Source: Cyanobacteriota bacterium
GTDB taxonomy: Bacteria; Cyanobacteriota; Cyanobacteriia; PCC-6307; Cyanobiaceae
Length of the DNA stretch: 64,000 nucleotides
Reading direction: 5' to 3'
NCBI GenBank assembly: GCA_046052125.1
Contig: JBJOMY010000006.1
Coordinates: 1 to 64,000 of the forward strand
Shown: piece after piece, positions 1 to 64,000 of the stretch
How the letters are laid out: every line of letters begins with the position of its first letter
Position numbering within the stretch: the first letter of the stretch is position 1
The notes under the pieces: model-generated
Told to the model about the DNA's origin: nothing
Seen by the model: the letters and a program-made list of their open reading frames with translations, nothing else
Databases searched by the model: none
Made by a program: the position numbers and the translations under genes

Positions 1-43
1 TCCCGGCTCTTTCGGTTCGTGGCGGCTTCTCAACCGCTGTTTG

Positions 44-147
44 AACCTACAACACCGATCTCTCGGAGGTCTTCGGCTCCTGCTCAGCTCGCCTCGCGGC
101 TCCCGAGCAGTCCAAAACCATAACACCGGTTACCGCTGGCGTGTCAA
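44..147 (-). promoter_or_regulatory. Candidate tandem sigma70-type promoters firing out of the window's left end (possibly an rRNA operon P1/P2)
   Basis: Minus strand TTGACA (142-147), 19-nt spacer, TG-n-TATGGT (117-122); second -10-like TAGGTT at 44-49; no convincing ORF in 1-143. Confidence 0.35.
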
Positions 148-953
148 GCAGGCGACACGAGCGCGTCAGCCCAGGGCTTGAAGGTGGCCAACGTTTCCGC
201 ATCTCGGGCCGCCAACACAGGGAAGTTGGCCTGGGAGAGGTCTTCCCCTGGCTGCAGCTGGGATGGATCACGCTCCAGCCAGCGCACCGAGCAATTCAAT
301 TCCTGGAGCACCAGCCAGGCAGCGGCCAGGTCCCAAATCTTGGGTGTGGCCTCCAGGGCCGAGATCGTCTGCCCCATGCCCACGCTCACCAGATTGAGGC
401 TGGCCACACCCAGGAGACGGATCTTTCCAGGAAAGCGCTGGTTGGGGAGCTTCTGAAGCACACCGATCGAGCGACTGCACAGGGATGCACACCCCGCCAC
501 TTGATTCCGGGCTGCCGGTGGCTGCAACTTGTTGTGCTTCCGCCAAGCACCCCCACCGCGAATCGCCACGATTCGCTGCCGCAGAGGCGGTACATCCAGC
601 ACCGCGAGCACCGGCACACCGTGTTCAAAACGAGCGAGGGAAATCGCCCAGTAAGGAATCCCTGCCGCGAAGTTGGTGGTTCCGTCCAGGGGATCCACAA
701 CCCAGTAGGCCTCGGAAGAGGGCACGCACTGGCTTCCCTCCTCGCTCAACACCCCTTCACCGGGATAGAGCTGGGCCAACCCCTCCACCAGAGCGGCATC
801 GCTCCAGCGATCACAAGCAGTGATCAAGCTGCCATCGGCCTTGGCCTCAGAGTCGAGCTGCCCGAAGTCCTGGCGCTGCCGCTCGGCGACGCGATCGAGG
901 AGCTGTCCGAGCGCGTCGAGTCCTTCAGGCATGCGAATGGGAGATGAGGTCAT
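144..953 (-). CDS. Inositol monophosphatase family protein
   Basis: SEE, WVVDPLDGTTNF and WDLAA motifs of the IMPase family. Confidence 0.9.
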   Translation of the reverse strand: MTSSPIRMPEGLDALGQLLDRVAERQRQDFGQLDSEAKADGSLITACDRWSDAALVEGLAQLYPGEGVLSEEGSQCVPSSEAYWVVDPLDGTTNFAAGIPYWAISLARFEHGVPVLAVLDVPPLRQRIVAIRGGGAWRKHNKLQPPAARNQVAGCASLCSRSIGVLQKLPNQRFPGKIRLLGVASLNLVSVGMGQTISALEATPKIWDLAAAWLVLQELNCSVRWLERDPSQLQPGEDLSQANFPVLAARDAETLATFKPWADALVSPA

Positions 954-2329
954 CCGAGCTCCACGGCAAGAACGCGATCCAGGCTTCGGCCCGTGTCTTC
1001 CCGGAACTGGCGCAGGTTCACGCCGTTAAGCAGAACAAGGGCCAGCACAGCAATCGCTGCTTCAAAGAGGAACACTGCGGCGTAGGCCAGGAACGGCGAA
1101 TCCGCGGGGCTCAGCGATCGAGCTAAATCGAGCAGACCGCCACCGAGCACCTTGCCTGCTGCGCGTGAGTACGCCTGGGCAAGGCCCCACACCCCAACGA
1201 AGGTGCCAGCCACTTCCGGCAGGGTGAGGTCGAGCATCAACACCAGCGTGGCATTGGTGCCGATCCCAGTGGCCAGCCCGAACAGAAAAAGCACCACTTT
1301 CAGGGCCTGAGGCTGAGCGGTGAAGCCCACCAGGGCGATCAGGAGCAATGACGCAAGAATCAACTGACAGCCCAGGCGGGCACAGGCGAACTTGCCCAGC
1401 CGAGGCACCAACCAAAAACCCGCCAGCAGCAAACCGAGCAACGTACCGATCCCCCAGATGGCACTGAGAGAAGCGGTGGCCGCGATGGGCAGCCCGAATA
1501 CTTCAGCCCCGTAGCTCTCGAGAATCGGATCCTGGAGAAACACCGCCAGGGTGAACGCCAGCAGAAAGCAGAAGAACACCAACACCTGGCGGCTGGAGGT
1601 GATCAAGCTCCAGGCTGCGATCAAGGTGATGGCATCGTCACGGTCAACAGCGCGGCTGAGCTGTTGGCGCTGCCCCGGCGACTCAATCCCCCAGGTAGCC
1701 ACAAGCGTGAGGCCGAAAACCACCAGCGCAACTCGGGTCATGAAGGTGAGCAGCGCGGGTTCCAGCACTGCCGGGTCCGTTACACCGTCGATGCCGCGCA
1801 AGCAGACGGAGCTGGCGATGGCCCCCACCACGATGCCAACGGTGAGCAGGCACCAGATCAAACCCACAGCCCGCGGACGCTCCTGCTCGGTGGTGCTGTC
1901 GATCACCAGAGCCAGATAAGGGGTGGTGGCCAAAGAAACCGCCAGCCCGTAGCAAGCGGTGAGGCCGCACAACGCCGCCACCCCCAAAGCAATCGCCCAG
2001 CCGCCGCCAGCCTGCAGTGCAGCGTGCAAGCGAAAAATCAGCGGGATCAGCAGCACCGCAAGAGTGCAGAACAAGGCGGACCCAATCCAGATGTAGGGCG
2101 TGCGATGGCGTCCCGCCAGGGGATGAGCATCCGACACCTGTCCGAACAGGATTCGCGATGGAGCGACCAACTGCTCAAAGGCCAGGGCCACGCCGACAAG
2201 AAGGCCGGGGAAACCCAGCTCCGTGAGCATGACCCGATTGAGCAGACCCACGAAGATGACCGCCAAACAACCGACGCAGCCTTGAAAGAGGCCCAGTCGG
2301 AGCAGGCGGGGAAGAGGAAGAGTCAGCAG
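950..2329 (-). CDS. PucC/BCD-family MFS transporter (probable CTG start at 2329 or 2326)
   Basis: RLGLFQ...LLNRVM, SD.HP..GRHRTPYI and FLQDPILESYG motifs; multiple TM helices; frame open upstream of the TTG at 2266 up to a TGA at 2330-2332. Confidence 0.85.
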   Translation of the reverse strand: MLTLPLPRLLRLGLFQGCVGCLAVIFVGLLNRVMLTELGFPGLLVGVALAFEQLVAPSRILFGQVSDAHPLAGRHRTPYIWIGSALFCTLAVLLIPLIFRLHAALQAGGGWAIALGVAALCGLTACYGLAVSLATTPYLALVIDSTTEQERPRAVGLIWCLLTVGIVVGAIASSVCLRGIDGVTDPAVLEPALLTFMTRVALVVFGLTLVATWGIESPGQRQQLSRAVDRDDAITLIAAWSLITSSRQVLVFFCFLLAFTLAVFLQDPILESYGAEVFGLPIAATASLSAIWGIGTLLGLLLAGFWLVPRLGKFACARLGCQLILASLLLIALVGFTAQPQALKVVLFLFGLATGIGTNATLVLMLDLTLPEVAGTFVGVWGLAQAYSRAAGKVLGGGLLDLARSLSPADSPFLAYAAVFLFEAAIAVLALVLLNGVNLRQFREDTGRSLDRVLAVELG

Positions 2330-2352
2330 TCAGCGCTCAGCTGACTGCTGAC
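2322..2352. repeat. Perfect 13-bp inverted repeat with a 5-nt loop
   Basis: gtcagcagtcagc-gctca-gctgactgctgac between tolC stop and the PucC-like gene. Confidence 0.85.
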
Positions 2353-2370
2353 GTTAAGACGGTTTGCGGG

Positions 2371-4056
2371 TCAGGACGCCGCCTTGGCGGGAATGGATGC
2401 CTGGCAGGCCGGCTGCAGCGGCTCCGGGGGAACGGGGATGTTCTCCATCGACTCGAGAACGGGCTTGGTGGCACCGAGGCTGGTGGCCTGGCAGACCGCC
2501 ACCTGATCAAGACCGGTGCGACGACGCATCTCGGCAACATTAATGTTGTACTGAGCCAAGGCCTGTGCGTAGCGCACCTCGGCCTGGGTGAGGTCGCGCT
2601 GGTTATCCACCACTTCTCGCTGGGTGCTGACACCGGCCTGGAAGCGAAGACGAGCCAGCCGCAGGGATTCACGAGAGGAGAGCACCTCGCGGGATGTGGT
2701 TTGGATGTTGCGGTTGGCCTGGCGCAGTTGATAGAAGCTTTCCTCCACTTCAAAACGCAACCTGTCGCGGGTGTCGGCAAAGCGGAAGCTGTTTTCCTGT
2801 GCACGCTGCTTGGCCTGGCGGTACTGGGCCCGAGCGGCACCTCCATCAAAGATGTTCCAGCGGGCCTGAAGGCCGACGGAGTTCTCCACAGCCCAGCCAG
2901 TCCGTCCAGGCAGATCCACGATCACTTGCTCGCTGCCGTCGTAGCGGTAGCCGGTGAGGGTGTTGAAGATCGTCAGGAAGGGCTGAACCGCTCCAATCGC
3001 GCTATTGGCCTGGCTGTTGGCCGCTGAAATATCGAGCAGGGCGTTGTCGAGTTCTTCGCGGAAGGCATAGGCCGCCACCACGCTCTCCTGAAGCGATGCT
3101 GTCCAAACACCGAGGGGTTGGAGCTGCTCTTTGGCTGTGGGTGTGATGTTCTGAGGGAGGTCAAGCAGTCGGGCAAGATCACGCCGATTGATCGACTGAT
3201 CTGCCAATGCATTGGTGAGAAGCTGCTGGTCGCGGGCCAGCTGAGTTTCGGCTTCGAGCACTTCCAGCTTCGTGGCCACACCAGCTTGGAAGCGGGCACG
3301 GGCATCACGAAGACTCACCAGCGAGGCCCTGACTGACTCCTGACCGATGCGGACTGTGTCGTCGCTCAGCTGAAGCTCGAAATAGGCCTGAGCAGCCTGA
3401 AGGCGCAGCTCGCGCAGAGCGATCAAATATTGATTCTTGGCCTTCTCAAACTGATCGCGAGCCGCAGCGATCTGAGGAACCCGCTGGGGATTGATCAGAT
3501 CCCACTGGGCGGTGAGGGCACCACCCATATCCCAGCGACTGGTTGAGGTGTAGGACTTCTGCGTTGTGGTGGGTTGCCCCGGAATCGGACTGGCAACGGG
3601 CTGAGTTGTGCGCTGACTGCCGCCGGTGTAACTGGGAAAGCCGTCGGTTTGGACGCTCAGCGTGGGGTACCAGGCCGCGATCTGGGAGCGAAGGCTGCTC
3701 TGGGCTTGATCCACCTGGCTGGCGATGGCCTTGAGGCTGGGGTTGTTGACCTCAGCAAGGTTTTCAACATCCTTGAGCGAGAGCGGCCGCAGCTCAACGA
3801 TGCGCACCTGCTCCGGCTTGTTGGGAAGGGCGAGCGTGGCTGGAGAGGCGAGCTTCTGCAGGCTCGGATCCAGCTTCGTGGAGGCTGGCGCCAACACGCT
3901 TGGATCAGACTTTGGCCTCGGGCCTTTGACCTGAGGGGCCAGGGGCAGTGGGGTCTGAACGGAGCTGGCGGTTTGATCCTGAGCAAAGCCGGTGCCCGAG
4001 ATTGCCAGCAGACCGGAGCCAGCAGCTGCAAGCCAGGTCTTGAGGGGTCGCGCCAC
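2371..4056 (-). CDS. TolC-family outer membrane efflux protein
   Basis: Signal peptide; two OEP repeats (ARARFQAGVATKLEVLEAETQL, ARLRFQAGVSTQREV). Confidence 0.9.
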   Translation of the reverse strand: MARPLKTWLAAAGSGLLAISGTGFAQDQTASSVQTPLPLAPQVKGPRPKSDPSVLAPASTKLDPSLQKLASPATLALPNKPEQVRIVELRPLSLKDVENLAEVNNPSLKAIASQVDQAQSSLRSQIAAWYPTLSVQTDGFPSYTGGSQRTTQPVASPIPGQPTTTQKSYTSTSRWDMGGALTAQWDLINPQRVPQIAAARDQFEKAKNQYLIALRELRLQAAQAYFELQLSDDTVRIGQESVRASLVSLRDARARFQAGVATKLEVLEAETQLARDQQLLTNALADQSINRRDLARLLDLPQNITPTAKEQLQPLGVWTASLQESVVAAYAFREELDNALLDISAANSQANSAIGAVQPFLTIFNTLTGYRYDGSEQVIVDLPGRTGWAVENSVGLQARWNIFDGGAARAQYRQAKQRAQENSFRFADTRDRLRFEVEESFYQLRQANRNIQTTSREVLSSRESLRLARLRFQAGVSTQREVVDNQRDLTQAEVRYAQALAQYNINVAEMRRRTGLDQVAVCQATSLGATKPVLESMENIPVPPEPLQPACQASIPAKAAS

Positions 4057-4103
4057 CGAAAATCTCTGCCCGTATAAAAGTCGTCTCGGGGAGCTTAGTC
4101 AGC

Positions 4104-5483
4104 TCAGCAAGCGAAGCCCAAGCAAGCGGCCACGATCTCATCTGCCCCACCCACCAGGGTCACAGGCACAGGCAACTGGGCCGCAACGGCTTCCAGCCGT
4201 TGATCATCGAGAAAGACAGGCTCACCCTGCCGCAGCATCACAGCAGGCAGCAGCAGTTCCTCACCAAGATCAGAGCTGGCCAGCCCGTCCAGCAGATCCG
4301 ATCCTGTGAGCAAGCCGGTCACCACTTGCTCCTGGCCCCAGTAAGGGCTGGGGAGCCCGTGCATCAACAGCTCCAGTCCATCCACTGCATTCAGTCGATC
4401 CACAGCGGGCTGCAGCGCTTCAGCCACCAGCTGCCCCACCACCCAGCTCACCCGGCGAGGTTTGGGCAAGGCCGCCGGCAAATCGGCCGTGGCCTCATCC
4501 ATCGCCTCCAGGAAGGCACGGATGCTGCCCACCCCATTGCCCTCCTGGGGCAGATCCTCGTAATCGTCGCGCGGAGGGAGCGGGTAGCCCGCCATCAGGT
4601 ACCACTCATCAGAGAGCCAAGCGAAGCGGCTGCCAAGAGCTTCTTGAAAATGCTGCTGCAGTAGCTCCACCTGGGCAATCACCCGCTGGGCGCAGGCCCG
4701 ATCCACTGGCACCAGCCCATCGCCCTCAGGGCGATAGCGGGTGAGGCCCACCGGCACGACAGCCGCCGAGAGCACCGCCGGCCATTCGCCTCCGGCAAAG
4801 CCGGCCAGATCTTGCAGGGTGCGCTCGAGAGCCGGGCCGTCGTTCAGACCGGGGCACACCACCACTTGGGCGTGGATCTGGAGTTCCCGCTGCTGGAACC
4901 ACTGCAACTGCTCCATCAGCAGGCCGGCTCGGGGGTTCACCAGCAGACGCGAACGCAGCTCGGGCTCGGTGGCATGCACCGAAACGAACAGCGGTGAGAG
5001 GCGTTGCTCCTCGATGCGCTGCCAGTCGGCGGCCGTGAGGTTGGTGAGGGTGAGATAAGAGCCGTAGAGAAAGCTGAGGCGGTAGTCGTCGTCTTTGAGA
5101 TAGAGGCTGCGGCGATGACCTGGCGGCTGCTGATCGATAAAGCAGAACGGGCAGTGGTTGTTGCACTGCTTGAGGCCATCGAACAGGGCTTCGCTGAAGG
5201 CCAGCCCCAGCCCCTCATCGGCATCCTTCTCCAGCTCCAGCACGTGGACCGTGCCATCGGGGTCCTGCACCTCCAGGGTGAGGTCCTCCGCTGTCACCAG
5301 GAACTGAAAGTCGATCAGATCACGGGGCCGAATGCCATTGATGCTCAACAGCCGATCTCCCGGCTGAATGCCCAGCTCATCGCCAATCGAATCCGGCTCG
5401 ACCGCATCGACCAGAGCAGGCTGCGGCAACCGAACCTCGCTGGCATCCACCAGAGGAACACCCGCCGAAGGTTCCTTCCACAC
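4104..5483 (-). CDS. PDZ-domain radical-SAM-like Fe-S protein (TIGR03279/DUF512 type)
   Basis: N-terminal PDZ-like segment, CNNHCPFCF (CxxxCxxC), KDDDYRLSFLYGSY. Confidence 0.85.
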   Translation of the reverse strand: MWKEPSAGVPLVDASEVRLPQPALVDAVEPDSIGDELGIQPGDRLLSINGIRPRDLIDFQFLVTAEDLTLEVQDPDGTVHVLELEKDADEGLGLAFSEALFDGLKQCNNHCPFCFIDQQPPGHRRSLYLKDDDYRLSFLYGSYLTLTNLTAADWQRIEEQRLSPLFVSVHATEPELRSRLLVNPRAGLLMEQLQWFQQRELQIHAQVVVCPGLNDGPALERTLQDLAGFAGGEWPAVLSAAVVPVGLTRYRPEGDGLVPVDRACAQRVIAQVELLQQHFQEALGSRFAWLSDEWYLMAGYPLPPRDDYEDLPQEGNGVGSIRAFLEAMDEATADLPAALPKPRRVSWVVGQLVAEALQPAVDRLNAVDGLELLMHGLPSPYWGQEQVVTGLLTGSDLLDGLASSDLGEELLLPAVMLRQGEPVFLDDQRLEAVAAQLPVPVTLVGGADEIVAACLGFAC

Positions 5484-5533
5484 AGGCGCTGCCCGCTCGA
5501 GCTCTGCTGTTCAGTTTGGAGCTTCGGGCGACT

Positions 5534-6400
5534 TCAGCCGGGGTGATGGCCAACCCAGATCAGCAGTCCCACTCCAAAAAACAAGCGATAGCCCACAAAC
5601 CACCAGGTGCTGTGGTTTTGCAGGAAGCGCAGCAACCAGGCAATCGCCAGCCAGGACACCAGGGCTGAGGAGGCAATCCCCACCAACAGCGGCAACACTC
5701 CTCCTGCCGCCGGATGGGCGAAGGCCTCCTTCAGCTCCACCAGGCCAGCCAGGGTGATGGCAGGAATCCCGAGCAGAAACGAAAAGCGTGCGGCATCCGC
5801 CCGGTTCCAGCCGTCAAACAAGGAGGCCGTGAGCGTGCTGCCCGAGCGGGACACGCCGGGGATCAGCGCCAAGGCCTGGGCGAGGCCCACCAGCACGCCA
5901 TCGCGCACCTTCACCTGTTGCAGCAGGCGCCGACGCGTACCGATCTGCTCAGCCAGGGCGAGCAGCAGGGCCATCACGATCGACACCACGGCAATCGACT
6001 GAAGGCTGCGCAAAGGCGACTGGTCGAAATCGGGCACAAAGGCCTTGATGGCCAGACCCGCCAGCACGATCGGAATGGTGCCCAAGACAATGGCCAGCCC
6101 CAGGCGGGCCTCTGGGTCGTTCCACTCACGAGAGCGCAAGCCCGCGCTCACCCCCACCAGCACCTGGCGCAGGTCATGGCGGAAGAAGGCGATCACCGCA
6201 GCGATGCTGCCGAGCTGAATCACGGCGGTCACCGCCACACCCGGATCGCCCCAACCCATCAGCACAGGCACAACCTTTAGGTGCGCCGTACTGCTGATCG
6301 GAAGGAATTCGGTGAGCCCCTGCACCACCCCCAACACCAGAAAACGCCAGCAGGCTTCAAGCGCTCCGATCGAATCTTGCGGCGGCAGGGCAGCGAACAC
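5534..6400 (-). CDS. uppP: Undecaprenyl-diphosphate phosphatase
   Basis: QGLTEFLPISSTAH and ALIPGVSRSGST motifs. Confidence 0.95.
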   Translation of the reverse strand: MFAALPPQDSIGALEACWRFLVLGVVQGLTEFLPISSTAHLKVVPVLMGWGDPGVAVTAVIQLGSIAAVIAFFRHDLRQVLVGVSAGLRSREWNDPEARLGLAIVLGTIPIVLAGLAIKAFVPDFDQSPLRSLQSIAVVSIVMALLLALAEQIGTRRRLLQQVKVRDGVLVGLAQALALIPGVSRSGSTLTASLFDGWNRADAARFSFLLGIPAITLAGLVELKEAFAHPAAGGVLPLLVGIASSALVSWLAIAWLLRFLQNHSTWWFVGYRLFFGVGLLIWVGHHPG

Positions 6401-6484
6401 CGGGGCACAGGCAGCGGTGGATCGACCCTATGCGGATGAAGCAGCGGTGGCCAGAACCGGGAACACCGAACGGGTCCCCTAAGG

Positions 6485-7264
6485 TTGCACAACTTTCTTC
6501 ACACGTTGGTGATCGGGGTTCCGCCCAGCCTGACGGTGGCCGCGTTGCCCCCCAACGCGTTGCGGCAGCCCAGCCGCCTGAGCAGCCGCTCTTCCGATGC
6601 CCCCGTGGCAGGCAGCTGGCAGCTGAGCCTGGCTGGGGCCTTGCTGGTGGCCCTGCCAGTGTTTCTGCAGGCCCCATGGGTGCGGCTTGCTCCCTTCAGC
6701 GCGGCCCTATTCACAGCCCCCTTGCTGCTTTTGGGCATTGCGCTAGCTCAGCATTCCAATCCGCGCCTGAGCACGGCCGGCACACTCCTGGTGGGCTTCA
6801 GCGGCAGCTGGTTGGGAGGCTGCCTCTTTTGGGGATGGTTCCGGCTGCATCCGCTCTGGCATCTGCCGATCGAAGCGTTTGCCCTGCCCCTCGCCCTCGG
6901 GGGCCTCAACGGCCGCTGGCGTCTCGCCGCCAGCTTTTATCTCGCATCCCTACTTGGCACAGCCTGCACCGATGGGGTGATGGCAATCACCGGTGTGATG
7001 CAGCACTGGACGGAGGTCTTGCTCGCTCCCGTTGATCAGGCGGCCGATCTTTTGCAGACGGCTGCACTGGGGGTGGTGCAACCGATTCCCCTGAGCGTGA
7101 CGTTGCTGGCCGGTGCACTCCTGCTCAACCTCTGCCGCCGCTACTGGAATCACCCCGACCCCGCCTGGCGCCTGGCGGCTTCCGCCATCGCCACCACCCT
7201 TGCAGTGGATGGCCTGTTTCTCGGGGCATCCCTCTGGGCCCCTCAGCTCAGTGGTCTGATCTGA
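6485..7264 (+). CDS. Cyanobacterial membrane protein (DUF3120-like); start uncertain
   Basis: LPVFLQAPWVR, HLPIEAFALP, FYLASLLGTACTD; multi-TM. Confidence 0.75.
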   Translation: MHNFLHTLVIGVPPSLTVAALPPNALRQPSRLSSRSSDAPVAGSWQLSLAGALLVALPVFLQAPWVRLAPFSAALFTAPLLLLGIALAQHSNPRLSTAGTLLVGFSGSWLGGCLFWGWFRLHPLWHLPIEAFALPLALGGLNGRWRLAASFYLASLLGTACTDGVMAITGVMQHWTEVLLAPVDQAADLLQTAALGVVQPIPLSVTLLAGALLLNLCRRYWNHPDPAWRLAASAIATTLAVDGLFLGASLWAPQLSGLI

Positions 7265-7371
7265 AGAACTGCAAAAGCCTGAGCGAAGCGCTCAGGAGCT
7301 TGAGCGTCTCACCTGTAGCTTTGCAAAGCTGCTTGGCAGCCCCTGTGATTCCCGTTCAGACGGAGTTCTCG

Positions 7372-7749
7372 ATGAAACGGCTGGTTTCATGGCTCATGAG
7401 TGGCGTGCTGCTGGCCGGCCTGCTCTTCAGCCTGACGCTTGCACCCGCTGCCCAGGCCGCGGATCTGCGCAACGTGGCTGACGACAAGATCGCCGAGCGC
7501 GGCGACAAGGTTGACCTCAACAACTGCTCGGTTCGGCGCTTCCAGGCCTATCCCGGCATGTATCCCACCCTTGCCGGGAAGATCGTGCTCGGCGGTCCCT
7601 ACAACAGTGTTGACGACCTGTTCAAGCTTGATCTGACCGATCGTCAGAAAGAGCTGGTGGAGAAGTACAAGGCCAACTTCACCGTGACCCCGGCCTCGAT
7701 TGCCCTCAACGAAGGTGACGACCGCATCAACGACGGTCAGTACCGCTGA
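7372..7749 (+). CDS. psbU: Photosystem II 12 kDa extrinsic protein PsbU
   Basis: Signal peptide, KVDLNN, PGMYPTLAGKIV..GPY, DRINDGQY; GGAG upstream of ATG 7372. Confidence 0.95.
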   Translation: MKRLVSWLMSGVLLAGLLFSLTLAPAAQAADLRNVADDKIAERGDKVDLNNCSVRRFQAYPGMYPTLAGKIVLGGPYNSVDDLFKLDLTDRQKELVEKYKANFTVTPASIALNEGDDRINDGQYR

Positions 7750-7797
7750 TCAGCTGAGCTGATTCAACCCCAGGGATTTGAATATCCCCATCGGTTC

Positions 7798-7827
7798 AAG
7801 CCGTCGGGCCTTCCCGACGGCTTTTTT
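7798..7827 (+). terminator. Intrinsic terminator after psbU
   Basis: aagccgtcggg-cctt-cccgacggctt followed by a T run. Confidence 0.85.
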
Positions 7828-7851
7828 ATTGCCGTTCAGGCCTCGGGCTCG

Positions 7852-9495
7852 ATGGTTCAACTGCCCTCCAACTGGGATGTGATCGTGGTGGGGGGTGGTG
7901 CCGCAGGGCTGATGGCGGCCCTCGAGCTGCCAGCGGGGCTGAAGGTGTTGCTGCTCAGCAAAGACCATGCGCCGCGCTCCGCCAGCCGCTGGGCCCAGGG
8001 CGGCATTGCGGCGGTGACCCGAGCGGACGACAGCTTCACGAGCCATCGCGACGACACCCTGCGAGCCGGTGGTGGGCTCTGCGATCCCCCCGCCGTGGAT
8101 CTCCTAGTGCAGGAAGCTCCCGCCTGCGTGGAGCGGCTGCTGGAGCTGGGGATGGACTTTGATCGCCAGGACGGCGCACTCAGCACCACCCTGGAAGCGG
8201 CCCACAGCCACCGGCGGGTGCTGCACGCCCAGGACCGAACCGGTGGCGCCCTGGTGGATGCATTGGAGCGGCAGGCGCTCCGCAGACCCTGGCTATTGCG
8301 GCTGCAGGGAGCGCTGGCCCTTCAACTGTGGATCCAGGACGGGCGCTGCTGCGGACTGCAGACCCTCCACGCGAGCACGGTGCGCTGGCTGAGCGCCAGG
8401 GCGGTGGTGTTGGCCACCGGCGGTGGCGGTCATCTCTACGCCAACACCACCAACCCTTCCCAAGCCAGTGGGGACGGCATCGCCATGGCCTGGGAGGCCG
8501 GCGCCGTGATCCGCGACCTGGAATTCGTGCAGTTTCACCCCACAGCGCTGATGCTGCCGGGCGCGCCGCATTTCCTGATCTCCGAGGCGGTGCGCGGCGA
8601 GGGGGCCCGCCTGGTGGATGCCCAGGGCTCAAGCCCCGTGGCTCATCTGCCTGAAGCGGATCTCGCCCCGCGCGATGCCGTGAGCCGTGCCCTGGTGCAA
8701 TGCATGCGCGAGCAGCAGCTCGAGCATGTGTGGCTCGACCTACGCCCCGTGGGCCGGCCCAAGCTGGAGCAGCAGTTCCCCACCATCCTCGGGCGGTGCC
8801 GAGAGCTGGGGCTGGAGCCCACCACCACCCCAATCCCCGTGGCGCCGGCCGCCCACTACTGGATGGGCGGCGTGCGCACCACCAGTAACGCCGCCACCAC
8901 CATCCCCGGTCTCTACGCCGTTGGAGAAGTGGCCAGCACCGGCGTGCATGGTGCCAACCGGCTGGCCAGCAATTCTTTGATGGAGTGCCTGGTGTTTGCA
9001 CGGCAACTGCGAACCATCGACCTGCCCGCACCAGGAGCCGCCCTGAATGCATCGGAGCAGAGCCTGAGCGCCCTGCCGGTGCCCACGGGTGAGCAATTCA
9101 GGGCGATGGAGCGCAGGCTGCAGGAGCTGCGCCGACTCTGCTGGCAAGCGGCGGGCGTGGAGCGGCAGGCCAGCCCGTTGCGCCGCGCGCTGATCCAAAC
9201 CCAACAGCTTCAGGAACCCCTCGGCGCCGATTGCTGGCTGCAAGCCACCAAGGAGCTCACGCCCGATCGATTCGCGGCCTTAGACACCACCGAAGCCGCC
9301 TGGATCACGCGTGCCCACGACCTCCAGCAGCGGCTGGTGGTGACCAAGCTGTTGCTGGAGGCCGCGCTCTTCCGCCAGGAGAGCCGCGGCGGACACTTCC
9401 GCGTCGATGCCCCGGCAGCGCAACCCTTCTGGCGCCGCCACACGGTGCAGCAGCGCTCTCACCCGATCGCCACCGAAGCCGTGGCAGCTGGTTAG
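7852..9495 (+). CDS. nadB: L-aspartate oxidase
   Basis: GGGAAG FAD motif, SRWAQGGIAA, EFVQFHPT, HGANRLASNSLME, ESRGGHFR. Confidence 0.95.
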   Translation: MVQLPSNWDVIVVGGGAAGLMAALELPAGLKVLLLSKDHAPRSASRWAQGGIAAVTRADDSFTSHRDDTLRAGGGLCDPPAVDLLVQEAPACVERLLELGMDFDRQDGALSTTLEAAHSHRRVLHAQDRTGGALVDALERQALRRPWLLRLQGALALQLWIQDGRCCGLQTLHASTVRWLSARAVVLATGGGGHLYANTTNPSQASGDGIAMAWEAGAVIRDLEFVQFHPTALMLPGAPHFLISEAVRGEGARLVDAQGSSPVAHLPEADLAPRDAVSRALVQCMREQQLEHVWLDLRPVGRPKLEQQFPTILGRCRELGLEPTTTPIPVAPAAHYWMGGVRTTSNAATTIPGLYAVGEVASTGVHGANRLASNSLMECLVFARQLRTIDLPAPGAALNASEQSLSALPVPTGEQFRAMERRLQELRRLCWQAAGVERQASPLRRALIQTQQLQEPLGADCWLQATKELTPDRFAALDTTEAAWITRAHDLQQRLVVTKLLLEAALFRQESRGGHFRVDAPAAQPFWRRHTVQQRSHPIATEAVAAG

Positions 9496-10433
9496 TTCAG
9501 AGCCGGTCCCTTGTAACCAATCAGCTCAGCGAGCTTGGCCAAAGGCTTCACGCCGGAATCGAGCTGGCCCTTGATCTCCCAGGTGGGGTAGCCCTCGATC
9601 TTTTTGGCATCGCAGAGTTCCTTCTGGCTGCCCCTCCCATCCGGCGCACACTCGATCACGGTGAGCTTCTCGGTGGCTTCACGCCCGAACAGCTCCTTCT
9701 GCTCGTGGCAATGGGGGCACCAATAAGCGGTGTAGAGGCGAGCGCCTTGAGCCGTGAGCTGTTCAGCTAGAGCAATCGTGGCTGGTGTGCTCTCACTACG
9801 AACCGGTGGTGCCACACCTTTGCCGGTCTCTACCGCCGGCTGGCCCACCGAGGCAGCCCAACCCAGACCGATCACCGCCACCAGCAAGGCGGTGATCAGG
9901 CTGCGAAACACCAGCTGACCGCGATCCTCCCAATCGCCCCCAAACCAGCTGAGCACTAACAACGCCGCGCTGAGCGCAGCCGAAAGGATGCAGAACGGGC
10001 AGCAATCACGGATAGCAAACGCCATCACCCCGAGCAACACGGCGCTGAACACCGTCATGCCGGTGCTGAGCAGGGCCATGCCCCACCAGCTCAACGGCGC
10101 CAGCTTCTGGCGGGCTTCTCCCTGCAACACCAGAGGAACCACCGCCATCAGGAGCATGGCGGCATAGGCCAAAAAGCCAAACAGCGAGAGCGGCTGGCCG
10201 AGCAGGCTGCCCCAATCGCTCGAGAGCACTTTCTCGCAGCCATTGCAGCCGAAAAAGCCTTGACTGCTGCAGCTCAGCGCCCCGAGAACCCCCCATTTCT
10301 TCAACGTGATCGAACCGGTGTCGATCACACCGATCGTGGCCAGAACGGCCATCGCCACCCGGATCCACTTGCTGCCTGAATCGCCGCGGCGCCGCTGGCC
10401 TGCCAGGCGCTCACTGAGGCGGGAGGAGGTCAC
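9492..10433 (-). CDS. VKOR-thioredoxin fusion (SynDsbAB-type disulfide formation protein)
   Basis: VKOR TM domain with CPFC, then Trx domain WCPHC and IEGYPTW. Confidence 0.9.
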   Translation of the reverse strand: MTSSRLSERLAGQRRRGDSGSKWIRVAMAVLATIGVIDTGSITLKKWGVLGALSCSSQGFFGCNGCEKVLSSDWGSLLGQPLSLFGFLAYAAMLLMAVVPLVLQGEARQKLAPLSWWGMALLSTGMTVFSAVLLGVMAFAIRDCCPFCILSAALSAALLVLSWFGGDWEDRGQLVFRSLITALLVAVIGLGWAASVGQPAVETGKGVAPPVRSESTPATIALAEQLTAQGARLYTAYWCPHCHEQKELFGREATEKLTVIECAPDGRGSQKELCDAKKIEGYPTWEIKGQLDSGVKPLAKLAELIGYKGPALN

Positions 10434-10541
10434 AGGGGCTGCTCACTGCTGGGCCGATTGTGGCAGGCGTAAGCGAGTGCGGGCAGCACCTCTCGGTAGG
10501 GTGAGCGATTGGCCTGCGCGCGGCCGCATCCCCATAACCGA

Positions 10542-11954
10542 ATGAGCCAAACCGCCTCGCAACCCTCGACCCAAGGGCCAACCAAACCCACCGTGGCCTT
10601 CGCCCACCTGGGCTGCGAGAAAAACCGGGTGGACACCGAACACATGCTCGGTCTTCTGGCGCAGGCCGGCTACGGCGTGAGCGCCGATGAAGCAGACGCC
10701 AACGTGGTGGTGGTGAACACCTGCAGCTTCATTCAGGACGCCCGCGAAGAGTCGGTGCGCACCCTGGTGGAGCTGGCGGAACAGGGCAAGGAGCTGATCA
10801 TTGCGGGCTGCCTGGCCCAGCATTTCCAAGACGAATTGCTGGAGAGCCTCCCCGAGGCCAAGGCGATCGTGGGGACCGGCGACTACCAGCACATCGTGAG
10901 CGTGCTGGAGCGGGTGGAGGCCGGCGAGCGCGTCAAGCAGGTGAGCGCCAACCCCACGTTTGTGGCCGACGAACACCTGCCCCGCTACCGCACCACCAGC
11001 GAGGCAATCGCCTATCTGAAGGTGGCCGAGGGCTGCGACTACCGCTGTGCCTTCTGCATCATTCCCCACCTGCGGGGCGACCAACGCTCCCGGCCGATCG
11101 AGAGCATCGTGGCCGAAGCCCAGCAGCTGGCCGCTCAGGGGGTGCAGGAGCTGGTGCTGATCAGCCAGATCACCACCAATTACGGCCTCGATCTGGCCGG
11201 CAAACCACAGCTGGCTGAACTGCTGCGGGCCCTCGGGGAGGTGGAAATCCCCTGGGTGCGCGTGCACTACGCCTATCCCACGGGCCTCACTGAAGCGGTG
11301 CTAGCGGCCTACCGCGAGGTGTCCAACGTGCTCCCATACCTCGACCTGCCGCTGCAGCACAGCCACCCCGAGGTGCTGCGGGCCATGAACCGTCCCTGGC
11401 AGGCCGACGTAACCGGTGGCGTGCTGCGCCGCATCCGTGAGCAACTGCCCGATGCGGTGCTGCGCACCACCTTCATCGTGGGATTCCCCGGGGAAACCGA
11501 GGAGCAGTTCCAGCATCTGCTCGATTTCGTGGCCGAGCAGCAGTTCGATCATGTGGGCGTGTTCACCTTCTCGCCTGAAGAGGGCACCCCTGCCGCCGAC
11601 CTGCCGAATCAGGTGCCTGCCGAGATCGCTCAGGAGCGCAAAGACCGCCTGATGGCGCTGCAACAACCGATCGCCGCCGCCCGCAACGCCGCCTGGGTAG
11701 GCCGGATCGTGGATGTGCTGATCGAGCAGGAAAACCCCAGCACCGGCGAAATGATCGGCCGCTGCGCCCGCTTCGCCCCTGAAGTGGATGGTGAAGTGCG
11801 GGTGCAGCCCGGGGAAGGAGGCCTCTGCGCCGCCCCAGGAACCATGGTGCCGGTGCGCATCACCGCCGCCGACACCTACGACCTGATCGGTGAAGTAGTG
11901 GGGGCCCGGGCCATGGTGAGCGATGCCCTCGCTGCCCGACAGGCCGCGTCTTGA
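10542..11954 (+). CDS. rimO: Ribosomal protein S12 methylthiotransferase
   Basis: [35 protein letters not shown] domain. Confidence 0.95.
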
Positions 11955-13186
11955 TCGCATCTCTCGCTCAACTCCGGCGCCGGCTCACCCGGCATCAACG
12001 CACCACTTTTCTGCTCGCCTCCGGCATGAGCACCGCCGGTTCCTTTGCCGGGCTCACCGCCAAGGGCTGGCTGCTCATGGAAGGAGCGGGCAATCCCTTC
12101 TTGCTAGCGCTGCACTTCGCCCTGCTCACCCTGCCCACCCTGGTGGTGAGCGGGCCGGCCGGCGTGTTCACCGATCAGGTGGGCAGCGAACGGGTGCTGA
12201 TTCGCGCCCAATGGGCCCTACTGGGGGCCGCGCTGCTCGGAGCGATCGCCATCCCGATCAGCAGTGGCGGCCAACAAGATGTGCTCCTGCTGCTCAGCAC
12301 CTTGGGTATTGGCGTGGCCAGCGCCTATGAGCTCACCGCTCGCAATAAATACGTGGCCCTGCTGGTGGATGAGCCGGCGCAGCTCGGCCCCTATCTCGCC
12401 AGCTTTTCGGTGATCTTCAACGTGGGCAAGCTGGTGGGCCCACCCCTGGGCGGACTGCTGCTGGCCACCACCGGGCCCACCCTGGCCCTCAGCCTCGATG
12501 CAGCCACCTACCTGCTTCCGATCGGCACGCTGCTGTGGCTGATGGCCCCGGATCGAGAGCGTGAGCGCCGCAGCCAACGCGGCGCCAGTGCAAGCCTGGG
12601 CACGGCCTGGCGCGACTGCGGCCCTGCCCTGCGCCACGTGCTGCTCTTCACGGGCGTGGCCTGCCTGGTGGGGTTCTTCCATCCGGGCCTGGCGCCGCTG
12701 ATGGCCCTGAAGCTGCTGGGGCCTAGCCCGATGGCTCTCGGCCTCTTCACCAGCGTGATCGCCTGCGGCAGCATCAGCGCCGGCGTGGTGTTGCAACGCA
12801 ATGCCCAACCGCTGAGCCGCCGACCCGGCTTGCTGCTTGGCGGGAGCGTGTTGCTCACCGGCCTTGGTCAACTGGGCCTGGCGCTGCCTGCACCCCAGGC
12901 CTGGGGGTTGGCGATGGCCTTTGTGATCGGAGCCGGAACGGCGGCGCTGCTCTCTGGCACCAACCTGATCATCCAGGTGCATGCCCCACAGGTGCTGCGG
13001 GGGCGGATGGCTGGACTGGGACAGATCGCCTTCCTGGGAGGCGGAGGGATCAGCGGCTTGGTGGCCGCAGGCCTCACGGAGGCGCTGCCTGGAGGGTTGT
13101 GGAGTTGCTTTGCCCTGCTGGGGGTGTTGGGGGCAGGGCTGGGGCTGACGGAGCTGCTGCGTAAGGGGCGCACACGCCTGGCCTGA
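11951..13186 (+). CDS. MFS transporter
   Basis: About 12 hydrophobic segments; [20 protein letters not shown]. Confidence 0.85.
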
Positions 13187-13210
13187 ACGCCGCAGCTCCG
13201 ACTGAAGCGA

Positions 13211-13303
13211 TCAGATCAGCTTGATGCCGCGAAGCACAAAGGAAATGGCTGCTGCAGCCACCAGACCGCCACCCACCATGGCGAGATAAATCACGGGACC
13301 CAT
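13211..13303 (-). CDS. petL: Cytochrome b6f subunit 6 (not in ORF track)
   Basis: Hand-translated 30 aa MGPVIYLAMVGGGLVAAAAISFVLRGIKLI: single TM helix with the PetL-type ending LRxIKLI. Confidence 0.85.
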   Translation of the reverse strand: MGPVIYLAMVGGGLVAAAAISFVLRGIKLI

Positions 13304-13445
13304 TGCTGCACGTGTTAGGAAATGCGATCCCATTACAGCAGAGCCCACCACAACCCACCGGCCCACTTAGGGTTGTCGAACCAACACCGGTTGTCGCCAA
13401 CCCGGCGCGCCGTTGCTCAGATCCTGCGGATCGATCGATCACGGC

Positions 13446-15056
13446 ATGCGCACTCTCCTGATCTACCCGGAGTTCCCCAAAACCTTCTGGAGCTACGAAA
13501 AGATCCTGGAGCTGGTGAACCGCAAAGTGCTCCTCCCCCCGCTGGGGATGGTGACGGTGGCCGCTCTGCTTCCCCAGCACTGGGAGATGAAGCTGGTGGA
13601 CCGCAACGTGCGAGAGGTCACCGAAGCCGAATGGGCCTGGGCTGAGCTTGTGGTGATTTCGGGAATGATCGTGCAAAAGGCCGATATGGCCGAGCAGATC
13701 GCCCGCGCCAAGCAGCGGGGTTTGCCGGTGGCCGTGGGCGGCCCCTTTGCCAGCTCCACCCCGGATGCACCGGAACTCGATCTGGCTGATTTCAAGGTGC
13801 TTGATGAGGGTGAAATCACCCTGCCGATGTTCATCGAAGCCATCGAACGCGGCGAAGCCGGCGGACGCTTCTCCGCCAACGGCGACAAACCGGATGTGAC
13901 GGGCACGCCGATCCCGCGCTTCGATCTGCTGGAGCTCGACGCTTACGACTCCATGAGCGTGCAGTTCTCGAGAGGCTGCCCGTTCCAGTGCGAGTTCTGC
14001 GACATCATCGTGCTCTACGGGCGCAAACCCCGCACCAAGACACCGGAGCAGCTCGTGGCTGAACTCCAGCGTCTCTACGACCTGGGCTGGCGTCGCGCCA
14101 TCTTCCTAGTGGACGACAACTTCATCGGCAACAAGCGCAACGCCAAATTGCTGCTTCCAGCCATCAAGGAGTGGCAGATCGAGCGCGGATATCCCTTCAG
14201 CTTCACCACCGAAGCCTCCGTGGATTTGGCATCCGACGACGAGATGATGCGGATGATGGCCGAAGCCCGCTTTGAAGCGGTGTTTCTCGGTATCGAAACG
14301 CCGGATGAGGCCAGCCTTTCGGTGGCGGGTAAACACCAGAACACCCGCAGCTCCCTGGAAGAATCCGTGGATCGGATCACCAGCTACGGCATCCGTGTGA
14401 TGGCGGGTTTCATCATCGGCTTCGATGGCGAGCAAACCGGAGCCGGCGATCGGATCGTGCGCTTCGTGAGCCGCACCGGCATCCCCGCCGCGATGATGGG
14501 CATGCTGCAGGCCCTGCCCAACACCGGGTTGTGGCACCGCCTAGAGAAAGAAGGGCGCCTGATTCAGGAGAAAGCCGACGCCAAAGGTGTGAATCAGACG
14601 AACCTGCTCAACTTCATCCCCACCCGGCCGATCCGCGATATCGCCAACGAATACGTGGATGCCTTCTGCCGGCTCTATGAACCGAACGCCTACATCGATC
14701 GCGTCACCCATTACTACGGGAAAGTGGGCGTTCCGCGCTGGAAGGAGTTCTTCAAGCCCGAAAACTCCGACAAACCGGCGCTGCCCGAATCCAGAGACAT
14801 CAAGGCCCTGGCCACGGTGATCTGGCGGCAGGGCTTCAAGCGCAACACCCGCTTCCGCTTCTGGCGCTCATTGGCTCGCATCGCGCGGCGCAACCCAGCC
14901 AACTTCGAGCAGTTCGTGGTGACACTCGCCCACAACGAACACTTCCAGGAATACCGCGCTGTGGTGACACGGGAGATCGAAGAACAGCTGGCCTGCCTTC
15001 CTCCTGAGCCCCCGCCGGCACTGGCCGAGCCCTCGCGGGAACTGCAGCCGGTTTAG
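13446..15056 (+). CDS. B12-binding radical SAM protein (DUF4070 type)
   Basis: LLPPLG, SRGCPFQCEFC, LVDDNFIGN, GFIIGFD. Confidence 0.9.
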   Translation: MRTLLIYPEFPKTFWSYEKILELVNRKVLLPPLGMVTVAALLPQHWEMKLVDRNVREVTEAEWAWAELVVISGMIVQKADMAEQIARAKQRGLPVAVGGPFASSTPDAPELDLADFKVLDEGEITLPMFIEAIERGEAGGRFSANGDKPDVTGTPIPRFDLLELDAYDSMSVQFSRGCPFQCEFCDIIVLYGRKPRTKTPEQLVAELQRLYDLGWRRAIFLVDDNFIGNKRNAKLLLPAIKEWQIERGYPFSFTTEASVDLASDDEMMRMMAEARFEAVFLGIETPDEASLSVAGKHQNTRSSLEESVDRITSYGIRVMAGFIIGFDGEQTGAGDRIVRFVSRTGIPAAMMGMLQALPNTGLWHRLEKEGRLIQEKADAKGVNQTNLLNFIPTRPIRDIANEYVDAFCRLYEPNAYIDRVTHYYGKVGVPRWKEFFKPENSDKPALPESRDIKALATVIWRQGFKRNTRFRFWRSLARIARRNPANFEQFVVTLAHNEHFQEYRAVVTREIEEQLACLPPEPPPALAEPSRELQPV

Positions 15057-15077
15057 GCAGAGTTGGCTCTGCGTTGA

Positions 15078-15464
15078 TCAGTCCTGGACGTAGGCGCTGC
15101 CACTCTCCAGGCACTGCTCGGCTTTTTGCAGCTCACGGCCCAGGTAGAGGGCGTGATCCAAACAGCTGATCGGGAATGGTCCCTCCCCTTCCGTGAGAGC
15201 CATGCCGAGCTCTTTAGCGGAGCGGGCTCGGTAGATCCGCAACGGTTCGCGGGGCCCGCTGCCTTTGCAGCTGATCACCTCACCGGTGTCGGGGTCTGTG
15301 GCCAGGCCCCGTTCATCAATCCCATTGCCGTAGTGCTCGGCGATCAGCTCGCCAGCATCGCGATCGAGCTTGATCAGGAAATACCCCGAGGGATCGAGAG
15401 CGATGAAGCGCTGCGAGAGCCGCTCATCCAGGGTTCGGCGCTGCTCGGCTGAAAAGCTCGTCAT
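15078..15464 (-). CDS. DUF4346-like conserved cyanobacterial protein
   Basis: LDPSGYFLI, DHALYLGREL, C-terminal YVQD. Confidence 0.8.
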   Translation of the reverse strand: MTSFSAEQRRTLDERLSQRFIALDPSGYFLIKLDRDAGELIAEHYGNGIDERGLATDPDTGEVISCKGSGPREPLRIYRARSAKELGMALTEGEGPFPISCLDHALYLGRELQKAEQCLESGSAYVQD

Positions 15465-15473
15465 CGGCGGATG

Positions 15474-16658
15474 CTACGCCGCGGATTCCGTCAGCACTGG
15501 AGGCTTCGCGGTGAACGGCAACTCGGCATTGATCGCCTCGATCTCATGCAGCTGCTCGGCATTGGCCTCCGGCAGCCAGCGGCGCACGATTGCATCGAAG
15601 CGAGGGTGATACCAACGGTGCAGTGAGGCATGGGAGCGGGCCAGAAAACCGCGGCGGCGTTTGTGGCTACCCCCGGCACCGGGATCGAAGTGCTGGATGC
15701 CGCGCTGGATGGCCCATTCGATCGGGGCGTAGTAACAGACCTCGAAATGCAGATTCTCGATCTCCGCATCGCTGCCCCAATACCGGCCCCAGAGATGCGT
15801 GTCGGTGTGCACGCAGAGCGACATCGCCACAGGCTGTTCTGGATCACCGCGGTGGGCACTAAACAGCACGAGGTGCTGCCTGAGTTGAGCAGCGGCGTGA
15901 TCAAAGAAAGCCTCGGTGAGGTATTTGCTTCCCCAGGGACCCCAGCGGGCGCAGTGCTGCTCATAGAAGCCGTGCATGCGAGTGATCAACGCCGCTGAGA
16001 TGTCTTCACCCACAACGGCAGTGACCTGCAGGCCAGCCGCCTGCACGGCCTTGCGCTCCCGCTTGATGTTGCGGCGCTGGTTGGCATTGAAGCTGGCCAG
16101 GTAGGCATTGAAATCGCCGTAACCCTGGTTGCTCCAAAGGCTCTGTTGATTGAGCCAGGTGGCGCAACCCGCCGCCTCGGCCAGGGGCTGCCAAGCCGGA
16201 TCCACGTAGAGGAAATTGCAGCTGAAGATCTGGTGCTCGCGGCAGAAGGCATCGATCAGCTCCAGCATCAGCGCCGTGAGCGCCGCCGCATCCTCACCAG
16301 GCGCGGTGAAAAAGCGATAGCCCACCACAGGGCTCACCGGGCTCATGCCAAGCAGTTTGGGGTAGTAGCGCTGACCGAGCTGCGCAGCCAACTGAGCGAA
16401 CGACTGATCAAAGACGAATTCGCCGTAGCTATGCCCCTTGAGATACAGCGGAGCTGCAGCGATCAGTTGATCGCCCTGCCACAGGCCCAGATGGCAGGGC
16501 TGCCAGCCCTGCCTAGGCACCACACTTCCACTGCTCTCCAGCCCCACCAGCCAGGACCAGGAGTAGAAGGGGAGGGGTTCTGCCGAAACCAGGGCATGCC
16601 ATTGCGCTTCGGGGATGTCCGCCATGGCGCGATGCCAGCGGGCCGTGAGCTCTGCCAT
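15474..16658 (-). CDS. GNAT/FemAB-like protein (DUF482)
   Basis: KGHSYGEFVFD, GRYWG, HFEVCYY, GAGGSHKRRRGF. Confidence 0.85.
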   Translation of the reverse strand: MAELTARWHRAMADIPEAQWHALVSAEPLPFYSWSWLVGLESSGSVVPRQGWQPCHLGLWQGDQLIAAAPLYLKGHSYGEFVFDQSFAQLAAQLGQRYYPKLLGMSPVSPVVGYRFFTAPGEDAAALTALMLELIDAFCREHQIFSCNFLYVDPAWQPLAEAAGCATWLNQQSLWSNQGYGDFNAYLASFNANQRRNIKRERKAVQAAGLQVTAVVGEDISAALITRMHGFYEQHCARWGPWGSKYLTEAFFDHAAAQLRQHLVLFSAHRGDPEQPVAMSLCVHTDTHLWGRYWGSDAEIENLHFEVCYYAPIEWAIQRGIQHFDPGAGGSHKRRRGFLARSHASLHRWYHPRFDAIVRRWLPEANAEQLHEIEAINAELPFTAKPPVLTESAA

Positions 16659-16670
16659 CAACGCTGGAAT

Positions 16671-17114
16671 GTGGCGATCAAGCTAGGCAAACCCGGCCTG
16701 GCAGCGTCGTTAGGGGGGTTCAGCCTGATCCTGGCAACGGCGCCCGCCCAGGCCAGCCTGCTAGCCCCGTTGCTCAACCTGATGCGGCCGCAGCTGGAAG
16801 CGCGCATCACCGCGGCCTGTCAGCAGTGGGCCAGCGGCGGCGACCCCAGCCTCCAGGAACGCATGGCGCCCCCGTGCCGGGCCCTAGCGGGCCCCACCAG
16901 CCGCTGCCTGATCGAGGAAACCGAGCGCAGCGGCCGCAGTTTCGGTGTGATGAGCGAGCTGCTGGCGGGGCGCTTTGGCGATGACAGCGAGGTGGTGGTG
17001 AAGCGCTGTGCCGGGCGCTTGCTGGGCCTGCCGGCCGACAGTTTCATGGACGTACCCATCCGCGATCTGGCCAAGCGTTTCAAGGCTGCCGCGGCCCCAG
17101 CGCTGAATCCCTGA
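16671..17114 (+). CDS. Hypothetical secreted protein
   Basis: GTG start, signal peptide ending AQA, four spaced Cys; fills the gap between two minus-strand genes. Confidence 0.65.
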   Translation: MAIKLGKPGLAASLGGFSLILATAPAQASLLAPLLNLMRPQLEARITAACQQWASGGDPSLQERMAPPCRALAGPTSRCLIEETERSGRSFGVMSELLAGRFGDDSEVVVKRCAGRLLGLPADSFMDVPIRDLAKRFKAAAAPALNP

Positions 17115-17745
17115 AGCGCCGGTAGCGCAGCAGCAATTCCTCGCCCTCCAGACGGCGCTGCTCCAACAGCTGCCATTGGTTGGGCTCTAGAGCCACACCA
17201 GGCGGTAGCCAACTGTGGGGGCCGCCCAGGAGTTGCGGGCAGAGCGTGAGTTGCAGCTCATCCACACGCTGTTCCTGCAGCAGGGCCCCAGCCAACTCGG
17301 CCCCGCCGAGCAACACCAATCGCTGCAGGCCCCGAGCCCCGAGGGCGCTGATGGCTTCTGCCCAGGAATGCAGGGGCACAACGGCCTCAAAGCCCTCGGG
17401 CGCCTCGCTCAGCGATGGGCCCAGCAGCCAGCGCGTGAGGGGCTGGGAGAAAAAGCGCAACGGCGAATCGAAGCGGCCGGTGCGGCTCACCACCACAGCC
17501 GTGGGTTGGGCCGGGCGCCCCTGGCTGAGGCGCTGCTCCAGCAGATCCGGCTCGCGAATCAGGCAGGTAGTGCCATGCAGGCGCAGGGTGTTGGCGCCCA
17601 ACAGAGCTGCATCAGCCCAGGCCAGCGCCTCCTCCAGAACACGCCGGTCGCCGCGGCCACCGATCTGGGCCGCCCCTCCGGAGGGCGGGGCAAGACGGCC
17701 ATCCAGGCTGACCGCCAAGACCAGACGCAGCTCAGGCGCCGGCAA
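17080..17745 (-). CDS. RibD C-terminal (dihydrofolate reductase-like) domain protein
   Basis: LAVSLDGRLA, GANTLR, LLGGAELA, VDELQLTLCPQLLGG; TTG start overlapping the upstream stop inferred. Confidence 0.85.
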   Translation of the reverse strand: MPAPELRLVLAVSLDGRLAPPSGGAAQIGGRGDRRVLEEALAWADAALLGANTLRLHGTTCLIREPDLLEQRLSQGRPAQPTAVVVSRTGRFDSPLRFFSQPLTRWLLGPSLSEAPEGFEAVVPLHSWAEAISALGARGLQRLVLLGGAELAGALLQEQRVDELQLTLCPQLLGGPHSWLPPGVALEPNQWQLLEQRRLEGEELLLRYRRFRDSALGPRQP

Positions 17746-18694
17746 GGGCCTCAAGGGCCAGGGGCTGCATCCCAAGAGCCGGCACCTCGGCAAACACCTC
17801 AGCGGCGTTGTTCGGGCTTTCCTGCAGGCGCACCTTGTGCAGGCTGGCGCCGATGCCGGCGATGGGTGCACCGAGCAGATCGGCGATGTGCAGAGCGATG
17901 TTCTCCGCCGTGGGAACGGTGGTGGCGAAGTGAGCCACATCCTTGTTGAGGAAGGTGTGGTCGAAGGGCTCCACCACCAGATCGTCAACAAGAGCCTGAA
18001 GCGCATCCAGGTCGCAGACCATGCCGGTGCGGGGATCGATGGCACCGCGCACGGTGACCTCCAGCATGTAGTTGTGGCCGTGGCCATGGGGCCTGGCGCA
18101 CTTGCCGTAAATGGCGTCGTTCTCCTCGCTGCTCAGCTCCGGCCGGGCCAGGCGGTGGGCCGCAGCGAAGTGGGTCTTGATCGTGAGGAACGCTTCCATG
18201 GAATCGCCGAGCACATCGGCCCAGAGCTTGTCGGTTTCGTAAAGACGCAGCCCCATCAGGGGCAGGTGTGGCTGGAGGCGACGCCAGATCGCCAGGGTGA
18301 GCGCTTCGGTGGTGGGCAGCACACCACCAGGCTCATTCAGATCAAACTCCGGCCAAGCTTCATTGAGGAAGCGGAAATCGAGCTGTCCGGTGACCTGCTC
18401 ACGGATGGCATGTTTCACATCCGAAAGGTTGAGCACCATGCCATCCGCGTCGAGCGGGCCGCCCATGGCCACGATCAATTCGTAGTTGTGGCCGTGGCCG
18501 GGAGCGAGGCTGCAAGCGCCAAAGCGTGCTGCGTTCTCTTCAGGGCTCAGCTCCGGCAACCAGTACCGGTGGCTGGCGCTGAAGCAGGCCCGGCGCGTGA
18601 TCACGCAGGGCCGTCCTCGGCCGTGGGCATGCGGTGCTGCAGGTTCGGCGGGCACCGGGCTCGCCGGAGGCGCCGCCACCAGGGGCGGAGTCAT
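17732..18694 (-). CDS. Two-domain 6-pyruvoyl/6-carboxy-tetrahydropterin synthase
   Basis: Two repeats of F.A.H / C...HGHNY / T.E motifs. Confidence 0.9.
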   Translation of the reverse strand: MTPPLVAAPPASPVPAEPAAPHAHGRGRPCVITRRACFSASHRYWLPELSPEENAARFGACSLAPGHGHNYELIVAMGGPLDADGMVLNLSDVKHAIREQVTGQLDFRFLNEAWPEFDLNEPGGVLPTTEALTLAIWRRLQPHLPLMGLRLYETDKLWADVLGDSMEAFLTIKTHFAAAHRLARPELSSEENDAIYGKCARPHGHGHNYMLEVTVRGAIDPRTGMVCDLDALQALVDDLVVEPFDHTFLNKDVAHFATTVPTAENIALHIADLLGAPIAGIGASLHKVRLQESPNNAAEVFAEVPALGMQPLALEALAGA

Positions 18695-18754
18695 AGCTGC
18701 ATGAAGCAAGGTTGCATCCTAGGAATGTGAACTGCTGCCCTGCCTCGACAGCTG

Positions 18755-19378
18755 ATGACCCTTCCGCACGCACCGCTGCGCCAACGCCTGGAAGGGCTCA
18801 ACCTCTACCTGGTGGGAATGATGGGCAGCGGCAAGAGCAGCGCCGGCCGCCATCTCGCCGAGCGGCTGGGCTACCGCTTTCTCGATGCGGACAGCAGCAT
18901 TGAGCAGGTGGCCGGCCGGAGCATCCCGGAGCTCTTCGCCAGCGAGGGGGAAACCGGCTTCCGTGACTTGGAAGCAGCCGTGCTCAATCAGATCGCCAGC
19001 TGGCATTCGCTGGTGGTGGCCACCGGTGGCGGCGTAGTGACCCGACCGGAGAACTGGGGCCAACTGCAACAGGGGATGGTGATCTGGCTGGATGCCCCCG
19101 ATGCCCTGCTGTTAGAGCGGCTCAGCGCCGACCCCACGCCGCGGCCGCTGATGCAAAGCGCCGATCCCGCTGCGCGCCTGGCGGAACTGATGACTCAACG
19201 CCGGCCGCTCTACGCCCAGGCCGACCTGCACATCGTTCAAGACGGACGCTCCGCCGACCAGGTGGCTGAGCAGGTTCTTGAGGCGCTGCCCGGGGTGCTC
19301 AAAGAACGCACCGCCGCCCCACAGCACCGCCTGCAGGTGCGCAACGAAGCCGGCGAGCTGAGCAACTCGATCAACTAA
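18755..19378 (+). CDS. aroK: Shikimate kinase
   Basis: GMMGSGKS, FRDLE, VATGGGVV, RRPLYAQAD. Confidence 0.95.
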   Translation: MTLPHAPLRQRLEGLNLYLVGMMGSGKSSAGRHLAERLGYRFLDADSSIEQVAGRSIPELFASEGETGFRDLEAAVLNQIASWHSLVVATGGGVVTRPENWGQLQQGMVIWLDAPDALLLERLSADPTPRPLMQSADPAARLAELMTQRRPLYAQADLHIVQDGRSADQVAEQVLEALPGVLKERTAAPQHRLQVRNEAGELSNSIN

Positions 19379-19641
19379 CCCCTGGCCGGTGGCTCCAAAC
19401 GGATAGCAAACCACTGCACCACCAGCCCCGGTTCCAGCTCGAGCTCACAGGCGGTTTCCAGCAGCCGCTGAGCTCTGGCCGCAGCATCCGGGAGATCGAG
19501 CAGATCGGCTGGAACCTGGCCAAGCCGCGCCAGCTGCTCTTCAAGCCATTGCTGAGTTTCAGCCGCGCTGAGCATCTCCTGAGGGCGCCCGGGCTCGAGC
19601 ACCACATAGTGATCCAACTCACGAATCAGTGGATCAGACAT
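19375..19641 (-). CDS. Chlororespiratory reduction protein 7 (CRR7)-like NDH assembly factor
   Basis: MSDPL...HYVVLEPG, RLLETACELE, QWFAIRLE. Confidence 0.8.
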   Translation of the reverse strand: MSDPLIRELDHYVVLEPGRPQEMLSAAETQQWLEEQLARLGQVPADLLDLPDAAARAQRLLETACELELEPGLVVQWFAIRLEPPARG

Positions 19642-19696
19642 GCAGCACCGCGGCATCGCCAGGATCAGGGCAGCCTGCCATGCCCCTTCTGCCACG

Positions 19697-20365
19697 GTGA
19701 TCGCCCTCTTGAGGAGCTGCTGCTTGGCAGCGATGGTGCTGCTGATCAGCGCAGCACCCGCCCTGGCGGGCAGCTCAAGCGACCTGCTGGAACAGCGCAT
19801 CGACACCTGGCCGGCCTGGAGCCTGCCGGCACCCCTGCCACGCCCTGGCCAGAAGGATCTCATCTACCCCGCCTGGTTTGCCGGCAGCTGGCAGGCCACC
19901 AACCACGACCCCAGCGGCAACGAGCCCGACCTCCACTACACCGTACGCTTCAACACCGACCCCAAGGGCCAGGTGGTGGGGGATCGGGCGTACAACGCCA
20001 GCGCCATCGGCCGGGCTCTCCTGGGGCCGCAACTGCTGGAGGTGCGCAATGACCCGCGCAATCCCAATCGGCAGCTGGCTGAACTGCGCGATGACCAGCA
20101 GCTGGAGTCCACCGTGGTGGGACGGCGCAGCAGCCAGGTCAGCGAGGGGGAGTTCCTGGCGGATGAACTGGCCCTGCAGGTGCTGCACGGCCCTGGCGAT
20201 CCACGGGTGAGCCGGGTGGAAACACTGAGCCGCTATCGGCTGGTGGAGCCAGATCGCATCGAAGCTGAGCAGTGGCAAGTGAGCTACGGCTCACCGGCCC
20301 AGGGGCTGGCCGCCAAGGCCCAGCGCAGCTGGCAGGGACTGCTCGTGCTGACGCGCCTGGATTAG
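19697..20365 (+). CDS. Conserved exported protein (DUF6816-like); start inferred
   Basis: Signal peptide; DLIYPAWFAGSW, VGDRAYNA, DPRNPNRQ, RVETL. Confidence 0.7.
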   Translation: MIALLRSCCLAAMVLLISAAPALAGSSSDLLEQRIDTWPAWSLPAPLPRPGQKDLIYPAWFAGSWQATNHDPSGNEPDLHYTVRFNTDPKGQVVGDRAYNASAIGRALLGPQLLEVRNDPRNPNRQLAELRDDQQLESTVVGRRSSQVSEGEFLADELALQVLHGPGDPRVSRVETLSRYRLVEPDRIEAEQWQVSYGSPAQGLAAKAQRSWQGLLVLTRLD

Positions 20366-21072
20366 GGGCGCCCCACCTGAGCGCCAATGCGATCACGCCA
20401 GGCCCACAGCGGTGCCAACTGGGGATCATCCGCGAGCCCAGGCACGCCACGGCCGGCCAGGGGCGCGCCTGCACTGGAGGGGAACACCACCAAGGAGAGC
20501 TGGGCCACCACCGCTAGATCCGCCAGGCTCAAGCGATCACCCACCAAATAAGGCTGCTGCTGTACGAGTGCACACAGCTGATGGAGGTTGGAGCGCAGCT
20601 GCTCCATGCCGCCGTGATCGATCACCTGACCGAGACCGCTGAGCACACCGCCGGGCAAGGCCCCCACGAGGCTGCGCAGGGGGGCGGGGGTGGCATCGGG
20701 GAGCAAGCCACCGCGCAGCACTGGATCCGCGGCCGCCGCCTGCACCAGTGCCAGACGTGCTCCGGATGCCAGCGCCGTATCAGCCCAATCCTCAAGCAGC
20801 AGCACCTGCGCCCTCTGGACCGGATCGGCCGGCAGCAGGGCGGGATCCGGTTGCTTCGCCTCCAAATAAAGAGCGATCGCGCTGGAATCGGCGATCACCT
20901 CGGATCCATCCACCAGCACGGGCACCTGCCGCTGCCCCGAGAGGCGCACCAACTCCAGCTGGCCCAGCCCAGGGTTCACCTCCACCACGCTGTAGGCGAG
21001 CCCCTTGGCCGCCAGCACCAAACGCACCTTCTCGCAGAAGGCGGAGTGGCGGAACTGATGGAGCTCCAGCAT
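20362..21072 (-). CDS. Glutathione S-transferase family protein
   Basis: SAFCEKVRL, SGQRQVPVL, DSSAIALYLE, SLADLAV. Confidence 0.9.
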   Translation of the reverse strand: MLELHQFRHSAFCEKVRLVLAAKGLAYSVVEVNPGLGQLELVRLSGQRQVPVLVDGSEVIADSSAIALYLEAKQPDPALLPADPVQRAQVLLLEDWADTALASGARLALVQAAAADPVLRGGLLPDATPAPLRSLVGALPGGVLSGLGQVIDHGGMEQLRSNLHQLCALVQQQPYLVGDRLSLADLAVVAQLSLVVFPSSAGAPLAGRGVPGLADDPQLAPLWAWRDRIGAQVGRP

Positions 21073-21127
21073 CGGACCCTTTTCGCGGCAGAGTAGCCAG
21101 CACTCAACGGCCACTGACCCTGCACCA

Positions 21128-21334
21128 ATGCGGGATTTCTTTCTCAACGTCACTCGCTATCCGCGCTATCTGATCGCCTTCGGCTTGGGCGTTGCCAATT
21201 CCGTGCTGGAACCCCTGGCCCAGCGGCGCAGCAACCCGGTCACCGCCGTGGCCCTGATCGGTGCACTCGTGAGCGGAATGCTGAGCCTGGGCCTGATCCT
21301 GCGTGCCATGGTGAGCACAGATGTGATCGCCTAG
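21128..21334 (+). CDS. DUF751 small membrane protein
   Basis: [13 protein letters not shown], preceding rbfA. Confidence 0.85.
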
Positions 21335-21336
21335 GC

Positions 21337-21747
21337 ATGGCGCAGAGCAGGCGGGTTGAGCGGGTGGCGGCCTCGATCCGCCGTGAGGTGAGTGAGCTTC
21401 TGGTCAACGGGATCAAGGACGATCGCGTCAGCCTGGGGATGGTGAGCGTGACCAACGTGGAAGTGGCTGGCGATCTACAGCACTGCAAGATCTTTGTGAG
21501 CGTGTACGGCACGCCTGAGGTGCAGCAACAAGCGTTGGCAGGCCTGCGCTCGGCTGCGTCTTACGTGAAGGGTGAATTGAGCCGGCGCCTCAATATGCGC
21601 CGCACACCAGAAGTGATCTTCCACTTGGATCGCGGCATCGAGAAAGGCACATCGGTGCTTGGGTTGCTGAATCAGCTGGAACAACAGCGGCAGGAGCGCG
21701 GCGAGGTGCCAGAGGGCACAGGCCAGCTGGACGATGCCCTCGAGTGA
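21337..21747 (+). CDS. rbfA: Ribosome-binding factor A
   Basis: [30 protein letters not shown]. Confidence 0.95.
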
Positions 21748-23347
21748 ACTGCGGCGTCTGATCGCCCGGCTGCTGGTGGTGCGCGGCAGCGGCCATGCCC
21801 GCGACAGCCAGCGCCGCTATCCCCGCTGGGAACTGACCAACGCCGAGCTGCGCTGCTTGCTGGAGGCCGGTGTGGGCGGCGTGATCCTGCTGGGGGGGAG
21901 TGCCGAAGAGCTGCGGCTGCGCTGCAGCCAGCTGCAGACCTGGACCTCTGAGCCCCTGCTGCTCTGCGCCGATGTGGAAGAAGGCGTGGGCCAGCGCTTT
22001 GAAGGAGCGAGCTGGCTGGTGCCGCCCCTGGCGATCGGCCGCCTGTATGGGCGCGACCCCCAGCGGGCCGAGCAACTGGCGCAGCAGTACGGGCGCTGCA
22101 CCGGCCGCCAGGCCAGACACCTGGGCCTCAACTGGGTGCTCGGCCCCGTTTGCGATGTGAACAACAACCCCGCCAACCCGGTGATCAACGTGCGGGCCTG
22201 GGGTGAACACCCCGCCACCGCCGGAGCATTGGCGGCGGCTTTTGTGCGCGGCTGCCAGGACGAAGGGGTGCTGGCCTGTGCCAAGCACTTCCCCGGCCAT
22301 GGCGACACCAGCAGCGATTCCCACCTGGAACTCCCGCAGATCCCCCACAACCGCACCCGCCTGGACGCGGTGGAATTGCCTCCGTTCAAGGCAGCGATTG
22401 CCGCAGATGTGGCCTCGGTGATGACGGCCCACCTGCAGCTGCCGGCCATGGATGCAGCAAGGCCGGCCACGCTCTCGCCGGCGGTGCTCACCGATCTCCT
22501 GCGCCGCGATCTGGGCTTCGCCGGGCTGGTGGTGACCGATGCCTTGGTGATGGAGGCCATCACCAACCACTACGGCGCCGGCGAAGCGGCGGTGCTCGCC
22601 TTCGAAGCCGGAGCGGATCTGATCCTGATGCCGGCTGATGCCGAGGCAGCGCTCGATGGCCTGGAGCAGGCGGTGCTGAGCGGGCGGATCAGCCGGGCGC
22701 GCCTGCAGGAGAGCCTCGATCGGCGGGAACACGCGCTGCAACGCTGCACCCCGAGCCGCAACGCCCCGCTGGATGCGGTGGTGGCTGAGCTGAGCACGCT
22801 GGTGACCCCAGAGGATCTTCAACTCGCGGCCGAGCTCGTAAGCCTCAGCCTCGAGCAACAGGGCGAAGGCTGCCTGCCGGACGGCCCGGGGCTCAATCTG
22901 ATCCGCGTGGATACGCAACTGAATACGCCCCAGCTACCCGCCATGGCACCGGCGCTGCTGCGCCCGGCCGCACAGGGCTACCGGGCCCTGGTGCTCGACG
23001 GCCGTAGCCCAAGTCCCTGGTGCGATAACCGAGAATCTCCGCTGGCGCTGGATCGCCTGCCCCCCGGGCCGGTGCTCCTGCAGTTGCTGGTGCGCGGCAA
23101 TCCGTTTCGCGGCAGCGCCGGTGGCGATGAGCCCTGGCCCCAGGTGGTGCGCCAGCTGTTGTCGGTGGGGCGACTGGCGGGTCTTGCGGTGTACGGCAGC
23201 CCCTACCTGTGGGAGCAGCTCAGGGTGCTGCTGCCGCCCGATCTCCCAGCCGCCTACAGCCCAGGCCAAATGCCTCAGGCCCAGGCCCTCTTGCTCTCTG
23301 CGCTGGGACTCGAGGCCGCCGCCCTCGAAGGTGGCTTCACCGATTAA
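21734..23347 (+). CDS. GH3 beta-N-acetylhexosaminidase (NagZ-like)
   Basis: [33 protein letters not shown]. Confidence 0.9.
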
Positions 23348-23404
23348 CGGTGCTCTCGCGCCACTGCACCTAGCCTCAGCCGGCCTGCCGCCGCGGCCCA
23401 GCCC

Positions 23405-24598
23405 ATGCTCAGCCTCTCGATGATCGTTCGCGATGAAGCGGCGCAGATCGAGGACTGCCTGCGCTCAGTGCAGGGCTTCGTGGACGAGATGGTGGTGGTG
23501 GACACCGGCTCGATCGACAACACCATCGCCCTGGCCGAGGGGATGGGGGCACGGGTCGAGCAGATCCCCTGGCCGGGCGACTTCGCACCGGCTCGCAACC
23601 AGGCACTGGAGTTTCTCAGCGGTGATTGGGTGCTGGTGCTCGACGCCGATGAGCGGCTGCGGCCAGAGGCTGTGGCTCCACTACGGGCGCTGATGGCACA
23701 GCCCGATGTGCTGCTGATCAACCTGCTGCGCCATGAACGGGGCGCCGTGCAATCGCCGTACTCGAACGTGAGCCGATTGTTCCGCCGCCATCCGGCGATC
23801 CGCTGGAGCCGGGCCTACCACTCGATGGTGGACGACAGCGTGGCGGAGCTGCTGCGGCAGGAACCCCACTGGCGCATCGCTGATTGCTCCGAACCGGCCC
23901 TGATCCACGACGGCTACCGCCCAGAGCTGTTGGCCCAGGGCAATAAGCCTCAGCGACTGCGCGAAGCGATGGAAGCGGAGCTGAAGCAACGGCCCGGCAA
24001 TCCCTATGCCTGCGCCAAGCTCGGCAGCCTGGATGTGGCCGAAGGCCATCTCGAGCGCGGGCTGACGTTGCTGCGCGAAGGGCTCTCGCAGTGCCCCGCC
24101 GATGCACACCCCGAGCGTTACGAGCTACTGCTGCATCTGGCCTTGGCGGAAGCCAGCCGCAATCCTGATGCCGCCCTGGAGCTTTACCGCCAGGCGCTGA
24201 ACATCCCTCTGGCGCCGAGGCTCACCCTGGCGGCACGACTCAATCTGGCAGCGCTGCTGTTGCAACAGGGCCAAGCCCAGGAAGCGGAACAGCTCTGCCA
24301 AAGAGCCACAGCCGCAGCGCCGGAGATCGGACTGAGCTGGTACAACCTCGGCCTCACCCGCCGGCGCCTCGGCGACATCGCAGGAGCGCTGGAGGCCTAC
24401 CGGGAAGCGCGGCGGCTCACCCCGGATCACGCTGAAACCCATCAGAACCTGGCGGTAGCGCTGCTACTGGGTGGCGACATCGACGGCGCCCGCAGCAGCT
24501 TCCGCCAAGCGATCCAGCTGCTCAGCCAACAGGGCCGCAGCCCGGAGGCCGAACGGCTGCGCCAGCAGGCTGGGGCGATGGTGAAACTAGAGGGCTGA
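23405..24598 (+). CDS. GT2 glycosyltransferase with C-terminal TPR repeats
   Basis: SMIVRDE, VDTGS.D, ARNQAL, LDADE; TPR motifs (WYNLG, HQNLA). Confidence 0.9.
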   Translation: MLSLSMIVRDEAAQIEDCLRSVQGFVDEMVVVDTGSIDNTIALAEGMGARVEQIPWPGDFAPARNQALEFLSGDWVLVLDADERLRPEAVAPLRALMAQPDVLLINLLRHERGAVQSPYSNVSRLFRRHPAIRWSRAYHSMVDDSVAELLRQEPHWRIADCSEPALIHDGYRPELLAQGNKPQRLREAMEAELKQRPGNPYACAKLGSLDVAEGHLERGLTLLREGLSQCPADAHPERYELLLHLALAEASRNPDAALELYRQALNIPLAPRLTLAARLNLAALLLQQGQAQEAEQLCQRATAAAPEIGLSWYNLGLTRRRLGDIAGALEAYREARRLTPDHAETHQNLAVALLLGGDIDGARSSFRQAIQLLSQQGRSPEAERLRQQAGAMVKLEG

Positions 24599-24603
24599 TC
24601 GGC

Positions 24604-25434
24604 GTGATCGAATCCACCACCGCCGCGCCAGCGCTGCCCCTTCAGGGCCGAACGATTGCCGTGACACGAGCTGAACAGCAGCTGGGGGTGACCAGGAGGC
24701 TGTTTGAGCAAGCCGGCGCCACGGTGCTGGATCTACCGGCCCTGGTGATCGGTCCACCGGATGAGTGGGGCCCCCTGGATGACGCCCTGGCCGAACTCGA
24801 AGACTTCCACTGGATTGTGCTCTCCAGCAGCAACGGGGTGGATGCCGTGGAGGAGCGGTTGCAGCGCCAGGGAGGCAGCTTGGCCGGGCGGCCCTGCAGC
24901 CTCAAGATCGCGGCGGTCGGCCGCAAGACAGCCGCACGGCTGGAAGCCCTGGGCGCACCGGCGGATTTCGTGCCACCGCAGTTTGTGGCCGACAGCCTGA
25001 TCGATCACTTCCCCGTGTCGGGCTGGGGGCTGCGGCTCCTGCTGCCGCGGGTGCAGAGCGGCGGCCGAACCGTGCTGGCAGAAGCTTTCGGCGAAGCAGG
25101 TGCTCGGGTGGTGGAGGTGGCGGCCTATGAATCCCGCTGTCCAGACAGCCTGCCTGCCGCCACCGCCGCGGCCCTGGCAGAGGGCTCGGTGGATGCCATC
25201 ACCTTCAGCAGCGGCAAAACCGTGCAACACACCGCTCAGCTGCTCGAGCAGCAGTTCGGCGCCAGCTGGCAGGAGCCGTTGCAAGGCTTGGCGCTGGTAT
25301 CGATCGGGCCGCAAACCAGCCACACCTGCCAAGCGTTGCTGGGCCGAGTCGACGCCGAAGCCAACCCCCATGACCTCGACGGGCTCGTGGCGGCCTGCGC
25401 CAAAGCGCTGGCCAGCCGAGCGATCAGAGGCTGA
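24604..25434 (+). CDS. hemD: Uroporphyrinogen-III synthase
   Basis: AVTRA, SSSNGV, AAVGRKTA, FSSGKTV, SIGPQTS. Confidence 0.92.
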   Translation: MIESTTAAPALPLQGRTIAVTRAEQQLGVTRRLFEQAGATVLDLPALVIGPPDEWGPLDDALAELEDFHWIVLSSSNGVDAVEERLQRQGGSLAGRPCSLKIAAVGRKTAARLEALGAPADFVPPQFVADSLIDHFPVSGWGLRLLLPRVQSGGRTVLAEAFGEAGARVVEVAAYESRCPDSLPAATAAALAEGSVDAITFSSGKTVQHTAQLLEQQFGASWQEPLQGLALVSIGPQTSHTCQALLGRVDAEANPHDLDGLVAACAKALASRAIRG

Positions 25435-25957
25435 ACACCCGCCGCTGGCCGGCCTGGTTGAGCACGAGGCGGCCGCTGGCCACATCGATGCTGGTGACGC
25501 TCCAGTCCGATGGCAGCAAGGCAGGCAAACCCGATCCGGGGCAGACGCCACGGCGGCCAACGCAAACAGCGCCGCTCTGCTCTCCTACTTGCACGAGGGC
25601 CTGAGCCTGGCCGGCACTACGGATCACGCCCGTGAAACGCAGATCACCGGCCGGTGCCGCTCCGGCCTTAGAGCCTGGCTGGGGCAAGGGCGCAAAAGGA
25701 TCCACGCGGCCGGTGGGCAGCGCTGCCACCACCTGCTGTGGCGTAGGCAAGGGCGTGAAGCCTGCCGTGGGCTGCGGTGCGCTGGTGGGTACGCCCGCAG
25801 CGGCCGCTGGCTTGGGCGGTGCTGGGGGCAGGCTGATGGTCTCGGGATCCGAGGACGAACCGCACCCCGCCACCGCTGGCACCAACAACGCGACCACCGC
25901 CAGAGCCGAGCTCAACCGCGGCCAGTACCGTCCTGTTTCAGACCTGCTGCTCGCCAT
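25424..25957 (-). CDS. Hypothetical Pro-rich lipoprotein
   Basis: Hydrophobic stretch ending VAG-C lipobox, Pro/Ala linker, GRVDPFAP, beta-rich C-terminus. Confidence 0.7.
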   Translation of the reverse strand: MASSRSETGRYWPRLSSALAVVALLVPAVAGCGSSSDPETISLPPAPPKPAAAAGVPTSAPQPTAGFTPLPTPQQVVAALPTGRVDPFAPLPQPGSKAGAAPAGDLRFTGVIRSAGQAQALVQVGEQSGAVCVGRRGVCPGSGLPALLPSDWSVTSIDVASGRLVLNQAGQRRVFSL

Positions 25958-26393
25958 ACCCGCTCTGAACGAGATCGCGGAAGCGGTCCAGGTTGGCCTG
26001 GAGCTCCTTGGTCACGATCCCCCCCAGGATGGAGGGTTCCATCAGCGGTGCCAACACCCCCGGCAGCTCGTAGCTCACCGTGAGCTTCACGGCGGTGAGC
26101 TCAGGGCCCTGGGGATAGAAGCGCACGGCGCCTTTTGTTGGCAGGCCGCCCACGGATTCCCAATGCAGCTGCTGGGCCTCCACCCGCTGGGTGATGCGGG
26201 CCTTCCAGTGGAAGCGAAAGCCCTGGGCGGCCAGGGTCCAATCGGTGAGGTCGGGGTCGCCGGGTTCGGTCACCACCGATTCGATCCAGTTCATCCAGCG
26301 GGGCATGGCCTCGAGATCGCTCCACACCGCCCACACCCGCTCGGCCGAGGCCTTCACCTCCGTGGTGACGCTGTGTTCAAGCCAACGGCCCAT
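25938..26393 (-). CDS. SRPBCC/polyketide cyclase (START-like) protein
   Basis: VW..WSDLEAMPRWM, WES..GL...GAVRF, ANLDRF; directly downstream of crtQ. Confidence 0.88.
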   Translation of the reverse strand: MGRWLEHSVTTEVKASAERVWAVWSDLEAMPRWMNWIESVVTEPGDPDLTDWTLAAQGFRFHWKARITQRVEAQQLHWESVGGLPTKGAVRFYPQGPELTAVKLTVSYELPGVLAPLMEPSILGGIVTKELQANLDRFRDLVQSGYGEQQV

Positions 26394-26429
26394 GGGAATC
26401 AAGCGAGGGGGGTGATCCGGCTGGTGTGA

Positions 26430-27923
26430 TCAGGCAACAGCCGCATTGGTGGCCAGCTCGGCCTTCCGACCCAGGATGGCGGCGGCGGCCAGTCGTCCAC
26501 TCATGGTGGCGCCTTCCATCGAATCGATGTAGTCCTGCTTGGTGTAGCTGCCAGCCAGGAAGAAGTTGCCCACAGGCGTGGCCTGATCCGGGCGATAGGG
26601 CTCCATGCCCGGTGCTTCGCGGTAGAGCGACTGGGCCAACTTCACCACGTTGCTCCACACGAGCTTCAGGTTGCGAGCCGAGGGGAAGAGGCGCCGCACC
26701 TGCTCATCGGTGGCCGCAACGATCTCTTCGGTTTTCTTGGGAATCCAAGGATCACCGGGGGTGAGCACGCACTGCAGCAGCGAGCCCACGCCTTCCTTGC
26801 GGTAGTCCACCGGGCTGGCCAGGGCCAGGTCGGCGAAGCAGCTGAAGTCGGCGTCAGCGGTGTAGAGGAGGTTGTCGAGGCCGGCGGGGCGCTCCAGATC
26901 TCGGCGGGCGGCTTCTTCAAGGGCACCATCACCGAGTTCGGTGACCCAGCCGTCGTAGCGCAGCTGCACGGTGGCCACCGGCACGGCCTCGAGCTTGTAG
27001 AGGTTGTCGAACAGGGGCCAGCGGCGCCAGGCCTCGGGCACCATCCGCTGGATGCCGGGCACATCACAGGCCGCCAGGTAGGCATCGGCCTTCACCTCGA
27101 GTTCGCCATCGGGGGTACCGAGCTTGAGAGCACTCACCTGAGTGGAGGGCTGGCCATCGGCACCCGCTGCACCTTCTTCAAACACCACCTCGGTCACCCG
27201 GTGCCGCAGGTGAAGCTTGCCGCCGCGCTCCTGGATGTAATCGAGGATCGGGCCGGTGAGCCAGCGGTGCGGAGATCCCTTGAGCAGATTGAGCTTGGAG
27301 GCTTCGGTTTTCGCCGCGAACATCATGAAGATGGTGAGCATGCAGCGGGCCGAGATCGCCTCGCAGTCGATGAAGCCGAGGGCATAGGCAATCGGATTCC
27401 ACATCCGCTTGATGCTCTGCTCACTGCCGCCGTGGCCGAGGAACCACTGCTGGAAGCTGATGCGATCAAGATCGCGGATCACCTTCATCGCCCCCTCGTA
27501 ATCCACCAGGCCACGCACGATCGGGCTGGTGCCCAGCGCCAGGGCGTTGCGCAGCTTGTCGAGCCAGTCGAGCTGGGGGGTGGTGAAGAAGGCCTTGAGA
27601 CCGTTGAAAGGGGCGCCCAGGGCAAAGCGGAAATCCAGCTCGCGCAGGTCGCCGCCGGCGTTCACAAAGAGATGGGTGTGGTCTTTAGGGAGCAGGTTGT
27701 CGATCGCCCCCACCTTGCGCAGCAGGGCGAAGAGGTTGGCGTAGTTGAAGAAGAACACGTGCAACCCCATCTCAATGTGGTTGCCGCCTTCATCCACCCA
27801 GCTGCCCACCTTGCCGCCCATGAACGGCCGGGCCTCATAGAGATCCACCTGATGGCCGTCATCCACCAGATCCACGGCAGCCGCAAGACCCGCCAATCCC
27901 GAACCCACGATGGCGACGCGCAC
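26430..27923 (-). CDS. crtQ: Zeta-carotene desaturase
   Basis: [31 protein letters not shown]. Confidence 0.93.
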
Positions 27924-28027
27924 CTGCTGCTCCCACTGAATGGGCACGACTCTATGGAGACGCCCATCACGGCGGCAGGTGTGGGTTGCGCTCCATACGA
28001 TGGTGCGATCAGGCCAGGGCTTTCCGT

Positions 28028-28444
28028 ATGACCAGCGATACCGCCACAGCCACGTCCACAGCCGAACCCGCGCAGGCCACCCACACCGGCCGCGACGGCA
28101 AGGGCATCCTGATCACCGAATCGGCCATGAAACAGCTGGCCACGTTGATCCCCGCCCAGGGTGAAGGGAAGGTGTTGCGGGTGGGTGTGCGCTCTGGCGG
28201 CTGCAGCGGCATGAGCTACACGATGGATTTCATCGATGCCTCCGAGATCCAGGGCGACGATGAGCGCTACATCTACGAACCGGCCGGCGCCCCCAGCTTC
28301 ACGGTGGTGAGCGATCCCAAGAGTTTGCTCTACATCTATGGAATGCAGCTCGATTTCTCCAGCGCCCTGATCGGCGGCGGTTTCAACTTCACCAACCCCA
28401 ACGCCACCCAGACCTGCGGCTGCGGCAGCTCGTTTGCGGTGTGA
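28028..28444 (+). CDS. iscA: HesB/IscA Fe-S cluster assembly accessory protein
   Basis: GGCSGMSY and [14 protein letters not shown]. Confidence 0.9.
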
Positions 28445-28447
28445 GCG

Positions 28448-28864
28448 ATGGCGCCCCCACAGGCACAGCTGCAGGGCCTGCCCCTGATCCGTACCGACGC
28501 CGTTCCCGAGGACGTTGATCTAATCGTGCTCTTTGGCTCCCGGGCCAAAGGCACACACACCCCAGCCAGCGACTGGGATCTGGGGATCACATTCCGCCAG
28601 AAGTCCGATCAACCGCTGCGCCTGTTCGAGCTGGATGCACTGCTCTCCCCCCTAGTGGGCTGCTCCAGCGACTCCATCGATCTGGTGGATCTCGAGCACA
28701 GCACCTACCTGCTGCAGCGGGTGGTGACCGAGGAGGGTCGCCTGCTGTTTGAACGCAGGCCGGGGCTTTTTGTCAGCTTCTGCTCCCGAGCGATCCGCCA
28801 ATGGGCCGACTGGTGCCGGCGCGAGCAGAAGCTCACCCGCGAGCGGGAGCTCACCCACGCATGA
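28448..28864 (+). CDS. MNT minimal nucleotidyltransferase antitoxin (MntA-like)
   Basis: LFGSRAKGTHTPASDWDL = GS-x10-DxD; IDLVDL; ATGA overlap with the next gene. Confidence 0.88.
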   Translation: MAPPQAQLQGLPLIRTDAVPEDVDLIVLFGSRAKGTHTPASDWDLGITFRQKSDQPLRLFELDALLSPLVGCSSDSIDLVDLEHSTYLLQRVVTEEGRLLFERRPGLFVSFCSRAIRQWADWCRREQKLTRERELTHA

Positions 28865-29286
28865 GCCCGCTTGAGCTGGCCGTGGTGCAGCGCAAGCTCA
28901 CCCACCTCAAGGAGCTCCTCGAGCTGCTGCGCGGCGAGAGCACCACGCCCCTGACCGCCTATCTGCAGGATCGGCGCCAGCAACTGCTTGTGGAGCGGCT
29001 GCTGCACCTGAGCGTGGAGGCAGCGAGCGATCTGCTCGAACATCTGTTGGTGCAGGAGCTGAACAAGAAGCCTCAGACCTACGCCGACACGTTTTTACTA
29101 GCCGGCCAAAACGGGCTGATTCCGATGGAGCTGGCGCAACGGCTGATCCCTGCCGCTGGGCTACGCAATCGCCTGGTGCACGACTACGAGGCAATCGATC
29201 CCAGCCGTGTGCACGCCGCCATGTCGGTCGCACTGCAGGATTTAACGGAACTGCAGGAAGTCCTGATCGCCCGGGTGCGAACCTGA
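28861..29286 (+). CDS. HEPN/DUF86 RNase toxin (HepT-like)
   Basis: VERLLH...E, RNRLVHDY = R-x4-H-x-Y. Confidence 0.88.
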   Translation: MSPLELAVVQRKLTHLKELLELLRGESTTPLTAYLQDRRQQLLVERLLHLSVEAASDLLEHLLVQELNKKPQTYADTFLLAGQNGLIPMELAQRLIPAAGLRNRLVHDYEAIDPSRVHAAMSVALQDLTELQEVLIARVRT

Positions 29287-29313
29287 GCACAGGACCAGGC
29301 CCGCTGCCGCACC

Positions 29314-29742
29314 ATGACCGACGCCGTCACTGAAGCTCCTTCGCTGTTTGAGCAGGCTCTGCAGCGCTACCAAGAAGGCGCACCGCTGCCGGAGGTGATC
29401 GACAGCTTTCTCACGATCACGCAGCAGGAGCCGCGGCTGTCGGCAGGCTGGACCTGCCTGGCTTGGCTGCAGCTGCTCGACAACCAGCCCCAGGCGGCGC
29501 TGCGCTCGGCCCGCAACGCCGTGAAGCTCAACCCCCAGGATCCTCAGGCCCGCATCAACCTCAGCCTGGCGATGCTCGAAACCAACGCCAAGGGCGTGCG
29601 CGAGCACATCGAGTGGGTGCTGCGGGTGCGCGTGATGGCCCCTGAGCTCGCCGAAGAGCTGGATGGCTCCATCGCCGATGGCCTGGCCCGCAGACCCGAC
29701 TGGCAGGCGCTTCAGAAGGTGCAGGCTTGGCTGAAGGGTTGA
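29314..29742 (+). CDS. TPR-like conserved cyanobacterial protein
   Basis: WTCLAWLQLL, AVKLNPQDPQARINL. Confidence 0.8.
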   Translation: MTDAVTEAPSLFEQALQRYQEGAPLPEVIDSFLTITQQEPRLSAGWTCLAWLQLLDNQPQAALRSARNAVKLNPQDPQARINLSLAMLETNAKGVREHIEWVLRVRVMAPELAEELDGSIADGLARRPDWQALQKVQAWLKG

Positions 29743-30959
29743 GCCCGACCGCAAACCAGCAACCACCGATCCTGCTGCTGAGCAACGGGCACGGTGAAGA
29801 CCTCAGCGGCGCGTTGATCGGCCAAGCCCTGCAACAGCGGGGCCTGGCGGTGGAAGCGCTGCCGCTGGTGGGCCATGGCCGTGCCTATGAGCAGGCCGGG
29901 ATCACCATTCGCGGCCGCACGCGTGAGTACAGCACCGGCGGCCTGGGATACACCAGCGTGATCGGCCGCATCACCGAGGTGATCCAGGGGCAGGTGCTCT
30001 ATCTCCTGGGACGCCTGCTGCTGCTGCTGCGGATCGCCCGCCGGTATCAGCTGATCCTGGTGGTGGGGGATGTGATCCCAGTGGTGGCGGCCTGGCTGAG
30101 CGGCAGGCCAACGGCCACCTACCTCGTGGCCTACTCCAGCCATTACGAAGGCCGGCTGCGGCTGCCCTGGCCCTGCGCACCCTGCCTCAAACAGCGGCGC
30201 ACCCGTGCGATCTACAGCCGTGATGTGCTCACCGCCGGCGACCTGAGCAGCCAGCTGCTGCGGCCTGTGCGGTTCTTCGGCAACCCCTTCTTTGATGGGG
30301 CCCTGAGCGCCAGCGAACCGCTGGCGGGCTCGCCCCAGCAACGGCTGGGCCTGCTTCCGGGCAGTCGCCTGCCGGAAGCCCTCCACAACCTGGAACTGAT
30401 GCTTCGGGTGCTCGAGCGCCTGCCCGAAGCGCTCCGGCCGCCCGAGCGCTTGGGCCTGCATGCCGCCCTGGTGGGCAAGCTCACCCCCCAGGAGGTGGCA
30501 CCCCTGGCCAGCCGCCTGGGCTGGAAGCTGCAGCTCGAGAGCAGCGATCGCTGCAGCCTGCAGCGCGGCCCTCTGCGCCTTCAGCTGGAGTGGGGACGCT
30601 TTGCGGCGGTGGTGCAGCAATGCGATCTGTTGCTCTCGATGACCGGCACCGCAGCCGAGCAGTGTGTGGGGCTGGGCAAACCGGTGCTGCAGCTAGTGGG
30701 AGCCGGGCCTCAGTTCACCGCCAACTTCGCGGAAGCCCAACGGCGCCTGTTGGGCCCCGGTGTGGTGTGCGCAGAGGGCGCTGTGGGGAGTGATGAGCAG
30801 CTCGATGGCACCGCCGCGTTAACGGAGGTGCTGCTGGAGCGGCTGCTGCACGATTCCACCTGGCGCTCCGCCCTGCAACAACTGGGGCTCGAGCGGATCG
30901 GAGAGGGCGGTGGTGCCGCCAGGATGGCCTCCGATCTCCACGCCCTCCTGGATGGCTGA
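29739..30959 (+). CDS. Lipid-A-disaccharide synthase-related protein
   Basis: LSNGHGED, LLPGSR.PEA, GTAAEQ.VGLGKP, GPQFT; TTG start overlapping the upstream stop inferred. Confidence 0.85.
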   Translation: MSPTANQQPPILLLSNGHGEDLSGALIGQALQQRGLAVEALPLVGHGRAYEQAGITIRGRTREYSTGGLGYTSVIGRITEVIQGQVLYLLGRLLLLLRIARRYQLILVVGDVIPVVAAWLSGRPTATYLVAYSSHYEGRLRLPWPCAPCLKQRRTRAIYSRDVLTAGDLSSQLLRPVRFFGNPFFDGALSASEPLAGSPQQRLGLLPGSRLPEALHNLELMLRVLERLPEALRPPERLGLHAALVGKLTPQEVAPLASRLGWKLQLESSDRCSLQRGPLRLQLEWGRFAAVVQQCDLLLSMTGTAAEQCVGLGKPVLQLVGAGPQFTANFAEAQRRLLGPGVVCAEGAVGSDEQLDGTAALTEVLLERLLHDSTWRSALQQLGLERIGEGGGAARMASDLHALLDG

Positions 30960-31236
30960 ACCCACTGCCAGCAGCACCCTGCCCCTGGGCCGAAGGATCA
31001 AGGGCTGGATCGACGCCCTGCTGGTGGTGGATGTGTTTGTGGTGATCGCCGGGGCGATCTGGTTTGGCGTGGCCGTGATCTGCCACAGCCGCAAGATTGA
31101 GGCCCCGCTGGATTGGTTTCAGCGGCTCTGGGAGCCGCTGTTCACCCCAGCGATCGGCCTGCTGATGGGAGCCGCGATCCTGAGCGGTGTGCTCGGCTGG
31201 GCCATCAACTGGTGGCAGCGGCGAGCGCAGCGCTGA
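30952..31236 (+). CDS. Small two-TM hypothetical membrane protein
   Basis: LVVDVFVV, FQRLWEPLFTPAIG.LM. Confidence 0.7.
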   Translation: MAEPTASSTLPLGRRIKGWIDALLVVDVFVVIAGAIWFGVAVICHSRKIEAPLDWFQRLWEPLFTPAIGLLMGAAILSGVLGWAINWWQRRAQR

Positions 31237-32134
31237 GCTCGGCATCACGGAAGCTGAACCCCTGCTCCTGCAAACGCCGGGGCAACACCTTCTGGCCTTC
31301 CAACACCACCTTGGCGCCATCACCGAGCAACAGCTGGAGCAGCGGGCCAGGCACGGGCAGCAGGCTCGGGCGCCCGAGGCAACGGCCCAGAGCCGCCGCG
31401 AAGGCCGCCATGCTGCAGGGATTGGGTGCCACGGCGTTGTAGGTGCCGCTGTAGCTGGGATCGGTCAGCGCGGTAGCGATCAGGGAGCAGAGATCCCGGC
31501 GGGAGATCCAGCTCATCCACTGCTGACCATCACCGATCGGCCCACCGAAGCCCAGGCGGAACACCGGCAGCATCTTCCCGAGCGCACCACCATCGGCGCC
31601 AAGCACGATGCCAATGCGCAGGATCACTACCCGGCAGAGGGCTTCAGCGCCACGGGCTTCCTTCTCCCAGGCCTCGCACAGCCGGCCCAGCACATCCGCA
31701 CCAGCGGGGCTGGTTTCGGAAAACTCTTGGCTGGTGCTGGTGCCGTAGTAGCCAATGGCGGAGCCATTGATCAGCACGCCAGGGCGCTGATCTTGCGGAA
31801 GGGCCGCCATCGCCTGCACCAGGGCGTGGGTGGTGGAGATGCGGCTGCTGTTGAGCAGTTGCAGGTGCGGCGGGGTCCAACGCTTCTCGGCGATCGGCTC
31901 ACCGGCCAAGTTCACCACCGCCTCGGCCGACGCCAGGGCTTGCCGGAGCTCAGTTCGCTGCCACGAGGCGGCTGCAGATGGATCAGCCTGCAGGCGCTGC
32001 AGTTGCGGGTGCTGCACTCCAGGGAGGGGCTGAGCGGCGCGGCTCACCAAGGTGAGGCTGTGACCGGCCTCAAGAAGGGTGGGCACCAGGGCACGGCCCA
32101 CGAAGCCACTGCAACCCACCAACAGAATCCGCAC
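31205..32134 (-). CDS. TIGR01777-family NAD-dependent epimerase
   Basis: GCSGFVG, VNLAGEPI, SAIGYYG, GGPIGDGQQWMSWI. Confidence 0.9.
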   Translation of the reverse strand: MRILLVGCSGFVGRALVPTLLEAGHSLTLVSRAAQPLPGVQHPQLQRLQADPSAAASWQRTELRQALASAEAVVNLAGEPIAEKRWTPPHLQLLNSSRISTTHALVQAMAALPQDQRPGVLINGSAIGYYGTSTSQEFSETSPAGADVLGRLCEAWEKEARGAEALCRVVILRIGIVLGADGGALGKMLPVFRLGFGGPIGDGQQWMSWISRRDLCSLIATALTDPSYSGTYNAVAPNPCSMAAFAAALGRCLGRPSLLPVPGPLLQLLLGDGAKVVLEGQKVLPRRLQEQGFSFRDAELSAALAAATS

Positions 32135-32255
32135 GCGCTCAGCATCAGCTCTGCGGCCAACGCTAGGGATGGGAATGGCACCCAGGTGGCAGCGCTGGTG
32201 AGGAACCGAAGTTCACAACAGGGCTCTAGCCTGCCCCCAACACACCCGAAGTGCC

Positions 32256-32507
32256 ATGGCTGAAACGCCCGCGGCAGCACCCGAAGCCGCCCCCAAAAGC
32301 CCGATCAAGAAGGGGAGCCTGGTGAAGGTGAACCGACAGGCCTACAACGCCAGCCTTGAAGCCCAGGCCAGCGATGGCGCGGCGCCCGACTATCTGTTCG
32401 ACGGCCCGGCCGAGGTGTTGGTGATCAAGGGCGACTACGCCCAGCTGCGCTTCCGCCGCCCAGTGCCCGATGTGTGGCTGCGGGCGGACCAGCTGCAGGC
32501 GTTCTAG
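32256..32507 (+). CDS. ndhO: NDH-1 subunit O
   Basis: IKKGSLVKV, SLEAQASD, PDYLFDGP, PVPDVWLRADQL. Confidence 0.9.
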   Translation: MAETPAAAPEAAPKSPIKKGSLVKVNRQAYNASLEAQASDGAAPDYLFDGPAEVLVIKGDYAQLRFRRPVPDVWLRADQLQAF

Positions 32508-33208
32508 ATCTCGAGCCGGCGACGCTCCTCATGCAAACGGCTGCGGCGCTGCTTGGCCTCACGCAGCATTTCGCGGCCGTCGCGCAGGTATCCGTCCACA
32601 TAGCCCATGGTGTAGCGCTCCAGCTCGGTGAGCGCGTCCTGCACTTGGGATAGGCAGTGATAGAGGCTCAGGCTGAAGCCATGCGCTGAAGCAGGTGCAG
32701 CCAGGGAGCGGTAGAGCGCTTCCACCTTCTCCATCCGGGCCTGGCTTTGCTCGAGGAAGGCGCAGAAGCTTTCCATGAGCTCGTCGTCGTAAGGATCCGC
32801 GGAGAGGGCCCTCAGCTGGGCGGGGAAAGGATTGATCACCTGCGCCAGCAAACGATCAATCGGTGCGTACACCTGCTGCAGCCAGGCCACCAGCTGGGCA
32901 TCACCGCGGGCTGCTTCGGCGGTGGCGGTGCGCGCCGCACGGCCGGCCGCAGCGGAACGTGCCGTTGTTGAGCGGGTTGGGTCAACGCGGCCGACTTGAT
33001 ACAGGCGATCGTGCTCAGCGCGGCGCTGGGCATCGCCGAGCACCTCCCAGGCTGCGTTGAGCTCGAGGATCCGATGCTCATCGCCACCAGCGTCCGGGTG
33101 GTGCTGTTTCACGAGAGCGCGGTACGCCGCCTTCAGCTCTGCGGCACTCGCTGAGCTGGCCACACCGAGCACCGTGTAGGGGTCGGGGGCGGACTGTGGC
33201 GAGATCAC
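32504..33208 (-). CDS. DnaJ-domain protein
   Basis: DPYTVLGV, HHPD, LNAAWEVL; C-terminal LSADPYDDELM; GTG start inferred. Confidence 0.88.
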   Translation of the reverse strand: MISPQSAPDPYTVLGVASSASAAELKAAYRALVKQHHPDAGGDEHRILELNAAWEVLGDAQRRAEHDRLYQVGRVDPTRSTTARSAAAGRAARTATAEAARGDAQLVAWLQQVYAPIDRLLAQVINPFPAQLRALSADPYDDELMESFCAFLEQSQARMEKVEALYRSLAAPASAHGFSLSLYHCLSQVQDALTELERYTMGYVDGYLRDGREMLREAKQRRSRLHEERRRLEI

Positions 33209-33271
33209 GCGCTCCGGCAGCGGCTGCAGACCATCTTCATCGTTGGACCATCGATGGCTGCGGAGGAACAC

Positions 33272-33300
33272 AAAAAAGCCCCCCGCACAAGCGGGAGGCC
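33272..33300 (-). terminator. Intrinsic terminator of the porin 1 transcript
   Basis: Minus strand GGCCUCCCGC-UUGU-GCGGGGGGCU followed by a U run. Confidence 0.88.
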
Positions 33301-33363
33301 AAGGAGTTTTGGTGTGTGAGTAAGCGCGAGGTGCGCGTGTGAGGAGTGCTTCAGATCCGAGGA
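33272..33363 (-). ncRNA. Candidate 3'UTR-derived Yfr1-like sRNA (porin 1)
   Basis: Exact ACTCCTCACAC at 33337-33347, plus ACTCACACAC (33312-33321) and ACTCCT (33302-33307), ahead of a terminator. Confidence 0.55.
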
Positions 33364-34953
33364 TCAGAAGCGGAAGGTGGTTTGCACCAGGTAGCCGAAG
33401 CTGTTGAAGGTGTTGCCGTTACCGGTGAATTCACCCTGGGGACGCGACAGCCAGAAGATGGCCGGGGTCACAGCGATGTTGTCGCTGACCTGGAACTTGT
33501 AGAACCATTCCCAGGCGTAGTTGCCATCGGCAGGGGTGTTATCAGTGCCGCCGGTCACAAAGGTGGGCTGACCCACAGCCATGCCGAGCACGTTGCCCTT
33601 CACGAAGGCATCCTTCCAGTTCAGACCCACCATCCAGGACTGGGTGGTGAGGTTCACATCGGTGGAATCGGTGCGGCTACCGCCCACATTGCTGGAGGTA
33701 CCAATACCCCAACCAGCGCTGATGGAAGGCATCCAACCGCTCTGGAGAGGCTGCCAGTAGCCAGCCAGGTTGAAGGCGTTGGTGCCATTGTAGCCGGTCG
33801 ACACGGCAGAGCGAGCGAAGGGGGTGCCGCCTACGCTCACGCCGCGGTTGTCATAGGTGTACAGACCGGTGAGGTTCCAGTTCTTGCCGGTGTAGGCCAG
33901 CTGAACAGAGCCGGAGGCAGCAGAGTTGCCGTTGGCGATACCACCAGCCTCGGGGCTGCCTACATCACCGTTGCCGGCCACGTAGTTAGCGCCAAAGCTG
34001 AAGCCTTTCTTACCTTCTTTCCACCAGAAACCAGCACCGGCACCGAGCACCTGGCTGTTGGCCTGAGGACCACCAGCGAACTGGAAGATCTTCAGGATCT
34101 TGTCACCGGTGTAGACCGAAGGCCACACGGCGAACATGTCGTCCTGACGGACCCGGGGGCCAGCCACGATTGTGACGTTCTTACCAACGGGGAACTTGTA
34201 GTAGAGGCGATTGATCGCTACGACATCGCCGCCGTCAGCATTGCCCAGGTTCTCCTGGAAAGCAGCGTCCAGCTGAGAGAGGCGGGTGGGTTCAGCACCA
34301 AAGGCAGAGTCGCTGAAGTTACCAGCGCGCAGCTGGGTACGGAGCAAATCCTTACCGGTGAAGCTGGTGTCGAAGTTCAGGCGAACGTCGTAGTTGAAGC
34401 TCAGCGCATTGCGCAGGGCGTACTCCTTACCAGCCGCGTTGGTGTAGGTGTTGTTGTCGGTGACCTGCGAACCACCAAAGGTCTGACCGCCCAGCACCCA
34501 GCGAGTGTCGGCGCGCAGTTTGGTGGTGGTGGAGAACTGGGTGGCTTCCAGCTCGCCCACTTTGGCCTCGAGGCCATCCACGCGACCCTTCAGAACGGCA
34601 AGTTCCTTTTCGAACTCGGCCATCAGGCGCTTCAGCTCGTCGGTCACTTCAGTGATCCGGTCGAGGCAAGCGTTCAGCAGTGCGGCCGCTTCATAGCGGG
34701 TCATCGCACGCTCACCGCGGTAGGTGCCGTTGGGGTAGCCAGCGACACAGCCGTAGCGCTCGATCAGGTTGCTCAGTGCCTGGTAAGCCCAGTCGGTGGG
34801 CTTCACATCGGAGAACTGGGTGATCGAAGTCACCTGCTCCTCAGAGCCGTACTGACTCACGCCAGCGATGTTCAGGTCAGCGGCAGATGCAGCCACAGGA
34901 GCCATCAGGCCCAGGGCAGCAGGTGCCAGAAGAAGCTTCTGGAACAGTTTCAT
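33364..34953 (-). CDS. SLH-domain outer membrane porin (Som/OprB family), copy 1
   Basis: Signal peptide, FSDVKPTDWAYQAL SLH domain, coiled coil, FSTTTKL, C-terminal TTFRF; GAGGA RBS. Confidence 0.95.
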   Translation of the reverse strand: MKLFQKLLLAPAALGLMAPVAASAADLNIAGVSQYGSEEQVTSITQFSDVKPTDWAYQALSNLIERYGCVAGYPNGTYRGERAMTRYEAAALLNACLDRITEVTDELKRLMAEFEKELAVLKGRVDGLEAKVGELEATQFSTTTKLRADTRWVLGGQTFGGSQVTDNNTYTNAAGKEYALRNALSFNYDVRLNFDTSFTGKDLLRTQLRAGNFSDSAFGAEPTRLSQLDAAFQENLGNADGGDVVAINRLYYKFPVGKNVTIVAGPRVRQDDMFAVWPSVYTGDKILKIFQFAGGPQANSQVLGAGAGFWWKEGKKGFSFGANYVAGNGDVGSPEAGGIANGNSAASGSVQLAYTGKNWNLTGLYTYDNRGVSVGGTPFARSAVSTGYNGTNAFNLAGYWQPLQSGWMPSISAGWGIGTSSNVGGSRTDSTDVNLTTQSWMVGLNWKDAFVKGNVLGMAVGQPTFVTGGTDNTPADGNYAWEWFYKFQVSDNIAVTPAIFWLSRPQGEFTGNGNTFNSFGYLVQTTFRF

Positions 34954-34967
34954 GGTCCTCACACCAA
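34520..34967. repeat. Near-identical 448-bp repeat, copy A (5' end of porin 1)
   Basis: Matches 36375-36822 with 14 mismatches by hand count, no indels. Confidence 0.9.
34956..34964 (-). promoter_or_regulatory. Yfr1-complementary site over the porin 1 RBS
   Basis: mRNA GUGUGAGGA-CC-AUG pairs with UCCUCACAC. Confidence 0.7.
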
Positions 34968-34987
34968 TTGAGGGAATCCCACAAGGG

Positions 34988-35003
34988 GATAAGTCAACTT
35001 ATC
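34988..35003. promoter_or_regulatory. AT-rich palindrome overlapping a putative -10 of porin 1
   Basis: GATAAGT-CA-ACTTATC; minus strand contains TAAGTT (TAN3T). Confidence 0.45.
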
Positions 35004-35075
35004 GCGCCGCAATAGCGCGGCACCTCGCAACAGCTACGGGCGGGTGTAGCGCAGAGCACACCGCAGAAAAGCAAT

Positions 35076-35101
35076 AAAAAACCCGCGACTGAAGCCGCGG
35101 G
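35076..35101 (-). terminator. Intrinsic terminator of the porin 2 transcript
   Basis: CCCGCGGC-UUCA-GUCGCGGG followed by U6. Confidence 0.85.
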
Positions 35102-35203
35102 CAGAGAGAGGACAAACGAGGTGTGGTGAGGAGACCAATTCAGGGGAAACTCTGAGGTATGAGGAGAGAGTTTCCCGACCGGATTGGCTTTTAGATCAAG
35201 AGA
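35076..35203 (-). ncRNA. Candidate 3'UTR-derived CU-rich (Yfr1-like) sRNA (porin 2)
   Basis: 10-bp stem displaying loop CUCCUCAUACCUC, then CUCCUCACCACAC, then terminator. Confidence 0.5.
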
Positions 35204-36808
35204 TCAGAACTTGAAGGTGGTCTTGATCAGGCCGCCGAAGTTGGTGACGGACTTGTCCTGGGACAGGCCCTTACCGACTTGACCATCAAGCTGGCTGAGG
35301 TAGAAGATCGCGGGGGTCACGCTGATGTTGTCGGTGACCTGGAACTTGTACCACCACTCCCAGGCGTAGTTGCCGTCGTTGGGGGTGTTGTTGGAGTTGT
35401 CGTTGTAGCGGGTCACGAAGGTGGCCTGACCAACGGCCATACCCAGGGCATTGCCCTTGATGAAGGCGTCATCCCACTGCAGACCCACGTACCAGGACTG
35501 GGACTGAGGACCGTCGAAACCGAAAGCATCATCCTGGCCGTTATAGCCGTTGATGCCCCAGCCGGTGCTGATGGAGGGAACCCAGCCGCTGGTGGAAGGC
35601 TGCCAGTAGCCGCTCACACCGAAGGAGTTGGTGCTGTTGGCAGCAGCGCCCAGGAACTGGTTCAGGATGGTGCCGTTACCAGAGGCAACGCCATTGCTGT
35701 AGTTGTAAGCAAAGGCGATACCAGCGTTATCGCCGGCGTAGCCGAGCTGAGCGGTGAAGGTCTCCTGGGATCCGGAGGTACCAATACCGCCGACTTCAGG
35801 TGCGCCCACGTCACCGTTAGCAGCCACGTAGTTGAGGCTGAAGCTGAAGCCGTTCTTCTCGTACCACACACCGGCACCTGCACCCAGGTTCAGGTTGTAG
35901 GTACCAGGAGCACCGGCGTAGGTGAAGATGTCGAGGACGGTGTCAGCGGGATACACGCTGGGCCACATGGCCAGCATGTCGTCCTGACGAACCTTGGCGC
36001 CCACGGTGACGGTGATGTTGTCACCAACAGGGAACTGATAGAAGAGGCGGTTGATGGCCACCACGTCGCCGCCATCAGCGTTGCCCATCTCTTCCTGGAA
36101 GGCCACTTCCAGGTTGTTCAGAGCAGAGACACCGCCCACTGCGCCATCGGTGCTGCCATAAGCAGTTGCACTACCGAAAGCGGAATCGGCAAAGTTACCG
36201 GCACGCAGAGTGGTGCGCAGCAGGTCCTTACCGGTGAAGCTGGTGTCGAAGTTCAGGCGAACGTCGTAGTTGAAGGTGGTTGCACCCTCATCAGCCTTGT
36301 AGGCGTTAGCGAGAGTGGTGTTGCTGCCGCCGAAGCTGTTAGCGCCGAGCACGAAGGTGGCGATGCCCTTCAGCTTGGTGGTGGTGGAGAACTGAGTGGC
36401 TTCCAGCTCACCCACTTTGGCCTCGAGGCCATCCACGCGGCCCTTCAGAACGGCGAGTTCCTTTTCGAACTCCTTCATCAGGCGCTTCAGCTCGTCGGTC
36501 ACTTCGGTGATCCGGTCGAGGCAGGCGTTCAGCAGTGCGGCCGCTTCATAGCGGGTCATCGCACGCTCACCGCGGTAGGTGCCGTTGGGGTAGCCAGCGA
36601 CGCAGCCGTAGCGCTCGATCAGGTTGCTCAGCGCCTGGTAAGCCCAGTCGGTGGGCTTCACATCGGAGAACTGGGTGATCGAAGTCACCTGCTCCTCAGA
36701 GCCGTACTGGCTGACGCCAGCGATGTTCAGGTCAGCGGCAGACGCAGCCACAGGAGCCATCAGGCCCAGGGCAGCAGGTGCCAGAAGAAGCTTCTGGAAC
36801 AGTTTCAT
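35204..36808 (-). CDS. SLH-domain outer membrane porin (Som/OprB family), copy 2
   Basis: Same N-terminus as copy 1, divergent barrel, C-terminal KTTFKF. Confidence 0.95.
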   Translation of the reverse strand: MKLFQKLLLAPAALGLMAPVAASAADLNIAGVSQYGSEEQVTSITQFSDVKPTDWAYQALSNLIERYGCVAGYPNGTYRGERAMTRYEAAALLNACLDRITEVTDELKRLMKEFEKELAVLKGRVDGLEAKVGELEATQFSTTTKLKGIATFVLGANSFGGSNTTLANAYKADEGATTFNYDVRLNFDTSFTGKDLLRTTLRAGNFADSAFGSATAYGSTDGAVGGVSALNNLEVAFQEEMGNADGGDVVAINRLFYQFPVGDNITVTVGAKVRQDDMLAMWPSVYPADTVLDIFTYAGAPGTYNLNLGAGAGVWYEKNGFSFSLNYVAANGDVGAPEVGGIGTSGSQETFTAQLGYAGDNAGIAFAYNYSNGVASGNGTILNQFLGAAANSTNSFGVSGYWQPSTSGWVPSISTGWGINGYNGQDDAFGFDGPQSQSWYVGLQWDDAFIKGNALGMAVGQATFVTRYNDNSNNTPNDGNYAWEWWYKFQVTDNISVTPAIFYLSQLDGQVGKGLSQDKSVTNFGGLIKTTFKF

Positions 36809-36822
36809 GGTCCTCACACCAA
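36375..36822. repeat. Near-identical 448-bp repeat, copy B (5' end of porin 2)
   Basis: Offset 1855 bp from copy A. Confidence 0.9.
36811..36819 (-). promoter_or_regulatory. Yfr1-complementary site over the porin 2 RBS
   Basis: mRNA GUGUGAGGA-CC-AUG. Confidence 0.7.
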
Positions 36823-36913
36823 AAGAGGAATTGGGCGCAATGCGCCGTGTGGCCATCTTGCAGGCCATGCCAGAGGCAACACAGAGAACCTGTGCCACAA
36901 ACCGCAATGGCAT

Positions 36914-36927
36914 GTAGCGATCGATAC
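36914..36927. promoter_or_regulatory. Candidate NtcA box
   Basis: GTA-gcgatcga-TAC (GTA-N8-TAC) between porin 2 and the divergent GT-C gene. Confidence 0.5.
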
Positions 36928-36989
36928 CCGGAAGCTGCGCGGCCTCCTTCGCCCAGACTTGCCTTCTTCTCTCCGAGCGGCGGCTGCCC

Positions 36990-39032
36990 GTGTTGAAGCG
37001 ATCGCCCTGGCTGTGGTGGCTGGTGCTCCTGGGGATCTGGCTGCTGGCCAGCGCCGCAGATCACACCTGGCTCCAGGTGGACCAGCGCCTGCCGGCCTGG
37101 GATCAGGCCGACTATCTCAATAGCGCCATTGATCACGGCCGAGCCCTGGGGCTGCTGCGCGGCGGCAGCTGGCCGGGCTGGCAAGGTCTGCTGGATCTCT
37201 CTCCCAAGATTCCGCCCCTCTCCTCGCTGGTGAGCGGCACGGTGATGGCGGTGACCGGTGAAGACGCCGATGCGGCCAGCTGGGCACTGAGCCTCTGGCA
37301 TGGCTTGCTGCTGCTGGTGGTAGCCCTCTGGGGCCGGCAACTACTCACGCCGGGCTTTGGGCTGCTCGCGGCAACCCTGGTGGCCCTGGCGCCAGCGCTG
37401 AGCGGCCTGCGGGTGGATTTCACCCTCGACATGCCCCTCACCGCCAGCTGCAGCCTGGCCCTGTGGCTGCTCTGGCGCTGGCAGCGCCCGCTGCACGGCG
37501 GCCGCTGGAGCCAAGCCCTGGCCGCTGGGGCCGCCGTTGCCGCGGCCCTCTTGATCAAGCAGAGCGCCCTGCTCGTGCTGGCCTTACCAGCGCTTTGGAG
37601 CTTTGGCCAAGCCCAGGCGCTTCCGCGCAGGCGCTGGCAGGCCTGGGCCGCACTAGCGCTGGTGTTGGCCCTGCTGCTGCCCTGGCTGCATCACAACTGG
37701 ATAACCACCTTGGGCGGCACGGAACGAGCCGTGATCACCTCCGGCGCCGATGAGGGCGATCCAGGCAGCCTCGATCCCCGGAGCCTGATCTGGTACCCGC
37801 GGCTCTGGGGCCAACAGCTGGGCGCCGCCACGCTGGCGGCTGGGCTGGCGGGCCTGGCCCTGTTGGGCTGGGAGCACCGCGGCCGCTGGCGGCAGCGCTG
37901 GCCCGCCGGCTGGGCCTGGCTGCTCGGTGTGGCGATCAGCGGCTGGCTCAGCACCAGCCTCAGCCCCAACAAAGACGAGCGCTACATCGCGCCAGTGCTT
38001 CCTTTATTAGTTCTGTTGCTCACGCGCGGCTGGTGGGCCCTGGGCAGCTGGATCGCCCAGCGCGGCGATGGGCGCTGGGCAGGGGGCGCCCTGGCGCTCG
38101 GATTAGCGAGCGCCGCTGGGATCAATGCCGGCGCCAGCCTCGCTCAGCTCGATCGCCAGCCCCCTTCGAGCGTGGTGGAGGCCATGGGCAGCCTGCGCCA
38201 GAGGGTGGGGAACGAACCCGCCACCCTGCTGATCACCGCCAGCAGCCCCGATCTCAACGAGCACACCCTCACGCTGTTGGGCCGCCAGCAAGGCGGGCAG
38301 ATCCTGGTGCGGCGGCTGGGGCGCAACCCCGGCTCTCAGGAGCTGGCCCTGGATCAGGGCCGTTGGTGGCTAATCGCCAGCGGCGACCAGGGCACTACCC
38401 GTCCATCAGCTCGGGCCCTGAGCCGAGCCGTGCGCCGCGATGGCCGCTACGAGCGGGTGCAGATCTGGCCGTGGAGCAAGCAACGCCAGCTCGAGCTCTG
38501 GCGCCGTAAACCCTCCGCGCCTGAGCCCCAGAGCTTCCAGCAGGGCTTCATCCGCCTGGCGCGGGGGATGGAACAGGGCCCCCGCGGGTTGCAGTCCGTG
38601 TTTGCCGCCATCGGCCCCTGGCATCTGCTCGATCCCCGCTTCAGCTACCAGCAAGACGTGCAGCGCTGGGCCAACGCCCAACTGCAACGCAACCCGAGTG
38701 ATCGCGATGCCCTCTGGAGCCTGGCCCTGGTGGCCGTGCTCCAAAACCGAGCCCAGCAGGCTGACCAGTGGTTTGCCCGGCTGGAGCAGGTGGAAGGCAG
38801 CGGCCACTGGGCTAGTGCCTACCGGAGCGTGGTGCAACTGGCGGGCTGGAACAGCTGCGGCGCGGCCCGCGTGGCTGAAACCACCAGCGCTGATCCCGCC
38901 ACCGGCTCAGTGCTCACGGCCCTGCGCGACCTCAGCCGCAGCCTCTGCTTCGACCCGCGAGGCCCCGCGGCACTGCAGCGCAGCCTGCCCGCAGCCATCA
39001 ACACCGTTAACAGCGGCCTCAAGCAACCGTGA
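36990..39032 (+). CDS. ArnT/PMT-like (GT-C) lipid-carrier-dependent glycosyltransferase
   Basis: WDQADY after TM1, KIPPL, LDMP, LIKQ, NKDERYIAP; many TMs plus soluble C-terminal domain. Confidence 0.8.
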   Translation: MLKRSPWLWWLVLLGIWLLASAADHTWLQVDQRLPAWDQADYLNSAIDHGRALGLLRGGSWPGWQGLLDLSPKIPPLSSLVSGTVMAVTGEDADAASWALSLWHGLLLLVVALWGRQLLTPGFGLLAATLVALAPALSGLRVDFTLDMPLTASCSLALWLLWRWQRPLHGGRWSQALAAGAAVAAALLIKQSALLVLALPALWSFGQAQALPRRRWQAWAALALVLALLLPWLHHNWITTLGGTERAVITSGADEGDPGSLDPRSLIWYPRLWGQQLGAATLAAGLAGLALLGWEHRGRWRQRWPAGWAWLLGVAISGWLSTSLSPNKDERYIAPVLPLLVLLLTRGWWALGSWIAQRGDGRWAGGALALGLASAAGINAGASLAQLDRQPPSSVVEAMGSLRQRVGNEPATLLITASSPDLNEHTLTLLGRQQGGQILVRRLGRNPGSQELALDQGRWWLIASGDQGTTRPSARALSRAVRRDGRYERVQIWPWSKQRQLELWRRKPSAPEPQSFQQGFIRLARGMEQGPRGLQSVFAAIGPWHLLDPRFSYQQDVQRWANAQLQRNPSDRDALWSLALVAVLQNRAQQADQWFARLEQVEGSGHWASAYRSVVQLAGWNSCGAARVAETTSADPATGSVLTALRDLSRSLCFDPRGPAALQRSLPAAINTVNSGLKQP

Positions 39033-40636
39033 ACAAGCCACTCACCCCCGAGCAACGGGTCTGGCTGGCCGCCGGGGTGTTCACCCTGGTGGGCTGGATC
39101 CTGCAGTGGTGGAGGCTGCACAGCCTGGCGGCCACCATGGATCAGGGCATCCTGTTTCAGGTGCTCTGGAACGGCCTGAGCGGCCACCCGTTCGAAAGCA
39201 CCCTCTCGTCGCAGCTCTCCACCAACGTGGTGCATGGGGGCGCTCTGCCGGCCATCGGCTATCACCGCCTGGGCCAACACTTCACACCCACTCTGGCGCT
39301 GTGGATCCCGCTGGTGGCGCTCCTGGGCAAGTGGGCGCTGCCGATGCTTCAGGTGGCCTTGATCGCAGCCGCCGGCCTGGTGCTGCACCGCATCGCCCGG
39401 CTGCGGCTGGAGCCGGATCTGGCCGCGATGATCGGCCTGGCCTTCTTCGGGGCCAACGCCGTGATCGGCCCTGCCCTGGGCAATTTCACCGATCTCAGCC
39501 AGCTGCCGCTGTGCGTGTTTGTGCTGCTGCTGGGATTGTTGGAGCGGCGCCTGGCCTTGATCCTTCCGGCGGCGCTGCTCCTACCGCTGATCCGGGAAGA
39601 CACCGGTGTGGTGCTGGTGGGAATCGGCCTGTGGCTGTTGGTGCGTGATCGCAGCCGCTGGCCCCTGGCCGCAGCCCTGATCGCCTACGGCGGCGGCTGG
39701 GTTGTGCTGGTCACGAACGTGTTGATGCCGCTGTTCAGCCAGGACAACTCGCGGCGATTCATGGTGGAGAACTTCGGCCAATACCTGCAGGGGCAGGAAC
39801 AGGCCAGCAGCCTCGAGGTGGCCGCGCTGGCCCTGCGTCAACCCTTGGTGCTGCTCCAGGAGCTGCTGAACCCGCCACGCCAAACGCTCCTCTATCTGGC
39901 CGGGCAGGGCCTGCCGCTGCTGTTCATCCCCTGGATCGCTCTCGACAGCTGGCTGCTGATGGGTTTGCCGCTGTTAGGGCTGCTCCTGGCCCAGGGATCG
40001 AACAATCCCCTTTCCATCAACATCCGCTACACCTATTTGGTGGTTCCTGGGTTGTTTGTAGGCGCCACGCTTTGGTGGCAGCGCCATCAACAACTGTTCG
40101 CCTCACGGCGTCTCAGGCGGGTGTGGGCTGGCTGCATTGTGCTCTCGCTGCTGTTCACCTTGGGCAGCAACCCCAATCGCAGCCTCTCCTGGCTCATGCC
40201 AGACAGCATCCAGCCGCTGGTTTATCGCAACCCGGCGCGGCAGTGGCAACACGCGCAGCAGGCCCATGCGGCCCTTGGACTGATCCCCGCTGATGCAAGC
40301 GTGGCTGCGGGCAGTCAGCTGATCCCCCACCTGGCGGCGCGGCAGGTTCTGGTGCGCTTCCCCGACCATCTGGGCTATCAAACCCGTGATGGCCAGGCCT
40401 TACCGGTGGACTGGATCGCCGTGGATCTCGACCACCAGATCCGCTACGCCAAGGCCTTCCCTCAGGAGCAAAAAGCGCTCAAGAAAACCATGCGGCTGCT
40501 GAACACCCTCAGCCGAAACGATTACCGCGTGCAGCAGGTGAGCGATGGCGTGGTGCTGCTGCAGCGCGACGGGGCTCTCAATCCCCAGGCTCAACAGCAG
40601 CTGGATCAGTTGCTGGAGACCGCGAAGCAGCGCTGA
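39029..40636 (+). CDS. DUF2079 membrane protein (predicted GT-C fold)
   Basis: MDQGILFQ, GQHFTP, NF.D, IREDT, RY; multi-TM. Confidence 0.8.
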   Translation: MNKPLTPEQRVWLAAGVFTLVGWILQWWRLHSLAATMDQGILFQVLWNGLSGHPFESTLSSQLSTNVVHGGALPAIGYHRLGQHFTPTLALWIPLVALLGKWALPMLQVALIAAAGLVLHRIARLRLEPDLAAMIGLAFFGANAVIGPALGNFTDLSQLPLCVFVLLLGLLERRLALILPAALLLPLIREDTGVVLVGIGLWLLVRDRSRWPLAAALIAYGGGWVVLVTNVLMPLFSQDNSRRFMVENFGQYLQGQEQASSLEVAALALRQPLVLLQELLNPPRQTLLYLAGQGLPLLFIPWIALDSWLLMGLPLLGLLLAQGSNNPLSINIRYTYLVVPGLFVGATLWWQRHQQLFASRRLRRVWAGCIVLSLLFTLGSNPNRSLSWLMPDSIQPLVYRNPARQWQHAQQAHAALGLIPADASVAAGSQLIPHLAARQVLVRFPDHLGYQTRDGQALPVDWIAVDLDHQIRYAKAFPQEQKALKKTMRLLNTLSRNDYRVQQVSDGVVLLQRDGALNPQAQQQLDQLLETAKQR

Positions 40637-41288
40637 ATGCCCAGTAGCGGGTGTGCAGAAACAGCCCCACCGACATCAGCACTTCGATGCCCTCCTGGTC
40701 GTTGCGAATGCGCTCGGCGTGGCTGATCCAGCTGAGATCGAAATAGGTGTAAAACAGCGCCACGATCAGGAAATAGAGGCTGTAGCGGCGGGCGGGCCAA
40801 GCCTCAATCCGCGGCATCCAACGCCAGCCGGCAAAGCCAAAGAACAAGCCCGCAGCGATAAACGACACGTGCAAGTAGTTCTGCACCGCCGGCAAGTTGT
40901 GGATATTGGTTTCCTTCTGGGCATTCACCTCACGCAACGCTTCCACACCCCAGCCATGGATGCGCTCACCCCAGCTGATCTCTTCTGAGGCCACATAGAA
41001 CAGAAACAGCGTGAGCAACAGCCACGCCAGGAACTGCAGCGAACGCCACTGCCGGCGGCGCAGCCACAGCACCCGCAAACTGCAAACGCAGGAACCGGCA
41101 TAGGCCGCAAACTGCAGCCACTCGGCCGGTCCGTCCTCGCCCGTGGTCCAGGCTTCGAACACCCCGAAGGGCAGGAAATACACCAGCCCGTAGAGCACCA
41201 GCATGTAAATCAGGGGTGCCAGATCCACCGCCGGGGTGAGGCTGCCCCAGGCGGTGTGGATCGTGCGCGGCTGCCGCTCCGTGCTCAT
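40578..41288 (-). CDS. Hypothetical integral membrane protein
   Basis: 5-6 TMs; EDGPAEWLQ, EEISWGER, NAQKETNIHN, DQE motifs. Confidence 0.75.
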   Translation of the reverse strand: MSTERQPRTIHTAWGSLTPAVDLAPLIYMLVLYGLVYFLPFGVFEAWTTGEDGPAEWLQFAAYAGSCVCSLRVLWLRRRQWRSLQFLAWLLLTLFLFYVASEEISWGERIHGWGVEALREVNAQKETNIHNLPAVQNYLHVSFIAAGLFFGFAGWRWMPRIEAWPARRYSLYFLIVALFYTYFDLSWISHAERIRNDQEGIEVLMSVGLFLHTRYWAFSAASRSPATDPAAVEPGD

Positions 41289-41385
41289 GCAACGCCTCAA
41301 CCTTTCCGGAACCTTAAGGCTGCGTTAACAGCGCAGATGCTTTGCTGATTCACAGCACTCGCGCCCGGTCGATCGGGCTTGCCGG

Positions 41386-42381
41386 ATGACCAGCCCCCCG
41401 AGCGCCGCACCAACGCAGAGCCTCTGGGTAGTGGCCGCCTGCTTTAACGAGGCGGCAGGCATTCGGGCCTTCATTGCAGCGATCGAGGCGCTGGGGCTGG
41501 TGGAGCGGCTGCTACTGATCGACGACGGCTCCCGTGATCAGACCGCAGCGGTGGTGCGGGCCGAAATTGAAGCCAGGCGCGCCCACCCCCAGGCCCTCTC
41601 CCTCAGCCTGATCGAGCTCACCCGCAATTTCGGCAAGGAGGCGGCGATGCTCGCCGGCCTCGATCAGGCCCGCGACCGCTGCGACGCGGTGGTATTGATC
41701 GATGCCGACCTGCAACACCCCCCGGAGCTGATTCCCGAGATGGTGCGGCGCTGGCAGGAGGGGGCCGAGATGGTGACCGCCATCCGCAGCGCCGAGGATC
41801 AGGAATCACCCCTGAAGATCATCAGCGCAACGGGGTTTTATCGCCTGTTCAACCGCCTCACCGATTCGGTGCAACTGGTGGATGGTGCCGGCGATTTCCG
41901 CCTGCTCAGTCAGCCGGTGGTGCGGGCCCTCACCGACATGCGCGAAGGCACTCGCTTCTCCAAGGCGCTCTTTCCCTGGACCGGCTTTCGCAGCGTGGAC
42001 ATCAGCTACGACCGGCCCGAGCGCAGCAGTGGTGCCACCACCTGGAACATGCGCCGGCTGGTGAGCTACGCCCTCGATGGCATCTTCAGCTTCTCGGTTC
42101 TACCGCTGCGGATCTGGATCGGCGTGGGCACCGTGATCTCGCTGATCAGCCTGGTGTACGCCCTGGTGCTCGTGATCAGCACCCTGCAGCACGGCATCGA
42201 TGTGCCTGGCTACGCCTCCTTGATCGTGGCGGTGCTGTTTCTGGGGGGCGTGCAGCTGATCGGGATCGGCATCCTCGGCGAATACATCGGCCGCATCTTT
42301 GAGGAGAGCAAGCGACGGCCGCCCTACCTGGTGCGCCGCATCAGCGCCTCGGCCTCCCGCTCCCGCCAAGGCGAGGCATAA
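41386..42381 (+). CDS. GtrB-like polyprenyl-phosphate glycosyltransferase (GT2)
   Basis: FNE, IDDGSRD, RNFGKEAA, DADLQHPP, GDFRL, two C-terminal TMs. Confidence 0.9.
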   Translation: MTSPPSAAPTQSLWVVAACFNEAAGIRAFIAAIEALGLVERLLLIDDGSRDQTAAVVRAEIEARRAHPQALSLSLIELTRNFGKEAAMLAGLDQARDRCDAVVLIDADLQHPPELIPEMVRRWQEGAEMVTAIRSAEDQESPLKIISATGFYRLFNRLTDSVQLVDGAGDFRLLSQPVVRALTDMREGTRFSKALFPWTGFRSVDISYDRPERSSGATTWNMRRLVSYALDGIFSFSVLPLRIWIGVGTVISLISLVYALVLVISTLQHGIDVPGYASLIVAVLFLGGVQLIGIGILGEYIGRIFEESKRRPPYLVRRISASASRSRQGEA

Positions 42382-43616
42382 AAACTGCGCGACAGCGGAT
42401 AGGCGGCGAGCTCCGGTGCATCGGCTGGGCAGCCCTCAGCGGGATGGGCCAGCACCAGCCCGCCCCGCGCGCCAAGTCTCCGACTGGCCGCAGCCAGAAC
42501 GGCTACGTCCATCAGGCCGGTGAACAGCACGCCAGAGAAGCCGCTATTGGTGGCGATGCCGCGGCGGGCGAGCTCCTGGGCCCGGCCACTGTTGAGCATC
42601 CGCAGCAGCAGCCATTTGATCGGGCCCAGGCTCCGCAAACTGCCCCACCAAGTCGCCAGCGGGATGCCTCGCCACAGCCAGGGCTCCTGCAAGGTGCGGA
42701 TCCACACAGGCCTCAGCGCCGAAGGTAGCTCCCGCACTTGCTCCCAAACCAAGGGGGTCAGGTGCACATGCTGATGCCCATCCAAAGCCAGGGGCCGGCC
42801 AGGGAACAGCTCCTGAAAGCGCCGCACTTGGGCCTGAAGTTCACAGCTCAGCTGGCGAGCCAGCCGCCGCCGAAGCGACCACCAGGGCGGCAGGCAGCCG
42901 AGCAGCAGCAGGCGCCCAAAGCTCAAGGCCAATCGGCCCTCGGAATCCAGGAGATCAGGCACCTCCAAAGGATCCGTGGCAGGAAGCCCTTCACTGAGGC
43001 ACAGATGCAGGGCCACCTCTAAGCCGGACCGAAGCGCGCAGGCTCCGGCAGCCGCCTCTGCCGCCGGAGCCGCCACCAACACGCTGGCGGAATCCAAGGC
43101 TCCGGCGTCATGGAGGCGCAGGATCGTGGCATTCACCGCCGGATGCAGGCCCAGGTCGTCGGCGTGAAAACGCAGGGGAGGCACCGCTGGATCGGGGTTG
43201 AGTTCGGCAGGGGCCGCCTGGCGCTCGCGGCGGCCACGGCTATGGCGCGCTGCCAAAGACCAAATCAGATAGTTGATGGCCGTGGGAGTGAACACCATCA
43301 GGGCGGTCCCTGCGGCGGTGAGCGCCCAGCGGCCCAGCAAGCCAGGCAACAGCAGACTCACCAACACATTGAGGCTGATCTGAATGAACAGCCAGCGCCG
43401 CGGAAAGGGTGCACCACCGGTGTGCTCCCGGAACGTGAATAGCGCATGGGCCAGATAGCCCCAACACGAGGCCAAGAGGAAGCCCGCGAGGTTGGCGAGA
43501 GCCAGCGACCACCCCCAGCGTTCACCCCCCAGCAGCACAAGCGCATGGATAGCGGCGGCCACCCCACCAACGCCGCCGTAACGGATCAGCTCAGCCAGCC
43601 TTGCCGGAACACCCAC
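42324..43616 (-). CDS. GtrA-like flippase fused to a YdjC/ChbG/HpnK-family deacetylase
   Basis: N-terminal 4 TMs (IRYGGVG...AN...FTF); C-terminal HADDLGL, HLCLSEG, DGHQHVH, AHP. Confidence 0.85.
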   Translation of the reverse strand: MGVPARLAELIRYGGVGGVAAAIHALVLLGGERWGWSLALANLAGFLLASCWGYLAHALFTFREHTGGAPFPRRWLFIQISLNVLVSLLLPGLLGRWALTAAGTALMVFTPTAINYLIWSLAARHSRGRRERQAAPAELNPDPAVPPLRFHADDLGLHPAVNATILRLHDAGALDSASVLVAAPAAEAAAGACALRSGLEVALHLCLSEGLPATDPLEVPDLLDSEGRLALSFGRLLLLGCLPPWWSLRRRLARQLSCELQAQVRRFQELFPGRPLALDGHQHVHLTPLVWEQVRELPSALRPVWIRTLQEPWLWRGIPLATWWGSLRSLGPIKWLLLRMLNSGRAQELARRGIATNSGFSGVLFTGLMDVAVLAAASRRLGARGGLVLAHPAEGCPADAPELAAYPLSRSFYASPWREREAEALMRRTR

Positions 43617-43674
43617 AGCCGCTCATGGCCAGCGCCGGCAGCCTATGGGAAGCTCGGCCTCTGAGCATCGATTC

Positions 43675-45087
43675 ATGCAGGAGAGCCAAAGCCTTCCCCC
43701 GCGCAATCTCCTCCTCACCAGTGGGGTGATTGCGCTGCTGTTTTGGGCTTGCGCTGCAGCTCGGCATGCCCTGCTGCAAAGCAACGCCTACGACCTTGGC
43801 CTGTTCGACCAATGGATCTGGCTGCTGAGCCGCGGCCTACCGCCTCTCTCCTCGATGGAGGGGGTGCATTTGTTGGCCGATCACGGCGCCTGGATGCTCT
43901 ACGGCGCAGCACTGCCCTATCGCCTGCTCGGGAGTGTGCAGTGGTTGCTCGCCAGCCAGGCCGCAGCATTGAGCTTCACTGCCCTGCCGCTGTGGTGGGT
44001 GGGCCGTCAGGCAGGCCTGAGTCCGCGGCTCTGCTGGCTGGTCTGCGGCCTGTGGTGGCTGCAGCCGGTGGTCTTCAACGCCAACCTCTTTGATTTTCAC
44101 CCGGAGGTGTGGGTGATGCCGGCCCTGGCCGGCTGCTACTGGGCCAGCCGCGCCGAGCGGCCCTGGCTGTGGTTTGCCCTGCTGCTGCTGCTGCTCGGTA
44201 GCCGCGACGGGCTGGTGCTGGTGGTGGCGGGACTGGGCCTCGAGCAGGGGCTGCGCCGCCGTTGGATCTGGGCCGGCGCCGCCCTCGGCCTGGCGCTGGG
44301 GTGGCTCGCCCTGCTGAATCGCTGGCTCTATCCCCTGCTCAAGGGAAGCGATGCGGGCCCGAAGGCAGCGGGAGCTTTGTTTTCTTACCTGGGCGACAGC
44401 CTGGATGTGGTGCTGGTGAATCTGATCACCCGGCCGGATCTGGTGATCCAGCACGTGGATTGGGCCGGTGGGCTCGTGTATCTGCTGCTGATCAGCGTGG
44501 CCGTGGCGCCGTTCTGGAGAAAGTCCTCACTGCCAGTGCTGCTGGGGGCCCTGCCGCTGGTGCTCGTGAACGTGCTCTCGGAGGAGGCGCCGCAGCGCAC
44601 GCTGGTGCATCACTACAGCCTGCCGGTGGCCGTGATTGTGGTGGTGGCGGCCATCGATGGCCTGGCGCTGCAGCCTCGACAGCCGGTGCCCTGGCGGCGC
44701 TTCGCCTGGAGTGCCCTCTGCTGGGCGGCCCTGGCCAAACCCTGGTTCTTCACCGGGCCCTATCTGGAGCGGGTGGATCAGCTGCCGGCCGTGCAGGAGG
44801 CCATCGCCGCCGTATCGGCCGAAGCGCGCCTGAGCACCACCAGCTATCTCGTGCCGCAGTTGAGCCAACGCAGCCAGGTGAGCTTTCCCCGCACCCGGCG
44901 CGACAAGACCCGCCTTGAGCAACTCGATGCGCTGCTGCTCAATCCGCGTGACCCCGGCTGGGGCTCCTCACGCCAGCGTCAACTGCAACTGCTGCGGCAG
45001 GCCCGAGCCGCCGGTTGGACCTGTCAGCGCTGGGACAATGGCCTCGAGCTCTGCCAGAAAAACGATGCCCCCGGAGAGCGCAGCTAA
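43675..45087 (+). CDS. DUF2079 membrane protein (predicted GT-C fold), second copy
   Basis: AYDLGLFDQ, LADH, FDFHPE, SRDG, HHYS. Confidence 0.85.
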   Translation: MQESQSLPPRNLLLTSGVIALLFWACAAARHALLQSNAYDLGLFDQWIWLLSRGLPPLSSMEGVHLLADHGAWMLYGAALPYRLLGSVQWLLASQAAALSFTALPLWWVGRQAGLSPRLCWLVCGLWWLQPVVFNANLFDFHPEVWVMPALAGCYWASRAERPWLWFALLLLLLGSRDGLVLVVAGLGLEQGLRRRWIWAGAALGLALGWLALLNRWLYPLLKGSDAGPKAAGALFSYLGDSLDVVLVNLITRPDLVIQHVDWAGGLVYLLLISVAVAPFWRKSSLPVLLGALPLVLVNVLSEEAPQRTLVHHYSLPVAVIVVVAAIDGLALQPRQPVPWRRFAWSALCWAALAKPWFFTGPYLERVDQLPAVQEAIAAVSAEARLSTTSYLVPQLSQRSQVSFPRTRRDKTRLEQLDALLLNPRDPGWGSSRQRQLQLLRQARAAGWTCQRWDNGLELCQKNDAPGERS

Positions 45088-45328
45088 TGCTGGCTCTCCG
45101 GGGGCTCTCGCCGGGTCCGCTATGGCGCGGAACCGATTGATCTAGGAATCAGGCGCCGTAATCAGCCGGCGTTCTCCGCGATCAGCAGACCCTGCATGGA
45201 ACAACTGTGACTCACGTGCACCTCCTCCTTGGGGGATTGATGTCAACCGGCGATGCATTCGGCACCTGCGAAGCGCGAACGCTGCACAGAAGCCACATCA
45301 CTGCTGACGGAACTCGCACACACTAACG

Positions 45329-45356
45329 AAAAAGCCCCGCCGGAGCGGGGCTTTTT
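45329..45356. terminator. Bidirectional intrinsic terminator downstream of psaL
   Basis: aaaaagccccgc-cgga-gcggggcttttt. Confidence 0.9.
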
Positions 45357-45392
45357 GCAATCGAACCAGCGAAGGCGCGAGTTGGGCTGATC

Positions 45393-45884
45393 TCAGCCGA
45401 CGCTCCAGACGCCACCGGCGATCTTCACCAGGGGAGACACGATGGTGGTGCCGGCGAGGAACCAGGCGAAAGCTGCGCCGCCGCAACCGCCGAGCCAGAA
45501 GCCGCTGGCGAACTCAGCCCAGCCAGCCTTGGTGAACAGATCGGCAGGGGGGTTGTCGATGGTGGCGTCAGCGGGCTGCACGTTGGGGCCGCGACCAGCG
45601 GTGCCGTAGATCGAGAGGCACACGGTGAGGATCGACACCAGACCCACAGCCGCCAGCAGACCGGCGGTGCTGGCGTATTCAGTGGCGCGCAGCGGGCCAG
45701 TGATGGCGAAGGGGCCGTAAAGGAAGAAGCCATGGGCCATTCCCACTTCCAAACCGCGACGGTTGGGGGAGAGGGAGGGGCGGTAGGCCGGCAGCGCGTT
45801 CAGAAAAGCGCGGCTGAAGTAGCTGCTGTTAACAGGGGTGGCCAGATTGCCGACGCAGGGGTCGGCGACAGGGGTCACGGTCAT
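45393..45884 (-). CDS. psaL: Photosystem I subunit XI
   Basis: [32 protein letters not shown]. Confidence 0.97.
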
Positions 45885-45926
45885 CGGTGCAATGAAGGTG
45901 GTTGGCTGAGATGAAGCGGCGACGGC

Positions 45927-46043
45927 TCAGTCGCGGGCTTCGATCACGTTGAACAGCAGGGCCATGGCCACCGCAGGACCCAGGATCCCGACAATGGGCA
46001 CGAACACCGAGGGCATCCAGGCGGCGACGAAGTCTCCGGTCAT
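45927..46043 (-). CDS. psaI: Photosystem I subunit VIII (not in ORF track)
   Basis: Hand-translated MTGDFVAAWMPSVFVPIVGILGPAVAMALLFNVIEARD. Confidence 0.93.
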   Translation of the reverse strand: MTGDFVAAWMPSVFVPIVGILGPAVAMALLFNVIEARD

Positions 46044-46138
46044 CAGCGTGGGCCAATACAGCTACCGTTCGGCAGTGTAAGGAGCCCGTTCGGAACTGCT
46101 TTCAAGCGGCGGAAGGGGCGACATAAAAGTTCAGACCC

Positions 46139-46621
46139 ATGACTCAGGCCCTCTCCGGAGCAGCAATCGCCGCCGTGATCGCGGCCTGCTGGCTGTTAGG
46201 CCGGCGGCGGCCCACGATCCTGAAATCCACCGATGCCTCAGCGGTGGCGGCACTCAACCGCAGCCGGATGGAACTGGTGCTCCCGAAGGACACCCAGGAC
46301 TCAACGCCCGAAGCCGACGCTCCCGTCCTCGACTCTCGGGTTTTGCCCGCGCCCGCTGATCTGCGCGGCCGGCGGCAGCTGTTCGCCCAGCTGGAGCAGC
46401 AATTTCAAGCCGGTGGTGAGCAGCGGGTGCAGGCGCTGGCGGTGTGCAGCGCCTGGCGCCACCGCGATGCCCTACCGCTGATCCGCCGCGGCCTACGCGA
46501 CAGCGACTGCCAGGTGGCGGCTCTCGCCGCTGAAGCCATGGCCCATTTCCGGGGCCGCAGCGCTGCAGCGCCTCAGCCTGCCCCCGCCAAAGCACCGCGC
46601 AACGTTTCGCGCACCCGGTAG
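46139..46621 (+). CDS. Membrane-anchored HEAT-repeat protein
   Basis: N-terminal TM; LPLIRRGLRDSD..VAALAA. Confidence 0.75.
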   Translation: MTQALSGAAIAAVIAACWLLGRRRPTILKSTDASAVAALNRSRMELVLPKDTQDSTPEADAPVLDSRVLPAPADLRGRRQLFAQLEQQFQAGGEQRVQALAVCSAWRHRDALPLIRRGLRDSDCQVAALAAEAMAHFRGRSAAAPQPAPAKAPRNVSRTR

Positions 46622-47559
46622 ATGGGCCGGCCCTGGCTCTCGTGATAGGTGCGCATCTGCAGCTCGGCCAGCAGGCCAAAGCAGAACAACTGCACCCCAG
46701 CGATTAAAGCGAGCACGGCCACCAACAGCAGCGGCCGATCACCGATCTCCGCCCCCATCAGCTTCTCCACCAGTAGGTAGGCGCTGAGCACCGCGCCCAG
46801 GGCGATCCCCACCAGGCCGCCGAAGCCGAACACGTACATCGGCCGGGTGAGGAAGCGCTTCATGAACCACACGGTGAGCAGATCCATCAGCACCCGGAAG
46901 GTGCGGTCGATGCCGTACTTGCTCTGCCCGAACTGGCGGGCGTTGTGGTTCACCTTCACCTCGCTGATCCGGGCTCCCTCGATGAAGGCCAGGGCCGGCA
47001 GGAAGCGATGCAGCTCGCCGTAGAGGTTCATGTCTTCCACCAGCTCGCGGCGATAAGCCTTGAGGGAACAGCCGTAGTCGTGCAGCTGCACACCCGTGAC
47101 CCGGGCGATCAGACGGTTGGCGATCTTGCTCGGCAGCAGGCGGCTCACGGCGTTGTCCTGGCGTTGATGGCGCCAACCGCTCACCAGGTCGTAGCCCTGC
47201 TCCAGCTGCTCCAGCAGCATCGGGATATCAGCAGGATCGTTCTGCAGATCGCCATCGAGGGTCACGATCACCTCGCCGCGACTGGCATCGAAACCGGCCG
47301 ACATTGCTGGGGTCTGGCCGTAATTGCGGCGCAGCAGCACCGCCACCAGCTCAGGCGTCTGGGCCGCCAATTGCTTCAACACCGCTGCGGTGCCATCGCT
47401 GGAGCCGTCGTCCACCAGCACCAGCTCAAACGGTCGCCCCAACGGCCGCAGGGCCGCCAGCAGCCGCTCCACCAACAGCGGCAGGCTCTCCTCCTCATTG
47501 AACAGAGGCACCACGATCGAGAGCTGCGGCGCAGCGAGGCAGTCGGCGCTAACGCTCAC
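46573..47559 (-). CDS. ArnC/DPM-like GT2 glycosyltransferase
   Basis: PLFNEE, DDGSSD, RRNYGQT, DGDLQNDP, DYGCSLK, GELHRF; GTG start inferred. Confidence 0.9.
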   Translation of the reverse strand: MSVSADCLAAPQLSIVVPLFNEEESLPLLVERLLAALRPLGRPFELVLVDDGSSDGTAAVLKQLAAQTPELVAVLLRRNYGQTPAMSAGFDASRGEVIVTLDGDLQNDPADIPMLLEQLEQGYDLVSGWRHQRQDNAVSRLLPSKIANRLIARVTGVQLHDYGCSLKAYRRELVEDMNLYGELHRFLPALAFIEGARISEVKVNHNARQFGQSKYGIDRTFRVLMDLLTVWFMKRFLTRPMYVFGFGGLVGIALGAVLSAYLLVEKLMGAEIGDRPLLLVAVLALIAGVQLFCFGLLAELQMRTYHESQGRPIYRVRETLRGALAGAG

Positions 47560-47611
47560 GGGATCGGGCTTCCACTGGCCAGAACCGTAGGTGAACGCAC
47601 CCAAAAGCCGA

Positions 47612-48364
47612 TTAAGGAAGGCTGCTGCCGTCGTGGCAACGCACCACCCGGCCGCCGCCGCGCAGCTCACGCCGGTAGTGCACGCCCACCGGATCCTGCA
47701 GCTGCAGATCCAGGCCATCGATGCCGATGCCATTGCGGCCGCACTCCCGGCCGGAGCTGTGGAGGTAGCGCCCTGCACCCACGTAGAGCCCCACATGGGT
47801 GCAGCGCTGCGGACGCCCGAAGAAGATCAGATCGCCGGGCCTGAGCAGGCTGTAGCAACCCGGCTGCACCGCCACCGGCTGGCAGAAGCGCTCCTGCTGG
47901 TAGGCATCGCGGGGAAGCCAGATGCCCGCACTGGCAAAAGCGGCCTGCACCAGGCCTGAGCAATCGAAATCGGGGCCGAGCGTTCCACCCCACAAATACT
48001 GATTGGGCTGCTGGCGTGCCCGCTCGGCAAAGGCGAGCACCGCGGGCAGCGCTCTGCTGATCTGCGCGGCATCGAGCAGCAAGGGCTGGGGGGGCCGGCA
48101 GGCGCGGGCGTGGCCCAAGAGCTGGCGGGGGTTCACCCAGCCGGGATAGCCGTCTTCCAGCAGCCGCACCCGCAAGCGTGAAGCGCCGGGCTGCAAGCCA
48201 TCCACCACCGTGAAACAGCGGCCGGCAGCTGCCTGGGTGGCCAAGCCGGGACCAGACCAATGGCTGGTGAGATCTAGCGGAGCCGTGAGGCGCCAGCTGC
48301 TGCCGGGCTGAAGCAGCTCCAGCGCCACCGGTGTGCCCTCAGCCAACCTGCCTAATCTCGCCAT
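47612..48364 (-). CDS. NlpC/P60 (C40) peptidase
   Basis: YLWGG, DCSGLVQ, LPRDA, PGDLIFFG, HVGLY. Confidence 0.9.
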   Translation of the reverse strand: MARLGRLAEGTPVALELLQPGSSWRLTAPLDLTSHWSGPGLATQAAAGRCFTVVDGLQPGASRLRVRLLEDGYPGWVNPRQLLGHARACRPPQPLLLDAAQISRALPAVLAFAERARQQPNQYLWGGTLGPDFDCSGLVQAAFASAGIWLPRDAYQQERFCQPVAVQPGCYSLLRPGDLIFFGRPQRCTHVGLYVGAGRYLHSSGRECGRNGIGIDGLDLQLQDPVGVHYRRELRGGGRVVRCHDGSSLP

Positions 48365-48381
48365 TACCCCCTTTGGCTGCG

Positions 48382-49308
48382 ATGGCGTTCTACTGCCCGG
48401 ATGGGGCGATGGCCCAACAGCTGGAGGCCACCATCGCGGCGCTGGCGGCGGAAGGACGGCCCGGCCTCCACGAGCAGCTGTCGATCACCTGGCTGCGCTA
48501 CGGCAGCTCCCTGATCGACAGCGCTTCCTCCCGCAGCGATCTGGCCAGCTTCTGGGCCGAGCCGCCCCGCGGCACCAGTTGGCAGGGGAGCCAGCCGCGC
48601 TATCCCGCCAGCGTGGTGAAGCTGCTGTATCTGGTAGCGGCTGAAGCCTGGCTGCAGCGCCAGCTCCTCGACGACACCGCGGAGCTGCGGCGTGCCCTGG
48701 CGGACATGATCCGCGACTCCAGCAACGACGCCACTGGGCTGGTGGTGGATCTGCTCACCGGCACCACCAGCGGCCCAGACCTCCCCGGCGAGGCCTTTGA
48801 GCGCTGGGCGCTGCAACGGCAGCTGGTGAACCAGTGGTGTGAGCAGCTGGCCTGGCCCGAGTGGAGCGGCGGCAATGCCTGCCAGAAAACCTGGGGCGAC
48901 GGCCCCTACGGCCGGGAACGCGCCTTCTACGGCGCCGAGCTGGAGAACCGCAACCGCCTCAGCAGCGATTTCTGCGCCCGTTTGCTGCACGCGGTGATCG
49001 CCGGAGCGCTGGTGTCGCCGCCGGCATGCGGCCGCATGCGCGAGCTGCTGGCGCGCAGCCTCGATCCGGCGGAACGGGCTGCCGATCCGGAGAACCAGGT
49101 GGATGGCTTCCTCGGGGCCGCCCTACCGGCCGAGGCCAGGTTGTGGAGCAAGGCGGGCTGGATGAGCCAAGCCCGCCACGATGCGGCCTACATCGAAGCG
49201 GAAGGTCACCCCCCCACCCTGCTGGTGGTGTTCAGCGAGGGGCGCGCACGGGCTACCGATGAACAGCTCCTACCGGAGCTCTGTGCCCGCTTAATGGCCG
49301 AGCGCTGA
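48382..49308 (+). CDS. Class A beta-lactamase-like serine hydrolase
   Basis: PASVVK (SxxK), SSNDA, SKAG, HDAA. Confidence 0.85.
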   Translation: MAFYCPDGAMAQQLEATIAALAAEGRPGLHEQLSITWLRYGSSLIDSASSRSDLASFWAEPPRGTSWQGSQPRYPASVVKLLYLVAAEAWLQRQLLDDTAELRRALADMIRDSSNDATGLVVDLLTGTTSGPDLPGEAFERWALQRQLVNQWCEQLAWPEWSGGNACQKTWGDGPYGRERAFYGAELENRNRLSSDFCARLLHAVIAGALVSPPACGRMRELLARSLDPAERAADPENQVDGFLGAALPAEARLWSKAGWMSQARHDAAYIEAEGHPPTLLVVFSEGRARATDEQLLPELCARLMAER

Positions 49309-49320
49309 ACAGTACGCATC

Positions 49321-49348
49321 AAAAAGCCCCCTGTTCAGGGGGCTTTTT
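49321..49348. terminator. Bidirectional intrinsic terminator
   Basis: aaaaagccccctg-tt-cagggggcttttt between the convergent hydrolase gene and tRNA. Confidence 0.9.
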
Positions 49349-49369
49349 GATCAGGAATCACACCTGGAA

Positions 49370-49458
49370 CGGAGAGGGAGGGATTCGAACCCTCGACAGA
49401 AGTTGCCTCCTGTAACTCCTTAGCAGGGAGCCGCTTTCAACCACTCAGCCACCTCTCC
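49370..49458 (-). tRNA. tRNA-Ser(GCT)
   Basis: GGAGAGG acceptor stem, anticodon loop CT-GCT-AA, long variable arm, GGTTCGAATCC; CCA not encoded. Confidence 0.97.
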
Positions 49459-49476
49459 AGCGGCCAGCAGAGCTTA

Positions 49477-50667
49477 TCAGCCGCCCGGCCGTGAGGCGGG
49501 CAGGCGCGGCAATCGATGCTTGAAACCGCAGAGGATCTCCCAGGGGATCGTGCCGCAGGGTTCACTCCAAGCCAGCGGATCAATGCGCTCGTCACCATCG
49601 CTCCCCAGCAATGTCACCACACTGCCCTGATCCAACTCCGGGGCATCGGTGGCATCGAGCACCAGCTGATCCATGGTGATCGCCCCCACCTGGGGAATGC
49701 GCCGGCCCTGATGCAGCACCTGCAACCGATTGGAGAGCAGGCGCGGCACGCCATCGGCGTAACCGATGCTCACCACCGCCAAGCGACTGGGACGCTGGGT
49801 GGTGAAGCGATGCCCGTAGCTCACGCCCACCCCGGCAGGCACCTCGCGGATCAGGCTCACCCGGGCCCGCACCTGCATGGCCGGCTGCAGCTCGAGGCCA
49901 CCGCCGAGATGCGCGGCCGGGCGATGGCCGTAGAGGGCGAGGCCCACCCGCACCATGTCGTAGTGGAGCTGGGGGGTGCGCAGGGTGCCGGCGGAGTTGG
50001 CGAGGTGGCGACAGCCGCTGAGCAGGCCACCCAACTGCAGGGCGCTGAGCACCTCGTCAAAGCGCTGCTGCTGCTGGCGAGTAAGGGGATCTAAACCCGC
50101 ACCCGGAGCATCGGCATCCGCCAGATGGGAGTACACGCCCGCCAGCTCCACCGCTTCCAGCGCGCCGATCGCCTCCACCAACCGCGGGCCGTCCTGCCAG
50201 GGGGCACCCAGCCGGGCCATGCCGGTGTCGAGCTTGAGCTGCACCGCCATCGGCCGGCCGCTGCCCGTGGCCAGGTTCTGGCAGAGCAGCGCCTCACGCA
50301 TGCCGCTGAGGGTGGGCATCAACTGCCAGTGCAGGCAGGCCCGCAGTTCATCGGGCTGGGTGAGATTGCCCAGCACCAGCACCGGTTGGCGCAGACCGGC
50401 CTGGCGCAGCTCCACCCCCTCGTGCAGGGTGGCTACCCCGAAACAGCTGGCCCCACCTGCGGCGGCGGCGCGGGCCACCGGCACGGCTCCATGGCCATAG
50501 CCATCGGCCTTCACCACCGCCATCAGGCTGCAGCCAGCCGCCAGGGAACGCCTCAGGCTGCGGGCGTTGGCCTGCACCGCCGCTTCGCACACCTCAACCC
50601 AGGCCCGCTGGCGCGGGTGCGGCCAGGGTTCACCCGAGGGACTGATGGCGGGGGAGGCTTCTCTCAT
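49477..50667 (-). CDS. alr: Alanine racemase
   Basis: AVVKADGYGHG, KLDTGM.RLG, SHLA, HLANS, GYADG. Confidence 0.95.
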   Translation of the reverse strand: MREASPAISPSGEPWPHPRQRAWVEVCEAAVQANARSLRRSLAAGCSLMAVVKADGYGHGAVPVARAAAAGGASCFGVATLHEGVELRQAGLRQPVLVLGNLTQPDELRACLHWQLMPTLSGMREALLCQNLATGSGRPMAVQLKLDTGMARLGAPWQDGPRLVEAIGALEAVELAGVYSHLADADAPGAGLDPLTRQQQQRFDEVLSALQLGGLLSGCRHLANSAGTLRTPQLHYDMVRVGLALYGHRPAAHLGGGLELQPAMQVRARVSLIREVPAGVGVSYGHRFTTQRPSRLAVVSIGYADGVPRLLSNRLQVLHQGRRIPQVGAITMDQLVLDATDAPELDQGSVVTLLGSDGDERIDPLAWSEPCGTIPWEILCGFKHRLPRLPASRPGG

Positions 50668-50769
50668 CCACCTGGAAGATCTGCAGAGCGTAAGCGGGAC
50701 TGCACGACGCCACTGGACGTTCCCCCTAGCATGGCGAGCAAATCACGGGCTGCCAGGGGAACCACTCCC

Positions 50770-51294
50770 ATGGGCCACGTTCTCGTTCTCAACGCCTCCT
50801 ACGAGCCGCTGAACGTCACCAGCTGGCGGCGCGCCACGGTGATGGTGCTCAAGGGCAAGGCCGAAGGGCTGGAACATGCCACGGATCTGCAGCTGCGCCC
50901 CGGGCTGCATCGCCCCACGGTGATCCGGCTACGCCAGTTCGTGCGCGTGCCGTTCCGGGCGCTACCGCTGACGCGCCGCAACCTGTTCCATCGCGACGGC
51001 CATTGCTGCCAATACTGCGGCAGCCAGAGCGAGCGGCTCTCGATTGACCACGTGATCCCACGCAGCCGCGGCGGCGATCACAGCTGGGACAACGTGACCA
51101 CCGCTTGCCTGCGCTGCAATGTTCACAAGGGCAATCGCACCCCGCGGGAAGCCGGGATGGTGCTGCTCCACCAACCCCGCCGCCCCCTGAGCGGACCGCT
51201 GTTTGAAGCCCAGCGTCAGATGGCCAGCGGCCAGCACAGCGAATGGGCGAAGTACGTGCAGGGCTGGGACGACAACGGCCTAGCCGCCGCCTGA
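50770..51294 (+). CDS. HNH endonuclease (McrA-like)
   Basis: [13 protein letters not shown]...[20 protein letters not shown]...C..CN..K. Confidence 0.9.
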
Positions 51295-52383
51295 CGCCTG
51301 CTCCGCCAGTTCCTCGAGCTGGCGCCGCTGATCCGCCGACACGCAAGCGCCGATCAGTTCCGCCAGCTGCCCCTGCAGCACCGGCTCCAAGGAGAAGTTG
51401 CGGCCCAGGCGGTGATCGGTGGTGCGGTTGTCTTTGTAGTTGTAGGTGCGGATTTTCTCGCTGCGATCACCCGTGCCCACCTGAGCAAGGCGGGCGGAGC
51501 GTTCCTCGGCGTTGGCCGCCGCCAGCTCGCGCTCATACAGCTTGGCCCGCAGGATCTCCAGGGCCCGCTCGCGGTTTTGGAGCTGCGAGCGCTCCTGGGT
51601 GCAGAACACGCGGATGCCCGTGGGTTTGTGGAGCAGATCCACCGCGGTTTCCACCTTGTTCACGTTCTGGCCGCCGGCGCCACCGGAGCGGGCGGTGCTG
51701 ATCTCGAGGTCGCCCGGATCGATCTGCACCTCCACCGGATCCGCCTCTGGCATCACCGCCACGGTGGCAGTGGAGGTGTGCACGCGTCCCTGGGATTCGG
51801 TGGCCGGCACCCGCTGCACGCGATGCACGCCAGCCTCAAACTTCAGCTGGCTGAACACACCCTCACCTTTGATCGCCAGGATCAGTTCCTTGTAACCGCC
51901 CAGCTCCGCCTCGGAGGCGCTCACCGGCATCACCTTCCAGCCCACACTCTGGGCGTAGCGCTCGTACATCCGCGCTAGATCGCCGGCCCACAAAGCCGCT
52001 TCATCCCCACCGGCACCAGCACGGATCTCCAGCATCACGCTGCGTTCATCGCGCGGATCGCGGGGCAGCAACGCGAGGGTGAGCTGCTCCTCGAGGGCGC
52101 CGATCCGGGCGGCCAACTCGGCCAGCTCCTCCTGAGCCAGGGCCTCGAGTTCGAGATCGCCGCGGCTTTCGCGCAACAGTTCCCGCGCCTGCTGCTCCTG
52201 GTGGCGCAGACGCTCCAACTCCGCATACCCCGTCACCAGGGGCTCGAGCCGCGCCCGCTCTCGGGCAATCGGTTCCAGCTGCGCCGGGTTGGCTGCCACA
52301 TCGGGATCGGCGAGCTGACGCTCGAGGGTCTCGAAGGTGGTGCGGGCCGTTTCGAGGCGCTCGCTCAGGAAGGAAGCATCCAT
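51280..52383 (-). CDS. prfA: Peptide chain release factor 1
   Basis: VPATES (PxT), [18 protein letters not shown]. Confidence 0.97.
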
Positions 52384-52424
52384 GGCGTCAGGGGAGCTGC
52401 ATCAGGCAACGGTGGACGGGCAGC

Positions 52425-52455
52425 AAAAAGCCGGATGCCCAGGAGCATCCGGCTT
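52425..52455 (-). terminator. Intrinsic terminator after rpmE
   Basis: aagccggatgc/gcatccggctt stem, with U run on the minus strand. Confidence 0.85.
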
Positions 52456-52486
52456 GGGACGTAATGGGTTGCCTGAAGGCAGCCAA

Positions 52487-52744
52487 TCAGGCTTTGGCTG
52501 CAGCGTCTTTGGTGTCGCTGCCCTGGGCATCGGAAGCACCGGCCATGCCGTACTTGCGCATGAAGCGGTCCACACGACCCTCGGTGTCGAGGATCTTCTG
52601 GGTGCCGGTATAGAAGGGATGGTTGCCACTCCACACATCCACGTGGAGTTCGGGCGAGGTGGAGCCGGTGGTCATCACCACCTCTCCATTGCAGATCACC
52701 TTGGCATCGGGATACCAGGTGGGATGGATTTCGGCCTTCGGCAT
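52487..52744 (-). CDS. rpmE: 50S ribosomal protein L31
   Basis: IHP.W, HPFYTG, GRVDRF. Confidence 0.97.
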   Translation of the reverse strand: MPKAEIHPTWYPDAKVICNGEVVMTTGSTSPELHVDVWSGNHPFYTGTQKILDTEGRVDRFMRKYGMAGASDAQGSDTKDAAAKA

Positions 52745-52776
52745 AACGAATACAGAGCTGAGGTGCGGAAGCTGAA

Positions 52777-53178
52777 TCAGCGCTTGGAGAACTGAGGAGC
52801 CTTACGGGCTTTCTTCAGGCCGTACTTACGACGCTCCTTGGCGCGGGGGTCGCGGCTGAGGTGACCTTCAGTCTTCAGGGGCTTGCGGTTCTCCGGGGAG
52901 AGCTCACACAGCGCACGCGCTGCACCCTGCTTGATGGCATCAGCCTGGCCGGTGAGACCGCCGCCGCGCACGTTCACGAGGATGTCGTACTCGCTGGCCA
53001 GACCCAGGGTCTGAAGAGGAGCAGTCACCGCCGCCATGTAAACGGGGTTGTAGTTCAGGTAGTTGTCACCGGGACGACCGTTGATGGTGACGGTGCCGGT
53101 GCCGGGGACCACACGCACGCGAGCAACGGCGGTCTTGCGGCGGCCAGTTCCCCAGTAAACGACTTTGTTGGTGCTCAT
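52777..53178 (-). CDS. rpsI: 30S ribosomal protein S9
   Basis: [18 protein letters not shown]. Confidence 0.98.
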
Positions 53179-53627
53179 TGGGCGGAAGCGGCGGGATCGA
53201 GGGCGAGGGCCTTGGGCTGCTGGGCGGCGTGGGGATGCTCAGCACCCTTGTACACCTTCAGCTTGCGGAACAGCTGACGACCGAGGGCGTTGTGGGGGAG
53301 CATGCCCTTCACAGCCTTCTCGATGATCCGCTCAGGAATGCGGGCCTGCAGCGCAGCGAAGCTCTCCGTCTTCATGCCGCCGGGACGGCCAGAGTGACGG
53401 CGATAGACCTTCTGGGTGAACTTGTTACCGCTCACCTTCACCTTGTCGGCATTGATCACGACGACGAAGTCGCCAGCGTCAATGTGAGGGGCGAAGTTGG
53501 GGTTGTTCTTACCCCGAAGCACCGATGCCACTTCGCTGGCGAGACGGCCGAGGGTCTGGTTCTCAGCATCCACCAGATACCACTGGCGACTGGAGGGATC
53601 CTGAGGGGGAACGAGAGTCTTGTTCAT
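53175..53627 (-). CDS. rplM: 50S ribosomal protein L13
   Basis: [23 protein letters not shown]. Confidence 0.98.
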
Positions 53628-53804
53628 CGCACCGGCGGGCCGGATCGGTAAAGCTCCACTGCTCAGCGAGTGAGCAAGGGGCGGGACAGGGTGTCTGGAC
53701 GGAAGGTCTGGACTGGGACGGCAGGGCGTCCGATCACTCGGACGACTGAAGCTCGTGGAGCGACCCTACCTCGCCGCCTGACCAGCCCCATCTCAGGAGC
53801 TTGT

Positions 53805-54659
53805 TCAAGCGCGGGGCGGGGAGTCTGAACACTCCAGCAAATACCGCGGTTGGCAATCATACCAGGCGGCTTCAGGGAACATGGGTTCCGGGTAGCCCAC
53901 CCGCAGCAGGCAAAGCCCCTGCGGAGGCGCCGCCTCCTTCACCTCCTCACGGGCACCGCTGCGCCAGCGCCGGGCAAAGCTCTCGAGGCTGAGGCGCCTC
54001 TCCGCCACCGCCACCAGCTGCCCCATCACCAACCGCACCATGCCGTAGAGAAAGCCGCTGGCCTGCAATTCCACCTCGATGAGATCGCCGCGGCGTTCCA
54101 CCTGCACCTCCTGCAGGGTGGTGCGGGAGTGGGAGCGGGCACTGCCTGCCCGCTCAAAGGCCGCGAAGTCGTGCTCCCCGAGCATGCCTTCCAGCGCCTC
54201 GCGCATCAGCCCTTCATCCAGCCTCAGCTGGTAGCGGTGCCAGCTCCAGGGGGCCAGAAACAGATTGGGAATCCGGGCGTTGTAGATGGTGTAGCGATAG
54301 CGCCGGTAGCTAGCGCTGAAGCAGGCGTGCCACTCGGCCGGCACCTCCACGCCCGCCCGAACGCGGATCGTGGGCGGAAGACGGCCATTGAGGGCCGCGG
54401 GCCAGCGCTGGGCAGGGATCGGCCCCATGGCATCGAAATGGGCCACCTGGCCGGCCGCATGCACGCCGGTATCGGTGCGTCCAGCGGCGTGCAGGCGCAC
54501 CGGCCGGCCTGGATCCAGTGCCGCGATCGCCGCCTCCAGGGTCTCCTGCACGCTTGGATCCCGGGGCTGCCGCTGCCAGCCGCAGAAGCCAGAGCCGTCG
54601 TATTGCAGGCAGAGAGCAATGCGACGCGATCCAGGGGTGGCAACAGGGTGATCAGCCAT
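53805..54659 (-). CDS. truA: tRNA pseudouridine(38-40) synthase
   Basis: [27 protein letters not shown]. Confidence 0.95.
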
Positions 54660-54734
54660 GGCACAACGGCGCCCACAACAAAGCCGCGCCGGCCCTAAGG
54701 CCCTGCGCGGCAGGCTGCAACTGCAGGTGAACGA

Positions 54735-55085
54735 TCAGACGAGCTCGATGATCGCCATCTCGGCGTGGTCACCGCGGCGGGGCACGGTGCGGATGATGCG
54801 GGTGTAACCGCCGTTGCGATCGCCGTAACGCTCCTGGGCCTTGTCGAACAGGGCGTGAACGAGCTGCTTGTCGTAGATGTAGCCGATGGCGCGGCGACGG
54901 GCAGCGAGGCTGCCGTCCTTGGCCAGGGTGATCATGCGCTCGGCTTCATCGCGCAGGGCCTTGGCACGGGCCTTGGTGGTGGTGAGGCGACCTTCGCGAA
55001 TCAGCTGCGTGGTGAGGGCGCGCAGCATGGCTTTGCGTTGGTCGGCGGGGCGTCCCAGCTTGGGAACTCGGCACTGGTGGCGCAT
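54735..55085 (-). CDS. rplQ: 50S ribosomal protein L17
   Basis: MRH....KLGR, GGYTRI, RRGD.A.MAIIELV. Confidence 0.98.
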
Positions 55086-55135
55086 GACGGTTGCGGAGGG
55101 TAAGCGTTAACGGGTAGGGGGAAACTCGCGCTGAA

Positions 55136-56074
55136 TCAGGCGCTGGTGCGGCTCTGGGGCAGGGAGATGCCGATGCGCTCAAGCGCCTCGATCACCTCAT
55201 CGGCCGACTTGGAACCGAAGTTCTTGATCTCCAGCAGATCTTCGTAGCTGAAGCCCATCAGGTCGGACACGGAGTTGACCTGGGCGCGCTTGAGGCAGTT
55301 GTAAGCACGAACCGAGAGGTTGAGCTCCTCGAGAGGAATCTGCGCCTCGGCGGAGGGCTCGGGCTCCAGGCCGGGCTCATCCACCATGGTGAGGCTGGCC
55401 AGGGGCTGGAACAGCGCAATCAGCTGATTGGCTGCCTGGGCCATGGCGTCGTCAGGGGTGACCGAACCATCGGTTTCGATCTCCAGGCGCAGGCGCTCAC
55501 GGGCCGAACCGCCTTCGCCCACAGCGGTTTCATCCACGCTGTAGTTCACGCGGCGCACGGGCATGAACACGGCGTCGATCTGCAGGAGATCGATGGCGCT
55601 GGTGTCTTCGGTGCGGCGATCCACAGGGCGATAGCCTACGCCGCGCTCTACATGCACCTCAAGCTCGAGGCTGTAGCCATCAGCCACGGTGGCGATCGGA
55701 CGGTCGCCGTCGATCACGGTGACCTGCGAGGAGAACTGCAGGTCGGAGGCGGTCACGGTGCAAGGGCCGTTGGCCACCAGACGACCGATTTCCAGCTCGC
55801 GAGTGCGGCTGCTGACGGCGACGTCCTTGCAGTTGAGCAGGATGTCGAGAACGTCTTCACGCACACCGGGGACGGTGGCGTATTCGTGGTTCACGCCGGC
55901 GATGCGCACGGCGGTGATGGCGCTGCCCTCGAGGGCTCCCATCAGCACGCGGCGCAGGGAGTTGCCGAGGGTGATGGCCTGACCCCGCTCAAGGGGTCCG
56001 ATCACAAAGACGCCGGTCTGGGAGCGGTCGTCGGCGATCTGGTGTTCAACCCGATCGATCTGATACTGCAACAC
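55136..56074 (-). CDS. rpoA: RNA polymerase alpha subunit
   Basis: [34 protein letters not shown] start at 56074. Confidence 0.98.
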
Positions 56075-56131
56075 GGTCTGAAGCTCGAAAGAAGAGGAGG
56101 AGCCCCCTCTGGGGCGAGGCAAGGCGTCGGA

Positions 56132-56524
56132 TCAGACCCGGCGACGCTTGGAACGACGGCAGCCGTTGTGGGGCAGTGGGGTGACGTCGCGGATCAGGGT
56201 GATCTCCAGACCGGCCACCTGCAGGGCACGGATCGCCGTTTCACGGCCGGAACCAGGACCGCGCACCAGCACCTCGATCTGGCGCATCCCCTGCTCAAGG
56301 GCGCGACGGGCGGCTGCTTCTGCGGCGGTTTGGGCGGCGAAGGGGGTGCCTTTGCGGGCGCCCTTGAAACCACTGGCTCCAGCGGAGCTCCAGGAGATCA
56401 CTTCACCGGCGGTGTCGGTGATCGAAACGATCGTGTTGTTGAAGGTGCTCTGAATGTGCGCCACACCGTTGGGCACATTGCGCTTCGTCTTCTTCGCGCC
56501 GGATTTCTTGGCGGGCTTGGCCAT
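56132..56524 (-). CDS. rpsK: 30S ribosomal protein S11
   Basis: STFNNT, TPFAAQ, PHNGCR. Confidence 0.98.
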
Positions 56525-56654
56525 GGTTTAGAGCCCTGCAGGAGCAGGGAGGTGATCAGTGAACTGAGGGGGGCATCCTGGTGACGGCCGTTCCCTATGG
56601 GGAACGCTCGGCAGGAGCAATGGGGATGGCCGAAGGCCAGAAGCAGGTCAGGCC

Positions 56655-57020
56655 TTACTTCTTCTTACCGGCAACGGTCTTACGAGCGCCGCGGCGGGTA
56701 CGGGCATTGGTGCGGGTGCGCTGACCACGCACGGGCAGGCCCACGCGATGGCGACGACCACGGACGCAGCCGATGTCTTGGAGGCGCTTCATCGCCATGC
56801 CCTCTTGGCGACGCAGGTCGCCTTCGAGGGTGTAGCCCTCAGCGGCGCCGCGCAGCTTCTGCACGTCGGCGTCGTCGAGGTCCTTGACGCGGGTATCAGG
56901 GTTAACCCCGGTTTTGGCCAGGATTTTCTTGGCCGTGGTCAGGCCAATCCCGTACACGTAGGTGAGGGCGATTTCGATCCTCTTGTCGCGAGGAATATCA
57001 ACGCCGGCAATCCGAGCCAC
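56655..57020 (-). CDS. rpsM: 30S ribosomal protein S13
   Basis: [25 protein letters not shown]. Confidence 0.98.
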
Positions 57021-57135
57021 AGAAACTAACGATTGGGGTGAGCAGGGGAGAAGTTCTCAGGCGGCAGCGCACTGGCGGCGGCCCAGGAACTTGAAAGGTT
57101 TGGCCCTAGGGCCGTGGACAAGGCTCAGCCGGGGA

Positions 57136-57249
57136 TCAACCCTGGCGCTGCTTGTGCTTGGGGTTGGCGCAGATCACCATCACCCGGCCGTGGCGACGAA
57201 TCACACGGCACTTGTCGCACATTTTCTTGACCGAGGCACGCACCTTCAT
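57136..57249 (-). CDS. rpmJ: 50S ribosomal protein L36 (not in ORF track)
   Basis: Hand-translated [37 protein letters not shown]. Confidence 0.97.
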
Positions 57250-57295
57250 GGGAGCGGTCTCTCCAATTTTGCAAACGCTGACCCTACCACAGGGG

Positions 57296-57844
57296 TCAAC
57301 CCAGCAAGCTGGCAATCCGCGCCCCGATCTCCTCGACCGTGCCAGCGGCTTCCACAGGCGCCAGCAGGTTGCGCTCGCGGTAGTAAGCGATCAGCGGCTC
57401 GGTCTGCTGGCGGTACACCTCAAGGCGATGGCGAATCACCTCCTCGTTGTCATCAGCGCGGCCGCGGGAGAGCAGACGCTGCACGAGCACGGCGTCGTCC
57501 AGCTCCATAAGCACAACCAGCTCAATCTGCTGGCCGAGCTCATCGAGCAGCTGGGCCAAGGCATCGGCCTGAGCCACGTTGCGGGGGAAGCCATCGAGCA
57601 GCCAGCCGCCGCTGTGGGCCTGAAGACGGCTGCGCACGATCGCCAGCACGAGGGCATCGCTCACGAGCTCGCCGCGCGCCATCACGGCCTCGGCTTCCTT
57701 GCCGAGCTCGCTGCCGGCGGCCACTTCGGCACGCAGCAGATCACCGGTGGAGAGGTGGAGCAGATTCTGAGTTTCGGCGAGTCGCTGGGCCTGGGTGCCC
57801 TTACCAGCCCCGGGGGGGCCGAGGAAGAGAAGACGTTGCTTCAT
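57296..57844 (-). CDS. adk: Adenylate kinase (short-LID type)
   Basis: [30 protein letters not shown]. Confidence 0.97.
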
Positions 57845-57919
57845 GACGGAAACGCGTAACGGATGGGCGGTACGGGACGAACAATCAACCGATCAACAAG
57901 ACCACAAGGGGGGCCAGGG

Positions 57920-59236
57920 TCACTGGCGCACCATGCCCTCGTAGCGCTGCGAGATCACGGCGGTTTGCAGCTGCTTAGCGGTTTGGATGGCCACACCCAC
58001 CAGGATCAGCAGGCTGGTGGCGCCGAGGCCCTGGAAGGTTTTCACCTGCGTGGCCGACTCCACCGCCGAGGGAATGATTGCCACGGCCCCAAGGAAGAGG
58101 GCACCCAGCAGGGTCAGACGGTTCTGCACTCCGCTGAGGTAGCTGGCGGTGGCGGAGCCGGGGCGGACACCGGGGATGGCGACGCCGGTGCGCTTGAGGT
58201 TCGTGGCCACATCCACGGGGTTGATCGTGAGCGTGGCGTAGAAGAACGAGAAGCCGATGATCAGGCCGAAGAACAGCAGCGCATACACCCAGGGGGTGCC
58301 GCTGTTGGGGCTCAGGGCGGCCGCGATATTGATCAGCCAAGGCTGCTTGGTGATGTTGGCAATGGTGAGCGGCAGGAACACCACGGCCGAAGCAAAGATG
58401 ATCGGCATCACGCCGCCGGCGTTGAGCTTGAGCGGCAGGTAGCTCTGGCGAGCCGAAAGGCTGGCGCCTCCCACTTGCCGCTTCGCACTCACGATGGGGA
58501 TGCGGCGATTGCCTTCTTCCACACACACGATCCCAACGATCGTGACCAGGAACACCGCCACCAGCACCACGATGCCGCCAACAGTGCTGCGGTCGCCGCT
58601 CTGGGCCAGCTCGATCGTGGAGCCAAGGGCCCGGGGCAGGGTGGCCACGATGTTGAGGTAGATCACCAGGGAGGCGCCCTGGCCAATGCCCCGCTCGGTG
58701 ATCACCTCACTGATCCACATCACCACCATCGAGCCGGTCACGAGCGCAACGGCGGTTTGCAGCACAAACACCAGCTCGGAGGTTCCGGCTATGGCGTAGG
58801 GCCGCAGGATCAGGGCAAACACCACGCTCTGCAGGATGCCCCAGCCGAGGGCCACATAGCGGGTGAACTGAGCGATCTTGCGCCGGCCGGCCTCACCCTC
58901 GTTCTTCTGGAGATCCTCCAGCTGCGGCAATGCCGAGGTGAGCAGCTGCAGGATGATCGAGGCGTTGATGAAGGGCAGAATTCCCAGACCGAACACACCG
59001 AGGGTGGAGATGCCACCGCCGGTGAAGATGTCGAGGAAGCCGATCAGCTGACCACCGCGGGCGATGAAGTCCTGGAAGGCCACCCGGTCGATTCCAGGCA
59101 CGGGGATATAGATCCCCAGGCGCACCAGCAGCAACAGGCCCAGGGTGATCAACACCCGATTGCGCAGATCCTTGGCCTGGATCAGCTGCGTGAGGATTTC
59201 ACCGGCACTGGGGTTGCGACCCCGGCTGACGAGCAT
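57920..59236 (-). CDS. secY: Preprotein translocase SecY
   Basis: LGILPFINASII, GIGQGASL, GVMPIIFA, IPGVRPG. Confidence 0.98.
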   Translation of the reverse strand: MLVSRGRNPSAGEILTQLIQAKDLRNRVLITLGLLLLVRLGIYIPVPGIDRVAFQDFIARGGQLIGFLDIFTGGGISTLGVFGLGILPFINASIILQLLTSALPQLEDLQKNEGEAGRRKIAQFTRYVALGWGILQSVVFALILRPYAIAGTSELVFVLQTAVALVTGSMVVMWISEVITERGIGQGASLVIYLNIVATLPRALGSTIELAQSGDRSTVGGIVVLVAVFLVTIVGIVCVEEGNRRIPIVSAKRQVGGASLSARQSYLPLKLNAGGVMPIIFASAVVFLPLTIANITKQPWLINIAAALSPNSGTPWVYALLFFGLIIGFSFFYATLTINPVDVATNLKRTGVAIPGVRPGSATASYLSGVQNRLTLLGALFLGAVAIIPSAVESATQVKTFQGLGATSLLILVGVAIQTAKQLQTAVISQRYEGMVRQ

Positions 59237-59260
59237 GACGGGCGTGCGGAGGAGAAGAAC

Positions 59261-59300
59261 AAAAAACCGCCTGGAGAAGCCGGGAGGCTCCGCCAGGCGG
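59261..59300 (-). terminator. Terminator-like hairpin between rplO and secY
   Basis: CCGCCUGG...CCAGGCGG followed by U6 on the minus strand. Confidence 0.7.
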
Positions 59301-59340
59301 CACCGACGCTAATGGGTCGGGGTCAGAACCAAGCCGAGGC

Positions 59341-59793
59341 TCAGATCTCTTCGCAGGTGCCACCTGCAGCCTCGATTTTCTCGCGGGCGCTGGCGGTGAA
59401 GGCAGCGGCCTGAACGGTGAGCTTCACCTTCAGGTCGCCATTGCCGAGCACCTTCAGGGGGTGCTTGGGGCTGGTCACGAGGCCGTCCTTCACGAGGGTG
59501 TCGATATTGACGGTGCTGCCGGCCTTGAGGTCGGCGAGCTTGGCCACGTTGATCACCGTGTAGTTCTTGGGGTTGATCACGGTGAAGTGCTTGAGCTTCG
59601 GCACCCGGCGGTAGAGGGGCATCTGACCACCTTCGAAGCCGGGACGGGTGGGACGACCCGAGCGGGACTTCTGACCGCGCATACCGAAACCGCAGCTGGC
59701 GCCTTGGCCGGCGGCGATGCCGCGGCCCTTACGGAGCTTGCGGCGACGGGCTCCTTTCTGGGGAGCCAGGGACTGGAGATTGAGCGACGTCAT
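59341..59793 (-). CDS. rplO: 50S ribosomal protein L15
   Basis: [22 protein letters not shown]. Confidence 0.98.
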
Positions 59794-59801
59794 GGCGGTC
59801 C

Positions 59802-60449
59802 TCAGGAGTAGATCTGCTCAAGGGAGATGCCACGCTCCTTGGCGGTCTCCTTGTGGGTGCGCAGGCCAGCCAGGGCATCCATGGCGGCGCGGGCGTTGTT
59901 GAGGGGGGTCTTCGAACCGAGGCGCTTGGCCAGCACGTTCTTGATGCCGGCGAGCTCCAGCACCGTGCGGATCGAACCACCCGCGATCACACCGGTACCC
60001 GGGGCGGCAGGACGGATCAGCACGCTGGCGGCGCCGTCGCGACCATTGCCCAGGGTGGGGATCGAAGAGTGACGGGTGAGAGGCACCTTCACCAGGTGCT
60101 TCTTGCCATCGGCCACGCCCTTGCGGACGGCGCCGATCACATCGCCGGCCTTGCCGACGCCCACGCCCACCTGGCCCTTCTCGTTGCCGACGACAACGAT
60201 GGCCCGGAAGCTCATCTTCTTACCGCCTTTCACGGTCTTGGAGACGCGGCGAATCTGCACCACGCGCTCTTGCCATTCGGAGTCACGCTCCTGGCCACGG
60301 CGGTTGTCGCGGCCCCGGCCGCCGCCGCGGCGGTCGCCCTTGCCATCGCCACGGCCACCGCGACGCTCCTGCTGACCTTCGGCGGCAGCGGGAACATCAG
60401 CAGCGCCCGGAACGGCGTTGGACTGGATCTGGTCGTTGGTTTCGGTCAT
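59802..60449 (-). CDS. rpsE: 30S ribosomal protein S5
   Basis: [19 protein letters not shown]. Confidence 0.98.
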
Positions 60450-60463
60450 GGTGAGAGCAGGGA

Positions 60464-60829
60464 TCAGAACTGAAGGCCCGCTTCCCGGGCGGCGTCAGCC
60501 AAGGCCTTAACGCGGCCGTGGTACAGGTTGCCGCCTCGATCGAAGACCACCTGTTGAATGCCCTTGGCAAGGGCACGCTTGGCGACCAACTGACCAACGG
60601 CGACGGAAGCATCGCAGGTGGCAGCGGCCGAGACGCTGGTGCGCAGCTCCTTATCGATGGTCGACGCAGAGCAGAGGGTGCTCTGGGCGTCGTCGTCGAT
60701 GAGCTGTGCGTAGATGTGATTGTTGGAGCGGAACACGGCCAGGCGCGGACGCGCGGCAGTGCCGGTGAGATTGCGACGCAGACGCCGGTGGCGTTTCTGG
60801 GTCTGCTGCTTGCGGGACAGTGTGGACAT
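60464..60829 (-). CDS. rplR: 50S ribosomal protein L18
   Basis: [25 protein letters not shown]. Confidence 0.98.
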
Positions 60830-60861
60830 GGCAGTACAGGGTAACGACGCTCAGGCAGACC

Positions 60862-61401
60862 TCATTTCTTACCGGTCTTACCGGCCTTGCGCAGGATGCG
60901 TTCGCCCTCGTACTTGATGCCCTTGCCCTTGTAGGGCTCAGGCGGACGAATGGCGCGAACCTTGGCTGCTTCGTTGCCCACCAGTTCCTTGTCGGCACCG
61001 GAAACGAGCACGGTGGTGTTGCCGTCAACGGCAAAGGTGACGCCATCGGGAGGCACCATTTCGACCTGGTGGCTGTAGCCAGCGCTCACCACCAGCTTTT
61101 TGCCCTGAACGGCAGCGCGGTAACCCACGCCAACGATCTCGAGCTTGCGGGTGTAACCCTTGCTCACCCCTTCGACCATGTTGGCGACGAGGGTGCGGCA
61201 GAGGCCGTGGCGCTCGCGGGAGCGGCGGTTGTCGCTGGCGGGGCTCACCACGAGGGTGGTGCCGTCCTGGGCGATGGTCACACCGTCAGGGAGAGTGCGG
61301 CTCAGTTCACCTTTGGGGCCTTTGACTTTGACGTCGAGGCCGCTGAGGGTGACAGTGACGCCGCCCGGCACGGGAATCGGCGCTTTACCAATACGAGACA
61401 T
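60862..61401 (-). CDS. rplF: 50S ribosomal protein L6
   Basis: [15 protein letters not shown]. Confidence 0.98.
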
Positions 61402-61417
61402 GGATCAATCTCCCTGA

Positions 61418-61819
61418 TCAGTAGACGTAAGCGAGCACTTCGCCGCCGACGCCCTGCTTGCGGGCATCGCGGTCGCTCATCACACCTTTGGAGGTGGAGA
61501 TGATGGCCACGCCGAGACCGCCCAGCACCTTGGGCAGCTGGCGGGTGTTCTTGTAAATGCGCAGACCGGGCTTGCTCACGCGCTGCACGGTGCGAATCAG
61601 CGGCTGACGGTGCTTACCGCTGTACTTGAGTTCGAGCACAAGGTGCTTCTCAACGCCTTCACCGGCTTCGGTGATTTCGGAGATGAAGCCCTCCTGCTGC
61701 AGCACCCTGGCGATGCTGCGTGCCATGCGGGATGCAGGCACCTTGGTGGATTGGTGACGCTTCTCACTCGCATTGCGAATGCGGGTGAGCATGTCGGAAA
61801 TTGGGTCGTGATTGGCCAT
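61418..61819 (-). CDS. rpsH: 30S ribosomal protein S8
   Basis: [25 protein letters not shown]. Confidence 0.98.
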
Positions 61820-61838
61820 GGTCGGGTCCGAAGAGGGC

Positions 61839-62378
61839 TCAGTTACTGCGGAACGGCATTCCCATCTCGCGGAGGAGGGCCCGGCCCTCTTCGTCGTTAC
61901 GGGCAGTGGTCACGATGGTGATGTCCATGCCCCGGATGGCATCGATCTTGTCGAAGGAGATTTCAGGGAAAATGATCTGCTCCTTCACCCCAAGGGTGTA
62001 GTTGCCACGACCGTCAAAGCTCTTGTCGCTCACGCCGCGGAAGTCGCGGATGCGAGGCAGAGCCAGGTGGATCAGACGCTCGAGGAACGCATACATGCGG
62101 TCGCCACGCAGGGTGACGGCCACACCGATCGGCATGCCCTGACGGATCTTGAAGCCGGCGATGGCTTTCTTGGCGCGGGTCACCATCACTTTTTGACCAG
62201 TGATCGTGGCCAGCTCCTCGATGGAGGCCTCGAGGGCCTTGGCATTTTGGGCGGCTTCACCGAGGCCCCGGTTGACGGTCACTTTGACCAGCTTGGGGAC
62301 TTCGTGGATGTTCGAGAGATTGAGATCCTTCAGCAGCTTGGGCTGGATCTTCTCCCGATAGTTCTGTTTAAGGGACAT
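61839..62378 (-). CDS. rplE: 50S ribosomal protein L5
   Basis: [16 protein letters not shown]. Confidence 0.98.
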
Positions 62379-62444
62379 GACGGGGGACAGGGGTTGCGCT
62401 TCTGGACGTGGTCAGAAGGCGGACAAGGTTGATAGAGATGGAGA

Positions 62445-62801
62445 TCAGTCGAGGATCTCGCCGGTTTTCTTGAGGCGGCGCTTCTTGGTGCCGTCTTTTT
62501 CCACCACGATCTCGACGCGGCTAGCCACGTTCTTGGAGGTGGAGTACAGCATCACGTTGGAGGCGTGCAGGGACGCTTCTTCAGTCACGATGCGGCCGGT
62601 CTCGCCCTCTTGGGTGGGCTTGACGTGGCGGGTGCGCAGGTTCACGCCCTGCACCACCACACGGTTTTCGTAGGGAAGGGTGCGCAGGACCTCGCCGGTC
62701 TTGCCCTTGTCCTTACCGCTGATCACCTGAACGGTGTCGCCCTTCTTGATGCGCATCTTGGTGCGCACCTGAACCTTGGCTTTAGGGGTGGCAGTCGCCA
62801 T
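62445..62801 (-). CDS. rplX: 50S ribosomal protein L24
   Basis: [16 protein letters not shown]. Confidence 0.98.
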
Positions 62802-62802
62802 C

Positions 62803-63168
62803 TCAGATCACCTCCGGAGCGAGGGACACGATCTTGGTGAAGTTGCGGTCGCGCAGTTCGCGCGCCACGGGACCGAAGACGCGGGTGCCCTTGGGGTTGT
62901 TGTCGTTGCCGAGGATCACGGCAGCGTTGTCGTCGAAACGGATCGAGTTGCCGTTCACGCGACGCAGGGTGGCTTTGGTGCGCACCACCACAGCCTTCAC
63001 CACATCGGACTTCTTCACGCCCATGTTGGGCATGGCGTCCTTCACGGCGGCCACGATCACATCGCCCACGTGGGCGTATCGACGGTTGGTGCCCAGCACG
63101 CGGATGCACTGGATGCGCTTGGCGCCGCTGTTATCAGCGACGTTGAGGAACGTTTCCTGTTGAATCAT
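62803..63168 (-). CDS. rplN: 50S ribosomal protein L14
   Basis: [20 protein letters not shown]. Confidence 0.98.
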
Positions 63169-63180
63169 CGGGAGATCTCC

Positions 63181-63432
63181 TCAGCTGGCGCTGCTGGTGT
63201 TCAGCACCTCGGCCACGGCCCAGCGCTTGGTGCGGCTGAGGGGACGAGTTTCAGTGATGCGGACGCGGTCTCCCACCTTGCAGGTGTTCTCCTCATCGTG
63301 CGCCTTGTAGCGCTTGGTGCGGCTCACCGTCTTTTGATAGATGGGGTGAGGGAAGCGGTTCTCCACCGCCACCACCACGGTTTTGTCCATCTTGTCGCTG
63401 ACGACGGTGCCGACCCTTTCCTTGGTTGCCAT
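63181..63432 (-). CDS. rpsQ: 30S ribosomal protein S17
   Basis: [23 protein letters not shown]. Confidence 0.98.
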
Positions 63433-63449
63433 AACGGTTACTTAGGGGA

Positions 63450-63659
63450 TCAGGAAGCGGCGGAGCGCTGGCGCTCCGTTTGCACCGTCAGCAGCTGGGC
63501 CAGCTTGATGCGGGCGGCCTTGAAGCGGTGCGGTTGCTCGAGACGGCGGGTGGCCTGCTCGAAGCGAAGGGTGAACAGCTCGCGACGGGTGTCGTCGATC
63601 TGAGTGGTGATGTCGCCGTCGGACAGCTTGCGCACCTCGGCGATGTCGGGACGTGCCAT
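63450..63659 (-). CDS. rpmC: 50S ribosomal protein L29
   Basis: ELFTLRF, position between rplP and rpsQ. Confidence 0.95.
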
Positions 63660-63661
63660 GG

Positions 63662-64000
63662 TCAGGACTCCACGGTGGTGGCCGCAACGGCAGCCTGGGC
63701 AGCTTCCTGATCCGCCAGGGACAGGAACTTGGTTTTCACGGGCAGCTTGTACTGCGCCAGGCGCATGGCCTCTTTGGCGATCTCGGGGGTGATATCGGCA
63801 CCGCCCATCTCAAAAAGGATGCGGCCGGGCTTGATCACAGCTACCCAGAACTCAGGGTTGCCCTTACCGGAACCCATTCGGGTTTCGGCGGGGCGCATGG
63901 TCACCGGCTTGTCGGGGAAGATCCGGATCCAGATCTTTCCGCCCCGCTTGACGTAGCGGGTCATGGCACGACGACTGGCCTCAATCTGACGGGAGGTGAT
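63662..64000 (-). CDS. rplP: 50S ribosomal protein L16 (5' part outside the window)
   Basis: [20 protein letters not shown]. Confidence 0.97.

Follow-up and report, generated by a model that had tools for sequence, protein, structure and literature searches.

A conserved, structured porin mRNA tail with Yfr1-type seeds in the Cyanobiaceae

Results

The porin locus and the layout of the porin 1 tail

The window analyzed here, a stretch of DNA of 64,000 nucleotides, carries two porin genes in tandem on the minus strand. Porin 1 (33364..34953; 529 codons plus stop) is a som-type porin with SLH and OprB domains (Pfam search; E = 2.8e-09 and E = 2.5e-16, respectively), and its coding sequence ends in a Phe-stop pair (UUC UGA), with the TGA stop codon at 33366-33364. 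A mechanical ORF list gave this gene a GTG start, which we replaced by the ATG at 34953 (34953-34951); this codon is preceded by GUGUGAGGACC and opens the N-terminus MKLFQKLLLAPAALG, which is common to 79 porins of the family survey described below. For the tandem paralog porin 2 (35204..36808, minus strand; 65% identical to porin 1), the start was set at ATG 36808-36806 by homology with porin 1. A motif search placed a GUGUGAGGA box over the Shine-Dalgarno sequence of each gene, at 34956..34964 for porin 1 and 36811..36819 for porin 2, both on the minus strand and both 2 nt 5' of the ATG, which bears out the complementarity between the porin 1 tail and both porin start sites that a first-pass annotation of this DNA had claimed. 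The leader of porin 1, CCCUCAAUUGGUGUGAGGACCAUG, is identical in four relatives (G007, G008, G011, and G017) and differs by two bases in G014. We also considered whether the porin leaders form a local anti-Shine-Dalgarno hairpin (CCUCA...UGAGG) and rejected the idea, as no such hairpin was predicted by the folds (z = -0.39 and -0.86).

The porin 1 tail is flanked by the porin gene on one side and a J-domain gene on the other. From its first hairpin to its U-run it comprises ~98-100 nt, with three predicted helices and two unpaired stretches, all on the minus strand. Hairpin 1 (33348..33371; GCUUC-U-GAUC CUCG GAUC-U-GAAGC), present in both the MFE and centroid folds, is built over the last codon and the stop codon of porin 1. 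It is followed by seed 1 (33337..33347), an exact copy of the Yfr1 undecamer ACUCCUCACAC that is predicted to be unpaired in the MFE and centroid folds, and by hairpin 2 (33324..33336), a predicted GCGC/GCGC stem whose loop is a second anti-Shine-Dalgarno-like motif and reads ACCUC here versus UCCUC in most relatives. Seed 2, ACUCACACACCAAAA (33307..33321), is predicted to be unpaired in the centroid fold and is the best-conserved stretch of the element; ACUCACACAC lies within this region at 33321-33312. A third CU-rich motif in the sequence, ACUCCU (33302..33307), is not conserved in relatives. The tail closes with a predicted intrinsic terminator (33272..33300) consisting of a 10-bp stem with eight GC pairs (33300-33277) and then U6, the U-run ending at 33272. 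The MFE of the tail was -43.7 kcal/mol (z = -6.06), with both seeds unpaired, and 0 of 200 shuffles folded as well. All of the motifs quoted in the first-pass annotation were found at their minus-strand positions in this tail, and its placement of a Yfr1 motif in a porin 3' UTR, between the stop codon and a strong terminator, was correct, with the motif predicted to be single-stranded.

The 3' UTR of porin 2 (35075..35203, minus strand; fold z = -4.75) is a second type of seed-bearing tail, in which a predicted 10-bp hairpin displays the 13-nt loop UCUCCUCAUACCU (35154-35166), a predicted unpaired stretch beginning with UCUCCUCACCACACC covers 35103-35133, and a predicted terminator occupies 35081-35102, all on the minus strand. 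Tails related to that of porin 2 in G011, G014, and G008 carry CUUCUCACACAC in a hairpin loop. The third porin of this genome (G000:C4:255628-257190), which is 44-45% identical, has neither box nor seed.

Conservation and covariation of the tail

At least 13 further genus genomes carry the ~98-nt module; compensatory changes have occurred in its helices, and it is found behind porin genes whose coding ends diverge much more. Among the 14 genus copies, mean pairwise identity was 81% for the element, compared to 62% for the 95 nt past the terminator and 59% for the adjacent upstream third codon positions. Within seed 2, ACUCACACA is invariant (14/14 genus copies), and CACUCCUCAC is retained in most genus copies of seed 1. 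The exact Yfr1 11-mer that the first-pass annotation had reported is present in the porin 1 tail of this genome but is mostly a 9-mer elsewhere: seed 1 reads ACUCCUCAC, abutting the GCGC stem, in 10 of 13 aligned relatives, is shortened or altered in two further relatives (ACUCCUC and ACUCCUCACGCA), and is missing from relative G024, which lacks ACUCCUC. The full 11-mer is thus particular to this genome.

In an alignment of 22 tail sequences from several genera, 92.8% of cells were paired, compared to 39-52% when the partners were slid, and 12 of 20 helix pairs had changed on both sides; this alignment was fitted to the model's own structure, and the pair counts lean toward that structure. Hairpin 1 was paired in 84% of cells, with two of its six pairs changed on both sides, and its right arms vary among genomes yet still complement UUCUGA. 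All four stem pairs of hairpin 2 had changed on both sides while the loop CCUC was constant, and in the terminator helix 98% of cells were paired and 6 of 10 pairs had changed on both sides. The words CCUCAC and CUCACAC of the porin tail are kept while the helices change sequence, and in other genera these words recur in the loops of hairpins whose stems are unrelated. A covariance model of the element had matches in 59 of 151 family genomes, belonging to 24 of 64 genera, and at least 21 of the best 30 loci start at, or no more than 45 nt past, a porin-type Phe-stop. Motif conservation in orthologous 3' UTRs, whose absence the first-pass annotation had named among the observations that would refute its proposal, is present in orthologous and paralogous porin tails, both in the genus and in many genera of the family.

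Motif frequencies and a survey of porin genes

A single match to the 11-mer is by itself unremarkable at the stringency tested (≤1 mismatch). The copy of ACUCCUCACAC at 33347-33337 is the sole such match in the 64-kb window, where 0.92 were expected and at least one was present in 63 of 100 shuffles. Genome-wide (2.64 Mb), the exact 11-mer occurs six times, versus two occurrences of a reversed control, and all six sit in the Yfr network: in the true Yfr1, the antisense of one Yfr2, three Yfr10-like repeats, and the porin 1 3' UTR. The GUGUGAGGA sequence was observed three times in the window versus 0.31 expected, a count reached by 0 of 100 shuffles; one of these matches is the complement of seed 1 itself and the other two are at the porin starts. 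Only 6 of 182 terminator-like sites in this genome have a 7-mer of the Yfr1 seed within 80 nt upstream, and these six include the two tandem porins and one Yfr1-like sRNA. The main support for the element is its conservation and structure, rather than the 11-mer match.

We surveyed 140 porin genes from 54 family genomes, counting as a seed any Yfr1-seed 7-mer within 130 nt past the stop codon. Such a seed was found behind 59 of the 140 genes, compared to 2/140 on the antisense strand and 2/140 in the last 130 nt of coding sequence. These two controls were used instead of a reversed-motif control (28/140), which was discarded as invalid because the reversed and forward 7-mer sets have CTCCTCA in common. 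For the 126 genes with a resolved start, a 3' seed was present in 46 of 79 genes with a GUGUGAGG box versus 1 of 47 without one (Fisher p = 1e-11, a value overstated by the treatment of kin as independent), and the association may in part reflect common descent of one porin class. The remaining 33 of the 79 box-bearing porins, mainly from low-GC genomes, have no 3' seed, and the tail feature is thus not obligatory.

The near-confinement of seeds to box-bearing porin genes is what would be required if the tail acted only in cis, its seeds pairing with the start site on their own mRNA molecule. In this explanation, which also covers a structured tail that just blocks 3' exonucleases, there is no action in trans; the complementary parts do lie within one transcript, and the hairpins and terminator of the tail are indeed strong. 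A contact of 9 bp spanning 1.6 kb of translated message is weak, however, and pure protection would explain neither the retention of CCUCAC and CUCACAC amid changing helices nor the display of these words in the loops of unrelated stems in other genera. We regard an exclusively cis role as quite unlikely.

Comparison with Yfr1 and evidence from RNA data

Whether this RNA had already been catalogued was a question that the first-pass annotation left standing, and we found no Rfam family that matches the porin 1 tail at its gathering score. The only match at gathering score anywhere in the window was a tRNA, with none near the porin 1 tail. Matches below threshold to mmgR/suhB (20 bits), sbrA, Cyano-1 (on the opposite strand), and Yfr1 were put down to C/U-rich words and terminators. 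The Yfr1 model (RF01116) aligned to 33322-33369 with 15.9 bits (E = 1.9), below its gathering cut-off of 38 bits. The same genome carries a true Yfr1 (63.8 bits) on another contig (G000:C5:46903-46959), between guaB (IMPDH) and trxA (thioredoxin), as well as a weaker Yfr1-like copy and two Yfr2 copies, and both Yfr2 genes are on contigs other than that of the porin tail. The porin 1 tail element is distinct from the Yfr1 of this genome.

The tail resembles Yfr1 in having the exact undecamer unpaired between a 5' hairpin and downstream helices (PMC2190773), a GC-rich terminator at its end, and complementarity to som porin start sites. It differs in size and architecture, as Yfr1 has 54-69 nt, two helices (a 5' stem-loop and the terminator), and a 16-20-nt unpaired region, whereas the porin tail has ~98 nt, three helices, and extra motifs. 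It differs too in position, Yfr1 lying in the order guaB - yfr1 - trxA in the marine picocyanobacteria of Table 2 of PMC2190773, and in that its 5' hairpin is formed by the porin stop codon and its relatives keep only the 9-mer.

Four metatranscriptomes were examined, as contigs only, among the 17 of 22 sequencing runs that are RNA on record and hold parts of the stretch. Both porin coding regions were heavily covered by contigs in these four runs. Contig depth was 1.7-27 in the bin 33282-33422; in the bin 33141-33281 it was 1.35 in X4 and 0 in the other three runs. One exact contig ends at 33362, and the porin 2 tail was covered to 35110, where adapter sequence was joined in two runs. These data speak neither for nor against a discrete RNA, because ends, strand, and level cannot be read from contigs. 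Yfr1 is made as an abundant small transcript of its own from a dedicated promoter. A scan of 33150-35250 for the porin tail turned up no promoter-like site but was insensitive, as it also missed the porin promoter; taken at face value, this result means that a free-standing RNA from the tail would require processing. Inspection by eye of the upstream coding sequence in this genome and its relatives revealed no TANNNT element at the right distance.

These observations bear on the possibility that the element is an independent Yfr1 paralog, in which case it would be a free-standing sRNA gene that merely abuts porin 1 and has a promoter of its own within the end of the porin gene. Its layout (a 5' hairpin, unpaired ACUCCUCACAC, a downstream helix, and a U-tail) is like that of Yfr1, the Rfam Yfr1 model aligns over hairpin 1 and the seed, and additional RNAs with the Yfr1 motif are known in the Yfr10 family (PMC6778093). 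Against these points, the score of 15.9 bits is far under the cut-off, neither the insensitive promoter scan nor the search by eye produced a candidate promoter, and the element is tied to the coding sequence by hairpin 1, which every genome makes from the last codon and stop codon of the porin. We consider such a paralog highly improbable.

Predicted pairing partners

In Prochlorococcus MED4, Yfr1 represses som porin mRNAs at the start site, as judged by reporter assays in E. coli (PMC2796815, PMC6778093), and it lowers the expression of som 5' UTR-GFP fusions about 3-fold via its motif (PMC2796815). Yfr2 pairs with Yfr1 and Yfr10, relieving porin repression (PMC6778093). We predicted duplexes between the porin tail and these partners with accessibility ignored and with mononucleotide shuffles for comparison. 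Seed 1 was predicted to form a 9-bp duplex of -16.5 kcal/mol with both porin start sites (reached by 7/300 and 3/300 shuffles) and a 14-bp duplex of -27.5 kcal/mol with the 5' end of Yfr2a (reached by 0/300 shuffles). Compared with seed 1, the genome's own Yfr1 had weaker predicted pairing to Yfr2a (-23.9 kcal/mol) and stronger predicted pairing to the porin start sites (-19 to -21 kcal/mol). In each of the six genus genomes tested with both partners, seed 1 had a stronger predicted duplex with Yfr2 than with the start site, at -23.4 to -29.4 kcal/mol for the Yfr2 5' end, and predicted pairing with Yfr2 at -22 kcal/mol or lower was found in 11 of 13 genus genomes. Thus, by these predicted energies, direct start-site pairing by seed 1 is modest, and the idea that the tail titrates Yfr2-type antagonists, one option among several in the first-pass annotation, has gained in strength.

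Seed 2 is complementary to both leaders through CACACCAAAA, over 10 bp with UUUUGGUGUG of porin 2 and over 8 bp with UUGGUGUG of porin 1, and its predicted duplexes with the start sites were only -13.0 and -15.6 kcal/mol, near shuffled values (reached by 96/300 and 12/300 shuffles). The loop of the porin 2 tail was predicted to pair with the porin start sites at -19.7 and -20.9 kcal/mol, and 0 of 300 shuffles were as strong. A genome-wide, unconstrained scan for seeded duplexes did not place the porin leaders in the top 25 and was dominated by GC-rich matches of the GCGC stem; without accessibility terms, such a scan is uninformative.

The lack of a significant duplex between seed 2 and the partners tested would fit a tail without any base-pairing role, in which C/U- and C/A-rich words are kept as a site for an RNA-binding protein, or to keep the region before the terminator unstructured, and the likeness to Yfr1 is convergent or accidental. 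For Yfr1, too, the possibility of a protein-binding motif was raised by Voss et al. 2007 (PMC2190773), and 33 of the 79 box-bearing porins manage without a seed. The words retained are nonetheless Yfr1 words, they occur almost only on genes with a complementary start site (46/79 versus 1/47), and they are rare upstream of other terminators in the genome. An absence of pairing therefore appears improbable to us.

That the element has its strongest predicted duplex with the 5' end of Yfr2 could also mean that the tail is a docking site through which Yfr2 controls porin mRNA stability or 3' decay; information would then pass from Yfr2 to the porin, and not from the porin message to the pool of sRNAs. 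The conserved CAC that lies 5' of UCCUC pairs with Yfr2 (GAGGAGUG) and not with the porin leader (GAGGACCA), as would be expected of such a site, and a minority of the enriched Yfr2 peaks in MED4 pull-downs fall in 3' UTRs (PMC6778093, Fig. 1B). We rejected the pull-down peak at the 3' end of PMM1119 as support, as it passed in one replicate only (1.0 and 5.4; PMC6778093 supplement). For docking, moreover, one seed would suffice, yet three exposed motifs and a stop-codon hairpin are kept. Porin mRNAs are also among the most abundant messages (contig depths above; PMC5069720) and, by stoichiometry, would therefore titrate an sRNA rather than be controlled by it. We judge the docking explanation unlikely.

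Discussion

Our preferred interpretation, to which we give about an even chance, is that the porin 1 tail is a Yfr1/Yfr10-type pairing module that ties porin mRNA abundance into the Yfr1-Yfr2-porin circuit. Its direct support consists of the sequence, the predicted structure, conservation with covariation, the near-restriction of seeds to box-bearing porins, and the predicted duplexes. In such a module (33371-33272, minus strand), three helices would hold C/U-rich anti-Shine-Dalgarno motifs exposed, and the module could act within the full-length message or as a stable 3' fragment shielded by hairpin 1 and the terminator. Two routes can be envisaged. In one, the tail seeds would bind the Yfr1 antagonist Yfr2 at its 5' end and thereby free Yfr1 to act; in the other, they would bind the two tandem porin mRNAs directly, at the GUGUGAGGA box that covers each ribosome-binding site. 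By either or both routes, plentiful porin mRNA would lead to less porin translation, and the outcome would be negative feedback and cross-talk between the paralogs. The porin message thus probably helps to limit porin production. Pairing in the cell, the sign of its effect, and any processing of the porin tail are what we infer.

A broader possibility, which we put forward only tentatively and hold to be somewhat doubtful, is that abundant som porin mRNAs function as competing RNAs across the picocyanobacteria. Their Yfr1-mimicking tails would soak up Yfr2, and the ratio of free Yfr1 to Yfr2 would report the level of porin mRNA, adjusting both porin synthesis and the wider Yfr1/Yfr2 carbon-nitrogen regulon. 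If so, a self-limiting loop would reside in the tail of the target mRNA, with no separate sRNA gene.

Yfr1 and Yfr2 are among the most conserved cyanobacterial regulatory RNAs, and som porins are the best-validated Yfr1 targets. If our interpretation of the porin 1 tail as a pairing module is correct, then the linear scheme in which Yfr2 blocks Yfr1 and Yfr1 blocks the porin would close into a feedback loop, and a highly abundant mRNA would become a player in sRNA stoichiometry. Such a loop would bear on the permeability of the picocyanobacterial outer membrane and, through it, on nutrient uptake and phage adsorption. It would also provide a cyanobacterial example of an mRNA tail that regulates its own gene, of which few are known.

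OppZ and CarZ of Vibrio cholerae are autoregulatory 3' UTR-derived sRNAs that are cut out by RNase E and act in trans. For these two RNAs, RNase E release and trans action are established, whereas the porin tail is known from its sequence and predicted fold. ApcZ is a cyanobacterial RNA derived from an mRNA 3' end (PMC8136909). Like RNAs of this kind, the porin tail occupies the stretch from a stop codon to the terminator of its own mRNA, and it is complementary to a start site within that transcription unit or on a paralogous message, an arrangement in which feedback would scale with transcription. Unlike them, it mimics a separate, conserved, trans-encoded sRNA and matches the antagonist of that sRNA. 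Another relevant RNA is IpeX, which comes from the 3' region of a prophage porin gene and lowers OmpC and OmpF in E. coli. IpeX is likewise an RNA from a porin gene tail that is proposed to act on porin expression; it differs in organism, sequence, and structure, all unrelated, and in having host porins, not its own class of gene, as targets.

In the full texts that we searched, which lie outside subscription-only papers, we found no description of Yfr1-type seeds in porin 3' UTRs. Carriers of Yfr1-type motifs are known already, and what appears to be new here, judging from the sequence, is that the carrier is the 3' UTR of a target porin mRNA. The Yfr10-type RNAs (Yfr10, Yfr12, and Yfr18 of Prochlorococcus MED4 and Yfr10-like RNAs elsewhere) are such additional carriers, with poorly conserved structure and position (PMC2518516; PMC6778093). 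Two candidate precedents from this literature were rejected. The Yfr10-like RNA of Synechococcus WH8102, used as a probe from the supplement of PMC6778093, had one exact match in the family sample, which is intergenic with its own terminator and not behind a porin, and only chance matches among the contigs of this genome; as its locus is free-standing and intergenic, this RNA is no prior evidence for the porin tail. Yfr21 of MED4 is listed beside PMM1121 (PMC2518516); peak coordinates from the PMC6778093 supplement place it 5' of PMM1121, and it is not a som tail.

Yfr10-type RNAs pair with Yfr2 and have targets in common with Yfr1 (PMC6778093), whereas the porin 1 seed pairs with Yfr2 by prediction only. 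Members of the type are separate small transcripts, often beside a Yfr2 gene, and here the carrier is instead the 3' UTR of the target mRNA. The Yfr10 motif sits in a loop atop a stem (PMC6778093), whereas the motif of porin 1 sits between helices; loop display of the Yfr10 kind is seen in the tail of porin 2, whose loop reads UCUCCUCAUACCU, and in many tails from other genera.

Architecture of the porin 1 tail

The window encodes two tandem SLH + OprB porins on its minus strand, porin 2 (36808 to 35204) and porin 1 (34953 to 33364), which are 65% identical. The first-pass annotation had described, between the porin 1 stop codon and a strong terminator, a motif of the sRNA Yfr1 and, over the ribosome-binding sites of both porins, words complementary to it (boxes). 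We checked the tail, its fold, the leader boxes, and the counts of GUGUGAGGA, and what that annotation states about the sequence was correct throughout, with tail motifs and leader boxes found as quoted. Porin 1 ends in UUC UGA (33369-33364). In the predicted fold of the tail, hairpin 1 (33371-33348, minus strand) takes in this last codon and the stop codon and is followed by an unpaired ACUCCUCACAC (seed 1; 33347-33337), a four-pair GCGC stem with the loop ACCUC (hairpin 2; 33336-33324), an unpaired stretch, UUACUCACACACCAAAACUCCUU, and a terminator with a 10-bp stem and U6 (3' end 33272). This fold has a z of −6.06, and 0 of 200 shuffles fold equally well. Both porin leaders contain GGUGUGAGGACCAUG; GUGUGAGGA occurs three times in the window compared to 0.31 expected, one of the three being the complement of the seed itself. 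The porin 2 tail is of a second type: a hairpin loop presents UCUCCUCAUACCU, and UCUCCUCACCACACC is unpaired.

Conservation and distribution

We searched 40 related genomes with the porin 1 coding end plus tail. The tail part alone matched in 13 same-genus genomes at 73-87% identity, often behind porin genes with a non-matching coding end. All 14 aligned sequences share ACUCACACA and the loop CCU, 13/14 also have the final C of the loop, and CACUCCUCAC is nearly invariant; in 10 of the 13 relatives, seed 1 takes the form of the 9-mer ACUCCUCAC running directly into the GCGC stem. The element averages 81% pairwise identity, compared to 62% for the 95 nt past the terminator and 59% for adjacent upstream third codon positions. 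A covariance model built from these sequences was then used to align 22 copies, some from other genera; in this alignment, which was fitted to the model so that its pair counts are biased towards the structure, standard pairs occupied 92.8% of cells compared to 39-52% with partners slid, 12 of 20 pairs had changed on both sides, and all four pairs of hairpin 2 co-varied with the CCUC loop kept. The tail is a real and conserved feature, and it is probably functional.

Of 151 family genomes, 59 contain a match to the covariance model (E up to 0.01), as do 24 of the 64 genera, and at least 21 of the best 30 loci start at a porin-type Phe-stop or no more than 45 nt after it. We also surveyed porins using the last 200 residues of porin 1, which matched in 96 of 101 genomes, and took 140 places among the 150 matches listed (185 more lie beyond those), excluding three rows of this genome, two with internal stops, one with a 286-residue frame, and the four lowest-scoring. 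Among the matches listed, 59 of 140 porin genes, spread over 35 of 54 genomes, have a 7-mer of the Yfr1 undecamer no more than 130 nt past the stop codon, a few of the 59 being false matches inside a downstream gene; two controls, the opposite strand of that interval and the final 130 nt of each coding sequence, each gave 2/140. Starts were placed for 126 genes, with 14 dropped because of contig ends or a best-scoring start giving <480 residues, and in 79 of the 126 the 40 nt ahead of the start contain a 7-mer of the complementary box (typically GUGUGAGGA). A seed precedes the terminator in 46 of these 79 box-bearing porins compared to 1 of 47 without a box (Fisher p 1e-11, which ignores relatedness and overstates the association). 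Because the seed occupies varied settings in other genera, often an unrelated hairpin loop or a position just before the terminator, these data suggest that what persists is the seed word and not a single inherited structure.

Relation to Yfr1 and other seed carriers

The tail would work in the manner of Yfr1 or Yfr10 but does not belong to the Yfr1 family: it differs in model score, in size and architecture, and in synteny, and shares only the motif. As a candidate for the genome's Yfr1, it was rejected: it scores 15.9 bits with the Rfam Yfr1 model (cut-off 38), compared to 63.8 bits for a locus on contig C5. The C5 copy is flanked by genes for IMP dehydrogenase and thioredoxin and thus occupies the guaB-yfr1-trxA position described by Voss et al., 2007 (PMC2190773). 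A weaker Yfr1-like RNA (29.9 bits, below the cut-off; G000:C4:319202-319261 minus, L002:1500-1560) has an unpaired AUUCCUCACACCCCCC and then a terminator, so that, apart from the porin tails, no fewer than two Yfr1-type genes stand free in this genome. It also has two Yfr2/Cyano-1 genes (52.9 and 45.8 bits).

The exact Yfr1 11-mer occurs six times genome-wide compared to two for the reversed control, and all six lie within the Yfr network. Only six of 182 terminator-like sites in this genome have a Yfr1-seed 7-mer within 80 nt upstream, two being the tandem porins and one the Yfr1-like RNA. Contig C1 bears three copies of a repeat whose hairpin loop displays the 11-mer, a presentation reported for Yfr10 (L009:1440-1570, equal to G000:C1:164400-164560, with paralogues in L010 and L011); the copies are near-identical over the unit of roughly 260 nt compared. 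Its 7-bp stem GGGCUGC/GCAGCCC presents the loop ACUCCUCACACC, and a small ORF starting MAAFSMFFCDQERC lies ~45 nt downstream; a multi-copy Yfr10-type sRNA and the leader of a small-protein gene family are both possible identities. Elsewhere on C1 (266530-266640 minus), GCCUCCUCACAC directly abuts the 5' side of a terminator hairpin (AGCCCCUCAGGGCUGUUUUUU), a further unit of seed plus terminator; the Yfr2b gene (C1:268434-268496) is ~1.8 kb away, an arrangement like that of Yfr10 near Yfr2 described for Prochlorococcus. At G000:C3:29230-29330 minus, a Yfr1-type seed directly precedes AUG (UGAUCCUCCUCACACCCACACACAUG), placing the anti-Shine-Dalgarno word in a 5'UTR rather than a tail.

A third porin paralogue (G000:C4:255628-257190 minus; 44-45% identity) has neither a GUGUGAGGA box nor a 3' seed, and its frame runs 14 codons beyond the usual terminal Phe. 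Its neighbourhood includes a porin fragment and a gene for a CobW-like GTPase, so this paralogue may serve in metal limitation and be controlled differently.

Predicted partners and proposed mechanism

Pairing was assessed from duplex energies alone, without a term for accessibility, and compared to mononucleotide shuffles; some predicted pairs require opening of hairpin 2. Seed 1 pairs with both porin start sites over 9 bp (−16.5 kcal/mol; reached by 7 and 3 of 300 shuffles), more weakly than the genome's own Yfr1 (−21.1 and −19.0). With the Yfr2a 5' end it forms 14 bp at −27.5 kcal/mol (reached by 0/300 shuffles), more strongly than Yfr1 (−23.9). The Yfr2 duplex (−23.4 to −29.4) was stronger than the leader duplex (−16.1 to −16.5) in 6/6 genus genomes with a tail, a Yfr2, and a leader in hand, and the seed 1-Yfr2 duplex reached −22 or lower in 11 of 13 genomes with a known Yfr2. 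A conserved CAC 5' of UCCUC matches Yfr2 (GAGGAGUG) but not the leader (GAGGACCA). Seed 2 (33321-33307) has a 10-bp complement to UUUUGGUGUG in the porin 2 leader, with duplex energies near the shuffled range.

According to published work with E. coli reporters, Yfr1 blocks translation from both som leaders of Prochlorococcus MED4 via its motif (PMC2796815), and Yfr2 pairs with Yfr1 and Yfr10, lifting the block (PMC6778093). Given this work and a target mRNA that itself bears an exposed Yfr1 word in a module between a 5' hairpin and a terminator, we see an even chance that the tail is a Yfr1/Yfr10-type pairing module tying the level of porin mRNA to the balance between Yfr1 and Yfr2. The tail would free Yfr1 by binding Yfr2, and by binding the box it would act in a Yfr1-like way; by either route, high porin mRNA would lead to less porin translation. 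A version with a processed sRNA seems rather doubtful. Terminating ribosomes must melt the stop-codon hairpin, yet the hairpin is conserved, which hints weakly at an RNA that is not translated, for instance a processed 3' fragment. Contigs from four metatranscriptome runs barely cover the porin 1 tail, and a promoter scan around it, insensitive in this organism, found nothing.

The tail fits a loosely defined Yfr10-type class by motif and predicted Yfr2 pairing but differs in being part of the target mRNA; the Yfr10-like RNA published for Synechococcus WH8102 comes from another locus, which is free-standing. Full-text searches of openly available papers turned up no account of porin tails with Yfr1-type seeds. 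The logic of the tail resembles that of the 3'UTR-derived autoregulatory sRNAs OppZ and CarZ, and also ApcZ.

Other features of the window

In two metatranscriptome runs of separate studies (X2 and X3), a contig passes straight into Illumina adapter sequence at window position 35110, which on the RNA lies immediately 5' to the terminator stem of porin 2; this is a recurrent fragment end. The only Rfam match at gathering score in the window is an 89-nt tRNA with a long variable arm (49370-49458, minus; 62.9 bits). A J-domain (DnaJ) protein gene begins directly after the porin terminator (33230-33271, minus), and this gene order recurs across genera. Because the terminator U-run continues straight into CAUGG in several other genera (loci such as L134, L151, and L167), the G-rich 3' arm of the porin terminator could double as the ribosome-binding site of the next gene.

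Follow-up and report, generated by a model that had tools for sequence, protein, structure and literature searches.

Why should the 3′ untranslated region (UTR) of a porin mRNA present, apparently in a hairpin loop, a sequence that could pair with the ribosome-binding site (RBS) at the start of that same message? The question is raised by two tandem porin genes in the 64,000-nt stretch of DNA analysed here (the window), which belongs to a GC-rich (64–67%) genome of 2.64 Mb, picocyanobacterial to judge by its genes (the window genome). Both genes lie on the minus strand and encode SLH and OprB domains, with porin 2 upstream of porin 1 and a DnaJ-domain gene following; the stretch under study is the 128 nt from the porin 2 stop codon to the terminator (35076..35203, minus strand). 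A preliminary description had read this segment as a structured display of an anti-RBS core, which recurred on another scaffold behind porin 1, and had suggested that the two paralogues form a reciprocal regulation pair.

The porin 2 tail and its seed

Among cyanobacterial sRNAs, Yfr1 and Yfr2 are the most widespread. We take the Rfam family Cyano-1 to be Yfr2, an assignment consistent with the 5′-end and loop motifs given in earlier work (PMC2662882, PMC2518516). The motif in the porin tail is the seed of Yfr1, ACUCCUCACAC (PMC2190773). Yfr1 represses the som porin leaders of MED4 at the RBS (PMC2796815), and the 5′ end of Yfr2 pairs with the Yfr1 seed and cancels som repression; once paired with RNAs that carry the Yfr1 motif, Yfr2 becomes protected from RNase E (PMC6778093). 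In Yfr10, the Yfr1/Yfr10 seed is displayed in a hairpin loop (PMC6778093, PMC2518516). Since the Yfr1 seed fits either of them, both the porin RBS and Yfr2 are candidates for the partner of the tail motif. The preliminary description was right about the anti-RBS core itself but did not recognise its Yfr1/Yfr10 identity, and it left Yfr2 out of consideration. The features of the locus are listed here in the order of transcription.

36811..36820, minus strand: porin 2 leader site GGUGUGAGGA, spanning the RBS; this is the Yfr1 target site described for the MED4 som genes (PMC2796815)
35204..36808, minus strand: porin 2 coding sequence, 534 aa, SLH and OprB, a Som-type outer-membrane porin; stop codon at 35204–35206
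35134..35188, minus strand: display hairpin of the porin 2 3′ UTR (fold prediction), with outer helix GCCAAU/AUUGGU and an inner 10-bp stem
35176–35167, minus strand: 5′ arm of the inner stem, GGGAAACUCU, 10 bp
35154..35166, minus strand: site 1, the 13-nt loop CUCCUCAUACCUC, with predicted pairing to both the Yfr2 5′ end and the porin RBS
35153–35144, minus strand: 3′ arm of the inner stem, AGAGUUUCCC, 10 bp
35120..35136, minus strand: site 2, unpaired GGUCUCCUCACCACACC, containing GUCUCCUCAC (35135–35126)
35102..35121, minus strand: pyrimidine tract CCUCGUUUGUCCUCUCUCUG, whose complementarity to the central loop of the window genome's Yfr2 is not conserved
35076..35102, minus strand: porin 2 intrinsic terminator, with the hairpin at 35102–35081 plus a U-tract
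34956..34965, minus strand: porin 1 leader site GGUGUGAGGA, its core as in porin 2 (from sequence)
33364..34953, minus strand: porin 1 coding sequence, 529 aa, SLH and OprB, 65% identical to porin 2
33337..33349, minus strand: porin 1 3′ UTR site GCACUCCUCACAC, fully complementary over 13 nt to the 5′ end of the other Yfr2 copy
33271..33300, minus strand: porin 1 intrinsic terminator (terminator prediction)

The inner stem with its loop, the outer helix, the additional motifs and the terminator had all been placed correctly in the preliminary description, on the minus strand. The outer (G)CCAAU/AUUGG(U) helix closes the porin 2 hairpin in the MFE and centroid structures alike, and in the predicted fold both GGUCUCCUCACCACACC and GUCCUCUCUCU fall in an unpaired linker with the terminator downstream. 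The UTR folds with z = −4.57 (134 nt) or −5.15 (115 nt), none of 200 shuffles being equally stable. Within site 2, the 10 nt of GUCUCCUCAC are fully complementary to one of the window genome's Yfr2 copies. The porin 1 UTR has, as had been noticed before, a different scaffold on which the core recurs, here as an exact Yfr1 undecamer (33347–33337). The heptamer CUCCUCA alone is common in the window genome, with 400 sites, so the case must stand on position and on conservation in homologues.

Close environmental strains carry a U>C change at 35159 that converts the loop to CUCCUCACAC (contigs, three of four RNA runs). One RNA-library contig, 35165–35338, crosses the porin 2 stop codon, though such contigs reveal neither strand nor ends; low contig cover from the porin 2 terminator to porin 1, together with an adapter end at 35110 (two studies), was considered and rejected as evidence of a transcript end. 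No sigma-70-type promoter was found in 33150–37000, in a scan that has little power in cyanobacteria.

Two other inverted repeats were seen at the locus. In the porin leaders, CCUC lies upstream of the RBS GAGG (36811–36829 and 34956–34972, minus strand), and a weak CCUC..GAGG hairpin over the RBS is possible in 74 of 138 homologues; it folds no better than shuffles in the window genome and was rejected as a stable element. A GAUC..GAUC repeat straddling or following the stop codon (35194–35206, minus strand), a possible boundary element, occurs in 20 of the 43 porins that belong to the two main groups and come from the same genus; the hairpin is weak, again no better than shuffles in the window genome, and was set aside. 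A third, more distant porin gene lies at G000:C4:253594-257040, with a short porin N-terminal piece nearby in two frames.

Could the tail simply be a further copy of Yfr1? The window genome has one Yfr1 above the Rfam cut-off (C5:46903–46959), located on contig C5 between guaB and trxA (gene names from translations), and two Cyano-1/Yfr2 genes. Rfam scans placed no family at the porin tails and gave, elsewhere in the locus and window, only weak below-threshold matches and a tRNA; neither tail matches the Yfr1 model RF01116 at E up to 10 or at the gathering level. The porin 2 tail carries CUCCUCAUAC inside the hairpin loop and UCUCCUCACC in the linker, not the exact ACUCCUCACAC that Yfr1 holds unpaired between two stem-loops, and it follows a porin stop codon instead of lying between guaB and trxA. 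Judged by its sequence, the element resembles a Yfr10-type RNA joined to the end of an mRNA, and is not Yfr1.

The comparison with both RNAs is instructive in its details. As in the Yfr10-type RNAs (Yfr10, Yfr12 and Yfr18 of Prochlorococcus MED4; “Yfr10-like”; PMC2518516, PMC6778093), the Yfr1 motif is presented by a hairpin loop whose scaffold is not conserved, is complementary to the Yfr2 5′ end (here by predicted duplexes) and shows C-to-U variants that keep the pairing. Those RNAs, however, are stand-alone sRNAs that adjoin yfr2 genes in MED4, whereas the element here is the tail of a Yfr1-repressed mRNA; the porin tail is also often multi-site, and in the marine genus g28 (below) its seed fits Yfr2 without the bulge that Yfr1 needs. 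With Yfr1 the tails share the seed, the exact undecamer (in porin 1) and the predicted ability to pair with porin leaders and Yfr2; they differ in locus and in the absence of a model match, and the porin 2 loop is a 1-nt variant.

Conservation among porin homologues

Our porin set comprises 218 genes from 93 genomes, the best of longer match lists (84 and 335 further matches lie beyond it); drawn from part of the matches listed, it is a non-random sample in which kin are not independent. Six out-of-family porin genes were excluded from the counts, and counts out of 138 refer to the genes with both a leader (RBS) site and a detected terminator. The strict motif CCUCACA lies between stop codon and terminator in 72 of the 138 sampled picocyanobacterial porin UTRs; it is present in 4 of 435 terminator-upstream windows of the window genome, one of them that of porin 1, and in 3 of 433 when the porins are left out. 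Among the 105 permutations of this heptamer, only the overlapping CUCACAC (76) and CCUCACA (72) are frequent in the porin UTRs, the median being 1. A wider motif set, which includes wobble variants and was defined after the data were seen, matched 63 of 92 genes in the porin-2 clade (19 of 22 genera) and 45 of 54 in the porin-1 groups, with 4 of 40 in an accessory clade and 8 of 26 among the others. At least two sites occur in 32 of the 138 porin UTRs.

The motif is missing from 48 of 149 genes that keep the leader site and is sporadic outside the family (a motif-like match in 7 of 51 porins from 13 genomes, some probably by chance), which speaks against generality. Five porin-2-clade copies on at least three separate branches (L010, L011, L039, L088 and L098) have neither leader site nor tail motif, and may be coding-only duplications gone from the circuit. 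Four out-of-family porin tails—L397 (genome G028), L029, L402 and L406—carry the motif ahead of a terminator; in genome G028, the tail UUCCUCACC fits the same genome's GGUGAGGAG-type Yfr2.

Display of the motif is itself a shared trait of the porin-2 clade, where 47 of 57 UTRs with motif and terminator are predicted to hold it in a loop closed by a stem of at least 5 bp, against 3.8 expected from flank shuffles. The clade uses 30 different inner 5-bp stems, and the five innermost positions show all four Watson–Crick pair types; since the stems were taken from predicted folds, this demonstrates free exchange and is not an independent covariation statistic. The predicted mean unpaired probability of the motif is 0.87 versus 0.54. 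Taken together, the retained loop motif, the freely varying stems and the predicted exposure support the earlier proposal of selection on an exposed seed, and the opposite pattern, a stem kept while its motif is lost, was not what we saw in most relatives. We conclude from these homologues that the porin 3′ UTR element is real and conserved.

Substitutions within the sites are of both kinds: 69 wobble-compatible and 66 pair-breaking changes were counted among 190 sites, about 37 of these sites being chance matches. The spectrum is thus 51% compatible versus 26% in shuffles, a difference to which transition bias and local GCGC stems may contribute.

Predicted pairing with Yfr2 and with the porin RBS

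In the window genome, the porin 2 loop is predicted to form 10 bp with either leader (−17.5 kcal/mol; net −10.9 and −11.4 after leader opening, which costs about 6 kcal/mol) and 11 bp with one Yfr2 (net −15.4 kcal/mol). Net predicted pairing with Yfr2 amounts to −17.2 kcal/mol for the porin 1 tail and −15.4 kcal/mol for that of porin 2, versus −9.4 to −11.4 kcal/mol with the leaders. Ranked among 435 terminator windows, the two porin UTRs come first and third for pairing with the Yfr2 5′ end and, with target opening ignored, second and first for pairing with the RBS. Two results for the porin 2 loop, its 10-bp match to the RBS and its first rank in this latter comparison, count against a Yfr2 sponge and agree with the original claim that the loop can pair with a porin RBS. 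The proposed reciprocal pair with different target ranges fares less well: both leaders end in UUGGUGUGAGGACC-AUG, are identical over it and give the same duplex. With the target site shared, a reciprocal pair is not supported, and paralogue-specific targeting is rejected.

Two further ideas about pairing were abandoned. Bipartite binding that also engages the Yfr2 central loop, though striking in the window genome, is not a general feature, since only 4 of the 112 UTRs with the motif contain CCUCGUU (some of them shortened by an early terminator call) and central-loop pairing gains just −0.65 kcal/mol over shuffles. Matching of the flanks to genus-specific RBS variants (GAGGAC, GAGGAA or GAGGAU) was not seen.

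Three comparisons across genomes separate the two candidate partners. The first concerns the flanks of the motif and uses Yfr2 5′ ends from the 80 genomes searched. Against controls with the 7-nt core fixed and the flanks shuffled, the real flanks strengthen pairing to the genome's own Yfr2 5′ end by −3.55 kcal/mol (90% of 103 UTRs; 18 of 20 genera) but pairing to its own RBS by only −0.63 kcal/mol (57% of 90; 12 of 19 genera), and Yfr2 pairing beats RBS pairing in 84 of 90 UTRs. Two bases 5′ of the core, G, which most RBSs need, is found at 6 of 99 sites versus a background of 17%, and C or U, which fit Yfr2, at 84 of 99; the depletion of G could instead come from keeping the loop open.

The second comparison concerns four genera (g30, g34, g42 and g49) in which the only Yfr2 found starts GUGUGAGGGG, while RBS and Yfr1 keep the A-type form where checked. 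In 6 of 8 loops from these genera the matching position is C, versus 9 of 34 elsewhere (p = 0.016 by site). Counted by genus, the figures are 3 of 4 versus 2 of 10 (p = 0.095); with this value, with g42 and g49 being sister groups, and with g24 and g58 having the C without that change in Yfr2, the covariation only suggests that the porin loops follow the GUGUGAGGGG-type Yfr2.

The strongest of the three comparisons, albeit one from a single lineage, comes from g28, an AT-rich marine genus with genomes of 1.4–1.9 Mb. Among the Yfr2-type matches listed for g28, most start GUGUGUAGGAG and the remainder mainly GUGUGAAGGAG; the g28 Yfr2 has an extra base, and its 5′ end GUGUGUAGGAG is the one published for Prochlorococcus MED4. 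Of 61 genomes of the same genus, 18 have UCUUACACAC just ahead of a terminator and none has the UCCUCACAC form there; narrow patterns were used, so the 43 of 61 genomes without a match are not absences, and further g28 tail variants also fit Yfr2. All 20 of the UCUUACACAC sites examined follow a porin C-terminus (19 by BLAST, one by reading frame). A genome-wide count in five g28 genomes placed the decamer in porin tails at 10 of its 11 occurrences; of nine occurrences of GUGUGUAGGA, six are Yfr2 5′ ends and none is a porin leader.

What changed in g28 can be read from the three RNAs together. Its Yfr1 keeps ACUCCUCACAC in five of five cases and pairs equally with Yfr2 (−16.9) and the RBS (−16.7), whereas the tail motif is predicted to pair with Yfr2 unbulged (−15.1) and with the RBS only when bulged (−10.0). 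With Yfr1 unchanged, the tail has therefore left Yfr1 and the common RBS behind and followed Yfr2. The separation is not complete, as some g28 leaders (of the GUGUGUGA type) pair with the tail as well as Yfr2 does, and one g28 tail prefers its own leader (−15.2 versus −13.2 for Yfr2). Motif-positive g28 tails are short and have no long display hairpin, so that what they have in common with the window element is site and position, not scaffold.

The UTR sites are thus conserved and, by prediction, exposed, with variants that follow Yfr2, and the comparison between genomes shows the element tracking the Yfr2 5′ end more closely than the RBS. The exposed seed of the preliminary description is thereby retained, with another partner in front. 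We consider that Yfr2 is probably a real partner of the porin 3′ UTR.

Published pull-down data for MED4 bear on the same point. With Yfr2 as bait, the 3′-most peaks of the som genes PMM1119 and PMM1121 average 3.2 and 2.2 and the 5′-most peaks 1.0 and 0.9, the peaks being sorted by their position in the gene and not by the motif (PMC6778093). In each of the 3′ averages a single replicate out of two carries the enrichment (1.0 and 5.4; 0.86 and 3.45). The 3′-most PMM1119 peak is also 2.3-fold enriched with Yfr1 as bait.

Possible consequences of the proposed Yfr2 binding

With Yfr2 as partner, the porin 3′ UTR would offer one to three single-stranded docking sites for the Yfr2 5′ end, and in the porin-2 clade the hairpin would keep the first of these open. 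The abundant porin mRNA, or a stable 3′ fragment of it, could then titrate Yfr2; Yfr1 would be freed and would repress porin translation, such that more porin mRNA would damp porin synthesis. Direct pairing of the tail with a porin RBS is a possible weaker second route of the same sign, and since sponging and direct RBS repression would both be negative feedback, the two may coexist. We tentatively favour sponging of Yfr2 with negative feedback as the main outcome. A bolder extension, possible though harder to credit, is that porin tails are the principal natural Yfr2 ligands across picocyanobacteria, from freshwater Cyanobium-type genomes to the AT-rich marine genus, closing an all-RNA loop in which the porin tail inhibits Yfr2, Yfr2 inhibits Yfr1 and Yfr1 inhibits the porin RBS; one message would then carry both a 5′ repressor target and a co-evolving 3′ anti-repressor trap. 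If true, porin transcription would also determine the ratio of free Yfr1 to free Yfr2 that their many other targets meet, and mRNA-encoded feedback would buffer the outer-membrane permeability of globally abundant picocyanobacteria.

The roles might also be reversed, with Yfr2 as the regulator and the porin mRNA as its target: binding at the tail would alter mRNA stability, or would displace a tail–leader pairing and so activate translation, which together with the action of Yfr2 on Yfr1 would make a coherent feed-forward loop. All of the Yfr2 covariation fits this reading equally well, and sequence cannot separate it from sponging. It would also suit the MED4 som mRNA, which is among the most abundant and is unusually long-lived, and the very stable Yfr2 (PMC2897979), while a site that pairs with both the RBS and Yfr2, and with Yfr2 more strongly, is what a displacement switch requires. 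We nevertheless think it unlikely, because multiple sites and open-loop display resemble a capture device and because the known effect of pairing falls on Yfr2, which RNAs with the Yfr1 motif shield from RNase E (PMC6778093).

Less likely again is the model of the preliminary description, in which the tail, or an sRNA derived from this 3′ end, acts as a Yfr1 mimic that pairs directly with porin RBSs for auto- or cross-repression. The 10-bp duplex with both leaders and the top two ranks among 435 windows for RBS pairing are what such a mimic predicts, the Yfr1 seed is known to repress som leaders (PMC2796815), and OppZ and CarZ provide a precedent (PMC9438474). Flanks that do not lengthen RBS pairing are at odds with it, however, as are a g28 tail that moved off the common RBS and Yfr1, the cost of leader opening, and leaders too alike for any reciprocal specificity. 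Of the 28 porins without a leader site, 27 are also without the tail motif, as direct pairing would have it, but such joint absence is in any case what one would see if coding sequences had been duplicated to new loci and their UTRs left behind (from the tree). A protein-binding site in common with Yfr1, a possibility that Voss et al. raised for the Yfr1 motif (PMC2190773), or an element that is mainly a stabilising 3′ structure would be compatible with the mixed substitutions counted above, but both are very unlikely, as a stabilising hairpin does not explain one conserved loop on 30 stems or the unstructured porin-1-type and g28 sites, and a shared protein cannot explain a g28 tail that differs from Yfr1 exactly where Yfr2 changed.

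Sponging of Yfr2 would have relatives among the mRNA-derived sponges SroC, PspH and SkatA (PMC9438474), in which the 3′ region of an mRNA captures an sRNA, with feedback on the gene from which that mRNA comes; as in 3′ UTR-derived sponges, the UTR seed here is conserved above background and complementary to an sRNA. SroC and SkatA, however, sponge a repressor and relieve their parent, whereas the sRNA bound here would be an anti-repressor, so that the predicted feedback is negative; release of a tail fragment is putative. Negative autoregulation from an mRNA 3′ end, as predicted here, is known for OppZ/CarZ of Vibrio cholerae, where OppZ, in dependence on Hfq and RNase E, pairs directly with the mRNA of its own operon (PMC9438474), whereas the better-supported partner of the porin tail is another sRNA.

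In the available portions of the literature covered (including PMC6974561, PMC6191309, PMC5069720, PMC7368042, PMC9438474 and PMC12873609), there is no report of the motif or of a Yfr2 site in porin 3′ UTRs; figure S7 of PMC6778093, on Yfr10-like RNAs, and the supplement of PMC12873609, whose main text as available does not mention porins, could list one. The mode of action of Prochlorococcus sRNAs has been termed enigmatic (PMC6778093). A conserved Yfr2 site that co-varies with its partner and sits at the 3′ end of the best-validated target of Yfr1 would be a precise, mutable handle on how Yfr2 acts on mRNAs, and the natural compensatory pairs (GUGUGAGGAG with CUCCUCACAC, and GUGUGUAGGA with UCUUACACAC) could be swapped in the existing E. 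coli reporter.

Several other elements with related motifs were seen in the window genome (G000), outside the window. Three near-identical elements on the minus strand of contig C1, near 716353, 618759 and 164474, hold the exact Yfr1 undecamer in a 12-nt hairpin loop; the loop sequence GCACUCCUCACAC is a 13-nt complement of one Yfr2 copy, and two of the three lie upstream of near-identical 249-aa ORFs, making them candidate Yfr10-like sRNAs. A second match to the Yfr1 model, below threshold, lies at G000:C4:319202-319261 on the minus strand (L209) and shows UUCCUCACAC unpaired between two hairpins, plus a terminator; it is a candidate Yfr1-like RNA. Finally, two non-porin 3′ ends on the minus strand of C1 have CCUCACA before the terminator (near 457704 and 266562, the latter about 1.8 kb from a Yfr2 gene), and mRNAs other than the porin messages may also carry Yfr2 sites in their tails.
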